From Zootoca vivipara (lineage: Eukaryota): 64,000 bases of DNA. Every line of letters begins with the position of its first letter. The first letter of the stretch is position 1. The position numbers and the translations under genes were made by a program. The notes beneath the pieces are model-generated. The model made no database searches and was not told the DNA's origin. It saw only the letters and a program-made list of their open reading frames with translations. The stretch covers positions 49,786,001 to 49,850,000 of the forward strand of contig NC_083276.1 in NCBI RefSeq assembly GCF_963506605.1. The letters are read 5' to 3'. Shown here in pieces: positions 1 to 64,000 of this stretch.

Positions 1-1013
1 AGTCATTAGAGACCCTGATGCATTGTTTACCTTTTAAGTGTAATCATTCTTGGCCAAGGTGACTGTTGAAGGATAGATGGGGGTTCTGTAGTGGTCTCAA
101 TCTTAGCTGAGATAGGTTAGCCATCCTACTCAACAAATTGCTTAGAGATCCCATAGATTGAATCCTTATTTTCAAAATTACCATGACAATAGAAGGTTTG
201 ACCAAGCATTAGTATGTTTGTCTTTGCTGACAGAACACAAAATGGGAGAATTTTATGGCATAATTACTTTTATTAAAGTGGACACAGGCATTTAACAGAA
301 TGAAATTTTGCCTTTGCATTCCTGTGGTACCTTTCCTACATGTTTATGGATTTAGGATCAGCTTATTTAATAGCTGCAAGCTTCTTGTACAGTGTGTATG
401 TGAATTATTTTGCTTGCTGCTTTCTGTACCCCTGGGATATGTTAAAGTATTGACTAATGTGATGCTCATTGCTTGTAGCTAGACAGCTCAGATATTTTCA
501 ATGTAGAAGTAAATGGGAAACTTAGCAGTCCAGTCTGCTTGTCATGTTGAATATAAAACCCTGGAGTCTTTGCGGATCTTAAATCATTTCAGTGTGCTGA
601 AGAGCATCCACATACAATAGTTACATATTGAGCAGCTTTCTCTGAGTATGCCAAGGACTTCTCTGAGTATATTTGGTACTTGGTAGTGTATATTAATAAT
701 ATTAACATATCAATACTTTCATATCTGTATATCCAAACAAACAAACAAACAAACAAACATATAAATCTTTCTGGTTATTCATTCTCCTTTTAGATGTTAA
801 TGGATCTCTTTTTCTCTTATTTGTCTTATTTGGTTACTTTTCTAAAAAGATCCAGGAGACTGCCAGTTGACAAATTCTGTCTGCCATTTCCTTATGGAGT
901 TATTATTCATATGTGGTTCTGAATATCCTTCCAGTTTTATATAATGACAGAATCAATAGGTAAAACCAATGCATTTCATTTACCAGCTTTGTTAATATTC
1001 TCCTTTGTGTTAT

Positions 1014-1276
1014 GTAAAAGGTAAAGGGGCCCCTGACCATCAGGTCCAGTCGTGTCCGACTCTGGGGTTGCGGCGCTCATCTCGCTCTATAGGCCAAGGG
1101 AGCTGGCGTTTGTCCGCAGACAGCTTCCGGGTCATGTGGCCAGCATGACAAAGCTGCTTCTGGCGAACCAGAGCAGCGCACGGAAACGCCGTTTACCTTC
1201 CCGCCGGAGCGGTCCCTATTTATCTACTTGCACTTTGATGTGCTTTCGAACTGCTAGGTGGGCAGGAGCTGGGACC
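1014..1276 (-). mobile_element. Sauria SINE, 5'-truncated
   Basis: AAAGGT tail repeats and a body matching the other copies. Confidence 0.9.
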
Positions 1277-2458
1277 ATACAAGTTTGGTTTATTTGATTA
1301 CCTCCTTTTGATGACAACTCTTGTTATTAAAATTCTTCCCTTTATTTGTCCAAGATGCTCTAGCTTTTTTGTTTTTGCTAAATAAAGCCACCTGAGTCAT
1401 TTTTTCCTTTTCTTCACTAATGAATGGATGTTTTTATTAGCTCACCTTTTCCCTAAAGTATTTAGAATATTCTTATTTCACCTTGGCAAGCTGAAGTCCT
1501 TCTATGTAGTTCTTTCTTTTCTTTTCTCAGTAGCTCTTTTGTTACTGCTGTCAGAAAGTGGGCACGTTCCTGCAGTCTAGGTTTCTCAAGCTGTCCAAAT
1601 CCCAGCCTCCCAGGATTTCTCCCCTGATGGTACAGATAAACTGTGTTAGTTTATTCAAAGGACACATTTGGAGCATATATTGACCGTTTCTTACAGGCAT
1701 CTATCCCAAGATACTATGAAGTCACACAAAACAGCTTTCAAAACTCTTTCTTAGGTAATAAAATGTGTAATGCCTATTCACTTGTGGCAAATTCGCAATA
1801 ATTTCTGAAAAACTCAAACCCTCTTTAGGTTTGTTTGTTTTTTGGTAAACATGTGAGTGGCAGGTGGGGTTAGCAGGGATGAGTGCACTAATTCTTTCCT
1901 CATTACTGTTTCATCACCCTCCACAAGTTGGAGGGAGAACTTCTGAAGCTGGGAGCCTCTGTGGACAGGAGAGTTACAGGATGGCTAGCCCCCTTGCCCC
2001 CTTTTTTCCTTCACAACATGAAGAATGCCTGGAGAGGGCTTTAGTGACTCACATTTTTTATATTCTAAATTATGATCAGCTGTAAGTTGGTGTTGTAATG
2101 TTGTTCACTGAATACCTAGAAAACAAATTTTTTAAAGATCACATTAGAGCAAGGGTGAGGAACCTTTGGCCCTGTGAGTGTTGCAGGACTACAATTCCCA
2201 CCATCGCTAACTGTTGTTGTCCAGTTGCTGGGAGTTATAGCCCAACAATTATCTGGAGGGTCGCCACTTAACCAACCCTGCATTAGAGGATATAACCTAT
2301 GCAAATAGGCACTTGGCAGAAATAAAATAGACTGGAAAGAAAATGCCAAAGTTAAAACAATAGCATCTTAGTCATACATTAGCAAACAGGTGAGGGGAAA
2401 GATTCAATTCACCAAATATCACGTGGTAATGTATGCTATAAAGAAGGAATAATAAGCA

Positions 2459-2459
2459 A

Positions 2460-2505
<46 letters not shown>
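2459..2505. repeat. (ATT)n microsatellite
   Basis: Seen directly. Confidence 0.95.
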
Positions 2506-3523
2506 TCAAAAAAAATTGAAAACAGAATTAGAAATGAGATGTAATGACTAACAGAGGGCCAGAAGACCAAGAAAGTGAATATACAAAAATAAACTATGAA
2601 AATGAAGCAAGAGCTGGAGGATGGATACATATAAAAGAAAATGACATTTTGCTTGAATATCTCTTCCCAAAATGACATATTTGCGACTGATAAGTAGTTG
2701 GATCAGCCTCTGCTTTCTACACCACATGAATAGACCCCCCCCCCTCAATGGAGCATTAAGAACCTCGGTCATTCAGAGTCTCCTCTGCTCCCAACCTCAG
2801 CCAGTCTAATGAGCCAGAATGAACAAGGATCAAGTATGCAAGTGGTCACTTTTACCTCTCTTAAGGACTCTACTCACATCCCCAGGCTGCAAAAGGTTAC
2901 CAAAATAAATCCATATGAACATGTCAGTCGGAGACAGTGTGAACACCCAAAAGCAATTCTGTAATTAATGTGGAGTCTGTCTGAGCGAATGAAGTTGTTT
3001 TATCCAAAAGGAGCTTTGCATATTGGTCACAACAAGCAGCTTAGGATGTTATTATTTCTCTTTGAGGGTCAGATTGCAACAGGTATTTTGCCTTTTGGAG
3101 CAGCTCCTCCCCAAAAATGTCATCCCTGAATTTGCAGGTTTAATTGGAAGACAGCACATGCTGATTTGTAATGTAATTTTAGAAGTTGGGGTAACACAAC
3201 TGGAATAGCCAGGTAGTGGGAGGAGAGCTGTAGTTCTACAACATGGCTGAGTGGAGAAGAGGAATAAGGGACAAGGCAGTTTCTCCATTTGCTCAATTGA
3301 GTAGGAGACAGAATGGCAAGAGAAACAGCCCCCTAACTGGAAATGAACGTAATATGACTGGTGACATGACTCAAATCTTAGTCACCAATTGGGACGATGC
3401 ACAAGGGAGGGATTTTTCCTATACTGTCTCTTTCTGTTATAGAGAAAGTGTATATGTGTGTGTGAAGACACCTAAGGTTCAAATTGCAGCTTACTTCAAA
3501 GATCTTGCTACTACTTATATATA

Positions 3524-3705
3524 CCGTATATTCCGGCGCATAAGACGACTGGGCATATAAGTCGACCCCCAACTTTTCCAGTTAAAGTATAGAGTTTGGG
3601 ATAGACTTGCAATATAAGAAATACGACCCGGTGTATAAGACGACCCCCAAATTATGAGAAGATTTTCTTGGGTTAAAAAGTAGTCTTATACGCAGGAATG
3701 TACAG
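3524..3705. mobile_element. Tc1/mariner (Tc2/pogo-type) MITE
   Basis: TA-CCGTATATTCCGGCG...GGAATGTACAG-TA with internal TATAAGACG-type repeats. Confidence 0.75.
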
Positions 3706-4346
3706 TAATCATGTTAATAACTTGGGAGCTGTAAGCTGTGTACATTATTCTCTTGTATTCTATTAAGGTATAGGGTTACTCTTACAGTTTGTAATGTTAT
3801 TGACTTCACTTTGTGCAAATAATTTTCTTCTATTTTGAGCTAGGTTTTTTTTTTTTTTAAGAAAAAGAGTGTTGAAGTTGTTAGCCTTAAGTGTTAAGGT
3901 TGGGTTGATCATTCTTGGAACTTAAAATCGGCTCAACACTACCTAGCCTTAAAGAGTACATTGAAGTTTAAGATGCTCTTAAGAACATAACACAATTTAA
4001 AATATGCTGTAAAGCTTTAGAGCAGTTCAAGTAGCTTAAAGATTTTAAGTAGCTCTCTGCTCTTGATAGGACCTAAATAGCTTAAGCTATTCCAAGGGAT
4101 CAAAACAATGTAAGCAGTGGTAGCATTGTTAACATCTTAAGTAGCTGAAATTCTAGGTTATCAGCATGGTTTAAATGGTTTGTTCAGTTTGTAGATTCTG
4201 ATTTTTAATCTCTCCAGTAAACTAACAAGCTTCATGTTTTGTAGAACATATATGCAATAAAATTGGACTGTGGTGCTTACAGTCAAATAATGCAACACTC
4301 TTTTTCTAGCCCGGAATGAGGCGATTTATATTTTTATTTACACATA

Positions 4347-4347
<1 letters not shown>

Positions 4348-4395
<48 letters not shown>
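4348..4395. repeat. (CA)n microsatellite
   Basis: Seen directly. Confidence 0.95.
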
Positions 4396-4397
<2 letters not shown>

Positions 4398-4837
4398 CCC
4401 CTGGGCAAGCTTAAGGTTTGCATCACCAATTCAACTGGCTTCAGTAAAAGGACTTGCTTCTTTTTCACATTTTATTTTGTTGGGTCAATTCAGTGCCTAT
4501 CGGTATCAAACTTTTCATGGCATCATTTAAAAACATGTTTGTGAGTTATCTTTAGCGTCTGAAAAATGTGAGAAATAAATACATATCGTCAACCTCATTT
4601 TGCAGGTTTTGAGGAGAAGCTGGGATTAGATTCCAGCAGCATGACCAGCTCCAGTGCTATAGACGTTTGCATTGTGGTGTGAAAATTGCAGGCAGTAACT
4701 GGATAGTGCCCATAGTCTTGCATACAATGCCCGGAGTAGTTCTGAAATAGTTCCCTTAAGTCTATGGAAAACAAGAATATGTGCATTTACACTAGTTCTT
4801 TAAAGATTACTACCTGGGCAACTTTGGGAGGAAGAGT

Positions 4838-4838
<1 letters not shown>

Positions 4839-4890
<52 letters not shown>
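4839..4890. repeat. (GT)n microsatellite
   Basis: Seen directly; inverted relative to the (CA)n about 450 bp upstream. Confidence 0.95.
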
Positions 4891-4892
<2 letters not shown>

Positions 4893-6514
4893 GTTACACA
4901 GTTGTGTCTCCTTTCAGCAGTGCCTTGCTGTTGAAGAAAATATTAATTTTTCAGAGTGAAATTGACTAGAGTAGAAGCTACTTGAAGTTGAATTCTGCCA
5001 CTTCATCACTGTGCATGGGGACTGGAAATGATTGCAATTAGGAATTAACAGACACTCTTCAAACAGCAAGAAGAAGCAGAAAAAGTTGTTGCTGGAAGTC
5101 CAGTACCGCCATAAAGCAATCCCTTCTACTGTGTATAGATTACAATCTGAGAAGCAGCCATGCTCTCTACTACCAATTATTAATATGATCCAGAGGAGAC
5201 ATCTCCCATTCATAATTTAGTGTATCTCAGAGGATTCTTGGAGGTGAATGTTTTTTGTTTTGTTTTGTTTTGTTTTAAAAAAGGTACGCCTTCAGTATCA
5301 ACTGTTTGGGCTTCTTGAGACTGAAGCAATGCAAAGCAAACTCTAGTCTAGAGGGTCAGTTTAATAAATGTTAAATATGGCACTGAACATAAAATCAGGA
5401 AGTTTAGCATTCAAGTCCAGCAAGTTTTTAGACCTCATGGCTCCTGAGAAAAGGTTAAAGTCATAGGTTTTTAAAAATAATAATAATAATAAACCAAAAG
5501 TGTGGATAGCGTTTCTAGCAGGCAGGAGGTCATACCTTCCCCATCATTTTAAGTCTCACCTCTTTACTATGTTTCCTGGTCCCTGCGCTTCCACTGTAGA
5601 ACACATTTTACCCCTTACAGTCCCTAGTTATAACATGAAAACTGGAATTATATTTACTGACAAGATTTCCTGGGTAAATGAATAAATGGATGCATATCTT
5701 TTTGGTTTATAGATTTGATTTCTGATCATGAAGGCACATTTTTAGTATACTTCCAGAAACGCCCTACAGCCATTCCATTTGTTGCTACTGCTGCTATTGT
5801 TCTGTGAATGATTTCGAACTATCCTCCCAAATCTCGCTTCATCTCTCTCTCTCCCTCTCTCCCTCTCTTGCTTTGCTTGAATGTAGGGCATCCTTACTGC
5901 CTTGGCAGGGGATTCTCACAAAAATGTTGTTTTGACACGACTAAATTTTCTATTCTTAAGCCTTGTTGGGTAAATTTGATCCAAGCAGTAGCAGGTGTGC
6001 AATGGCTGTTAGAAGAAGATACAGTATGCTGCTATTAAGGCAGTAAAATGTCAGTGGTCACCTATGCCTGTTGTGCTGGTCTTGATTTAAAAAACAGCAT
6101 GAGTTTGAACAGAATCCACTTGCTAATCCTATTTGTTTCGTTAGCATGCCTGTTTGTGCAGTCACTTACTGCTCAGCCAATTATCTTAACAGTATTGGCA
6201 TCCTTCCTAAAACAAACACCAAAACTGCAAGATATGGGCTTCTTGTTTCCTTTGCACAGTGTTTCTGTACACATGCACATTAGAAGGGAATGACTTATTT
6301 GGATGAGTGAAACAAGTCCACATTCTGCACATGATGGGTCTTAAGTGGAAGCTTTTGCATTAAGAATTCATTGTCTTCTTCTACCTTGAAGCCCATTCAC
6401 CACCTCAGCTCTCCAGACAGGCACAGCAATGGCAGTTCTTAGCTTCACCCAGAATGAAGACTATATCTTCATATGGCAATTCCAGGAATCTGCCTTGTGA
6501 CGTTAGGTCTGTAT

Positions 6515-9500
6515 CCTACTCGCTGGATCATCACATTGTCATGGTGAGTGGGCTTGCATGTTCCTATGACCCTTGTGAGCGAAGCCGTCGGGAATCTCGT
6601 ACTCCCAGCAGGGTCACCCAAGACGGTAAGGTCAAAGGGAAGGAGCTAGACAAAGAATGATCCAAGAAGTCCTCAACAGCAGAACAGGTGGATGATAACA
6701 GATGTTACAACAGCTGTGAAGGCGGATGAAGGCTGCAGCAGATAGGAATCTACTGGTTTGTCGTGACTACTTCATGCCATCGGAACAGAGCCCTACTGCG
6801 AAGACTGTGCGTTGGTCAGCGTGCACTGATCTACACACATAAAACAAAATCATGCACATGCGTCTTCCAAAAACCCAACCCAAACCCCAAAAGTCCCATG
6901 GCGATCGGCAAATGGTAATGGGGGCAGGATCGTGAAATCTGGAAGCCCCTAGTCATGAACCGGCACATGGGCGGTGGATGCAGATTCAATTGTTCTGACT
7001 CAAGGAACGAGGCAGTTGAGCAGCTCGGCAGCTGCATCCATGACTGAGCAGCCCTTTTTAGGATCCACTCTGCTCACCCCGAGAAGGGGGAGGGGATAGA
7101 AAAGGCGCCCTGAACATAGTCTGCCTCCCTTTCCCCCTGACTGGATTACCGCGCCCAGTGGGGTCACCACCTAGCAGTCGTAAAAGACAATTGAACTTTG
7201 GAACATGGAATATACGGACTTTGTCAGATAACACAGACAGCGAGCGTCCTGAACGCAGAACTGCCATCATTGCAAGAGAGCTGTGATGTTTTAACATTGA
7301 TATTGCAGCGCTTCAAGAGACTCGAAGAGCAGGCAAGGGACAACTGAAGGAAGAAAATGGAGGCTACAGACTCTTCTGGAAAGGTCTATCTGAACAAGAA
7401 CATTGAATACATGGGGTAGGCTTCACTATCAAAAACGACCTTGTGAAGCTCCTGTCAGAAGTCCCTACCAGCATTAATGAGCGACTCTCAACCCTTTGAA
7501 TAAAGCTCTCCAAAAACCAACAGGCTACTATTATAAGCGCTTCTGCACCAACACTGGATGCCGATAAAGAAAATTTTTACTCTCAGCTGGATACCATCCT
7601 ATCAGAGACACCTAAGGAAGATAAAATTATCCTGGGTAATTTTAATGCAAGAGTTGGGCGAGATTTCGATCTGTGGCCTGGGACTATTGGGAAAGAAGGA
7701 GTTGGCAACAGCAACCAGAACGGAATCTTACTTTTGATGATATGTGCAGCACACAACCTTGTTATTACCAACACACTCTTTCAACAGAAAAATAAATTTA
7801 AAACTTCATGGAGGCATCCTCGGTCAAACCACTGGCACCTCTTTAGACTATGTTATTGTCCGTGCTAAAGATCGCCGTGATGTGCTCCTTACCAGAGCAA
7901 TGACGAGCACTGTCGACTGCTGGACAGATCACCGACTAATACGCTCCACGATGGCTATCAAGATTATACCTCAACGCAGGCTTCAAGGACGGAAACCAAG
8001 GCGCAAAATGAACACTCAAGCCCTTCAAGACCCCATTAAGCGGGATTGCTTCCAAACGACTCTTAAGGACCATCTGCTTTCAGAATTCCCTGATAACATT
8101 GAGGAACACTGGACCAAACTAAAAAATCCATTATTGCAGCCTGTGAACAAACTTTTGGATACCAAACCAAGAAACACCAGGAGTGGTTTGATGAGAATGA
8201 CAGTGAGATTGAACACATGATTGACAAGAAAAGGAACGCCTTTCAGATCTGGCAAAGAGATAGAAACTGTGCCATTAAGAAAAAAACCTATGCCAATGCT
8301 AAGGCTGAGGTTCAAAGAAGAACCAGAGAAAAAAACACCTGGTGGATAAAAAAAGCTCAAGAGATCCAGCACTTAGCCGACACTCATGATGCACAGAGTT
8401 TCTTTAAAGCCACAAGGACCATCTATGGGCCAATAAATCATGGCATATGCCCCCTACGCTCAGCAGACGGTAACACACTTCTAAAAGATAAAGAAGCTAT
8501 TGTACTGCGCTGGAAAGAACATTACCAACATCTCCTTAACCGCAACTCCCCCATAGCTGCTGAGGTCCTCTCACAAATTCTGCAAAAACAAGTTAGAGAT
8601 GAGCTTACAATATCTCCAAATCTGGGAGAGTTGTGTATAGCTATTAACCAAATGTAAAACAACAAAGCCAGTGGACCTGATGGCATACCTGCCGAAATCT
8701 TCAAAGTGGGCAGAATTGAACTTACACAACAACTTCACAAGCTCATCGAAAAAATCTGGGAAAGAGAGGTAATCCCAGCAGACTTTAGAGATGCCAAAAT
8801 TATCAATCTCTTTTTTTAAAAAAAGGTGACAGAACTGATTGTGTTAACTATCAAAGCATCTCTCTATTAGCTGCGGCCGGCAAAATTCTTGCAAGGATCT
8901 TAGCAAACCGTCTGGTAACAATATCCGAGGTGACCCTTCCTGAATCCCAAAACAGTTTTCGGCCTTCTAGGGGGACAGTGGACATGATTTTCACCGCTCA
9001 ACAACTTCAAGAAAAATGCAGAGAACAAAACCAACCCCTGTATATGGCATTTATTGACCTGACTAAGGCTTTCGACACTGTAAATCGTAATGCCCTGTGG
9101 ACTGTCCTTCTGAAAATTGGCTGACCAGATAAATTTGTAAACATCATTCGGCTCCTCCATGATAATATGACAGCAACAATCGCAGATAACAATGGCTCTC
9201 AAAGTGAACCATTCACAGTGGGATCAGGTGTTAAACAGGGTTGTGTTATTGCCCCAACTCTATTCATTATTTTCATTGCCATGATCCTACACTTTGTCGA
9301 CGGGAAACTCCCCACCGGAGTAGAAATCATTTATCGAACAGATGGAAAGCTCTTCAATCTGAACAGGCTGAAAGCAAAAAATAAGGTTACCGTAACTTCC
9401 GTCATAGAGCTTCAGTATGCTGACGACAACGTACGGTAGTATGCGCATGCTCAGAGGATGACCTCCAAACCCTCCTAAATATCTTTGCAGAAGCTTACGA

Positions 9501-10441
9501 AAAGCTTGGCCTATCACTCAGCATGCAAAAAAACAAAGTGCTGTACCAACAAGTACAAAATAACCCCTCTGCAGCACCACAAATCCAACTCAGTGGTGTA
9601 ACGTTGGGAAACGTTGATCACTTCTCCTACCTAGGCAGTTACCTTTCCACAAGGGCCAACATTGATGCTGAAATCCAGCATCGCCTGAGCTCTGCAAGTG
9701 CGGCTTTCTCCCGATTGAAGTGCAGAGTGTTTGAGGACCGGGACATTCACGGGGAAACCAAAGTGCTTGTTTACAAAGCTATTGTACTACCAACCTTACT
9801 ATATCCTTGTGAAACATGGACCACTCATAAACGCCATCTCCAACTCCTCGAAAGATTCCATCAACGGTGTCTCCGAAAATTTTTACACATCACTTGGGAA
9901 GACAGGCGAACTAATATCAGTGTACTGGAAGAAGCAAAGATCACCAGTGTTGAAGCAATGATTCTTCAACATCAACTTTGTTTGACTGGTCATGTGTGGA
10001 TGCCTGATGATTGTCTTCCAAAGCAACTACTCTATTCCAAACTTAAAAATGGAAATTGTAATGCTGGTGGTCAACAAAAGAGGTTTAAAGACTGTCTCAA
10101 GGCAAATCTTTTAAAATGCAGTATAAACACTGACAACTGGGAAACACTGGCCTGCGAGCGCTCCAGTTGGAGAACAGCCTTTACCAAAGGTGTTATGGGC
10201 TTTGAAGAAACTCGATCTCAGGATGCAAGGGAGAAACATGCTAAGAGGAAGGCACGCTTGGCAAATCCACACTGTGATCAACTCCTGCCTGGAAACCAAT
10301 GTCCCCACTGTGGAAGGTGTGGAAGGACATGTGGATCCAGAATTGGCCTCCACAGTCACTTACGGACCCATTGTTAAAATCGTGTTTATGGAAGACAATC
10401 TTACTTGGCTATGAGTGATCGCCAAAGAAGAAGAAGAAAGA
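6515..10441 (+). mobile_element. Full-length decayed RTE-clade LINE (APE endonuclease, RT, C-terminal C2H2 finger)
   Basis: TWNIRTL endonuclease start near 7200; RT motifs (FIDLTKAFDTV, GVKQGCVIAPTLF, LQYADD); CPHCG...HSHLRTH finger; (GAA)n tail; 10-bp TSD AGGTCTGTAT at 6505-6514 and 10442-10451. Several stops and frameshifts. Confidence 0.95.
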
Positions 10442-10451
10442 AGGTCTGTAT

Positions 10452-10816
10452 CAGGGGTCCCCAGACTTACCAGGCTTTGGGCCGGTTCCCACCGCGCCGA
10501 TCGCGCGGCGGGCCGGAGGGCAGGGGAGTGCGCGCCGGGGTGCTTCCAGGTCGGAAAAAGCGCCAGAAATCGTTTGTGCGCATGCGTATGGGCCTCCCCC
10601 GACCCGGAAGTGCACCAGAAATGACCTCTTCTGGGTCGGGAGAGGCCCATACGCATGCGCACAAAGGATTTTCGGCGCTTTTTTCCGACCTGGAAGAGCG
10701 CCGCCGCGCTGCGCGCCGTAAGAGCGGGCAGCGGCGAGCGGCGGGGGTCGTCACGGGCCGGATTGGGAGGCCAATTGGGCCGCATCCGGCCCCCGGGCCG
10801 TAGTTTGGGGACCCTG
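10452..10816. mobile_element. Young CpG-rich hAT (Charlie-like) MITE with internal inverted repeat
   Basis: Termini CAGGGGTCCCCA...TGGGGACCCTG; perfect 8-bp TSD GTCTGTAT (10444-10451, 10817-10824). Confidence 0.9.
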
Positions 10817-11264
10817 GTCTGTATGGTATCCAGTTTGCTCTAGGTTTGCCTTTATTCTGAAAACCTGAAGCCTGCTTCAGTAGAGGTTAAATGTTCAGTT
10901 CACGAAGAGGCAGAATTGCAACTGTATATTTGTTTCCTGTAGATCTTGCCTCATGTTTAAATCTCCAGTTGTCCCTGATTTTTTAAAAATAATAATATGT
11001 GTGTCATATGAGCAGCAATAAGCATTTACCCCACAGCATGGAAGAGCTGCTCATGTGGAATGTAGCTGAGAATAATCAGGTTGCATATGTGATGCCAGAA
11101 AGCTACAAGTGTTTTCACCTGTTTCCAGAAAGAAACACAATTTGAATCACCTCTGCAGTTGCATTATTTACTCTGCCAATCAGTGTACCTGGGAAAGCAT
11201 GGAACAAGCATGGAATAAACAGTTATGGGACTTATCCTGGATACTCATTTGTTTTGGGGTTTTT

Positions 11265-11640
11265 TTCTAGGTTAGATTTCTGCAACAACTTATATGTGGG
11301 GTTTTCTCTGAAGATGGTTCAGAAACTTCAGCTAGTGCACAATTCAGCATCTAGGTTGCTCACCTGGGCAAGATGGTTTGAGCATATAACGCCAATCCTG
11401 GCCCTACTGCGCTGGCTGCCAGTTAGTTTCTGGGCCCAGTTCAAAGTGCTGGTTTTGACTTATAAAGCCTTAAAGGGCTCAAGAGTGCAATACCCCAAGG
11501 ATCGCCTCTCCCCATGTTAACCAACCCAGACCCTCCGACTGTCACCTGAGGCCATTCTTTTGAGTGCCTCCTCTGTGAGAGGTCCGGAGGGCGGCAACAC
11601 AAGACCGGGCTCCCCACTTATGGCTCCCGAGGGAGCTTGC
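11265..11640 (+). mobile_element. L2 LINE fragment
   Basis: ORF 11254-11520: SRLDFCNNLY.G...KLQLVHN...HITPIL..LRWLPV...FKVLVLTYKAL. Confidence 0.88.
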
Positions 11641-12584
11641 CTGGCACCCCCAATACCTGCACCCTTGAGCTCCACATCCTGGCTAATTACCATTTCCAGA
11701 TTAGTGGTCTGCTTTTAGCCACTTCGAAACAGTCAAATGATTGGTCCCCTGCTTTTTGCAAGGGCCAAAATGTTCTTGTAAAGTCCCCCTTCTTTCAGTT
11801 GGCAGTAGAGCAGCATTCAAAACTCCTATTGTTCTAGGCGCGGTTTGCGACTGGGAATTTCATTAATGCGAGCAGTTTCTGAGCTCTGGGAGCAGTACTG
11901 CGCCTAAGATTTCAGATTAGAACTGCCACTGGTGGAACGAAAGGAGGACCTTTTTCTTCCTCCCCACTTCTAGCCACTCTCTGAGGACTGGAGAAATAAT
12001 AGTAATAGTAATAGTAATAATAATTTATTATTTAAACCCCACCCATCTGGCTGGGTTTCTCCATAGTAACCCACATAGGAATATTGGGGGTGGGGCAGGG
12101 GATGTATGACTTTGTTTTTTGCAGTCTTCAGATGAGGACTAGACCATGTGAAAAATGAATATAAAATTTTAGCTGAAGTTCATTCATTTTCAGCTTTGTG
12201 TTCTTGTTATAAAAAAGCACGCCTGGACATTCCATTGCAGCGCCCATAACCTAGGTTTAAGGTGAAATTTAGCTCCTAGCTTTCATATCTCAGTTTCCAA
12301 CACTGCAGCAGAGTATAGAGGGGTGTTAAAGGCTGTGTTTACAGCATCCAGCAAAAAAAGCAGGGGAGGGATGAAAATGCTTATTTTACATTGTCTTGAA
12401 ACTATGAGGGCAAGTAATGACACTGGATTCTTTGCTTTCTTGCTAGTAGAGCAAACTTAGTTCCAGATCACCTATCTGAAAAGGTGGTCAATCTGTACCT
12501 CCTTTATTCTGGCTGGGATGGTGCAGTGAGGGAAATACAAGCTCGAATAATGACTGGATTAAGATCCTCCCTGCTGCCAGTATT

Positions 12585-12922
12585 CATACCTGCCAAGTCT
12601 CCCGCTGAAAAATGCGGGATCAGCAGCGGCGCAGCACCGAAAGTTGCGTAGAAACAACTTCCGGGGCCGCCCATCTTGGTGACAGCCTCCGCCATGCAGC
12701 CACCACCAAGATGGCCACCGGGCATGCATAGAAGCGACTTCTGGTGCCACTCTGCCTGATTTCCGGTGCCCACACATGGGAAGAGTGGCACCCAAAATGG
12801 AGGCTCCCTGGCAGGTAGGAAATCCGGGGGATTTCCGGGATTTTTCTCTATTCGGGAGAACAGCAGGAAACGGATTAAAATCCAGGGGTTTTCTGTGAAA
12901 AACGGGATACTTGGCAGCTAAG
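12585..12922. mobile_element. MITE with P-element-like termini, 338 bp
   Basis: CATACCTGCCAAG ... CTTGGCAGCTAAG; 8-bp TSD CCAGTATT/CCAATATT; CpG-rich interior. Confidence 0.75.
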
Positions 12923-13523
12923 CCAATATTTTGTGTTGGGAAGGGTGCCTGATAGAAGCTTATTATTTAGCCACAGGCTCTGCTGGAATACCTTGTTTGC
13001 TGCAGCCCAAAATTAAAAATGGGAAAGGAGGTAAGATAAAAATGCAGCGATTTTGATTTACATCTTCCTCGGATTTAAGTGACAGATGGCAACCTATTCC
13101 TAGTATCCTGCCAAATCACCTCGGTGCTCGCTTGTTACATTGAGACTGCAAATATGCTAGTTAATCTACAAGGGGAAAGTTTGAGAATTTGGAATGAAAC
13201 CTTCTACAGAGGCCTGCTATCTTGATCTTTTGTGCTTTTGACTGTCATAGCTGAATCTAAATTTGCATCCAGTAGGAATTGTTTTTATAGCATAAGCATT
13301 TTAGCGCCACATGTGAAGGTACCGGTAGCTTCAAAGGTTACAAATTTCTCTCGTGGAAGAGCATTTGTTGGGACAGTGTGGAAATTGTTACATGACACAG
13401 CTGTAGAGATGTTCAGTTGTTGTTCTCCATTTTGTTTATATGTTTGCACAGAGTACAAAACATGTGTGAGCGTCGCAAGTAACAATCTTCACACAGTTTA
13501 CAAATTTTTTCTGCACTGAAATA

Positions 13524-13728
13524 CAGAAAGCACCCCATTTATGCACGTTCAATATGTGTGCAACCATGTATTTGTACTGAACCTGGAAGTGACCCAGAAA
13601 CGTCATAAAGACGTCACTAAAAGGGCAGAATGGGATGTTTGCAAGCTTTTTCAATGAGTTTCAGTTATACACGATTTCCCCTATCCATGTGCCTCTGAAC
13701 ATAACCCTCACATAAACGGGGCTCTCTG
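13524..13728. mobile_element. Degraded Tigger-like MITE
   Basis: TA-CAGAAAGCACCCCATTTATG...CATAAACGGGGCTCTCTG-TA. Confidence 0.6.
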
Positions 13729-14979
13729 TATTTTGTAGAAAATTTGCAAGCACTCCTTAACAGGCATGTATCTTATTAATGAAGTGTGTTGCTTTTATTG
13801 CAGGGCACATGTTCAGACAGTTAGCTTCCAGGGCTTTATTATGCTAAACACTGCTCAAGACACTTGTGGAACACTTCTTCAGTGGTACTTCATGTGTCTT
13901 AAGTCAACAAGGGACCTGTGCAATCACGAAATTTGTCTAGCTGACCTTGGGGACCTTTCACACCTGACCGAGCTTCTCCCTACTCAGAAGCTCTTTATAT
14001 ATGCTCTCAATATGCCGTACTTCTAGTTGCTGTGGGCTGGGGCTGCTGCTTGTCACATGGGTTCAAAGAGTGACTATAGAAAGCATATTATGTCTGTCTT
14101 AAATTTTAGATCCATTATGTTAGTTAGATGGGCTTCATGATTGTCTAGATTTCTTGCTCCCACGTCTTGGAACGTCCCTAATGGCACTATCTTGAGGACT
14201 CCACAATTCCTTGGAGTCTTGGGTGGGTAATTTGTACAGCTATTATTAGTTTCCAGGACTTCCATGCAGAATAGATGAAATTTGAAGGGAAAGTGAAAGC
14301 ATACTGAAGTATGTGTATGTGTGTCAGACAGGTGTTTCTTGATAAACCTAAAGTGAAATAAAACTACACTTTCTTGACTCCAGTAGGCCTAATCCATTTG
14401 TCAGTCAGCTACCAGGCTAATGGTAATGTCATAAATAAGCCAGGCAATAATAATGTGGCTGCTTATAAGGGCCACACATATGAACAGTCTTAAATGCAAA
14501 ATTCCACCTGAACAATATGGTTCTGTTTATGGAGCTTTACGGATGCATGTGTTCCTTAGTAGTCCTACTGCCTGATCCTTTAAGAAGGCCTTCTGCTGCC
14601 ATTAGGCATCATAGGGCGCTGCCACAGAATATTTTGACAGGGTTAGTTTATATGTAGTTACCAAAGTTTACAGCCGCTCTTCATGCAAATAAGATTTATA
14701 CCTTGCTACTTCTGGACATTCATAGCAATGTGCTGAAAATAACCAAATCCAAGTAGAGAATCTCGGAATGCAAATGACTCTCCACATAGTAGCAACCATG
14801 ATCAGAGGTGAACAAACAGGTTTGTGGGACCTGGCCTGATTATATAGTTCACATTTTGGCAATATATGCTGCAAGTTCTGAAACTGATTATTTTGCCAAG
14901 TATAGTAGCATGTTTACTTTCCTATAGAGGTCTTATGGAGAAAAATGTCTTAATTTCCCATTTTCCTTTTGTATGGCAG

Positions 14980-15072
14980 GGCCTTAAACTCTGGGGTTGA
15001 GTACTACTGGGACCAGCTGAATGAGACCGTCTTCACTGTGCATTCCAACAGCAGGAGTACCGAGCGGCCTGG
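14980..15072 (+). CDS. AMBRA1: AMBRA1 third-to-last coding exon ([30 protein letters not shown])
   Basis: Pyrimidine tract and AG acceptor at 14978-14979; GTGAGT donor at 15073. Translation matches the vertebrate AMBRA1 C-terminal region as I recall it. The trailing GG joins the A of the next exon to give Gly. Confidence 0.95.
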
Positions 15073-15764
15073 GTGAGTCTTGGAGGATGAGTGTAGGGGC
15101 AATCAGTCATAGCTTGGGAGCACATGCTGAACTGTATGTTTCTTCCATCGAATTTACAAGGGCTGGTTATGCCTGTGTTTCCCTCTTATGATGGCTGAAT
15201 ATTTAAAACTTATCTACCCCTTGGCACTTGACTGACTGCCAGTGGTTATGTTTGGTCTATTCACTGGTGCAGGCTGAAATTTTAAAGTACATCTGTCAAC
15301 TGCGGTCCTTCTAGCTGCCAATCATACCCTCATTTAAGTCATTTGAGAAGCTATATGTGCTTTGTGTGAAAATGTTACATGAAATTGAAATAAATGATGG
15401 TAAGGGAAATGCTGTGAGGCTAGACTAGTTACAACCTAAAACATAGAATCTGGCACTAACACTGAGGTCTTTAACCAGAATCATTCATAGAGATAAAAGG
15501 TAGAGGATATCTAAATAGACATTTTGACTACCCTAGATCATGTTTAGTCAGTATAGTGTCCTCCATATGTTTTGGATAACAACTCCCAGCATTGCCAGTG
15601 GTCAGGGATGATGCAAACTATAGTCCACAACATCTAGATCATTGTACAAAGAAGATGCTTATGGTGTTCACTGAAGTGCAAAATAAAGTACTGATAAATT
15701 ACTGTTTTCAGGGACATAGAGGATGTTGTGTGTTTACCCTTCAATTTATTTCTCTCTCTTTTAG

Positions 15765-15958
15765 AACTAGCAGAGCCACATGGAGGACAGACAGGGACAT
15801 GGGTCTAATGAATGCCATAGGCCTGCAGCCACGGAACCCAACCACTTCTGTGACATCACAGGGCACACAGACTCTGGCTCCTCAGCTGCAGAATGCAGAG
15901 ACACAAACGGAGAGGGAAGTTCAGGAACCAGGAGGTTCTGCTTCAGGGACTGCAGAAG
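15765..15958 (+). CDS. AMBRA1: AMBRA1 penultimate coding exon ([25 protein letters not shown]...GTQT...ETQT...TAE)
   Basis: tctctctcttttag acceptor ending 15764; GT donor at 15959; phases fit both neighbouring exons. Contains both TQT dynein-light-chain motifs (15865-15873, 15901-15909). Confidence 0.95.
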
Positions 15959-18447
15959 GTTAGAACATGTAAAATAACCAAAAGTAATGGGAACATGGGA
16001 TGTGACATTCTTAAAAGTAGAATCTATCTACATATAGAAGCTGCCTTATCCATAACCATAGCCTTCCTTGATAGAGTGAAAGAATCTTCCTTGATAGAGT
16101 GAAAGAATTTTTCCAGTATAGGTTACCTTCCTTTTGGTCTTCACACCTCTTGAGCTTGTTGTGTCCAAAGAGGCTTGCATCTAAAACATTATCAATAAGC
16201 CAACAAATTGCTGCTCCTTCTTCAGATTAAAGAGTGCTAAGATTCTAGCAAAGGAAACTTTTCCTCTCTGTGTAACTTGCGGAGGTTTAGAAAACATTTC
16301 TCTCACACATAACAGACCACAAACGTTGTGTGAATTGCAAACATTTGCAAGTATGTTGGGGACTTCACTGAATGATGACAAGCAACTGATGGAAATCAGT
16401 TGTTGGTCACCAGCACTGTGTCTCCTCCTGCGCTCTTCTCTGTTGTTGTTTTTCTGCCAGCAGGTGCCCACATCTAAATAATGTTTTGATGCTTAGCTTC
16501 TGAAATAGTGCTTGCCACCTACCCATAGTCTCTTTGGGAACATATGTTTCACTTAGACCTTAGGTATACTCTTGGCTGGGGGGGAAGTACCAGAAGGCCA
16601 GACCTCAAGAGATACTGAAGAACTGGTTTGATTTGATCATTCCCTTCCACTAGCTATTTGGAAACACTGCCCACCCTATATTCTGACTTCAGTATCTTGA
16701 TTTGTTTTTATTATTATTCCTGTGCAACTCTGAGAGCTAGAGACTTAAAAGTTAAAGCTGGGATTCTGGAAATTCTTGTGAACGTGCTGGGTTTCAAGCT
16801 GGAAGCCAGATTCCTCCCACTGGTGTCATTTGTAAAAGGCCACTGACACGGAATGCATCAACCTGTGTACATAGGAAGGTTCACCAGAAAATCAGATTGT
16901 TTGGAGTCATCCATACTAAAGTAAATCCTTAAAACGATTCTATAGTGCTCCTCATTATCAGCTGCCCTATCATAGGTGCTAGGCTTCCTTTGAACAAAGA
17001 TATAGGGGTCTTTTCCACTTGCACTTAATAGAGATGGAGCATGTTAGTTTGTAGGACATAAAGCCTTGACTTATCACCTCAGTAAGCAATTCACTTTTTG
17101 TTACAGGCACAGCTTCTGCTCGCAGCAGTTGTAAAATCAGTTACTGTGAAGTGATTGCAATCTTTCCTTCAGGTTTCTATTTGAGGATAAATTCAGAAAG
17201 TAGATTTGCATCACATATCAGGAACCACCACATTTGTCAGTAGATTGAGTGGATAATAATTGTGTTTGCTTCTAATGCTGAACTGTAGCTCCGCTACCAC
17301 CTGCTCTCCCAGCATGACCACCAGGAGAAAATTGGAAGCTTGTTTTCCCTATTTATTATTATATATAGTTAATGTTACTTGAGAACCCTACATTCTGCTC
17401 AGTCTTTAGTTTAGCTTAATAAAGCAAGCCCTCTTCATAAAATGCAGTTTGAGGTTGTCGTCCAGGTTTGGATGTCACAGTCTGAAGGAGAAACTTTTTT
17501 TAAAAAAATTGATATTTTATTGAAAACATTTCAAATATAAAGCAGTAAACGAAAAAGAACAAAGCACACAACTGTGTAAAGGGGGGGGGCAACATTATAT
17601 GAATATATCCCCAAAAGAGGAGAAACTTCCCAATTTCTCTTTCTGACATTGACCCAAAGGAGGAGGGCTTGTGAAGGCCTGAGGCTTGCTGCAGCTCATC
17701 TTTATAATATTAAAGCATGGTTTAATGTTACATGTTACCACAGAAACTGACTAATGCAATGGGTTGGGGGTTGGTGTAAATACTATAAAATTATTGTTTC
17801 TTCTCTGCATATCTCTCTTGAAGAAGATATGTGGCAGCAATTTTATCTACCGGTAATTATTATTTTAACTGAAGACAGATAAACACTAAGGGTAAACCCA
17901 CACTAGTATTCTACATGTATTTCATTTCACTTTTGCTCCTTATGAATCTCCACATGTTGCTTCCTCCCAAAATTAGACTCAGTAGCATTTTGTTTCCTAG
18001 ATTTTTTTCCCCACAAAAAACATTGAAAAAGAGATTGAAGAACTTCAAGAAAATATGATACAGTGGCCAGTGACCAAGATCAAAATTAATGATGTGCTAA
18101 AGTGGCCCTTGGAATGTAATGACTCGTATTCACTGCTAAAGAATAAATGTAAAAATAAAAGAAGTCTGATAATGATGCTGGGATAGGCCAATACATAGGA
18201 AGGACAAAACATCAGTCCAGACCTATCATACAAAAGTACGTACTAATTTAAATGAGGTAGAAAATTTCTTATGGTGCAACTAATGCATACAGTGATGGGT
18301 CCTTGGAATAGACTCCACCCTCACAAAAATATCAGTAGCCATTCACACGAAGTGCCACATCATAAGATAAGCAACCATGCTCCACTCTCACCCACAAGAC
18401 AAAATAAGAGTCAATTTTTGTGTTTTCTTTATTCGAAATGTCCACAC

Positions 18448-18696
18448 CAGGGGTAGGTAACCTAAGGCCTGTGGGCCGGATGTGGCCCAATCGCCTTCTC
18501 CATCCAACCCATGGACGGTCCAGGAATCAGCGTGTTTTTACATAAGTAGAATGTGTCCTTTTATTTAAAATGCATCTCTGGGTTATTTGTGGGGCATAGG
18601 AATTTGTCCCCCCCCCCAAAAAAAAATAGTCTGGCCCACCACATGGTCTGAGGGATGGTGGACCGGCCCACAGCTGAAAAAGGTTACTGACCCCTG
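18448..18696. mobile_element. hAT-Charlie-like MITE
   Basis: CAGGGGTAGGTAACCT...AGGTTACTGACCCCTG; TSD GTCCACAC/TTCCACAC. Confidence 0.85.
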
Positions 18697-21159
18697 TTCC
18701 ACACTAACTAATGGCAACTTGCCCTGGGGTGGGGTGGGGGGAGAGGAGGAAGAGAAATAACAGGCAAAATTTTTGTTAGCAAAGAAGACTGACATGGAGG
18801 GCTTGAAACAATATTTAGACCTCATCTTTTAGAACTAAATATTTACCGTTCAGTCTAAACAGGCTCAGATAGCTCCTGGGTAGCAGAGTTCCTAATGTCT
18901 TCCACTTTAATCCATTAAGCTGAGAGCATTTAGAATTCCTGTTTCCCATCAGTAATTTGATAGTTCATAAAGGTAAGGTGTGGATGCCTCTGCAAGTCCT
19001 CACTACTACAGTGTATCTCACCCCCAACAGTAAGCTTTTGGGAAGGAGAGGGGACCCGTGGAGAGGGCTGGGTCCAAGCATTGCTGGGCTTGGTGCTTTC
19101 TCAGAAAAAGCCCGAAAAGACCACATTTCCCCCAATAACTTTCCATGAAAGCTTAGAAAACTGAACTGCTTACAAGGCAAGCCCGGGGGTGAGGAGAAGC
19201 TCAGCCATAACTATAAAAGTGAAGCAGTATTCTCTGCCAATCAAGTAACGCAGTTAGGATTCAAAAAATCCTGAGTGCATATCCCAACTCTGCCATGAAC
19301 TCACCATGCAGCCTTTGAAAATGATTGAATTTGTCTGTAAAATGGAATAAACATTTCCTACAGTATTTCCCCGGGAGGTTTTGTGGATTAATTAGTATTT
19401 GTAAAGAGCTTTGTTGATGTAAATCATTATGAGACTGAATAGTATTGGTGGCACTCAGCAGGATGATAAAAGACATTACTCAGTTGGTTCAGTGACTGCT
19501 TTGGAAGAAGACAGAAAAGGAGAAATGTGTATTACAAATGGCTTGGATTGCAGACTTTCTTAATATGTATAATACTTTGCCAGGGCAGGGCACTTTTTAT
19601 CACAGGTGTCATGTCAAAGACCTAAAACATAGCATTAGAAACAGGTCTTTGTCACATTGGTAAATGTAGCCCGTTTCCCCTTCTGCAGGGTTCTGCAGAG
19701 ATTGTCTTTCTGAGAGTCTCTGCTCCTTCTTTGGAAGGATGACGATAATGTGAGTAAACTTATTAAAAGTGAATCCCTCTAGTGCAGATGTTTCCTTTTC
19801 TGTCAGTTAATTGCTGTCTTGTGTACTCTGTTGCTGCTGAAGCCTGCATCAATCAAAGAAATGTAAGTGTAGGCAAATGAAAATGACAAATGTTAGGCTC
19901 AAAGATCTCTTGCTGGTTAAAAATGTTTCCAGTACAAGGCAATATCCAACCAAAATCCCACACTTCCATTGATTCCATGGGGGAGATTTACGCACACGTT
20001 TAACTCTTTCATTGAAATAAACAGGACACAGATTTTGCTCATAATGGCTATTATTCTTATCATTTCTGGCCAAATACTGTGGCTGTCAACTTACAAATAT
20101 GAGGGCACTGGCAGAACAGTGAAGGGGAGCTGATCATATACCGCATCCTTGGCAAGTCGTCAAGCCTTTGACTTAATAATGAGAGCAATTGTTCTTAATT
20201 TTAAGATCAAATTCCTAAATAATTTGCATTGCTGCAAAGGGAGATGTTGCAGCGTCTTGTCATCTTGATGTCAGGGTTTCTTCCATGACTTGAGATTTGT
20301 AGCCAAGATATTTCAAAGCCCAATACGGTATATGAGTTAGTGATAATCATCCTTGAATGAGTTTGTAGTCTGTTACCTTGAATATCTTTGTCCATTTCTG
20401 GGGGTCTCCAGTGCAGGGTGACACGTCATTTTCAGGACTTGCTTCTGCAGTTATTCAGGTTCATGTAGAGTGTGTTGAACACATGTAGGAAAATCATTCT
20501 GGATGTAAAAGTTTCCCCAGTTCCTTGGAAAATACCTCCTTTAACCAAAGAGGCCTCCATTGTGGTTGCCAATTGCTTTGGAATCAAATTTTCAGGACTT
20601 AAGTCCTCCTTCAAATACAGTTAAGTCATTTTAAATGAGGAATCTGGTAGTTGCTTTCTGAATTTTGTATCCAGTACCTGATCATTCTTTCAGACTGAGC
20701 AAAATGGATTGTAATTGTGGACTCGCACCAGTGTCCCTCTCTGTGGAATGAGATACCATGATGGTGACTGTATGTATTATAGGCAATAGGGTTTTGTTTT
20801 TGTGTTGCACTTGGACACATATTTTTTTTAATTTCATTTGTGCTCATTGAGCTTTCGGCTGTTTCAAAGACTTATTGAGTTCATTCTCTGAATGACATCC
20901 GCATAGAGCAAATGGCGGAACTGCTCAGGTGTTTGAAGGGTAATTTTGCTTTAAGATGATTTCCAATGTGGGAACAACCAAAGTGAAAGGACAGCAGCTG
21001 TTTTCCCTCTGTGTTACATCTGCTCACATCACCCAGTGTCGTCTTTGCTGAGTTGGTTTTTCAGCTGGTTTGAATTTAGTCATTTATTCGCTGTCATTTT
21101 CCCTTCTAAGATTGAATGATATTTAAGGGCACATGGCAAACTTCATTTTCACCTTTTTA

Positions 21160-22080
21160 GAGGGTTATGTCAAGGATGCACCTAGGCACCCTTTTTGCTT
21201 TATGTATAGAACCCTTAGCTAAAAAGGATTTATGGGTAGCAGGGAAAAAGAGGATTGTATATTTAGGAACTACAGTAGTGAACTTAAGATGTTGTAACCA
21301 TTTTAGAATTATTAACCTTCCCCCCCCCAGCTATTATGAAAGAGACGAAAAGGTTCCTTGTCATAAAATTATTCTAAATCAAAGTTATTTACTTCTAAGG
21401 GTAAATTGCATGCAGTGAAGCACAAAAATTAAATACCTTGCAATCATCTTATCAAATAGTATAAAAGATCTATAGAACTCAACTTCCTACCTTTAATTAA
21501 ACTTTTAAAATCCACTGTAATATTAAAGAAATTATACAGTATCCTTCCCAGACAGAATTTCATGTATAATAATGAATCTGCTTCTTAAAATCTCTCCCAC
21601 CTGCACACACGCACATACATACATGCAATTAATAAGCAGTGCTTTTTCCCCCCAGGGGGTACTCATGGGTACGCAGTAACGGCACCCTTTTTTGTTGTTA
21701 AAAAGTGTGGCACTTCCTGTAACAACTTTGTGGTGAGAACCAGCACCTATTTTTCTAAAACAACAACCAAAAAGCCACCAAACACTGGTATCAAATACAG
21801 TAATATTCTTTTTTCTAATAGAGTTATAATATATGGACTACTGGCGATGTCTGTTGTCCAAACTATTGTTTCTATGTGGCCCATATAAAGGCTATGGCAG
21901 TCTGATAGCAAGGTGATCAAAACAAGCAAGAAGACCAAAAAGTACCCAAGCAATCATTTATGCTGCCCTGTGATCTGAGTTAAGAATCCCGCACCTAGGA
22001 TTTCAGGTCTCCATGAAAGGAGTATCATAAAATGTAGCTGCTGGATATCCATTATCACAAATGGAGGAATTATAAACATT
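21160..22080 (+). mobile_element. Highly degraded L1 ORF2 remnant
   Basis: QGC...LFALCIEPLA RT motif and A-rich sense strand; extent approximate. Confidence 0.5.
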
Positions 22081-22123
22081 CAAAACTCTGCTTTTTTTAA
22101 AAAAAACTAACAAGAAAAAGGAT

Positions 22124-22278
22124 AAAAAAATTCCTTCAGTAGCACCTTAAAGACCAACTAAGTTTATATTTTGGTATGAGCTTTCGTGTGCATGCATATA
22201 AACTTAGTTGGTCTTTAAGGTGCTACTGAAGGAATTTTTTTATTTTGCTTCGACTCAGACCAACACGGCCACCTACTG
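22124..22278 (+). mobile_element. PLE fold-back mini-insertion with truncated hammerhead
   Basis: 46-bp perfect inverted arms (22124-22169, 22196-22241); same tail as the 34448 copy; TSD TAACAAGAAAAAGGAT (22108-22123, 22279-22294). Confidence 0.85.
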
Positions 22279-23284
22279 TAACAAGAAAAAGGATGCAACA
22301 GGACTGCAAATGTTCTTTCACCATGGAGAAACGGAACTTAAATATATGTATGAGTAATATAGTTGTTTCCACTTTTTCATATTTGCAAATAAATGTCATG
22401 CAAACAGCAGTAAATTATCAGTCTTTATATCGCCAAGCAAGAGCTAGTTTAAGTAGATAGAAACTAATTAGTCTTGTTTTAGATGCAAGACCAGTCTTTG
22501 TCATGTTGGGGGGAAATAATTGATTATGCTGGTGGTTTCTTGTCTTGTTGTAAACAACCCTGGGGTTCCTTGTGTTTACTGAAGGCTATTCATTGAGAAG
22601 ATAAGTAATGGTGAGCAACAATCCTAGTAAGACACCTGCCCACATTTATTGATCCTTTTCTAAATGCAAAGTTGCATGTGCAGGGTATTTGATGTGTTGG
22701 GTTGCAAATTTTGGATGAAGCAATGTTGGGTCCCAGTGAATCTAGCCAGTATTCTGCATGGACAGAATGTGTGTTCTAGAGCTCTTTACATAATTTTTTT
22801 GCAACATGCATGGTATTCCACAGCAGATATTGGTGTTTCCTTGGGAGATGAGTTTATATAGACAGGGCTTTTTAAAGCAAGAACTTTAAAAACTACTTGA
22901 TTAGAAAAAATATCTCCTGAACAATGAACCATATGGAACAATGCTATTTCATTTATTTATACAACCATGATTAGAGGCAAATTTATAAAACTGTGATCTA
23001 AATACCATATGGCACCCACCTGTTTATAATTTCATTCGTTATAAAAAGATATTTGGGACTCAGAGCTCAGCTGCGCTTTCATTAGCACATGGGAACTGCT
23101 TCCTTATGTTGAAATTCCACTGTGACTCAATACATGCTCATAACCAGGAGCCATTTGAATCACTCTTTCCCACCTGAATATATGATCTCCCTCCCTTCTG
23201 GCTCTGTAATATCCCAATAACAAGCTGCATAATTGGCTTAGATTAACAAATTTACAGGAGTTGCATGGCACCATAAAATAGTAG

Positions 23285-23482
23285 ATTCAGGTAGGTAGCT
23301 GTGTTGGTCTGACGCAGTCGAAATAAATAAAAAAATAAAAAAATTGTCCTGTAGCACCTTAGAAACCAACTAAATTTGTTCTGGGTATAAGCTTGCGTGT
23401 CCATGCACACTTCTTCAGATACACGAAAGCTTATACCCAGAACAAACTTAGTTGGTCTCTAAGGTGCTACTGGACATTTTTT
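23285..23482 (-). mobile_element. PLE fold-back mini-insertion, second subfamily, degenerate hammerhead
   Basis: Reverse-orientation tail; inverted arms; minus-strand CTGAAGA...GCAA (GAAA mutated); 13-bp TSD CATAAAATAGTAG (23272-23284, 23483-23495). Confidence 0.8.
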
Positions 23483-25017
23483 CATAAAATAGTAGTTCTC
23501 ATGCTGTTCCAACTGATTATGTTGAGCCTTCTTTACCGGTGGGGCATCAAAATTGTTATGTATCACCAATACATAAGCATGGTGCATCTAAATTACTAAT
23601 AAAGCCTGAAAAAGGGATAGTGTCCAGGAATGAATATCTATGCAAAACAGCATTGGAAAAGAGATACTTTCTTCTATTGCTGCTGCTTGTTACTTTGGGT
23701 AATGGCTGACATTCAGTCTTTAGATCATGTGCTGCATCCATTTCTCTTACACTGAGGAAAGAGTGCTGCACCTTTTTATAATGTGCAATTCAATTCTTGT
23801 CATCAGGGGAAACACCTGTTGCATTTGCTGAAGTTGGCTCATGCCACAATAAATGTGTGCATCTTTAAAGATGCTGCGGGACTCTCTGTTCTTGCTGCAC
23901 ATGGTGAAAACTGTTTCCTGTTTGAAATTTCTAAGATGAAAGTGCTAATACATTCAGGGGAGGGAGAGGGAGAATGAGTTAGGCCAAGAGAGCAACAGGG
24001 CAAATGGTGATGCCTTGTGGGCCTAACAATGCAGCTGAAGATGAAGCCCTTGGTAAAAATGCTAACTTCGGCTTCTCTGCATTTCCTAGTCTATATTAAT
24101 CAGATCACTCCCGACATGATAAATTACCAAGCAGCCAGTTCTGCTGTGGAATCAGCACCTGCTGCTTCTGGGACTAGAAAAGAGCCCCAGCCCCTGGAAT
24201 TTTGCCCTTGCCGCAGAATTAAAACAGATGACTTGTGTGGAAGAGGAAGCCAGGAAAAAAGAGCATGTTGGCATGTTCTACCTGAAAGGCTCAGCACATG
24301 ATCATCCTAGGGCTTGCAAGTGAAGCAATAGCTGACAAGTGTGGTAGACTTACATTTCTGAAAAGGATGAGCCCCTCATTTTATATGACAAAGATGTACA
24401 AAGGGAGGACGTCAGGTGCTAAGAAATATTTAGATGGTTTCTAGTACTTGGGGCTGGTTTTGTTCACATAAAGCAGAAGGTCTATGGGTGTAGTTAATAT
24501 CTACCTCACTCAAGTCATTCCAACAGTATCCAATGAAAGATGCTAGATTTAGCTAAAGCTTGAATGCCCTTGTGATAAGGATAGGATTTGCTAATAAGAT
24601 AGAACTCCTGAAGGTCTTCCTTGCTTGAAGATGGTCACCCTTTCCTGATGTATTCTCAGCAGATGGGTAAGTGCAGTGAAGTTGTTCGCGGTGAATAGCT
24701 TCAGAGAGGAGAAACCACAAGGACCCCCCCCCCTCCTTTTTTCCTTGTTGTCCACTAGCTATGTAGTAATACTGCATTAGTTACTGGACTGGAGTCTTCT
24801 TGAAATGAAAAAAACTGTTCGCCTTCTCTGTGCCATGCATAATTTTATAAACTTCTGTCATGTCACTCCTTACTCGTCTTTTCTCATTTGTGTAATATAA
24901 TTTGCTTAAATACAGCTTCTTACATTTATAGCTGTGATTCGCATAAACTGGGATTTTGGTCACCAAAATCTATAGAAGAGTGGCTTCCCAAAATGTAGAT
25001 GTTAATGATGGAGAAAG

Positions 25018-25220
25018 AACAAAAAGTCTTGTAGCACCTTAAAGTCTTAAGAAAATTATTTAGGCATTCCAATGTCTTGTAGCCATTTTAGTACTTTGCA
25101 GCAACAAAGTCTTGTAGCATCTTAATGACTAACATGTATTATACCATAATATTTTTTTTAGTCTTTAAGGTGCTACAAGACTTTGTTGTTTTTCATGTAG
25201 CTGACGGTCATGACTACTCT
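25018..25220. mobile_element. Older PLE inverted-repeat remnant
   Basis: AAGTCTTGTAGCA occurs twice, then inverted as GTGCTACAAGACTT. Confidence 0.6.
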
Positions 25221-28200
25221 GAATTTTGGAATGTTTAAACTAAGCACATGCTGACTGGGGTAATCTCTTCTTCTGAGTGTATTGGGGAATGCTTTGAGAA
25301 ACTTGGGATGCCAAACTCGTGGTAGAACATGGCCATAAACTTCTCCAAGTTATCACCAAGGCTGCTCTGGGTGTATATATTTCGTTCTACAGCTCAGGAT
25401 AGAAGATAAGTTGTAGAAAAGAAGAGAAGATCACCTCCTTTTCCTGTAATCTCCCAGTTAGGTTTTTTTGCCATTTTTTCATAGAGCTACCACCCATGAT
25501 AGCTATTTTATACCTCAGCTGTAGGAGGCCTCAAGTCCTGCTTGTGGGCTACCCATATACATCTCATTAGCCACTGTGAGAACAGGATGCTGTACTAGGG
25601 GGCCTTTCGCCTGATCCAATCAGCAGGTTCTTAACGTTTTTATATGCCGCAATGTCAACATCTCTTTCCTGGCTATCTCAGATATCAACTGAAGTGTTAT
25701 CTTTGTCTCAGTATATATAAGTTTGTATGTAACTTGCCTTTAACCTCATCCAGCATTTTGTGGCTCATTCATCCAGTTTCAAGAGGTTTTTTTTTTTACA
25801 CTCTTCACAGTTCTCTTGGGTTTTTGCTATCCTGAATAATGTGTCATCCATAAACTGGACTAACTTACTGCTCATCTCTGACTCCAAATCACTTTATGAA
25901 TAAGCTAAATAGCATTGATTCCAATTAAAATTCTTTGTCATTATCTACTTTTAGCACCTAATGTCAGTATTGCTTATTAACAGTTTTCATCCCAGGGGAA
26001 AGCTGTAGTGTAAACATTATGTAAAAAGCATTTTCCTTAGAGAAAAACATTCTCATGTAGCTTACTTGAACTCCTTTCTGTTTGCTTAATGCTATGGGAA
26101 CTTAGAGGAGCATTTGATGGTACATTGCATGCTTTCCTAGTACACACTTGACAGAAAATCTGCTTCCATACTCTGCACACCTGTGCTTCTGGTATCTTTG
26201 TACTGTGGCAAATAATTCCAAGCTATATTGGGTACATAACTGTGTGTTAAGTGTTATTTTATTTTGCTTTTCATTCAACATTAGTTGTTAAGCTGCTGTT
26301 TTTTCCAATGTTCTGTTCACTTTGCCTGTTGCTTAGGAAGCATTTGGCCACTTCTTCCTCTCTTCTAATTGGTCCTGATGGCTCTTAGAAGGCTGGAAGA
26401 AAGATTTATATCTTTAATAAGGATCAGGTAGCCTGTGGCTGCTGCATCCCTCTATGGAGCAATTCAAAACATTCCATTGAATAAGGATATTTCTTTTCAG
26501 CAGCCTATAAGTGAGAGGCAGCTAATTGCTGATCCTTCCACCAGGCTGTTCCAGTGAGCCATTTTTTTCCTAACTACAATTATTCCTTGGGGCACCATTC
26601 TTTCCACAATTCATGATTCTTTGAGGGCTTGAAGAATAGGCAGTGCTTTTTTCCACAGTCTGAGAGGAAAGGGGACAGCGACTTTTTAGAAAGCAGACAG
26701 AATTGAAAAATATGCATACCTCTTATTTCGACTTCTGGCTGAGCAGTCCAACAGCGGACCACTTTTTTGCATCACATTTGGATGCAGGTTATGAGGGTGT
26801 CTCTGCTGTGTAGGCCTTGGGACTGTAAAGCACATTATTCTGCTAATCCCATTTTAAAATGTTGATTTCAAAAAGGATGCCTTTACTTGAAACCTGTGTT
26901 GAGTTGTGCACTCCACAGCTTAGTTGACTGCCAAATGATTTTTGTGGTTGAAAGGTAACTTCAAAATGTTCAGCCACTTTTCAGGTATTTATTGGGACAA
27001 GTCTCATGCTATGTGGGAAACTATAAATAAGAGCTCATTTACAAGCGCGCACACACCCTAAATGAATATGAAATTATATGATTATTATTTTAATAACAGT
27101 GTGAAAAATTATTTTCTTGGTCTAAGGCTATATGCTGGTTCCATACTTCGCTGTCCATAGGGTAGCAACATGGAAATAAATGAAATTTAAGCTAGTCATG
27201 ATTTCACTGGTTCCACTCTATGACTACATAAGATTCAACCCTATGAGTCTATTTCTGGATATTATCTAGGTGGAAGATTTGCTAGGAATGGAAGTGGTTG
27301 GTATCTTGTTTCTGTAGTAGATGTTTTCATGAACCACTTAATGTTACAACATGTACTGTTTTAAGCAAAAATTCAAATGAAACGTTAATAGGAAAGAAAT
27401 TGGTTATTTACCACTGACAGTAGCATACAGTGGTCCAGTAGGCAGTCAAATAGTACTTTAGTGTATGCTAGTTGCATTAACACTTGAACTCCCTTGGTCC
27501 CAATCTTCTAACTCTTGTGTGCAATATTCCATCACTGTTGGGAGAATAGGCTTGAGTGGTGCTGGGCTGAGGGGGTAGGTTGCTGCTGGCCTTTCAGACA
27601 ATGGAACTGAAGAGGTCTCGGTGGAGCACACAACACTTAAGAAATGCTGGTGTTACCAACAGTCTCACAGTCATATCCAGTAGGTGCCCATTGTGCGAAA
27701 ACTTAGCCATGTTCCAGAACTTAAACAGAGGAGCAGCAGGCCCACATGATGAAACTGTTGCAGGATGATCCCATTGCATTACTGTGGGTGTGGGGATGGA
27801 TGTTTGAATGTTTCACCACGTGAAGTACCCGGGGCTCTTACATAATTAGCTAGTTAAAGAGAAGGCTTTTCATTAGCCTTTGCACGACATGACGTGTTAG
27901 CTTTTGTGGTCAAACAATCAGTTCACACACTTGTGGAAGGTAATGGTGCAGCCCAGCAATAAATGTGTGACTGCTGCTTGTCTATTTTAACTCCTACATA
28001 TAAATTACAAAAGAATAGTGCTGTAGCTGCTGCAAAGAGGGGTTTGAATTTTTCTGAATTACAAAAAATAGGGTATGTACTGCTCACAAAGTGATAGACA
28101 CGTAAAAGAACACATTCCTGAAGGAAGTTATGTGAAATGAGTACAACAAACGAGTACTCAACATGCAGTGCTTATACAAATGCTATTTAGAACCACCAGG

Positions 28201-28259
28201 CTAATTGTAGGCAATTTAAGCATTTGAGAATTTTTTAGGACATAGTAACATCTTATACA

Positions 28260-28601
28260 GGGTGGCGCTGTGGATTAAACCACAGAGCCTAGGGCTTGCC
28301 GATCAGAAGGTCAGCGGTTCGAATCCCCGCGACAGGGTGAGCTCCCGTTGCTCGGTCCCAGCCAACCTAGCAGTTTGAAAGCACGTCAAAGTGCAAGTAG
28401 ATAAATAGGTACCGCTACAGTGGAAGGTAAACGGCGTTTCCGTGTGCTGCTCTGGTTTGCCACAAGCGGCTTTGTCATGCTGGCCACATGACCTGGAAGC
28501 TGTACGCCACCTCCCTCGGCCAATAACGCGAGATGAGCGCCGCAACCCCAGAGTCGGTCACGATTGGACCTAATGGTCAGGGGTCCCTTTACCTTTACCT
28601 T
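28260..28601 (+). mobile_element. Sauria SINE, near full length
   Basis: tRNA-derived head with B box GGTTCGAATCC; (ACCTTT)n tail; TSD TAACATCTTATACA. Confidence 0.92.
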
Positions 28602-28828
28602 TAACATCTTATACATGCTGTTTCCTTTCCCAACTTGTGTGCATCATCCTGTTATCTTCTTGCCTATTTCATGGCCTTTTTTGTGCCACAGATTTCTGCC
28701 TTTCAGGCATTGGCTGAAAGATATTTTTATATGCTCAGGCTTTTGACAGCATTTAAGTTTGGTGAGATTTTATCCATACATTTCCTGCTATAATACTAAT
28801 TTCTGTTATAACTTGTTGTATTATTGGG

Positions 28829-28856
28829 GTGTGTGTGTGTGTGTGTGTGTGTGTGT
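28829..28856. repeat. (GT)n microsatellite about 100 bp before the last AMBRA1 exon
   Basis: Seen directly. Confidence 0.95.
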
Positions 28857-28954
28857 CTTTTAAATAAATGTTGTCAGCTGCCTTTTCGATGAAAAGATAG
28901 GGATACAAATCTTCTAAACAAAAATTAAGCTGCCTCCCTCTTCCTCTCTTCCAG

Positions 28955-29442
28955 GTGGTCCAGAATATGGGGCTTCTGGGGAGGATGCTCTAATCCGAAT
29001 CCAAAGGCTGATGGCTGAGGGTGGCATGACTGCTGTGGTCCAGCGAGAGCAAAGCACCACCATGGCATCCATGGGTGGTTTTGGCAACAATATCATTGTG
29101 AGTCACCGGATCCACCGCAGTTCTCAAACTGGCACTGAATCCATTGGAACAGATGGTAGCTCAGCTCAGCCGTCCACTTCCCAGGAGCTGTTATCCGAGC
29201 TTGAAGGACGAACCCTTTCTGAGTCCATGCAGGTGACAGAGCGTGGCTTGAGCCCACGGACATCCTCTGATGAGGTGGAGGGAGAAGAAGCTAGTGGGCA
29301 GAGCCTGTCAGAGCAGGCTCAGTCCTCGATGGACACTGAGGGACCAGTTGAGTACAGTGACCTAAGTAATAATAACCATCTTCCTGACAATACCAACTTC
29401 TACAGTAATGGTGGCACCAGTGGAGAATCTCGGAACAGGTAG
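28955..29442 (+). CDS. AMBRA1: AMBRA1 last coding exon ([59 protein letters not shown]...ESRNR*)
   Basis: ctcttccag acceptor ending 28954; in frame with ORF 29011-29442; conserved AMBRA1 motif and terminal RNR, then TAG at 29440-29442. Confidence 0.95.
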
Positions 29443-31155
29443 AGGTGAATTGTATTTTGGTGCTACTCTTGTACTGCTAAGCAGAGACTTGTACCTCACA
29501 ACTGACCAGGAACTGAAGGAGTAGGAGATTTTGGCTCTGACCAGATGCTGGTAACTCAGTGGGCATTGGTATATAGGGTGGGAGATGAGAGGGAGACCAT
29601 CAGTTGTATAGGAGGATCCTTAAAAGAGGTTTTATTCTGTGTCTTAGCTTCCCGCATCCGTTTTGCTGCACATTTTCTACAGTAGCTGTAATAAACCTTG
29701 ATATTCAGCTGAGCCTTATGTAAATTTCTCAGCTCACTGGCTACAGGAATCCATTAAGCTTTGCCCTAACCCTGCAGTGCTTTTAATGTTACTCTTTGTT
29801 TTGGGTTTTTTGTTTTTTTTAAAAAAACCTCTTTCCCTTCTTTTGACTTACCAGCTAATCAGATAAAAAAGGACTGTAGTCTCTTCCTTTTGGAGATCTG
29901 CAACCTTTATTGAGTGTGTATGTTTAAGTGCTACTGTGGAGGGGATTTGCACCCCAGCTCTGCTACCAGAGTGGAATTATCTTCCAGGCCAGAGTTCTAT
30001 TCCCTGCCACCCTGCTAGCAAGTGCTAGGCAACTCTTCAGGAGTTGAATATTTGGATGGCTTGAGATAATGCAGACTGGATGAGGCAAGGTAGTCTTCTC
30101 CAGGGCTCTATTCTACTCTTCTTTCCAGCCCAGAACTGGAGGTGGGGAGAGCTTTGCTTGGGCTTCACCATCCCTTCATGCTCAGGAACCTCTCGGGAGT
30201 GTGGGCCTTTTAGAGTATCTACTTTGTATGCAAGCAGGACCCTCTTAGGGGCTGCTGTGGGTGGGGCAACATTATAGTTGTAAAGCATGTGGGTAGGGTG
30301 GGAACCGCACCCCAATAAAAATGGCACTTAGACAGAAGTTGCCCAGGACTTCGCACCCCTTGCTGTGCCAATAATAGTAATTCAACCTGGCGAGGCTTGG
30401 CGGGATCATGGTGCCATGGCCAGGTTGCACTTCCCTGGGTGGGGCGGGGTGGGGTGGGTGGGAAGAGAGGGTTAGCTCCGCGTCAGAGCGTGAGGTATGT
30501 GTCTGTGATGTAAGGTGTTGCATGTGAAAAACCTTGACCTTGTACATGTAGTTTCTAGTGGAGAAATCAAGGCGCTGATATTTTTTTGTTTCTAGTCTAA
30601 AATGTGATTTTCCTTTTCGTTTGTAACTCTCCATCCCAGTGAGCTTGTAGCAGGAAGGTAGGGGGAGAGTGTGCTAATGAGGGAAACACCAAAGATCAAC
30701 GTCATTAAAATATGACAAACCCTTCTCTGGACTCCTGTCTTCTCTTGTGGGTAAGGGGTTGGGTTGAACGTATTTGGAATAATGGGCTCATGCTTGTGCC
30801 ACCCTTTCACTTGACCATACTTTGGGGGAAGAGGGGAGCTTTCTCCTGAAAGTCCCAGGAAAAATGTGTGGGAGAGGTTCTTCTCTGCTTGGCTCTGGAA
30901 ACAAGCAGTATTGGCCTGCTTTGCTGAGGAACTGAATTCTTTTAAGCTTTGGTTTTTTATTATTAAAAAAAACACGGATCTTGGATGAGAAGAAAGGAAA
31001 CAGCTAGTTACCCTGCTGGTGCAGGAAAGTGAATTTACCCTGATACTTCTGAAAAATGCTTACACAGCACCTGCAAGAGACTGCCCTCAGCCTAGCTCCT
31101 GTGTCTTCTCAGCACCATGAGTGCATGACAATAAATAAAGCCTATTGTTAAGTAG
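29443..31155 (+). other. AMBRA1: Probable AMBRA1 3' UTR
   Basis: Repeat-free stretch after the stop codon with AATAAA at 29690, 30314 and overlapping AATAAATAAA at 31130-31139. The true end is inferred. Confidence 0.55.
31130..31139 (+). terminator. Candidate AMBRA1 polyadenylation signal (two overlapping AATAAA)
   Basis: AATAAATAAA at the end of the repeat-free post-stop region. Confidence 0.45.
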
Positions 31156-32514
31156 CTCTTATGCTCACAGTCAGAGGAGTCTGTTAGAGAACATTAAGCA
31201 AACGTTTCCTTAAATCACAGCATGGAAATGAACTTTAAATCAAATCAGCTGGCTGCCAGGCCTCATCAGAGTGTTAATGAAGCACTAAAATCTGCCCTGT
31301 GCCAGTTGCACTTCTAAGCTACAGGAGCCTTGGCCAGATAATGGAATTCCCATCTATAGCTTTGCCGCATGCCTACATGGGAATAGATTAATGCCCAGAG
31401 TTCACAAATGGCTCACTACACTGGAGGAAAGTGGGTATGTGAGATGGGGGTGTGGTGGGTTGGGAAGGCTTGCATTACATAAGCAGGAGAGTGAATCAGG
31501 ATGTTTCATGCAAAAGACTACATTTTTTCTAAAGTCTCCTTCTTCCCTAAGAACTTGCAGAGAATACCCGCCAGATCAGTTCTTAATTGCCTTTCCCTGC
31601 CACTGGTGACCAAACAGCAAGGTTGAAGGTCCTGGTGTTAAATAGAAAACTATTATTTCTTTTGGTGCTGTTTCTTGAAAGGAATTTGGAGCCTCATGTT
31701 TGTTTTTTTCTTCTCAGAAGACTGGCCAGGACTTTTGTTTTGTTTTTGCAATTATTGAGCTGCACATAGATTTTAAATTTCATAATGAGCCAGTGTTTTC
31801 CAATATCTGGGTTGAGGCAACACATTTTTGGCATGATTGCTATTACCAAGCCAGGAGACAGAACAAAAATACTGAACATTATGAAGTGATATTGGTGGGT
31901 CTCTTATTTAAAATACACAGGTTCTGGTGATAAGTGAACTTCCTCCCTCCCTGGTTTTGATCACATTGAAATAATGTCTGAAAGTGCAACCCACATGGCA
32001 GGGTTGAACACATAAGTCCGTCTTACGGAATTGGCATCCCCAAGGGTGCTGATTCCATGGGAAGCCCCCTCCTGTGCCCATGTGATGTGCTGCTGCTGTG
32101 TTATTTGTAGTGTGGGGGTCACTCCATATTCTACTCAAATGCTGTGGGGTGTGAATGTGAAGGAAGCCTGACCAATCAGATCTTGTAGCTGCAGCCTAAT
32201 CAGCTTTTCTTAATGGACTCTGTTCCTCTGGAAAAGGGACATGAAAACTTTCTTAAGAGCTAGGTAATGTTTAAAAAACATAATAAGTTCGAATCCTGTT
32301 GCATGGGGTATGAAAAGCAGGTAGGATCTGCCAATGCTGCAGACAACATTTGCGATGAAGATGGAAACACTGGATGGATGGACTACAAAATGTGAGCAGC
32401 CTAGGAGGCAGTAATGAACAGTGGGTAGGTACCACTTCTTTCCCCACTCCCCCCAAGTTGTACTGATTACGACCAATTTACTTTTTTGAGTTAGTGGGTA
32501 GACTTGGTGCCTCT

Positions 32515-32740
32515 CTTAGTGTGGTGTAGTGGTTGGAGTGGTGGACTTGTAATCTGGTGAACCGGGTTCGATTCCCTGCTCCTCCACATGCAGCTGCTGG
32601 GTGACCTTGGGCTAGTCACACTTCTTTGAAGTCTCTCAGCCCCACCCACCTCACAGGGTGTTTGTTGTGGGGGAGGAGGGGAAAGGAGATTGTTAGCCGC
32701 TTTGAGACTCCTTAGGGTAGTGATAAAGCGGGGTATCAAA
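32515..32740 (+). mobile_element. tRNA-headed SINE with L2-like tail (Squam3-like), running into the assembly gap
   Basis: A box TGGTGTAGTGG, B box GGTTCGATTCC and a CCTCACAGGGTG core. Confidence 0.75.
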
Positions 32741-32931
32741 NNNNNNNNNNNNNNNNNNNNNNNNNNNNNNNNNNNNNNNNNNNNNNNNNNNNNNNNNNNN
32801 NNNNNNNNNNNNNNNNNNNNNNNNNNNNNNNNNNNNNNNNNNNNNNNNNNNNNNNNNNNNNNNNNNNNNNNNNNNNNNNNNNNNNNNNNNNNNNNNNNNN
32901 NNNNNNNNNNNNNNNNNNNNNNNNNNNNNNN
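32741..32931. other. Assembly gap (191 N)
   Basis: Run of N. Confidence 0.99.
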
Positions 32932-33889
32932 AATTACAGGGGTGCCAGGGGGACCCAACCCCTTTTGTGATGTCCCCCTTAGCTACTATTTTTTAGAAAG
33001 CTAAAGCATGATGGAGCTAAAACAGGGAGGGGGTGTTGATTTCATTAAGCCGGCTTGCTTTCCTCTATAATTCAAGCACTAATGCTTGGGATGATAGCAG
33101 TGCACACAAAGGACACATACATAACCATGTCATATTGCATACATTTGCCTCTGGTATATCTGAGTTGGTCCTCCAGCTGCTCTGGAAATGCCTTTTGATG
33201 AGTGGGATATAAATAAAAGGCAGTGGGAACCTCTGAGCCCACCTCTTATGCTAGGGAAGTGCAACCTGTGGTTCTGTGCAGATGTTGTTGGATTCCAGCT
33301 CCCTTCAGCTCCATGTAACATGGCTAATGCTCTAAGATCGTGGGAATTGCAATCTAGCAACATCTGGAAAGCTGCAGGTTTACCACCCTTCCCTTACACT
33401 GTATCTGCACCTCTACATCTCCATAGCTTCTCACTGTATTCAGTTGCATCACTAGCCTTTTGCAGATGTATTTCTGCAAAGGGTTCTCACACATGAACAG
33501 GGTAGTGCCAAGGAGCTACACCTTTGTCATTGACTAACCCTTCCCTTGGTGTCTACTCTGCACAGCGAGTCACATACCTATTCCTATTCCTTCCACAATA
33601 AATGGGAAGGATGGGTTTCATAAGACCAACATTATTTATTTTGAGGACTACTGTCTGACGAACACATATCTCTGAGTGGTGTACTGGTCTTGTCACCACT
33701 AGAACATGCAGCTTTCCATTGAGGTGACAACTTGTAACATTTAAACAAAACCTGGATCGGTAAACCTGACTATGTGCTCCTACTGTTTGCTGATGTTCCC
33801 AGAGTCCACAGCTGGAAATTAAATGAGAGAGCTATCATTTGGGTGCAGGGAGTCATCTGAAGACTCAAGGCTTTTCTTGGCTCAGCCAC

Positions 33890-34230
33890 CTGCTAGACAT
33901 CTTAAGAAGCATGGATGAAGGAGAAGGCTGGCGAGAAAATGTATTAAACTTTCAAAAAGCCTTTTGATAAAAAAAGCCCCACACAAGGCAGGTGTTTAAG
34001 GAAATGTGGCCACCTTTAGGGTTAGAGGTAAGGTTCTCTTGTAGATTAAAACCAGTTGTGATAGGAAGCTGAAATAAATGGCCAATTCTCAGCGTGAAAG
34101 GTTAATAATAGGTTGGGCCAAGGATCTAAACCAAGGCCCACGTTCTATAAATGTCTTAATGAGCGTCAAGAAGGGTGCTACAAGAACAGTGAAACTTGCT
34201 GATGACACACAGTTATCTAGGTTACTCAAG
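33890..34230 (+). mobile_element. Highly degraded CR1 RT fragment
   Basis: FQKAF-like motif near 33950 and KLADDT near 34190. Confidence 0.5.
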
Positions 34231-34447
34231 AGGAGGAGGGAACTGGGAATACTAAGCTGTTGTGGAACTCTGGTTAAGAGCTGGCAAAAAGGGGAAACTA
34301 CTTAATGGTGAAAAAGGCAGAGTAGAACCCTCTTAGGCAATGACTGGAAAAAGGTTGGCTAGAAACTCCTTAAAGCCCCAGTAGAAGATGTTCAGAGGCC
34401 AAGCCAGCACTGGGCCCAAATTTTTGAACATGAACAAGAGTAAAGAT

Positions 34448-34684
34448 AAAATAAAAAAATTCCTTCAGTAGCACCTTAAAGACCAACTAAGTTTTTATTT
34501 TGGTATGAGCTTTCGTGTGCATGCACACTTCTTCAGATGCACACTTCTTCAGATGTGGTATCTGAAGAAGTGTGCATGCACACGAAAGCTCATACCAAAA
34601 TAAAAACTTAGTTGGTCTTTAAGGTGCTACTGAAGGAATTTTTTTATTTTACTTCGATCCAGACCAACACGGCTACCTACCTGT
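34448..34684 (+). mobile_element. Penelope-like (PLE) fold-back mini-insertion with hammerhead ribozyme
   Basis: Perfect 91-bp inverted arms (34448-34538 and 34560-34650); tail ending CAGACCAACACGGCTACCTACCTGT; 15-bp TSD AACAAGAGTAAAGAT (34433-34447, 34685-34699). Confidence 0.85.
34556..34597 (+). ncRNA. Minimal type I hammerhead ribozyme (PLE-associated)
   Basis: Stem I UGGUAU/AUACCA; core CUGAAGA plus an extra A; palindromic stem II GUGUGCAUGCACAC; GAAA; 4-nt palindromic stem III AGCU; predicted cleavage after C34591. Confidence 0.8.
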
Positions 34685-34705
34685 AACAAGAGTAAAGATG
34701 CAAAC

Positions 34706-34965
34706 AAGGCAATTGTTGGCATCTGTCTGTCTCGGGAGGCAATGGAGTATGCCTCCAGGGGTGAAGTCAAACCGCTGTGTTAGCAATACTGAAAGGACCT
34801 CCCTGGGGCACAAGCCTGGGCAACCTGTATGGAAGTGCTGGGCTGCCCAGATTCCCCCTCTCAACCTTTATGAGATACACTAGTCCAAAGGAAAGCGGAG
34901 CAATACTTTTGGTACCAGCTTGGCTACAGGAGTTGCCAGAAGGAGATGTACAAGGCTATCTTCCC
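34706..34965 (-). repeat. Interspersed repeat, probably RTE-related; second copy at about 63470-63645
   Basis: Both loci share GACCTCCCTGGG...TGGGCTGCCCAG...CAGGAGTTGCCAGAAGGAG. Confidence 0.55.
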
Positions 34966-35618
34966 AGGTTGACAAGCTTCCCTCTAGAGCACATGCAGCA
35001 ACTGCCTTCTTGCCTGTTGGACTCACTATTGGTCTCATGCGCTCCATCTACCAGAGCCTGTCTTTGCATACAGGGGAAGTCCCTAACTCACCGAGTGTTT
35101 GAGACCAATCTGTGGGATTTAATCCACTGGGAGCAGTCAAATACAACATTCCTTGTTTTGCTAGAGTGGACATGCAAGGAGTGTTTGGTCCAGCCAGTCG
35201 AAACTTCCTGTTCCTCCTGGCCTGGAGCATCCTTCCTTGCATGTGACTAGTGGGTGGGTGTGACCTTTCCAGACCTGGTAAAGGGCCAAGGCATGCTGCC
35301 ACTCTCTCTCTTTTCCATCTTCTTTTCGTCCTGCGAACTTCCTGGCCTGGAATGAACTGGCTGCCAGCCAAGCAGTCCCTCAGGTCATCTCCCGTATGGG
35401 GTAAACCTGTTTTTATACGTTTGTAACTTTAAGCCTAAAGCCTGCCTTCAGGGATCTCACTGTGCCCTGCCTGATTGTGAGTAAACTTTTTTTATTTCTT
35501 AGGAATAAGACTGTGGTGTCTTTATTCTTTTAGGAGGGATTCAAGGGGTCTTACCAGGAAAATATTAGAACACATTTCAATCTGACAAGCCAAATTGAAT
35601 TGTGTATTGTCTTAAGAA

Positions 35619-35883
35619 CTGGAAGGACAGATCGTGAAACTGAGGCTCCAATACTTTGGCCACCTCATGAGAAGAGAAGAATCCTTGGAAAAGACCCTTA
35701 CGTTGGGAAAGATTGAGGGCACTAGGAGAAGGGGACGACAGAGGATGAGATGGTTGGACAGTGTTCTCGAAGCTACGAACATGAGTTTGACCAAACTGTG
35801 GGAGGCAGTGCAAGACAGGAGTGCCTGGCGTGCTATGGTCCATGGGGTCACGAAGAGTCGGACACGACTAAGCAACAACAACA
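35619..35883 (+). mobile_element. BovB LINE 3' fragment
   Basis: Encodes LQYFGHLMRREESLEKTL..GKIEG.RRRGRQRMRWLD; (CAA)n tail; TSD ATTGTCTTAAGAA. Confidence 0.92.
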
Positions 35884-38718
35884 ATTGTCTTAAGAAACCC
35901 ACATGAGTTTGCAACTAGTTTTCTGCTGTGTAAAGGGGAATGCACTCTGCTAAGTAAAGGAACTTGCTAGCACAAGTTAGGAAGGATATTAATAAACAAT
36001 ATATATCCTCTCCTGCCACCCTGAACATTCCCACACCATCAGCTACCCTCACCTGGTTTAGCCTGCCAGTCAAAACCGTTCCCATGGTGTGGCCGCTGTT
36101 GCATGCTAGGAGCCACGGGAAAGATCTGAGTGCAAGTTGGGGACCAAAACTGGACAAATTACCCCAGGAGGAGTCCCCCACCAGAGGTACCATTCCTCCC
36201 CTAACAACCCCATACTCCCCAAAGCAATGGCTGAATGCTTTTAAGAGAGTTCTTCTGGAGTGTGTTGGTTCTTTATCTCCTAGTAATACAGGTGTTTGTC
36301 CATGTCTTTGTTTTCACATTCCCTTGTCTCTGTTTGCTTTGCCACTACTCTCTCACATCCTTTTAAAATTCACCAAAGGCCAGGAGCTGATGATGGTAGG
36401 GAATTTTCCTCTTTATTTACTAGTAAAATGTCAATCTTAATAGCAAACACAGGAATATGCAGACCTTCTGACTTGGGTGTCCATGGTGGATGGCCTCTCT
36501 CTCGCTTGCTCTTTTTCGTTTTCATTTTTGCTTCATCAAAAAAGAGGCAGGCCGCCATCATTTTTGAGCCTTCGTTAGAGGCTGCCTTCTGAAGTCCATA
36601 GTCCTCCTGTCTTTCACCATGATGGCAGGTTGCTAGGGAGGAGGAGGACAGAGAGGGTGCGGGTGGGTTCAGAAACTAGCCTATTTTCTAAAGGTACAGT
36701 TTACATTCATTTCTCTGGCCCTGCCCAGCTCTGCCATGTGCTCCCCTAGAAGAGAATCTTGCCCTCAAGCTGAAAGTTCCCCCCACCTCTGTAAGATTGG
36801 ATCAGAATCTGCAGAGTGCAGGCATGTCCAAAGTCTGTTTCGGGGGCCTAATTCGGCCCCTGTAGCAGTTTTCTATGATATTAGGCTTCTATGCCGAAAT
36901 CGGGCTTGAACGAAGCATTCCATCATAATCAATAGAATAGGTTGTGGAGTGTTGCTTGGTTGCAGTGTGCAGCGGTGATTCCCGTGACCGTTTCTCCTGT
37001 CCGAAAATGTGCCCACAGTCCCCCCAAAAGGTTGGTGCACTAGAGGCACCACATCCAGCTTCCTTCCTTGATATGCATCCCCCACCCCTTTAAAAAGCAT
37101 TCTGAAATGAAGATGCACAATGACAGGGATGCAGGATTGTTTCCCTGCAGATAAATTAATTGCTACTAAGAAGGGGCTCCTCTTTCTCAGAGGTGAAGTT
37201 TCAGATGGATGCTCCGTACAGGCTGTTAACAGGCTGTTAACACTGAAGTTAGACACCCAGAAGAATGAACAGTCCAGGAGAGAGAGAACTTTTTCTGTTT
37301 TAACGATAAGGAGGAAATACCTGCATTGATCCAGTTCAGCTACTTTTCTGCCTGAGAATTAGTAGACTCGTGGTTTGAAAGATTGATAAATGTTCCACTT
37401 TTTTTGCAAGATTGATAAATGTTCCACTTTTTGGTTCCCCATTGAGTCAGTCCCCCTTGCCTGCTTAGCTTCCCCCATCCCACCCACGCTGCTTTGTGTG
37501 TGTTGCATTGTCTGTTCAAGGAGGAGCAGAGATGCGGGGAGATGTAATTCCTCACTTCTATTCCCACAGAACTTCAGATAAATGAACAAGGAATACATAC
37601 GCCATGCACTTGTGTTTGTGTCCAGTGTGGGGCGTGGGGTGCTCTTACTCTCCCAGTAGACTCAGCCTGGATGGGCATTGGCTCACGCAGAGGAGGAGCT
37701 GCCACCCTGCGGAAGGAGGCAGACCTGCCTCGCTGCCCTGCCCTGGACTGAAGCGGATGGAAGAAGCAGCCCGCCTCGGAGCAGCTGCTCTCTCTCCACT
37801 TAGTCCCAATCTGTCAGCAAAGCTGTTCTCCAACAGGAAAAGGCATATTAATTAAAGCGTGCCATGTGGTGAGCTGTCCTAGCTTTAATTGGGATCTCAG
37901 CACACAGCATGTAAATGTCATTCTCCTCCGAAATTTGTGCAAAGGGAGCTCTGTGCTGAGAAGGGGAGGGGGAGTGCAGGCACCAAGGGGGCCACGAACC
38001 TTGATTCCCAGCCAACGTCCTCTGTGGAGCACGGAGCAATTACTGCCTCGTGCCCCTTCCTTTCCTTCCCCATCCCCGCTCTCCTTCCCTGAAGGAGCAC
38101 TGGCCTCTCCCTTCCTCCCTCTCTCCCTCCCCACTTCCTCCACCCTGCTGTCACTGCCTGGCATCCCTGCCATGGTAATTGGGTGGGAGGCTCATTAAAA
38201 CATGTTCACTGCGTTCCAGCAAATATACGTATTTGTTTCCCCACAGCGTCCCTCTTCGAAGCACATCTCATCTGTTCTTGGTTACTTCCCTTTCCTCGTG
38301 TTTGTTTTTCCTTTCAAGTTAGCGTTGCTAGCCTGCAGCACATACTGGAGCAAATGGTCCCCAATCTGTACAGCCTGGCACACCAGACGTCCAGGTTTTT
38401 CATGCTCTGGTGTCCTGCCTGTGGTGCCAGGAGGTGAAGGGGGCGATGTCAAGTTTAAAGCTGATGAGGCTTTTGACAGGAATGTTTCCGCCCTTCACTG
38501 TCTCTTTTCTCTCTTCTTCATGTGACTTGAACAACACAGCGGGTCTTCCACAGGGGTAGGCTAATGTGGTGCCCTCCAGAAGTTGCTGGACTCCGATTCC
38601 CATCAGCCTCTGTCAGCACAGCCAATGGCCCAGGATGATGGGAATTGTAGTCCGGCAACATTGGGAGGACACCACATTGACTCCCCTGGTCTACCATCAC
38701 AGTGGTGGCCTGCTTCCT

Positions 38719-38721
<3 letters not shown>

Positions 38722-38769
<48 letters not shown>
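38722..38769. repeat. (GT)n microsatellite
   Basis: Seen directly. Confidence 0.95.
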
Positions 38770-38771
<2 letters not shown>

Positions 38772-39494
38772 CTCCCAACAAAGCTATTCAAGAGCTGGAT
38801 TCTCAACATGGCCATAGCCCAGGGGAGGATGACTGTGGGGCAAAAATGCCTTTTCTTTCTGGACGTCTTCACTGAAGATAGGAGTACTGTCTTCTCCATC
38901 TCTTAGCGATCTCTTAAGCAAGATTGGAGTAAAGGAATTCAAGAAGTCAGAAAAGAAAGCCAAGGCAATTCTGCTCTAAGACTCCTACAGATCTCATCCA
39001 ACAAGGTACAGGCTTGTGACTTCAATGAGCTATAGGTAGAGCATCAGACAAAGTCTTTGGAGGCCTAATGCTGGCCACCGGTCACCAGCTTGCTGTGATG
39101 GTGTAGGTGCTCTGTTTTCCCTCCATCAAGCTATGCTTACTTTTTTTTTATTAAATATTTTCTTGATTTACAAAAATATATGCAATGTCTCTCATAACCT
39201 TTTTACAAATCAGTTTCATTTGTTGAGACATTGGGAAGAAAAGGGGAAAAGAGGTAGGTGGAAGAAGGTAGGTGGAGTCGGGTGGCAATGTTGTTGTTTT
39301 CCAAGCTATGCTTACTTGAAAGAAAGTCTTGTTTCCTCATAAAGCTGAAGTATGTAAAATGTTACATAGCAAATCATTTGAACAGGGGTATGTACAGACC
39401 GTTAAAATCCACAGAGACACTGTGAAAATCGAAGAAGATAGTCTATTAAGAAATAATGAGTTTGGCATTCAAAATGTATCATAAAAGTATTATT

Positions 39495-39604
39495 AATCTG
39501 GGTGACTGACTGAATCCAGAGTGCTCAGTAATGGTTCCTCATCATACTGGAAAAAGTGACAAGTGGGGTGCCGCAGGGTTCTGTCCTGGGGGCTTTATAA
39601 ACAA
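39495..39604 (+). mobile_element. CR1 LINE RT fragment, left half (split by the Helitron)
   Basis: Encodes VTSGVPQGSVLG, a typical CR1 RT motif. Confidence 0.75.
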
Positions 39605-40627
39605 CTAGTATCATGAAGCCCGTTAAATTAACGGGTGCTAGAACTACAGCGGCGACTTCCAACTACCGGGTGGCGGAATTTAAAAGGCCCCACTCCCAAA
39701 TTTCTCTCACAATCCGCGTGCTTCTTTCTACCCTCGTGGGATTGAAGCCCAGAGTGGCGATTTCTGGCTGAGAAGTTTCCATGGAGAGGAGGGCAGGGTG
39801 GCCTTGCCTGGCTGCCCGCCGGCCCACGGGTGGCGAAGAGAGGCAGGGCAGGCACCGCACCGCCAAAGGCTGGGGAGAAACTTTCCTTCGCCTTCGCCCT
39901 CCCCTGTTGAGTCAGATGCGCCGCCTCACCCCAAGGAGGGACAGAGGGAGGCGCTGCTCAAAGGTGCCCTTCCTCCCCCCATTCACCTCCACCGGCCTCC
40001 ACCCTCGCTTCCCCGACGCGCCCTGCCTCCCTCAGCCGGCGCTGCTTGGACGTGGTGGGTAAGTGGTCAGCTGAGTCCTTGTCAGGGGGAAAAGGCGGGG
40101 AATAAATAAACCAACAGCCCTTTTAAAGAAGCGCTGCTGCTGCTGCCGCCTTCCAGGCACCTCACGGAGCCCGCGTGGAAGCCGCGCCTCCTCCTCCGCT
40201 AACCTGGCGGGGCGCGGCAGCCCCAATTCCCTTCCGTCACTCTCAGAGGAGGTGGGAGGAGGGCGGCAGCGGCATCGCTGCCCCTGAAAGTGGCCCGGCG
40301 GCGGGACGGCCGAACAAAGAAATGCTCCCTTGGCTCGGCTGTGCCGCGACCTTTCCCCCTGACACGTTTCGCTCGGCTGCCGCTGCCTCTTTCTCCTCTG
40401 TGCAGCGCCCCCCCCCCCCGTGCAAGCGCAGTGAGGCGCTTGTCCGGCCGGGAGCGGCGGTTGGCGGCCGCGGGAAAACGGTAGGCAGAGGGGTGGGGGT
40501 GGGGAGAGCGCGTGTGCGCGTGTGTGCACCCAGTCTCTGCACCCAATCCCTGTGTCTGTGGGGCACATGCGCAGTAGCGCAAACCCAGGGACTGGACGCA
40601 GAGACACTTGGACTTTATTATATAGGA
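39605..40627 (-). mobile_element. Non-autonomous Helitron, about 1.02 kb, GC/CpG-rich
   Basis: Minus-strand 5' end TCCTATATAATAAAG; 3' hairpin CCCGTTAA-T-TTAACGGG (39619-39635) about 10 nt before the terminal CTAG (39605-39608); no TSD; the flanks rejoin into one continuous CR1 RT fragment. Confidence 0.85.
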
Positions 40628-40686
40628 CTAGGATGGAGGTATTGAGGGGGTGCTCATCAAATTTGCAGATGACATCCAACTGGGGA
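40628..40686 (+). mobile_element. CR1 LINE RT fragment, right half
   Basis: Encodes DGGIEGVLIKFADD, the direct continuation of the left half. Confidence 0.75.
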
Positions 40687-40738
40687 AGTGTTTATTAAGG
40701 AAATGGTGCCAGCACTGAGCAAAAGGATATTGCCCATA

Positions 40739-40926
40739 CAGTGGTACCTCGGTTTACAAACACAATTGGTTCCAGAAGTCTGTACTTAACCTGAAGCATA
40801 CTTAACCTGAAGCAAACTTTCCCATTGAAAGTAATGGAAAGTGGATTAATCCGTTCCAGACAGGTCCGCAGAGTACTTAAACTGAAAATACTCAAACCGA
40901 GGCGTACTTAAACCGAGGTATGACTG
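40739..40926. mobile_element. Tigger-like MITE
   Basis: TA-CAGTGGTACCTCGGTTTA...TAAACCGAGGTATGACTG-TA. Confidence 0.85.
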
Positions 40927-41652
40927 TACTCAGGACATGAACCAATCCTTGTCATACAAGATGGCGAGAAGCAGGGTCTTGTGAAAGACAATCAGGAAAC
41001 TTTGTGCAAATAGGATTCCATTCTTTGTGCTAATGGAAGCAGAGTAAGTAGCATATTTCTACCTAGCAACAATGTTGATTAGTTTTTAACAATAAGGAAG
41101 CAGGAGGAGAGGTAGATAGAAAGTGCATAACCACTTCCTGGAATGCCTTTCTGAAAGAGACCAGCTTGACAGCACCTTGCTCTGCAGTCTATGCCTGTCA
41201 GATTGATCCTGCAAAAGAAATGGATCAAATACCTGCAGTGGCAAGGCTTGAAAATTTGACAAGCATAGTTAGCTCCTAAAGAGGGTTTGGGCCCTTTTCT
41301 AAAATGGATGTTATCTATGTTAAGCTGTAACATACAAGTGAAATGGCAGCCCTAACATCACTTACCTGGGAGTAAGACCCATTGACTTTAATAGGACTTA
41401 CTTCTGAGTAGACATGATAAGGCTTGTGCTATAAGCTTTTGTGGCCAACGCAGGCCTAGCTCAGCATTATAAAGGTGCCAGGCCAGCAAAAATCCACAGC
41501 GAAGAGTTTAGTAGGCAGGGGCACTTATGACTTGTGCTTGTCCTTATGCTGTTGTAGTGAGGCAGCAGCTGAGGCAATTATTTCTGGTGGCTGGGGGTTT
41601 TTGGGTCCACTTTCAGGGGAATCTACACTTAGGCAACCGAGGAAAGAACAGT

Positions 41653-42160
41653 TAAGAACATCTAAGGAGCCCTACTGGATCAGGCCAAAGGTCCATCAGT
41701 CTAGCTATTGGGCTATTTTAAAACGAGGCTGCATTTTTTTAAAATTTAAAATCTTAAATTGTATTTTAATTAATTTGTTTTTTTCTTTTATTTCTTATTG
41801 TAATTTTACTGTGTCAGCCGCCCTGAGCCCGGTTTTGACTGGGGAGGGCAGGGTATAAATAAAAATTTGTTGTTGTTGTTGTTGTTGTTATAATTATAGC
41901 ATTCTGTTCTCACAGTGGCCAACCTGATATCTGTGGTAAGCCCACAAACAGGAAATGGGTGCAACAGCACTCTGCACATTTGTATTTCCTGCAACTATTA
42001 TTCAGAGGGGGTAGAGTATAGCCATTGTGGATAGTAGACATTGATAGTCCTATTCTCCATGAACATGTCCTAACACTCTTTTAAAGCCCTCCAAGTTGGT
42101 GGCCATTCCTATGTCTTGTGGGAGTGAGTTCCACAGGTTAACTATGTGCTGTACTATCTT
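41653..42160 (-). mobile_element. CR1 3' end interrupted by an L2-like 3' tail (about 41706-41895)
   Basis: TAAGAACAT...CTGGATCAGGCC tail resumes as ATTCTGTTCTCACAGTGGCC after an insert ending GGGTATAAATAAA and (TTG)n. Confidence 0.6.
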
Positions 42161-43645
42161 CTGTCTTTTTCGGGCTGTTTGCAAAGCTCTCCCCACATTA
42201 CTAGTAGTACCATGTAAATAACACTGGTTGCCAGTGATGGTTCAGAGTGGGGTGAATTTGGAGGCAGGGAGTAAAACATTTTCACCCTCAGGAATTCGGT
42301 GTTCTTTCTTTGCTTCCTTGTAGAAAATGGAGTGTGGTCTTTTTCCTGTAACTTTAATGCTAGGTCCTGATAAGATCATAGCTATTAAAATAGGTTGCTC
42401 AATTCCCAGTTCAATAATACAGTAATACCCTGATAGGATCACAGGTTGGCTCTGATCACAGATCAGCTCTAATCTATCCTTCAGAGCAGAGCACTGGGCA
42501 AAGCTGCTGTATCAGAAGCTAACTTTAATTTGCAGATTATTTATTTTTGTGTCAGACTTAAGACGGAGCTGGGGATAAGCAAGAGCCTGTTATCACCACA
42601 GCATTCTCTGGCTGCTGACCAGGCATTTCAGCAGACGTTTTTCTCTCTCCTCCCAGAGAGGTTTTAATGGGCTCCAAAGTGCTTTGATGTATGGTTTCTG
42701 AAACCAACCTCTGTCCTTCCACCTACTCCAGCAAGATTTCTCATCTTTTGTTATTATACTGCTTAGAGCTCCACTTCTACAGAAAGCTTGTGCTGCATGC
42801 AACTTGAAGCCAGAGGGGCCCCAGTCCAGCTGAAGTTGTGACTAATGCTGCCATCTTTATTCACATTTACTTGAACGTATGCCCCACTAACCACAGGAGA
42901 ACATGGTGATGGAGTAACCACAGGCTGGAATGTGCTGTGGGTTTTATTAGAAAGCAGTGGAACTTAAGGCAGTCGTCACCCACTTGTCCTAGAGCAGCTT
43001 TCCCCATCTTGGTGACTCGTGATGTTTTTGGACTACAGTTCCCATCCCATCCCTTGATCATTGGCCCTGCTTGCTGCTGATGGGGAGTTGCCGTCCAAAA
43101 CGCCTGAATGACACCAGGTGTGGGAAAGCTGTTCTATCAGTTCCAATGGACTTTGGTTTCAACCACCTTTAGCGGCATTGGGGCCCAGTTGCTTACTTCC
43201 ATTTCTGCACCTTCTCCCAAGAGATTTTATTTGCTTTCCTGTTGTTGTTGTTGTTTTTACACGGGAAGTAGTCGAGCAAAACGTGCAAACCACCTGGAGC
43301 AGTTTGCAGATCTCAAGAACATCGCAGTGTCAAACTCTTTTGCACCATGTAAGTTTTTTAAAAAACAAAATAAAATTCAGATAGATCCATATGTCTAAAA
43401 TTGATTATTAGTTTTACCCTGGGGCAGTTGCTGCCTGCACCCTCTTTTTTTGGCCACCAGTGGCGCATCCCCTTCTATTATTTTGTAACTAACAAATAAC
43501 CTCCTTGCTAAACACTTAGAGGAAATACTGCAGCTCTCTGAAGGTATATATAGCCTTTACCTCTTGCTCCAATGGGCTAAAGCACAATGTGTGTCTTTTG
43601 TTAAGTTGCCAAACATTAGGGAAAACATAAATTGGCAGAAGAAGA

Positions 43646-43666
43646 TCCACTGACCATGGTGCTGAA
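43646..43666 (-). promoter_or_regulatory. Candidate RE1/NRSE (REST) site
   Basis: Minus strand TTCAGCACCATGGTCAGTGGA versus consensus TTCAGCACCACGGACAGCGCC: 16/21 identical, perfect left half, canonical spacing. Confidence 0.4.
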
Positions 43667-43829
43667 ATGGCTGTAATGATTCTGCCTGGGAATTAAGGAC
43701 ACGGCTGATCCAAAATAAACGTTACTTCCCTAATTTGAGGATTATTTTGCTACCGCCAGGAAATCACCTGAGAGACATGATGGCTGAGAGACATGTCAGA
43801 TTGTCACCAATGCTAGTCTTACTCAGAGT

Positions 43830-44123
43830 TGTTGTTGTTGTTGTTTAGTCGTTTAGTCGTGTCCGACTCTTCGTGACCCCATGGACCATAGCACGCCAGG
43901 CACTCCTGTCTTCTACTGCCCCCTGCAGTTTGGTCAGACTCATGTTGGTGGCTTCAAGAACACTGTCCAACCATCTCGTCCTCTGTTGTCCCCTTCTCCT
44001 TGTGCCCTCAATCTTTCCCAACATCAGGGCCTTTTCCAGGGAGTCTTCTCTTCTCATGAGGTGGCCAAAGTATTGTAGCCTCAGCTTCAGGACCTGTCCT
44101 TCCAGTGAGCACTCAGGGCTTAT
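43830..44123 (-). mobile_element. BovB LINE 3' fragment
   Basis: Same protein motif on the minus strand; (CAA)n tail; TSD TTACTCAGAGT. Confidence 0.92.
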
Positions 44124-47100
44124 TTACTCAGAGTAGATCCACTTAAATAAATAAACATGACTAAGTTGAGAAATGTAAGCTTAACACAGATCTCGCCAGA
44201 GTGTTGTAGAAATCTCTTCCACGCTGTCTGATCTTGCTTAGGTTACTTTAGGAAAAAGAAATTACTTTTGCCACTCAAATGGATTGACTCCTCAGATCAG
44301 CACCTCCCGGGAGAAGAAACATGTAGTTTGGCTGGCCTACATTCTTCCTCCTTACGGTTGGTGCTGCAGCAATCTGGGACTTAGCCTTGAGGGAAAGAGG
44401 CTGTGCTGCTAAAGTAATGTGTGAGTTGGACCTTAGACTGATTAAGGATGCAATCTAATACCCACTTACCTGGAAGTGAGCCTCCTTTAATTCAATGGAA
44501 CTTACTTCTGAGTGTAGGATTGCACTGTAAATTTGATAAATGTTTGTGTTGTTATGAGACTTATTACTTTGATCCTCACCATCCCATGTTTTATCTTCAA
44601 AGAATGTCAGTTTGTCTTTTTTGAAGCGGAACGTATTTGCTATTTATGATATTTGGCAGCATTTTTATACCACTCATTTACAATGAATTATCTAGGCCAT
44701 GTACATTTTAAACACACACACACCAGGAAACATAACATCACATGCCAGTTTTGCTATGGCTACCCTCCCTCTCCAATTTTACTCCTGCCAAATCCCAGTG
44801 AAAGTCTGACTCCAGGATGATGAACTGTAGTTGCCACCGTGACAAAAATGACAGGTAAGTTTCTGCTCCACTCTTTTACCTGCCCCTTCCTCTGTGAAAC
44901 AGACAAGGCATGGCTCTTCTTCAATTATCCCTGGTAATGAGACAGTGGAGATAATTAACAAGAAGACAGCAGTGTTATTCTGTCAAGTAAATATCATGGT
45001 TGTGTTCTCAAACTTGATCCTGCTGAAATGTTCAAGGCCATCTGAAAGCCTCTTCTGTTACCAAGTGCAGTGGGTTCAGCCGTAGGCATAATTAGAAGAG
45101 CCTCAGTTGCCTAATGAAGACTGACTGGTAGCTATTAGGAGGGTGACATTAAAACGCTTAAATGCTATGGAAGATGTGGCAGGCCCACATCTGCCTGCCC
45201 ACTGTGAAAGTGCCCGAGTTGCACTGCCAGAAGCCCCCTGCTAATCACCTATATCAAAGCAAATACTAATTAAAGCAATTATTTAAGGAAGAAACCAAAC
45301 TGATACTTGTGCATTTCCAAAGGCAGCCTTGCTCAGCCACTAAGTTTCTGCTGCTGGGCCTGGAGTAAAGAACGGCAACAAATGGAATTACCAAGGACAA
45401 AGCCGTGTTTTCTAATATGCCTCGAAATGCTCCAGCTGCAGGACTTTGGCCGTGGTCATGGCCTACAGAGAACAAGAACAGCATCAGCAATATGCACTCC
45501 CTCAAGCATCTCTCTAGTCCTTCAGTTTTGCTCTGTTAACTGTGTGCCTTTGTCTTGCCCAATATTGGCTCAATTCAGACATAATGACAAGCCATGGTCT
45601 GTCATTATGAGGACAATTATGTGCAAGCCAAAGGCTCACATGCTCCCTTCTCCCCTTCCTCTGCATGCAAAGGGAAGGAGGGGAGATTAGAAGCTTCTGC
45701 TTCTAGCTGATGATACCACAACACAAATTTGCATCCCAGTAAGCAGAGTCTACTCTGCTTGAACCGTTGTCTGTCCACAGAAAATTGAAAAGAGAGGGAT
45801 TTTATTGTGTTGGTCATTTGTTATGTATTCCGTTGTACATTGCCGATACACTTTTTATGAGTTGGCTGTTTATATATATTCAGATAAATAAATTAATAAG
45901 GGGGAAAGAAGATTCCAAACCAGGATCAAAACATGGTTTGGGATCCTGGTTTGTGGGCAAGCTACAGTTTGAGCAAACCAGGGTTTCTTCTTATTTCATA
46001 ATGCTAGTGCTCAGGATCATCCAATGACTGGAAGTGATTCAGGGCAGACCAAAGAAAATACTTCACACAAGGCATAACTGAATCAATCAAATTCAGTTCC
46101 ATAAGATGGGAGTGATAGCTAATAGCTTAGGTGGTTTCCAAAGGGGACTTAGACTACTTCATACAGTCTTGAGCTTCAGAAGTAGTGTCACTCTCACAGG
46201 GGAACAACAGATGGAGAGAGCTGTTACTCTCATGTCCTTCCTGGGGACATCGGATTGTCTACTGTGAAGAACAGCCTGCTGGACTAGATAAGCCTTTAGT
46301 CTGATCCAGCAGAGTTCTTCTGTTCACATGAGGACACAACAGCAAATTACACTCTCCTGTTAACTAGAAGTGGAATCTACTAATCTCTTCCCCTCTTACA
46401 TGGAAAGGGGGCGGGAAGGAATGGGAGAACAAATGAGCAGGGATGACTTTGAGGTAATGAGAAGTAGTACAGCTGAAAACGCGGGCAGCATTAAGATAAA
46501 TTCAACAGTGTAAACAAGCTTTGATGCACGCAATAATGGAATACTGAATGGTATAGTTTTTGTAAAATATACAGGGATTTATAATATGTAAAATGAACCA
46601 TGGAAAGAGAAGAAGGGAAGCCATTGATATTTTAAGGATGTCAAATGAATATTTTAAATTGTAAAACAGAAAACTTAATAAAAAGATTTATACACACACA
46701 CGAGAGAAGCATTGGCCGCTTCCCCAAAAACATTTCCTGCTACCCCCTTTGCTCTCAGCCACAGTATATTAAGGTCCTATAGCATTGATTAAATCATTGC
46801 TCCTCTGATAATGGGCTATGCCACCTCTTTGCTCCCCCAAACTAGTTTCTCTGGGGCCATCCCACCAACGTGCACATCCCTAGAGTTTGCATAAGCTCAT
46901 CTTTGTAAGCATGATTTGTGACCGCATCTGAATTCAGTCAAAGTGTAAGCTAAGCTGATGTTTTTGAGGAAGATGGCGTCCTTTATGTTTCTGTGGCCAG
47001 AAAATTCAGAGCTTTCCCATCTTAATTTCCTGGTGTCATCTATCACTCAGAGCTATGAATATGGAAATTCCATTTAACTTAGAGTGTCTGGAATCAGTCA

Positions 47101-48029
47101 GTCTTGATACTCAATCTTCTATTTTATTTAGTACACCTTGAGTTTTAACCCAGCTGGGTCTGAAACGCAGCTGACATAAGGATAAAACATAAAATAATAA
47201 AAATTAAGAAATTAAGTTAAAGAACAACACCAGCTGTCAGTCAATAATTACCACTCCATTGATCCTGGAAATCTTTTGGAACAAAACTGTCCTGACCCAA
47301 CACCTAAAGTTTGACACTGATTGTATGTGGTCTCATGTGAGAAATGAGGCAAATTCTAGTTTCTTTCTAAGCTAGGCATCAAATCTCCTGATATATAAAA
47401 ATAGGATATGTTTGGCTGCTTGCTTTTGACTCCACTTCAAAGCTTTGTACTGGAATTGAAGCTTTGTACTGGAATTTTGGCACATGAGAGTCTAGCTGGT
47501 ATGTTGATGAGATCTTGTCCTGAACTTAAACTAAGCTCCCGAAAGAGAAAGTCCTGCCTTGCAGAGAATGAGTTTCTTGCCGCTTGCCATATGAACTGTA
47601 ATAAAAGGTGTATGTAACATGGATGTTGGGGCAACCATCTGGCTACTTACTGTAGTGTAGCATATTTGTTAAATGTGTGGGATGTGAACCCAGAGGTTCA
47701 TGGTTTAATTCATGAATGAGTCGCTTGTAACACCCACCCACACCCAATACTGTTGGATTCCAACTTCCATCACTCCCAGAAAAGATGGCCACTGGTTAGG
47801 GATGATGAGAGTTGTAGTCTCGTGACATCTGAGGAACCCAGAATTCCCTACCCCTGGTTTCAACCTCACTTCAGCCTTACCTTATGGCCACCTAACATAA
47901 TAATCCAGGTATACTGTACAGGATTGCTTTTAGGATTACCAAGGTATTAAACATGAAATGCTTTCAACCCTTGTAATGCACAGTGCAAATGTTAAGTGTT
48001 GCATGGTATAGCTCATTTGCTCCATAAAG

Positions 48030-48215
48030 CCTTCATGTGCATGCACATGAAAGCTCATACCAATGACAAACTCATAGCTGCCAAGTTCTCCCTTTTTTAA
48101 GGGAAATTCCCTTAAACTGAATAGGCTTCCTCGTGAGAAAAGGGAAAACTTGGCAGCTATGGAGAAACTTAGTTGGTCTCTAAGGTGCTACTGGAAGGAT
48201 TTTTTTTCTTTTGTT
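48030..48215 (+). mobile_element. PLE remnant interrupted by a MITE
   Basis: GTGCATGCACATGAAAGCTCATACC followed, after the MITE, by AAACTTAGTTGGTCTCTAAGGTGCTACTGG. Confidence 0.75.
48073..48161. mobile_element. 89-bp MITE, TIR CATAGCTGCCAAGTT
   Basis: Perfect 15-bp TIRs; 8-bp TSD GACAAACT/GAGAAACT; inserted in a PLE remnant. Confidence 0.85.
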
Positions 48216-49479
48216 CCATCTAAGCATTCCTTCTTGCAACACGCAGACATACCATTTTCACACTAGAGCTCTCTCATATTACAGGTAAATATCCCAATCT
48301 ATAAAAATGTCATCATTTCTCACACTTAGTTCAGGGACATAAGCAGATAAACACAGGAAGATGGATAAGCATGTCCCAGGCTACCTCTTGGCGTTGTCTT
48401 TGCTGCATGGTATCAGTTCTGCTCTCTAAAATGTTTAGGTAGAAGTTCCTCATAAGAGCTGGAGTGACAAGCGTTATTCCATACCATGAACAGATTCCAG
48501 TAATGGGTTTGTTTGGGTTTTTTTTTAAAGATTGCCATGCCCTGGCTTTATGTCAGATTCCTTTGGTTGCCTGCCATTCTCCTGTGTTTGAGCAGGGCTG
48601 TGCTTCTAACAGTTGCAGTCTAGCTTGGCAATGCCTTTGTGGTGCCCTCAGATGAAAGCATTCCAGTGACTGGGCAGGAGAATGGGGGGAAAGGACAGGT
48701 GCCCAATATCACTTGATGCTGAATAGTTGTCCAATTACCACTTTTTTTTTAAAAAAAGATATTTTTATTCATGCAATCAGGATAATAAAAAGGTGGGCTC
48801 CCTTCATTCTTCTGAAGAGCAATTATAAAGGACCAAAATGTAGGATTCAGAGGGGCCCAGTGGATCAGTTAGTCCAACACACACACACACACAGCCTCAG
48901 ATGTAGGGACACCCTATATCTGAAGTTTCCCTGCTCTGTATCTGTTTAGCAATATAACATTACATCTACGAAAAGGTCGCATGTGAAGTGATCTTGTGAA
49001 CGGTTGTTGTCAAAGGTTAACTCATTTGTCTTCAGTGATCTTGACAACATAGACCTTAACTTTTGGAGAAGCAGCTATGCTAAGACATGCTTGGAATTTT
49101 GCAAGGACAGAAATAGTGTTGGATGGGGGTAACTTAATCAGTGAGAACAGTGATTTTAATGAGCTATGGAGCCCAATCTTATGCATGTTTACTTGGAAGG
49201 AAGTCCCTTTAAGGAAGTGCACATGGGAGCCCTGCCCCGCCTCATAATGTGGAGCAGCCTCAGCCAGACTTTACATGAGAGCAGATGACCAGTCTGCCAG
49301 ACCACTTTCTCCCTGCTTGGCCTCTCGTGCTAGTCCCTTGCAAAGAGCTTTCTAGTTTATTCTCCCTGGAAGAAGTACAGGTCCATGCTTGAAGGCCAAC
49401 ACAGTTTTGTCCCAACCTGGTGCCTCCAATATGTTTCAGACTACAATTCCCATCAGCCCCAGCCAGCATGACTGTGTTA

Positions 49480-49835
49480 AAAAGGTAAAGGTAAAGGACC
49501 CCTGACAGTTAAGTCCAGTCGCAGACGACTCTGGGGTTGCGGCGCTCATCTCACTTTACTGGCCAAGGGAGCCGGCGTTTTTTCGGGCCATGTGGCCAGC
49601 ATGACTAAGCCACTTCTGGTGAAACCAGAGCAGCGCATGGAAATGCCGTTTACCTTCCCACCAGAGCAGTACCTATTTATCTACTTGCATTTTGACGTGC
49701 TTTCGAACTGCTAGGTTGGCAGAAGCAGGGACCGAGCAACGGGAGCTCACCCCGTCACAGGGATTTGAACCGCCGACCTTCTGATCGGCAAGCCCTAGGC
49801 TCTGTGGTTTAGATCACAGCGCCACCCATGTCCCT
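49480..49835 (-). mobile_element. Sauria SINE, full length, inserted in a hAT MITE
   Basis: Reverse-complement homolog of the 28260 copy; TSD ATGACTGTGTTA (49468-49479, 49836-49847). Confidence 0.92.
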
Positions 49836-50189
49836 ATGACTGTGTTAGCTAAGGCTTATGCGAGCTGCTGTCCAAAACAGCTGGAGGGTACCAAATTGGG
49901 GAAGGCTGAACTAGAGGATAGCTTAGATCTCCTCTTCTAGTGATTTCTCTTTGTATTACCCAGCTGCTGCCTACAGAGACACCTCCTCCCTCCTGCCTGT
50001 GTTCTGGCTTGACAATGCTCAAGTAAAACTGGAATCCATTTAGGTTCCAATTGTCTTTTTCAGCTCCCGTGCTTGCTTTCTCATCTTGCTGAAATGCATA
50101 CTTTACTTTTCTGAGCGAAGGTGCTTCTGCCAGCTGAGAGACTCTGCGTGCTTGAGCAGCTGAAATCCATCACATTCATTCCAGTAAAA

Positions 50190-50280
50190 AAAGCAAAGAG
50201 TCTTGTGGCACATTAAAAGTTAACAAACTGATTATAGCATTAGCCTTTGAGGACTAGGGTTCACTTCATCAGATGCATGA
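50190..50280 (-). mobile_element. Older PLE terminal remnant with degenerate hammerhead
   Basis: Minus strand reads GCAT-CTGATGA-A-GTGAAC...-AAAGGCTA-ATGC, then TGCCACAAGACTC. Confidence 0.55.
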
Positions 50281-51399
50281 AGTATTATTTTGAGTTACAA
50301 GGCGTGGGGTGGGGAGGTTGTTGACTGTGAGGTCAAGAAAGAAATGAAATACAGAAAGTGCAGGCAGTGATAATTATGTTATTAACATTCTCCTTTCATA
50401 AAATGATTGTTGATAATAATACAGACAACATAACTGACAGAACTAACACCACTGGGGAAAAAAAAATTCCAATAAGGAATTAAGGCCACTTCCATTATAT
50501 AGGCTTATGATTTATTGTGTAGCATTTTACCATGTGCAAAGTGCTCTGCAATTGCTAGGAGTCTGTTTTCATATTTCTTTGTTTCACCTCCAACATTTTA
50601 CTCATCCATATAACGAAAAACTGTGTACTTCCTTCTGCTTCCTAGGAGATAAATAGTCCATATATGCAGAAGGAGGCACCTGTTGCTAGAAGCCGTCTCT
50701 TCTGATGCAACCCTCTCTAGTTTCATGGATGACATCTGTGAGGGTGATTGAAGAACGCAAGAGCCTCTCTCTGTGCCAACTCTTCTCTTTCTCGGAGAGG
50801 TAGAAGGGAGGGAGGTGTAGTTTCTTATGTGGGTGGGAGGGCTTGTCAATGCCACAACTGGGAGATGATTCAGCCTAATGCAAACTTCAGCAGGGAAAAT
50901 ATATTTCGGGACCACCAAAGCTCTAAAGAGGCCCATAGCAGTGGATGGGCACGAGCTCATCCACCCATGAGAATTAATAGGTCTCCTTTGAGAGGTGGGA
51001 TAGTCAACATGGTGACCTCCAGATATTGATGGACCACAATACCCATCCCTGACCATTGGCCATGCTGGCTGGAGTCCAACAACAACAGCTAGAGGGGCAT
51101 ACTACAGTAAGATCACAGTTACAAAAAAAGAGAAGAAATAAAACGTGGAGTCCTCTCTGAAGGGTAGTTCTTAGCCCTTGCCACCCATAGAAGGTAGTAG
51201 CTCCTCCCAGCTCCCAACTGGGATATTTCATTTCTCCTCTCAGCCTCTCACCCTGGCATGCTGACATTTCCTTGCCTCTCACCCAGAGTCCTCCATCAAC
51301 CACATACCACCGGGTCCAACCGTTTTGGAAGCTTTCTCCTAACCTACCTCACAGGGTTATTGTGAAGATGAAACAGAAGGAGGGGAGGAGAACCATATC

Positions 51400-51550
51400 C
51401 CTGTGGATAGCTCCATTGGTAAAGCATGAGTCTCTGAATCTCAGGGCTGTGAGTCTGAGCCCTGTGTCGGGCAAAAGATTACTGCATTGCTGGTGGTGGG
51501 ACTAGATTACCTTTGTGGTCCCTTCCAGCTCCACATTTCTATGAGTCTAT
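51400..51550 (+). mobile_element. tRNA-Lys-like SINE with CR1-derived tail
   Basis: Head GATAGCTCCATTGGTAAAGCATGAG; tail GGTCCCTTCCAGCTCC...TTCTATGA. Confidence 0.65.
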
Positions 51551-52734
51551 GTACACTGGCTTGAGCTCCTATGTGAAAAGACAGGATGCAAGTATAGTTA
51601 ATAAACAGAACAGTTCCTTTGCTGTTCCTGTCCCCCCCCCAATCAACACATTGCTGTCTCTAAGAAAGTACAGAAGTGAACCAGCGACTTAAGCTGAAGG
51701 GGGTGCAGGATGCATGGAGAACATTCCTTTTTACCCACCGATGTGACTTTGTATGAAAAGAAACCAGCAAATGTATGTCAGGCAGGTGTACTTTGGCTTC
51801 TTTCTTCATTCCCACTCCCCAGCTGGTGAAAAGGCATCATGTGCCCCCCCCCGGCTCTTTCCAATTACTTAACATGAATAGTTTAGCTGAGGGCAATAAT
51901 AAATGAGCTGATGCTACCAAGATTCCTCTTTGCTTTAAGCAGCCCCTGCTCCATCTCAATTAAGGCTTTTTAAATCCATCCAGATGGCCTAATAGGCCTC
52001 ATAAAAGTATAATTTGTGTCACAGTTCAGCGCTGTTTGAAGAATCCCAGCTCAATCACGACAGTAACGTGTCAGCTGTACCTGTCACACATCCGTCTCTA
52101 TTGATCAAGGAGACGGATAGCAGAGGGACCCCCCCTGACCCAGGAGCCTCCGCAGCGGTCGAGAAGAGAAGCTGAGAAGCTGTGCTCACGTGCCAGGAGG
52201 CTTGTGCTGCCACCGTTCACATTTCCTGCAGGGTGCAGTTGCTTGGTTTCTCCAGCTATTGGCAAATATTGAAGACAAAGCAACTCTTGTACAAAAATGG
52301 ACTCTGTGGGAATCAGCATGAGGACAGGCACCCCACTGCTGTTCCAGAACCACAAGCAGGTAAAGGAAGTCTGTTTCCAGTATTTATTTATAACCCTCTG
52401 AATAGCGCACTGGGTTCTCCCCCTCTGTTTTATCCTCAGAACAACCCTGAGAGGTAAGTTATGAGCTTCGTGGCTTGGTGAGGTTCGAACCTGAGGCTTC
52501 CCAGAACTAGCCCAACACTCTTAACCACCACACCTCACTAGTGCATGGTTTTCCCTTCCAACCATGCAGCAACCCCAGTCAAGATGGAAACTGCTGGGAC
52601 AACAGCCTTTCGCTGCTGAGAGCATCCCTTGAGTCAAGTTCGTCACCTGGGATGCTTCTGCAGGCAGGGAGCACCACTGCATGGAGGCACCAGTCCTGCA
52701 CCTATATGGCCTCTCCTGGAGACATGGTCTATGG

Positions 52735-52870
52735 CAGGCATCCCCAAACTGCAGCCCTCCAGATGTTTTGGCCTACAACTCCCATGATCCCTAGCTAACA
52801 GGACCAGTGGTTGGGGAAGATGGGAATTGTTGTCCAAAACATCTGGAGGGCTGAAGTTTCAGGATGCCTG
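52735..52870. mobile_element. Short palindromic hAT MITE (ACTACAACTCCCA core family)
   Basis: CAGGCATCC...GGATGCCTG; perfect TSD GTCTATGG. Related degraded copies near 2150, 15560, 33250, 38550, 42990, 47750, 49400, 50995, 53240, 56930, 58620 and 63000. Confidence 0.85.
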
Positions 52871-52884
52871 GTCTATGGTATAGA

Positions 52885-53110
52885 AAGCCAAGCTTGAACC
52901 CAGATGGAAAGAGATCTAAATAATCAGAGTCATCCAAGAATTCTTGCAGCTGCCCCACCACATCTCTCTCCAACACCGTCCCCAAGAAGGGCGTCTTTGT
53001 GACTGGTTGGCAGTTCTCCAGTCCAGGAGTTCCAGGGACAGTTTCTTTCAGAGTGGTCACACTGCAACATCTTTCAAGGGAGCAGCGACCACCACCATCC
53101 CTCACACAAC
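52885..53110 (-). mobile_element. L2 LINE RT fragment
   Basis: Encodes PFLGTVLE..V..QLQEFLDD.DYLD.F.SGF. Confidence 0.75.
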
Positions 53111-53376
53111 GAAACATTGGCCACTCTCCTGTTCCACCAAGAACACATGAATGAAGCCACACCTGTGGCTTGCCTCTCCTTTGCTCTCGCTCGCAACCTT
53201 GTCAGTTGCCATCAGGCCAGCACGGCCTTTCTAAATCTTCGATCCCCAGGTGGTGTTGGGGTACAACTCCCATCATCCCTAGCTAGCAAGACCAGGGATG
53301 ATGGGAGTTGTAGTCCAACAACAACATCTGAGGGCCCAAAGTTGAGAAAGGCTGAGCTAGCACCTCCTACTACAAA

Positions 53377-53469
53377 CATAGCTGTCAAGTTCTCCCCTTT
53401 TTTAAAGGGAAATTCCCTTATGGTGAATAGGCTTCCTCAAGAGAGAAAAGGGAAAACTTGACAGCTATG
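53377..53469. mobile_element. 93-bp MITE, TIR CATAGCTGTCAAGTT (same family as 48073)
   Basis: Perfect TIRs; flanking direct repeat CTACAAA (7 bp). Confidence 0.85.
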
Positions 53470-54052
53470 CTACAAAGCCCACCCTAAGATAGCTCCCAGG
53501 GTTACTTCCAATGAAAGTGCAGATGCACCAGGGTAACTGAACCCCTAAAAGTATTGTCACCCCAAGATACTGCTTGGGTTGCTCGTGTAGTCAGGCTGGC
53601 TCTAGCAACGGAAAGGAAAACTCATTCCTCCTTTTCGCAGGTTGTGGAAAGAACCCTCGCAGTAATTCTGAGGTTTCTCATAGAGTAATGGATAGGTTAA
53701 TTGGCTAAAACCACCCTGCTAATTTACTAAGAAATACACACTGGTGGTCCATTAATGCAACTGTGTCCTGCTGATAGGTAACCATGTTTTGTCAAACTGA
53801 GCTTTTGGTATGCAGGTGAAACCTGATGGGCAGATTTTTTTTATCTGAACCATGTGCTGCTCACCTCTCCAGCTGGCTCTAATCCAGGCCCTACTGAGTG
53901 AGCAGTTAGCTGCTGCTTTGAAAGAGACAGGAAAGAGATGGGGTGCTCTGCAGGAGACTTCAGACAAAAGCAGAAGAGAGATTTTGCTTCTGGAAACAGG
54001 AACATCCAGACAAAGCTGTGTCCTGTGTGCCTGAGATGGATCCAGGCATCTG

Positions 54053-54267
54053 TAGGGTTGCCAGACTCGATAGAGGACAGGACTTCTGTGCCTTTAATTG
54101 CCCTGCTCTCTTTTGAGTCTGGAAACCTTAAAGAGAAACCATCAGGCCCTTTGTTTAATTTCCAAGCAAAGGGTCTTCTGGTTTCTCTTTAAGGTTTCCA
54201 GACTCAAAAGAGAGTAGGGCAATTAAAGGCACAGAAGTCCTGTCCTCTATTGAGTCTGGCAACCCTA
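54053..54267. mobile_element. Fold-back hAT MITE, near-perfect 215-bp palindrome
   Basis: TAGGGTTGCCAGACTC...GAGTCTGGCAACCCTA; perfect 8-bp TSD GGCATCTG. Confidence 0.9.
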
Positions 54268-54804
54268 GGCATCTGAGTTCCTTAAGGATCTGGCTGCAGT
54301 GGACATTTCTCCTCCTCAGAATCAAGGGGAGAAGAATTCAGTGAGGCAAATGCCTTTGGTTTTGATATATTGTTGCTGTGAAATGTAGATTCGGTTTCAT
54401 TGATTCTGTTGTGGGTCAGGCTTTAAGCCAACTAGTTCCACCAAGAGCACATCAATGAAGCCAGAATTTTTCCTAGGCAAATTAAAACCCCTCCCACTTG
54501 TATCTTATGGTATGCTCAGCAGTATAACAGACTGAATGGAGCATGATACCCTTCAGTTGGTTTCATTTTCAATGTTAGACATTTATTCACACCCTTCCAT
54601 CTTACAACTATGTCTATGCAACAGATGGCAATTGGAAGACTCTCCAGAGGGTGTCTAGTAATGCAGTGGATCTCATTCAACTGTCTCTGTGCATCTCCTC
54701 CGAAAGGGAAGGCAATATCTTTCTTCCTTTTTCTTTCTTTCTTTAAATGGCTGAGCAGACAACCCCAAACATTTTGACATCCATAAGCTTCATCTAGTTT
54801 GCCT

Positions 54805-55660
54805 CTATGGTTTATTTTATTATTTTCACCCTTCTTTTCTATCCCTGGAGACACAAAGTGGCTTACAAGACAGCAATAAAACTAAATATGATAAATAACA
54901 ATCATCATACATACAAACAAAACAGTTTAAAAGAGCAATCAAGAAAAGCAAGTCCAAAACACCAGCTTAAAAACCCAGCTGCATCAAATTGCTAAAAAAC
55001 TCAAGAAGCAAAAGCTTGCCAAAAGCAAAACCGTTTTCAGACTATCATCTAAAAGGCTAAGTAAGAGAGAGAAGGGGCTCAATAGACCTCCAAGAGGAAG
55101 GCAGGGAATCCACCATTCTTGGCACCACCACTGAAAAGGCCCTGTCATGGAATACCTGCCCATCTGAACTCACACAAAGGTGGGATCAGAAGCCAAGCCT
55201 CAGATGTCAATGTTACGTTGCAGGAAGTCCTATACAGTGGAACCTCAGTTTATGAACACCTCGGTTTACAAATTTTCGGTTTACGAACGCCGCGGACCCA
55301 TCTGGAACGGATTAATTCACTTTCCATTACTTTCAATGGGAAAGTTCGCTTCAGTTTATGAACGCTTCAGTTTATGAACAGACTTCCGGAACCAATTGTG
55401 TTCATAAACCGAGGTACCGCTGTAGAAGAGTCCCTGAGGTAATCTGGATCCCAGTGGTTTAGGGCTTTAAATGCAAAACTTATAGTTTGAATTAAACCAG
55501 AAAAAAATATAGTCAGCCGAAGCAAATGGTGTATGATTGGAGTAATATACTGTGGCTGGGTCAATCCCAGTGAAGGCAAGGTCAGGAGATTGGTGGTTGA
55601 AGAACCTTCCATTGAAGGGCCTTGGAAATATGGGTGTTCTGTTCAAAACCTCCTGCACTG
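54805..55660 (-). mobile_element. Degraded L2 3' fragment
   Basis: Encodes YITPIIHHL...AFKALNHWDPDYLRD (ORF 55367-55612); T-rich reversed tail. Confidence 0.65.
55235..55422. mobile_element. Tigger-like MITE (related to 40739, opposite orientation) inside an L2 fragment
   Basis: TA-CAGTGGAACCTC...GAGGTACCGCTG-TA; shares the TTTCCATTACTTTCAATGGGAAAG core with the 40739 copy. Confidence 0.85.
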
Positions 55661-55938
55661 AAACAGAATCCTCCTGGTAAGTCATGGTGCTTTTGTTCAT
55701 TTCACCATAATGAATTTATTTATTTTTATTTATTGAAAGCCTATTTACCCAGCTCTTCAGCCAAAAAGGCTCCCAGAGGGCTTAATTAACACGACGCAAG
55801 CAGTGAACAGCAGCGATCAATATCCCTGATCCCAAGATGCTGCCTAAACACCCAAGAAAAATGTCTGGCAATAACATCCGGCTGGCTCAAGGAAATGTCA
55901 TGAGTTAAACAAAAAGCAGGCTATTAGCATGATCATAA

Positions 55939-56180
55939 AAGTAAAGGTAGAGGTACCCCTGACCGTTAGGTCCAGTCACTGATGACTCTGGGGTTGCGGC
56001 GCTCATCTCGCTGTATAGGCCAAGGGAGCCAGTGTTTGTCCACAGACAGCTTCTGGATCATGTGGCCAGCATGACTAAGCCGCTTCTGGTGAACCAGAGC
56101 AGCGCACGGAAACGGCGTTTACCCTTCGCCAGAGTGGTACCTATTTATCTACTTGCACTTGATGTGCTTTCGAACTACTA
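55939..56180 (-). mobile_element. Sauria SINE, 5'-truncated
   Basis: Body matches the other copies; TSD CATGATCATAA. Confidence 0.9.
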
Positions 56181-56982
56181 CATGATCATAATGCACCATA
56201 AATGTACAGGGTGCTTTACATTAATTAACAGATTAAGAAGAGCAAAATAAAAAATAAAAATGGGAGAGAGCTCAGCCCCTGGTACGTTGGAGAGTTCATA
56301 ATCTTCATCTCAACAGAGTTGATGGGGAGAAAAAAACAGAGAGTTCAGGGAGGCAGGCAGAGGCCTGGGTACCAGAGGAAGAAATGTGTGTTTTCTGCTT
56401 TTGCTTTTCAGTAGGGGAGGAGGATTAAGCTGCCCCAGAAGCAAGAGAGAACTGCCAATCAACCTGGCTTATGGGAAAACTGGTTCTTGTTCCTGTCACA
56501 GCCCAGAGACCGCTCTGGGTGACCCCACCAGGTTGCTACTCTCCAAATGGCTTTGAGGTGACTTCTAACACTCCTGAAGCCGGCCAGATTCCCTAACCCT
56601 GGTAGCTCCAGCCATCTCTTCCTTTCTTTCCAGTACTCAGAGGGAGACAGTGCTTCCCAAGCACCAGCAAACAGGCAGGAAACTATGTATAACTATTTGT
56701 CTGTGCTTATAAATGGAAGAGAAAAGCTAAGGGGTGCTATTTTGAACATCCAAATCCCCTACCCGAATTTTTTTAGGGTGTGAACTTGATGTTAATGCCC
56801 AGCTGTGAATTTGTTTTCTTTCTTTACAAAAAAATTACCTCAGTTCCCTCTCCCCTCCGTAACTGAGAGGCCTGAACCAGCTTACAAAACCACACTGAAA
56901 CAGAGACATAACAAATTATAGGATAGGGATAGGATAGGGAACCTGTGGCCCTCCAGATGTCATGGGACAACAATTCCCACCA

Positions 56983-57417
56983 CATGGGCGTAGGCAGGGG
57001 GGCAGGAGGGGGCAGTTGCCCCCCCCAGAAGCAGGGCCGCTGGTGGCCAGCCTGCCCCGCTGCCCACCGCTGCCCGGTGCCGTCTCCCTTCTCCCTGGCT
57101 GGCTGTGGGGCGGGTGGAGGGAAAGCCAGCCAAATGCTTTGCGCAGCTCTGGGGCTTTCCCTCCACTCGCCCCACAGCCAGCCGGCTAGAAGGGACGTCT
57201 CCCTTCTCCCTTGCTGGCTGTGGGGCGGGTGGAGGGAAAGCCAGCTTTCCTTCCACCCGCCCCGGTGATCGCGGAGGGGGAGGAGCAGCCCGATTTCGGG
57301 CTGATCCTGGCGCCCCCTCGCCGCTGAATGACCATGGCTTTCCTTGCCCCACTGTGGCCCCTCCCCCATGCCTTCGCCCCCCTTGCCCCCCTAATTTTGA
57401 TCCTGGCTACGTCCCTG
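56983..57417. mobile_element. GC-rich hAT-like MITE nested in a short hAT MITE
   Basis: Imperfect TIRs CATGGGCGTAGGCAGG / CCTGGCTACGTCCCTG; perfect TSD TCCCACCA (56975-56982, 57418-57425); internal repeats of about 50 bp. Confidence 0.8.
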
Positions 57418-57494
57418 TCCCACCATCCTGACTATTGACCTTGCTGGGTGAGGCTGATGGGAATTGAAGTTCAACAACACCTGGAGAACCTTGC

Positions 57495-58170
57495 TTACTA
57501 GCAGTACACATGAAAAGGATCTAGGGGTCTTAGTGGACCAACAAGCTTAACAAGAGTCAACAGTGTGATGCAGCAGCAAAAAAAGGCTAATGCTGTTCTA
57601 GGCTGCATCAATAGAAGTACAGTGTCCTGATAAAGGGAAGTAATAGTCCTGCTCTATTCTGCCTTGGTCAGATCACACCTGGAATACCATGTCCAATTCT
57701 GGGCACCACAATTTAGGAAAGATGTTGATAAGCTGGAACATATGCAGAGGGGGGTGAACAAGATGGTCAAGGATCTAGAAACTAAGCCTTACGAGGAGCT
57801 CTTGAAGGAGTTGGATATGTTTAGCCTAGAAAAGAGGAGACTGAGAGGAGACATGATAGCCACCTTCAAATATCTGAAGGGCTGTCACATGGAAGATGCA
57901 GCAAGCTTGTTTTCTCCTACTCTGGAGGGTAGGACTTGAACCAGTGGCTTTAAGTTACAAGAAAGGAGATTCTGACTAAACATCAAGAAGAACTTTCTGA
58001 CAGTATGAGCTAATCAACTCTCCCTTGGGAGGTTGTGGACTCTCCTTCATTGGAGGTTGGGTGGCCATCTGTCATGGATGCTTTAGGAGAGATTCCTGCA
58101 TTGCAGAGGGTTGGACTAGATGACCTTTGGGGTACCTTCCAACTCTCCCTCTACAATTCTATGATTCTAA
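57495..58170 (+). mobile_element. CR1 LINE 3' fragment
   Basis: Encodes [25 protein letters not shown]...[12 protein letters not shown]-like sequence; (ATTCTRTG) tail. Confidence 0.92.
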
Positions 58171-58381
58171 CTGCAGGTTCCAGGTCCTTGCTTTAGAACG
58201 ATCAGAAAAAACCACTCCATGAATCACATGATTCTAGAAGTGCGTATCACAAAATAATTACCTCAGGACACCCTCAGCAATGACTAGATTCCTGACACTT
58301 AAGGAAACACAGGCTAAGAGTGGTTTGCTCAAGCTCATTGACTGAACCTTGGAAGAAACCTCATGACTATGGAACCAATTA

Positions 58382-58616
58382 CCCTGTTTCTCATATTTTA
58401 AGACATACCCATAAAATAAGCCATAGCAGGATTTTTAAGCATTCAAGGAATATAAGCCATACCCCGAAAATAAGACATAGTGATAGGTGCAGCAGCAATG
58501 CCGGCCGCGGCAGGAGGAGGAGGAAAAAAATAAGACATCCCTTGAAAATAAGCCATAGTGTGTTTTTTTGAGGAAAAAATGAATATAAGACATGTCTTAT
58601 AATATGAGAAACACGG
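58382..58616. mobile_element. Tc1/mariner (Tc2/pogo-type) MITE
   Basis: TA-CCCTGTTTCTCATATT...AATATGAGAAACACGG-TA with AAAATAAG(A/C)CAT internal repeats. Confidence 0.8.
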
Positions 58617-59305
58617 TATCTAGGGCGGGTATGGAGAACCTTTGGCCCTCTAAATGTTGCCGAACAACAACTCCCATCATCCCTGGACATTGGCCATGCT
58701 TGCTGGGGATGATGGGAGTGGTAATTCAGCAGCATCTGGAGGTTCAAAGGTTCCCCACAGCTGACTTGGGATGAGAGGTGGGCTCTTCCCCTCCAGACAG
58801 TTGGAGATGCTCCTCTAGCTCTGGATTCCCTGTGTCACTTATATAGCCCCCTCAAACTCTGTGATTCTATCATATGAATCCATAATGGATTCAAAAGATT
58901 TAAAGCCCAGGCAAAGCATTCATTTTTCTAAGGGACCATGCCACTGGCTTTTAGATCCTCTCCAAAATGAATGGGAAGGGTTATTCCTGTTTGGGTGGGG
59001 CTAGTTTCCACTCAGTGTGCCTTTCTTGTGCAAAAACCGGGTGCTGCTTTTTTGCTGATCCTACACATGCCTGAAGGTCAGCCGCCCTCCTCACAGCTGG
59101 CTGACATTTTTGTGCCTGGCAATCAAGCTTGATGGGTTATTTGATGCAGCTGGAAGAGGGCACAGAGTTCTTTTGGCCATTAACAAACTGAGCAGAGCTG
59201 CCTGGGGAACATCTAGGAGCTGAACTGCACAAACACTGAGATGCACAGGAGCTGTGATGGAAGGGCTGGGGAAATCTGTGCAGGTTCAGCCCTTGGTGAA
59301 CCATT

Positions 59306-60258
59306 TCATAGAATCATAGAGTTGGAAGAGACCACAAGGGCCATCCAGTCCAACCCCCTGCCAAGCAGGAAACACCATCAAAGCGTTCCTGACAGATGGC
59401 TGTCAAGCCTCCGCTTAAAGATCTCCAAAGAAGGAGACTCCACCACACTCCTTGGCAGCAAATTCCACTGTCGAATAGCTCTTACTGTCAGGAAGTTCTT
59501 CCTAATGTTTAGGTGGAATCTTCTTTCTTGTAGTTTGAATCCATTGCTCCGTGTCCGCTTCTCTGGAGCAGCAGAAAACAACCTTTCTCCCTCCTCTATA
59601 TGGCATCCTTTTATATATTTGAACATGGTTATCATATCACCCCTTAACCTTCTCTTCTCCAGGCTAAACATACCCAGCTCCCTAAGCCGTTCTTCATAAG
59701 GCATCGTTTCCAGGCCTTTGACCATTTTGGTTGCCCTCCTCTGAACACATTCCAGCTTGTCAGTATCCTTCTTGAACTGTGGTGCCCAGAACTGGACACA
59801 GTACTCCAGGTGAGGTCTGACCAGAGCAGAATACAGTGGTACTATTACTTCCCTTGATCTAGATGCTATACTCCTATTGATGCAGCCCAGAATTGCATTG
59901 GCTTTTTTAGCTGCTGCATCACAGCTGACTCATGTCAAGTTTGTGGTTTACCAAGACTCCTAGTTTCTTTTCACATGTACTGCTCTCAAGCCAGGTGTCA
60001 CCCATCCTGTATTTGTGCCTTTCATTTTTTTTTGCCCAGGTGTAGTACTTTACATTTCTCCCTGTTAAAATTCATCTTGTTTGCTTTGGCCCAGTTGTCT
60101 AATCTGTTAAGGTCATTTTGAAGTGTGATCCTGTCCTCTGGGGTATTAGTCACCCCTCCCAATTTGCAAACTTGATCAGGATGCCCTCAAGCCCATCATG
60201 CAAGTCATTTATAAAGCTGTTGAATAAGACTGGGCCCAAGACAGAACCCTGTGGCCAC
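59306..60258 (-). mobile_element. CR1 LINE 3' fragment, about 950 bp
   Basis: ORF 59378-59725 ([23 protein letters not shown]...) and a reversed CATAGAATCATAG tail. Confidence 0.93.
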
Positions 60259-62533
60259 TGCAATGCGAACACATGAATAACTGAGTTTGTGGTGCAGTGC
60301 CAGAATTATATGTGCTTCACCATAGTAGGTGCCCACAACTGCCTTGCCGTGCGACATAGACCATCTTGAATATGGCTCCTGCCTCACATACACAGCTATT
60401 GCATGCATACCCATAGTCATAAGCCTCAGTCCTTGGTCAATCTTCTGCTCCAGTAATCATGGTGCAATGAGGCCTTCTTGGCATACTGTCAGTATAATCA
60501 TATGCATCTTTTCTTACAAGTAAGTCCCATTGTGTTCAATGGTGCTTACTCCCAGAAAAGTGTGCAAATAATTGCAGCCTGTGTTCAGTCAGAGCTGTAA
60601 ATGCTTCCCCTAAAAATCCATTCCTATTTCTTGTGGTCAGGCAAATATGCAGCCTTGTCACCTCCTGCTCCACTGATCTTGTGGAAGAGGCTAATAAGTC
60701 CAGTGTGCTTCTCTGGCCAGCAAACTGGAGCATGTTTGCTAATGGCTCCCCGGCTGTCAGAAGTTCTCCATCCAAAGCCCTTACTCCCAATTTGCATTTT
60801 GCAATGAGCCATGCTCAGTGACATAAACCTGGCGCTCTCTCTCTGTTTCTCTCCCAGGAGGCATCTCTTCTGGTCCGCTTTGTCCCACATGGAGCTTTCT
60901 GGTCCTTGCATTACAGGATTGGTGAGCACAGCTTCCTGAAACAATGCCGAGCTGCTCGCACTGCAGGGAAAGAGAAAATGGAGACCACATGCTAGGCATG
61001 TGGCAGGAGATGCGCGCTGAGATTTAGTGAAGGGTGTCATGGCAGACAGCAGCATTTAAATGTTCAGAAGAGAAGATGTATACCAGCACTGTACAGCAGC
61101 GAGGGTGACATCAGGCAGTCTGTTTCAATCCATTTATCAGGCTGCCTGCAGCGGCTCTGATTTTAAAGCAAAGCAAAGCAAAGCCAATACCCAACAGATG
61201 CCTGCAAAGTTACTGGAGGGAGTTCATAGAAGAGCAGTACCAGTGATGAACTACCCAAAGGATTGATTGATGAGAGCGAGATAAAAAGAGTGACATATGC
61301 ACAGCTTGGCTCTTCAATGACAGGGGCTTCCAGTCCATTTCCAGGCACAATTCAAAGTACTGGTTCTGTCCCACAAAGTCCTAAACAAAGATGGTGCATT
61401 GCTGATGATGCAGAGATGCATAGGCCAATGGTCTTCGGCAATACAATGCAGTTTCAGGTGCTTCTGTGCTGCCTATTGATGGCAACTCCCTCCAAATCTT
61501 CAGACAAGCTCACTCACAGCAGGGTCAGGTAGATGAGAGCCAAGATCTCCCAGCACTACCTTCTGGAATGGAAAGTCAAAAGCTGCAGTATACAACTGTG
61601 ATACCTCCTCCGAAAGGTTATCATGGTTGGTACTGAGAGCTGCAGAGACATTGAGGAGAAACAACAGGGTCTATCCACTATATGGTGTGCTCATTCTATT
61701 TGCACCATTTGTATGGTGTGCTCATTCTATCTTTCACAACAGCTCCTCCCTCCAGTGACCCCTAACCCAAAGTACGCAGCTGTCTTCAGCGAGCCCCTCT
61801 GACCCTTGCTAGGTTTCAGCCAGTGCCCCTGTTCCTCACAGCGATCACAGCAGCAGCCAATGCGATCTGCCCAGGAGGCTCTCATAACTTGGACTGGTGG
61901 CCTCTGACCCCCGGTTAAGGAATCGCTTAATGCATCTTCTTAGTCCCGTGACTGCAAGCACATGGGGTCTGTTCTTGCTGTCGCTTCTTTTGTGCATCAG
62001 ATGCACGATTTGTTCATCTCTGGTGGCACACGCCGCTGCGATATAAATAATACCCAAACTGCCCCAAGGCCTGGAGCCAACTCTTGGCCTAAGAAGCAAG
62101 GAGTGGAGGCCATGTCCTCTGCTTAACCTACCAAGAGTCCAGTTAAGCACTAGCGCTGGGAGTTCCCTCCCTCCCTCCTGCTCTCGTTCCGCCGCATCCT
62201 CCACCATCTGCTGCCAGGAGCCGCCCAGGTGGAACTGCGTCCTTCCTTTTGTTTGGCTGAAGGCATCTCTGTGCAAAGCCAGCAATGCGAGGCCAAGGGA
62301 CAAAGTGATGGTGCGCTTTGTGCTCTGCCAAACAACGGCTTGTAAACAGAAAACACGGCCATATCAAATGGATCCCATGTTTCTGGGCCTGGCATGGATC
62401 CAGCTGCATGGGTTGGGAAACAGTGATGCCTGCCTATAGCTGCTATAATTAGAGAGGGTGTGTGTGCCAGAGCTGTGCAGCGATGGGGCAGGTTTGTTGC
62501 ACCAGCCATATTGATTGCTCCTTGTAGGATGCT

Positions 62534-62537
<4 letters not shown>

Positions 62538-62581
<44 letters not shown>
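62538..62581. repeat. (CA)n microsatellite
   Basis: Seen directly. Confidence 0.95.
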
Positions 62582-62583
<2 letters not shown>

Positions 62584-63094
62584 GGCTGGTTGAGCAAGGT
62601 TGGCCTTGCCAGCTTTTTTTTTTTTTTTTTTTTGCTACACTCGCTGCTCTGAGCCTTATTTAAATAAATGATGCAATTACTGGGAATTAACTAGAGGTGA
62701 GGGATTACTGCCAAAACAGAGGCTTCCAATTTTCACCTTCATTGGATCTTCAGGGATTTGCTTTGCAGCAAAAGGAGAGGAAACTGCTCTTCCAGAAAAA
62801 TGTTAGGTGCGATGTTAGCTGCCAGCTTCTCTCCCCACCCCCCCAACCCCCACCCGCCCAGCCTCATGGACTCCATTGCCTCTTTAACTTCCATCTCCAA
62901 GTCATTTTCCAAATTTCCTCCTTTCTCCTCAACTGCCTCTCTGTTTTTCATAGAACCCTTCTGGTAGAATATTGCAAAAGTTATGGGTGGGGTGGGGGTT
63001 CCTATGGCACTCCGGAGGTTGTTGGACTACAGCTCCCATTATCCCTGATCATTGGCAGAACTGAATGAGACTTTTGGAGTCTAACAACATCTGA

Positions 63095-63282
63095 AACATA
63101 GGAAGCTGCCTTACACTGAGTCAAATCATTGGTCCAGCTATCTTAGTTCGGTCTACACTGACCACCAGCAGCTCTCCAGGAATTCAGGATTCTCTCCCAG
63201 CCCTGCCTGGAAATTCCGGGGTTCAAGCCTGAGACCTTCTGCACACAAAGCAGATCCTCTACCCCTAAGCCACAGTCCTTCA
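63095..63282 (-). mobile_element. Degraded tRNA-headed SINE with CR1-like tail
   Basis: Reverse-orientation tRNA-like head around 63215-63280 and an ACATAGGAAGCTGCC tail. Confidence 0.55.
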
Positions 63283-64000
63283 TATGGCTACAAGTTTCCA
63301 TTCCCTGTCATAAGGCCACCTAGTCCAGCCTCAATAGAATGGCCTTGCGGGATGAGAGCAAGTTCTACATAGCCCATCATCCTATTTCCTCCAGCAGCCC
63401 CCAAGATGCCCACAACAAAGTGACAAGCAGGGGATGAAGACAGGAGCAATCCCCAGTTTTTTTATTCTCCCCGGCACCAAAGTGACCTCCCTGGGCAGTA
63501 TGTATGGAGGTCCTGGGCTGCCCAGGCAACAAAACCCCCCTCTTGGCCTTGGTGATGTGGTCCAAAGAAAAGCAGAGCAATATGTTTGGCACCAACTTGG
63601 CTGCAGGAGTTGCCAGAAGGAGGCATACAAGACACCATCCAACCTAGAGGTAAACTGTCCCTAAGTAGGTAGGGTCTATTCATCTGTCAGAGCTCATAGA
63701 CCTTGTAGGGCACCTAATCCAACTCTCTGCTTGGTGCTGGAAATGCAAGGTGTGAGCATCCCTAGCAGGTGGCTATCTAGCTTCTGCTTTGAAACTTCCA
63801 GGAAGGGATTCTTGGTCTCTCCGTCAGGATACCTTCTCCTTCCAGAACATCAAATCCTTTCTCTAAGTAGTCATCTAAGTTGGTGAGTGACTCATCAAAA
63901 CGAATCCCAGAAGTTGATTCAGCATTATGTGAAGAGGTCCTTTCTTTAGCCAGTCTCTTGGTCATATCACAAACCAGCTTGTTGAAGGCAAGAGTTAACA

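Follow-up and report, generated by a model that had tools for sequence, protein, structure and literature searches.

The 64,000-nt stretch of Zootoca vivipara DNA analysed here (the window) contains, at 34448-34684, a 237-bp fold-back insertion that carries neither an ORF nor an upstream box. Its arms (34447-34538 and 34560-34651) are each 92 nt long and 100% complementary, or 91 nt without the 1-nt overlap with the target-site duplication (TSD), in agreement with the perfect 91-bp inverted arms of the initial annotation, and are separated by a 21-nt spacer. With parent positions numbered from the first base of hammerhead stem I (+1), the tailless inverted arm on the minus strand (34448-34538) corresponds to parent +3 to +93 and has its 3′ end in a U-rich tract; it keeps an intact hammerhead core, as had been noted, with only 2 bp of stem I, which had been described as lost. 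Adjoining it on the same strand is a 16-nt reiteration of parent +3 to +18 (34539-34554), from which we infer re-priming of the cDNA end close to the 5′ terminus of the template. A 3-nt junction filler without parental counterpart follows on the plus strand (34555-34557), and its G34557 constitutes an extra G at -1. The tailed arm (34558-34684, plus strand) corresponds to parent +1 to +127 and shows no mismatch to the pLTR of the parent copy at locus L040, the match extending 3 nt into the right TSD. The sequence between the two 3′ end sites, found in this arm only (34652-34684, plus strand, ~34 nt), is the PLE 'tail', as delimited by 3′-end mapping and by the description in portions of PMC11167929. 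The plus arm beginning at +1, the G at -1 and the short reiteration on the other arm form a break-point signature.

The insertion is flanked on the plus strand by a perfect 15-bp direct repeat (34433-34447 and 34685-34699), and the first 3 nt of the right copy are microhomologous to the parent. In another individual (X2) and in a related organism (X14), position 34432 is joined straight to 34685 and the repeat occurs singly; a third contig (X8) reads into the element, and a fourth (X1) breaks at the insertion site. The duplication is a true TSD, as first annotated, and the empty allele with its single copy therefore identifies the focal insertion as recent and polymorphic.

The architecture of the focal copy is already published. 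Head-to-head inverted pLTRs, a one-sided tail of 30-40 bp and a TSD form the PLE pattern described in passages of PMC3846280 and PMC8557442, with the general PLE architecture set out in part of PMC8969392, and a hammerhead motif is ordinary for Penelope-like elements. As is characteristic of EN+ PLEs, the focal copy is inverted, 5′-truncated and head-to-head, with a 30-40-bp one-sided tail and a TSD of the variable-length kind. One of the two origins originally proposed, an extremely short inverted PLE insertion, accordingly describes the locus well, in that it joins the 3′ ends of a 3.0-kb element head to head. The single focal locus is ordinary, and it is the family-level statistics that carry the weight.

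Further stumps lie elsewhere in the window. A second fold-back stump of the same PLE family (22108-22294) is flanked by a TSD of 15-16 bp. This TSD agrees with the focal one at 11 of 15 letters, and the right flanks are also alike; no common TSD motif was apparent by eye in 42 sampled TSDs. An older fold-back stump in the opposite orientation (23272-23495) has a 13-bp TSD and a U at the cleavage position. The PLE stump at 48030-48215 is split by an element of ~100 bp, which we take to be hAT-MITE-like; it shows terminal inverted repeats and an 8-bp duplication that is imperfect. An open frame on the plus strand (28918-29442) has a translation that we assume to resemble the C-terminus of AMBRA1; the focal insertion lies ~5 kb beyond this AMBRA1-like frame, and the stumps at 22-25 kb would lie inside the AMBRA1-like gene.

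Parent element and hammerhead motif

A parent element encoding RT and GIY-YIG, whose collection had been recommended, was found at L040, where copies form a tandem unit with a spacing of 3,000 nt; the interval holds coding sequence for RT and GIY-YIG, which is frameshifted here. The GIY-YIG domain scored 24.7 bits, above the Pfam cut-off of 22.6, and RVT_1 (E = 8e-7) scored 29.3 bits, just below its cut-off of 29.6. The translation shows a CX2-5CxxC linker between RT and EN and two cysteines between GIY and YIG. This linker defines Neptune/Nematis in passages of PMC8557442, and its presence would place the parent, a 3.0-kb RT + GIY-YIG Penelope-like element, with that type rather than with Poseidon. 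The tail is predicted to pair with a stretch just 3′ of the hammerhead (L040:5765-5825), and this pairing may correspond to the stem-loop reported at the start site of the Anolis element.

The family comprises thousands of stumps in the genome. For example, the genome contains 12,056 exact matches to a 37-mer from the arm, 19,454 to a downstream 30-mer and 8,225 to the older-subfamily version of the latter. Short arms, with a 5′ end at -10 or later, make up 45/100 of young-subfamily and 76/86 of older-subfamily arms, and this difference in stump share (45% versus 88%) could be due to long copies being lost with age or to the strength of the promoter.

The focal motif, in the form typical of the family, occupies 34558-34595 of the plus strand and is a minimal type I hammerhead with a 4-bp stem I, whose cleavage is predicted only. 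Since the arm is 100% identical to the RT + GIY-YIG parent, the Penelope origin first assigned to it holds. Sections of PMC4209133 describe the minimal type I hammerheads of metazoan PLEs as having a helix I of 4-5 bp, a long helix II, an unpaired base between 9 and 10.1, a G10.1-C11.1 pair and a palindromic 15.2-16.2, and already report both solo motifs and opposite-strand motif pairs 100-700 bp apart. On the plus strand of the focal copy, the core CUGAAGA (34562-34568) is followed by the extra A after A9 (34569), by stem II (34570-34583), a perfect 14-nt palindrome which, like the junction reiteration, had been missed, by GAAA (34584-34587) and by the AGCU palindrome of stem III (34587-34590), with G10.1-C11.1 in place and a predicted cut after C34591. 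The core nucleotides are thus intact, as initially claimed. The motif had been located inside one of the perfect arms, which is true for most of it, but its first four bases sit in the spacer.

A minimal-hammerhead descriptor gave one match in the window, 179 in the fetched DNA and none in 1.07 Mb of shuffled DNA. The 6-bp stem I of the initial annotation exists in the focal copy, because filler bases T34556 and G34557 add two pairs, but it is not a family trait: stem I is 4 bp in 143 of the 179 motifs and in the parent. The suggested check against Rfam hammerhead models failed to recover the motif, in that no hammerhead family was among the 46 matches at E<=1, and only sub-threshold miRNA-hairpin matches were returned.

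In a plus-strand read-through transcript, the two arms are predicted to form a hairpin of -170 kcal/mol that would bury the motif, which supports the earlier suggestion that the antisense arm would sequester the ribozyme. For two strands consisting of the motif only, the predicted minimum-energy form pairs via the 14-nt stem II palindrome and not via stem III, so that stem II pairing may compete with the stem III dimer.

Variation among subfamilies falls on N7 and H17 and not on the core (15/81 at the free N7 versus 10/860 at non-CpG core positions), although the subfamilies are too close for covariation and copies decay at CpG. After insertion, the essential G12 decays at the CpG rate (18/64 in the older subfamily). 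The motif looks maintained in active lineages and neutral once inserted; in the focal copy the ribozyme is a passenger, and the copy itself is likely a dead end. At four of 30 loci (L185, L187, L194 and L202), an amplified source lineage with long upstream sequence carries U for C at the cleavage position.

Ends of the copies and pairing of the arms

Parts of PMC11167929 describe an Anolis PLE protein that, in purified form, both cuts and extends the two strands of DNA; its reverse transcription begins at two internal positions of the RNA, one at either boundary of the tail, with uncut RNA as the template. Copy ends were surveyed here in 186 arms (all 100 listed young-subfamily arms and 86 of the 100 listed older-subfamily arms), which are first-listed matches on one contig. 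Mapped 3′ ends fell into two groups, +87 to +100 (45/100) and +125 to +137 (46/100), with none at +101 to +120; of the remainder, 7/100 continue into the ORF and 2/100 end earlier. The two groups are combined within single insertions, and 42 of 44 mini hairpins (two of these pairs belonging to one nested structure) consist of one tailed and one tailless arm. TSDs are 12-16 bp long in 33/42 hairpins, and the arms meet through microhomology in 19/44, bluntly in 6/44 and with filler in 19/44. The two arms agree at subfamily markers in 12/14 and 23/24 pairs, and private variants are often common to both. These observations are best fitted if synthesis was primed at both nicks on one RNA or on RNAs of the same source, although markers common to both arms could also reflect conversion between arms.

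Shared variants would also be expected if the cDNA started at the tail site folded onto a palindrome close to its own 3′ end and then served as its own template, a form of self-priming proposed in passages of PMC3846280. The identity of the focal arms, the microhomology at 19 of the junctions and the 14-nt palindrome in stem II all fit such a fold-back, as do the 13/41 pairs in which the tailed arm is the longer, the focal copy included. However, a tailed cDNA that primed itself should always reach furthest 5′, and it cannot give a longer tailless arm. The tailless arm extends further 5′ in 28/41 pairs (p=0.028), so that in the majority it holds sequence absent from its tailed partner, which counts against fold-back. 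Moreover, the clustering of tailless ends at +87 to +100 holds across the whole sample of arms, with or without a partner, which is what a priming site would produce. Fold-back is therefore an unlikely general origin, although it may explain the minority with a longer tailed arm, among them the focal copy.

As to the 5′ ends, the longer arm of the pair ends at -3 to +4 in 25/44 hairpins. Across the 186 arms, 49 had 5′ ends within -5 to +5, 7 within -40 to -11 and none at +35, the cut site; all arms were anchored 3′ of that site, so that starts there would be caught, and 5′ ends assigned to the range from -40 to -170 are not reliable. Truncation is not random and shows a sharp preference for the first base of stem I. 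The same point emerges genome-wide: among 14,338 copies with an intact +1 to +32, 3,983 have a non-parental base at -1 and 10,355 the parental one, against 482 copies with a non-parental base at the +7 control. Among the matches listed, the base at -1 is G in 70/100, versus 12/100 at the +7 control (Fisher p=2e-17). This extra G is mostly single, with a second G in only 3 of 19 inspected G copies, of which one is a long copy and several have an ambiguous G. Upstream, a TATA-like 8-mer, mostly with one mismatch, begins at -31 or -30 in 52/61 long arms, a count made without a chance control for a one-mismatch box; in young subfamilies the commonest box is the one-mismatch form TACATAAG (35/46), in copies that are related and not independent. 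A spacing of -31/-30 is optimal for TATA boxes in mouse promoters, as given in part of PMC1779604, and extra G residues are attributed to copying of the cap in passages of PMC4038843.

Taken together, the sequence patterns lead us to infer that +1 is the start of a capped RNA and the extra G a copy of its cap, although the enzyme can also add such a G terminally, and microhomology to the target or to the partner arm can likewise yield one. The TATA reading is not general, because D. virilis Penelope has a TATA-less, internal promoter (described in part of PMC2377424). Three other ideas on the break point and its extra G were rejected. A start at -3 is at odds with a G in only 2/100; templating of an extra UG by fold-back of stem I predicts a -2 base that was seen by eye in ~6/19 G copies, which is no better than chance; and a subfamily with G at -1 is not the main cause, since the parental upstream sequence was present in only 1/19 G copies.

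It is also conceivable, if quite improbable, that +1 is not a transcription start and marks instead a stall of the enzyme at the edge of the folded ribozyme, or the end of a spliced or processed RNA. The coincidence of +1 with the edge of stem I would be accounted for, as would the pyrimidine tract with CAG that precedes +1 in some subfamilies, and helix I is where an intron terminates in Drosophila virilis (reported in a section of PMC4209133). In addition, no RNA start at +1 was found in raw reads from one study (~6% of each run, tissue unspecified). However, the 4-bp stem is weak, with a predicted fold z-score of about -0.5, the junctions have no common upstream exon, the youngest subfamily lacks the AG, and neither a single extra G nor a box at -31 is expected from a stall. 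A capped start at +1 therefore remains the preferred reading.

Transcription of the ORF was almost nil in the runs examined, with a depth of 0-12 at the ORF start. RNA reads span the cut site at full depth with no pile-up among the ends listed, coming mostly from copies inside other transcripts, and 79-92% of reads continue into unrelated sequence (one study). In runs X21-X23, depth is in the hundreds to thousands over a stump-sized stretch (L040:5711-5841) and near zero at the ORF start, and head-to-head joints occur in the reads. Depth confined to stumps, together with these joints, therefore indicates that hairpin stumps are transcribed within host RNAs.

The other origin initially proposed, a retrozyme-like family of non-autonomous mini-elements that are processed by their ribozyme and spread as units, is largely refuted and now very improbable. 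In its favour, the copies are ORF-less, TSD-flanked and abundant with an intact motif, they vary at N7 more than at the core, four junction types recur 2-3 times among the 44 pairs and animal retrozymes derive from PLE pLTRs (parts of bioRxiv 10.64898/2026.07.22.740005). Against it, the exact focal junction has only two occurrences in 1.44 Gb, one of them in another subfamily, and hence is not amplified; 39 different combinations of ends were counted in the 44 sampled hairpins; tandem units are lacking, and none of the 186 arms starts at the cut site; reads cross the cut site at full depth; G12 decays at the CpG rate after insertion; and the antisense arm is predicted to block folding. Genome-wide, <=289 copies have a non-parental base before +35, and of 30 inspected by eye only ~6-7 were true junctions, most of the 30 being point mutants. 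One locus (L035:2820-5242, G000:C1:2777300-2779750) does hold four head-to-tail units of 598 nt, each an internally deleted PLE with a hammerhead. This array fits the tandem definition, but was rejected as an amplified retrozyme because the four copies and the deletion junction occur at this one locus only.

Proposed origin and relation to known elements

We consider it likely that the focal copy is a recent, polymorphic one-step insertion of two head-to-head PLE 3′-end pieces, copied from uncut RNA at both nicks and probably by run-off at a capped end. Under this model, the enzyme would copy uncut RNA from the two internal start sites, one for each nick of a staggered cut, with one RNA, or one source locus, supplying both arms. 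The cDNAs would run off the likely capped 5′ end of the RNA at the first base of the ribozyme, and the two cDNA 3′ ends would then be joined via microhomology or filler. An enzyme engaged on the promoter-proximal pLTR would meet only ~95-130 nt of template and would hence leave ORF-less stumps, and long copies would arise from the downstream pLTR of a tandem transcript.

For the family as a whole, we lean towards a large share of the PLE insertions in this genome being integrated 'strong-stop' products, made at both nicks by a dimeric enzyme from an RNA whose capped start is the hammerhead's first base. Since the sites of initiation are internal to this RNA, reverse transcription would copy only its first ~95 and ~130 nt; the leading copy would usually reach the cap, and both copies would be joined head to head. 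The origin of inverted and tailed PLE structures is described as undefined in passages of PMC8557442, and the family statistics bear both on this question and on what PLE hammerheads do in vivo. A search of openly accessible papers brought up none that ascribes PLE stumps to run-off.

If this model is true, one rule explains the asymmetry of the tail, the inverted pLTR and the masses of solo minimal hammerheads, as well as why long insertions come only from tandem copies, and in vivo the ribozyme leaves the templates intact. The genomic copies also yield sharp predictions that the existing in vitro system can test, namely the base at which the RNA starts, a G derived from the cap, a pair of primers for each insertion and templates without cuts. 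Stumps number in the tens of thousands, and many are perfect hairpins and some polymorphic; they enter host transcripts as potential double-stranded RNA and are mis-scored as miRNA-like hairpins.

Two well-known processes resemble parts of the proposed mechanism. L1 twin priming likewise uses two primers from one staggered cut, but produces inversions whose arms do not overlap, whereas both arms here hold the same sequence. Retroviral strong-stop DNA is a short cDNA that runs from an internal primer to the 5′ end of the RNA, as proposed here, with the difference that here the short product would integrate.

Among Penelope-like elements, Pen2a_Av shares the head-to-head pLTR, the tail on one arm, the TSD and the palindrome or microhomology at the junction (described in part of PMC3846280), but in the focal family member both arms are cut back to 95-130 nt and contain no ORF sequence, and the Pen2a_Av passages of PMC3846280 and PMC8557442 report no fixed break point, extra G or run-off origin. 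The element studied in vitro, PAc of Anolis carolinensis (Frangieh et al. 2024; parts of PMC11167929), belongs to the Poseidon clade, whereas the present parent is of Neptune/Nematis type as judged by its linker, and its long ORF begins after the tail and not in stem II. The animal non-LTR retrozymes, described in portions of bioRxiv 10.64898/2026.07.22.740005 as head-to-tail tandem units with a motif in each, are similarly non-coding, carry a type I hammerhead and derive from PLE pLTRs; in contrast, the focal insertion is head-to-head and non-amplified. Finally, the focal motif matches the consensus of the hammerheads of Cervera and de la Pena 2014, as given in sections of PMC4209133, from which it differs in the perfectly palindromic 14-nt stem II and in a predicted dimer that would form through this stem.
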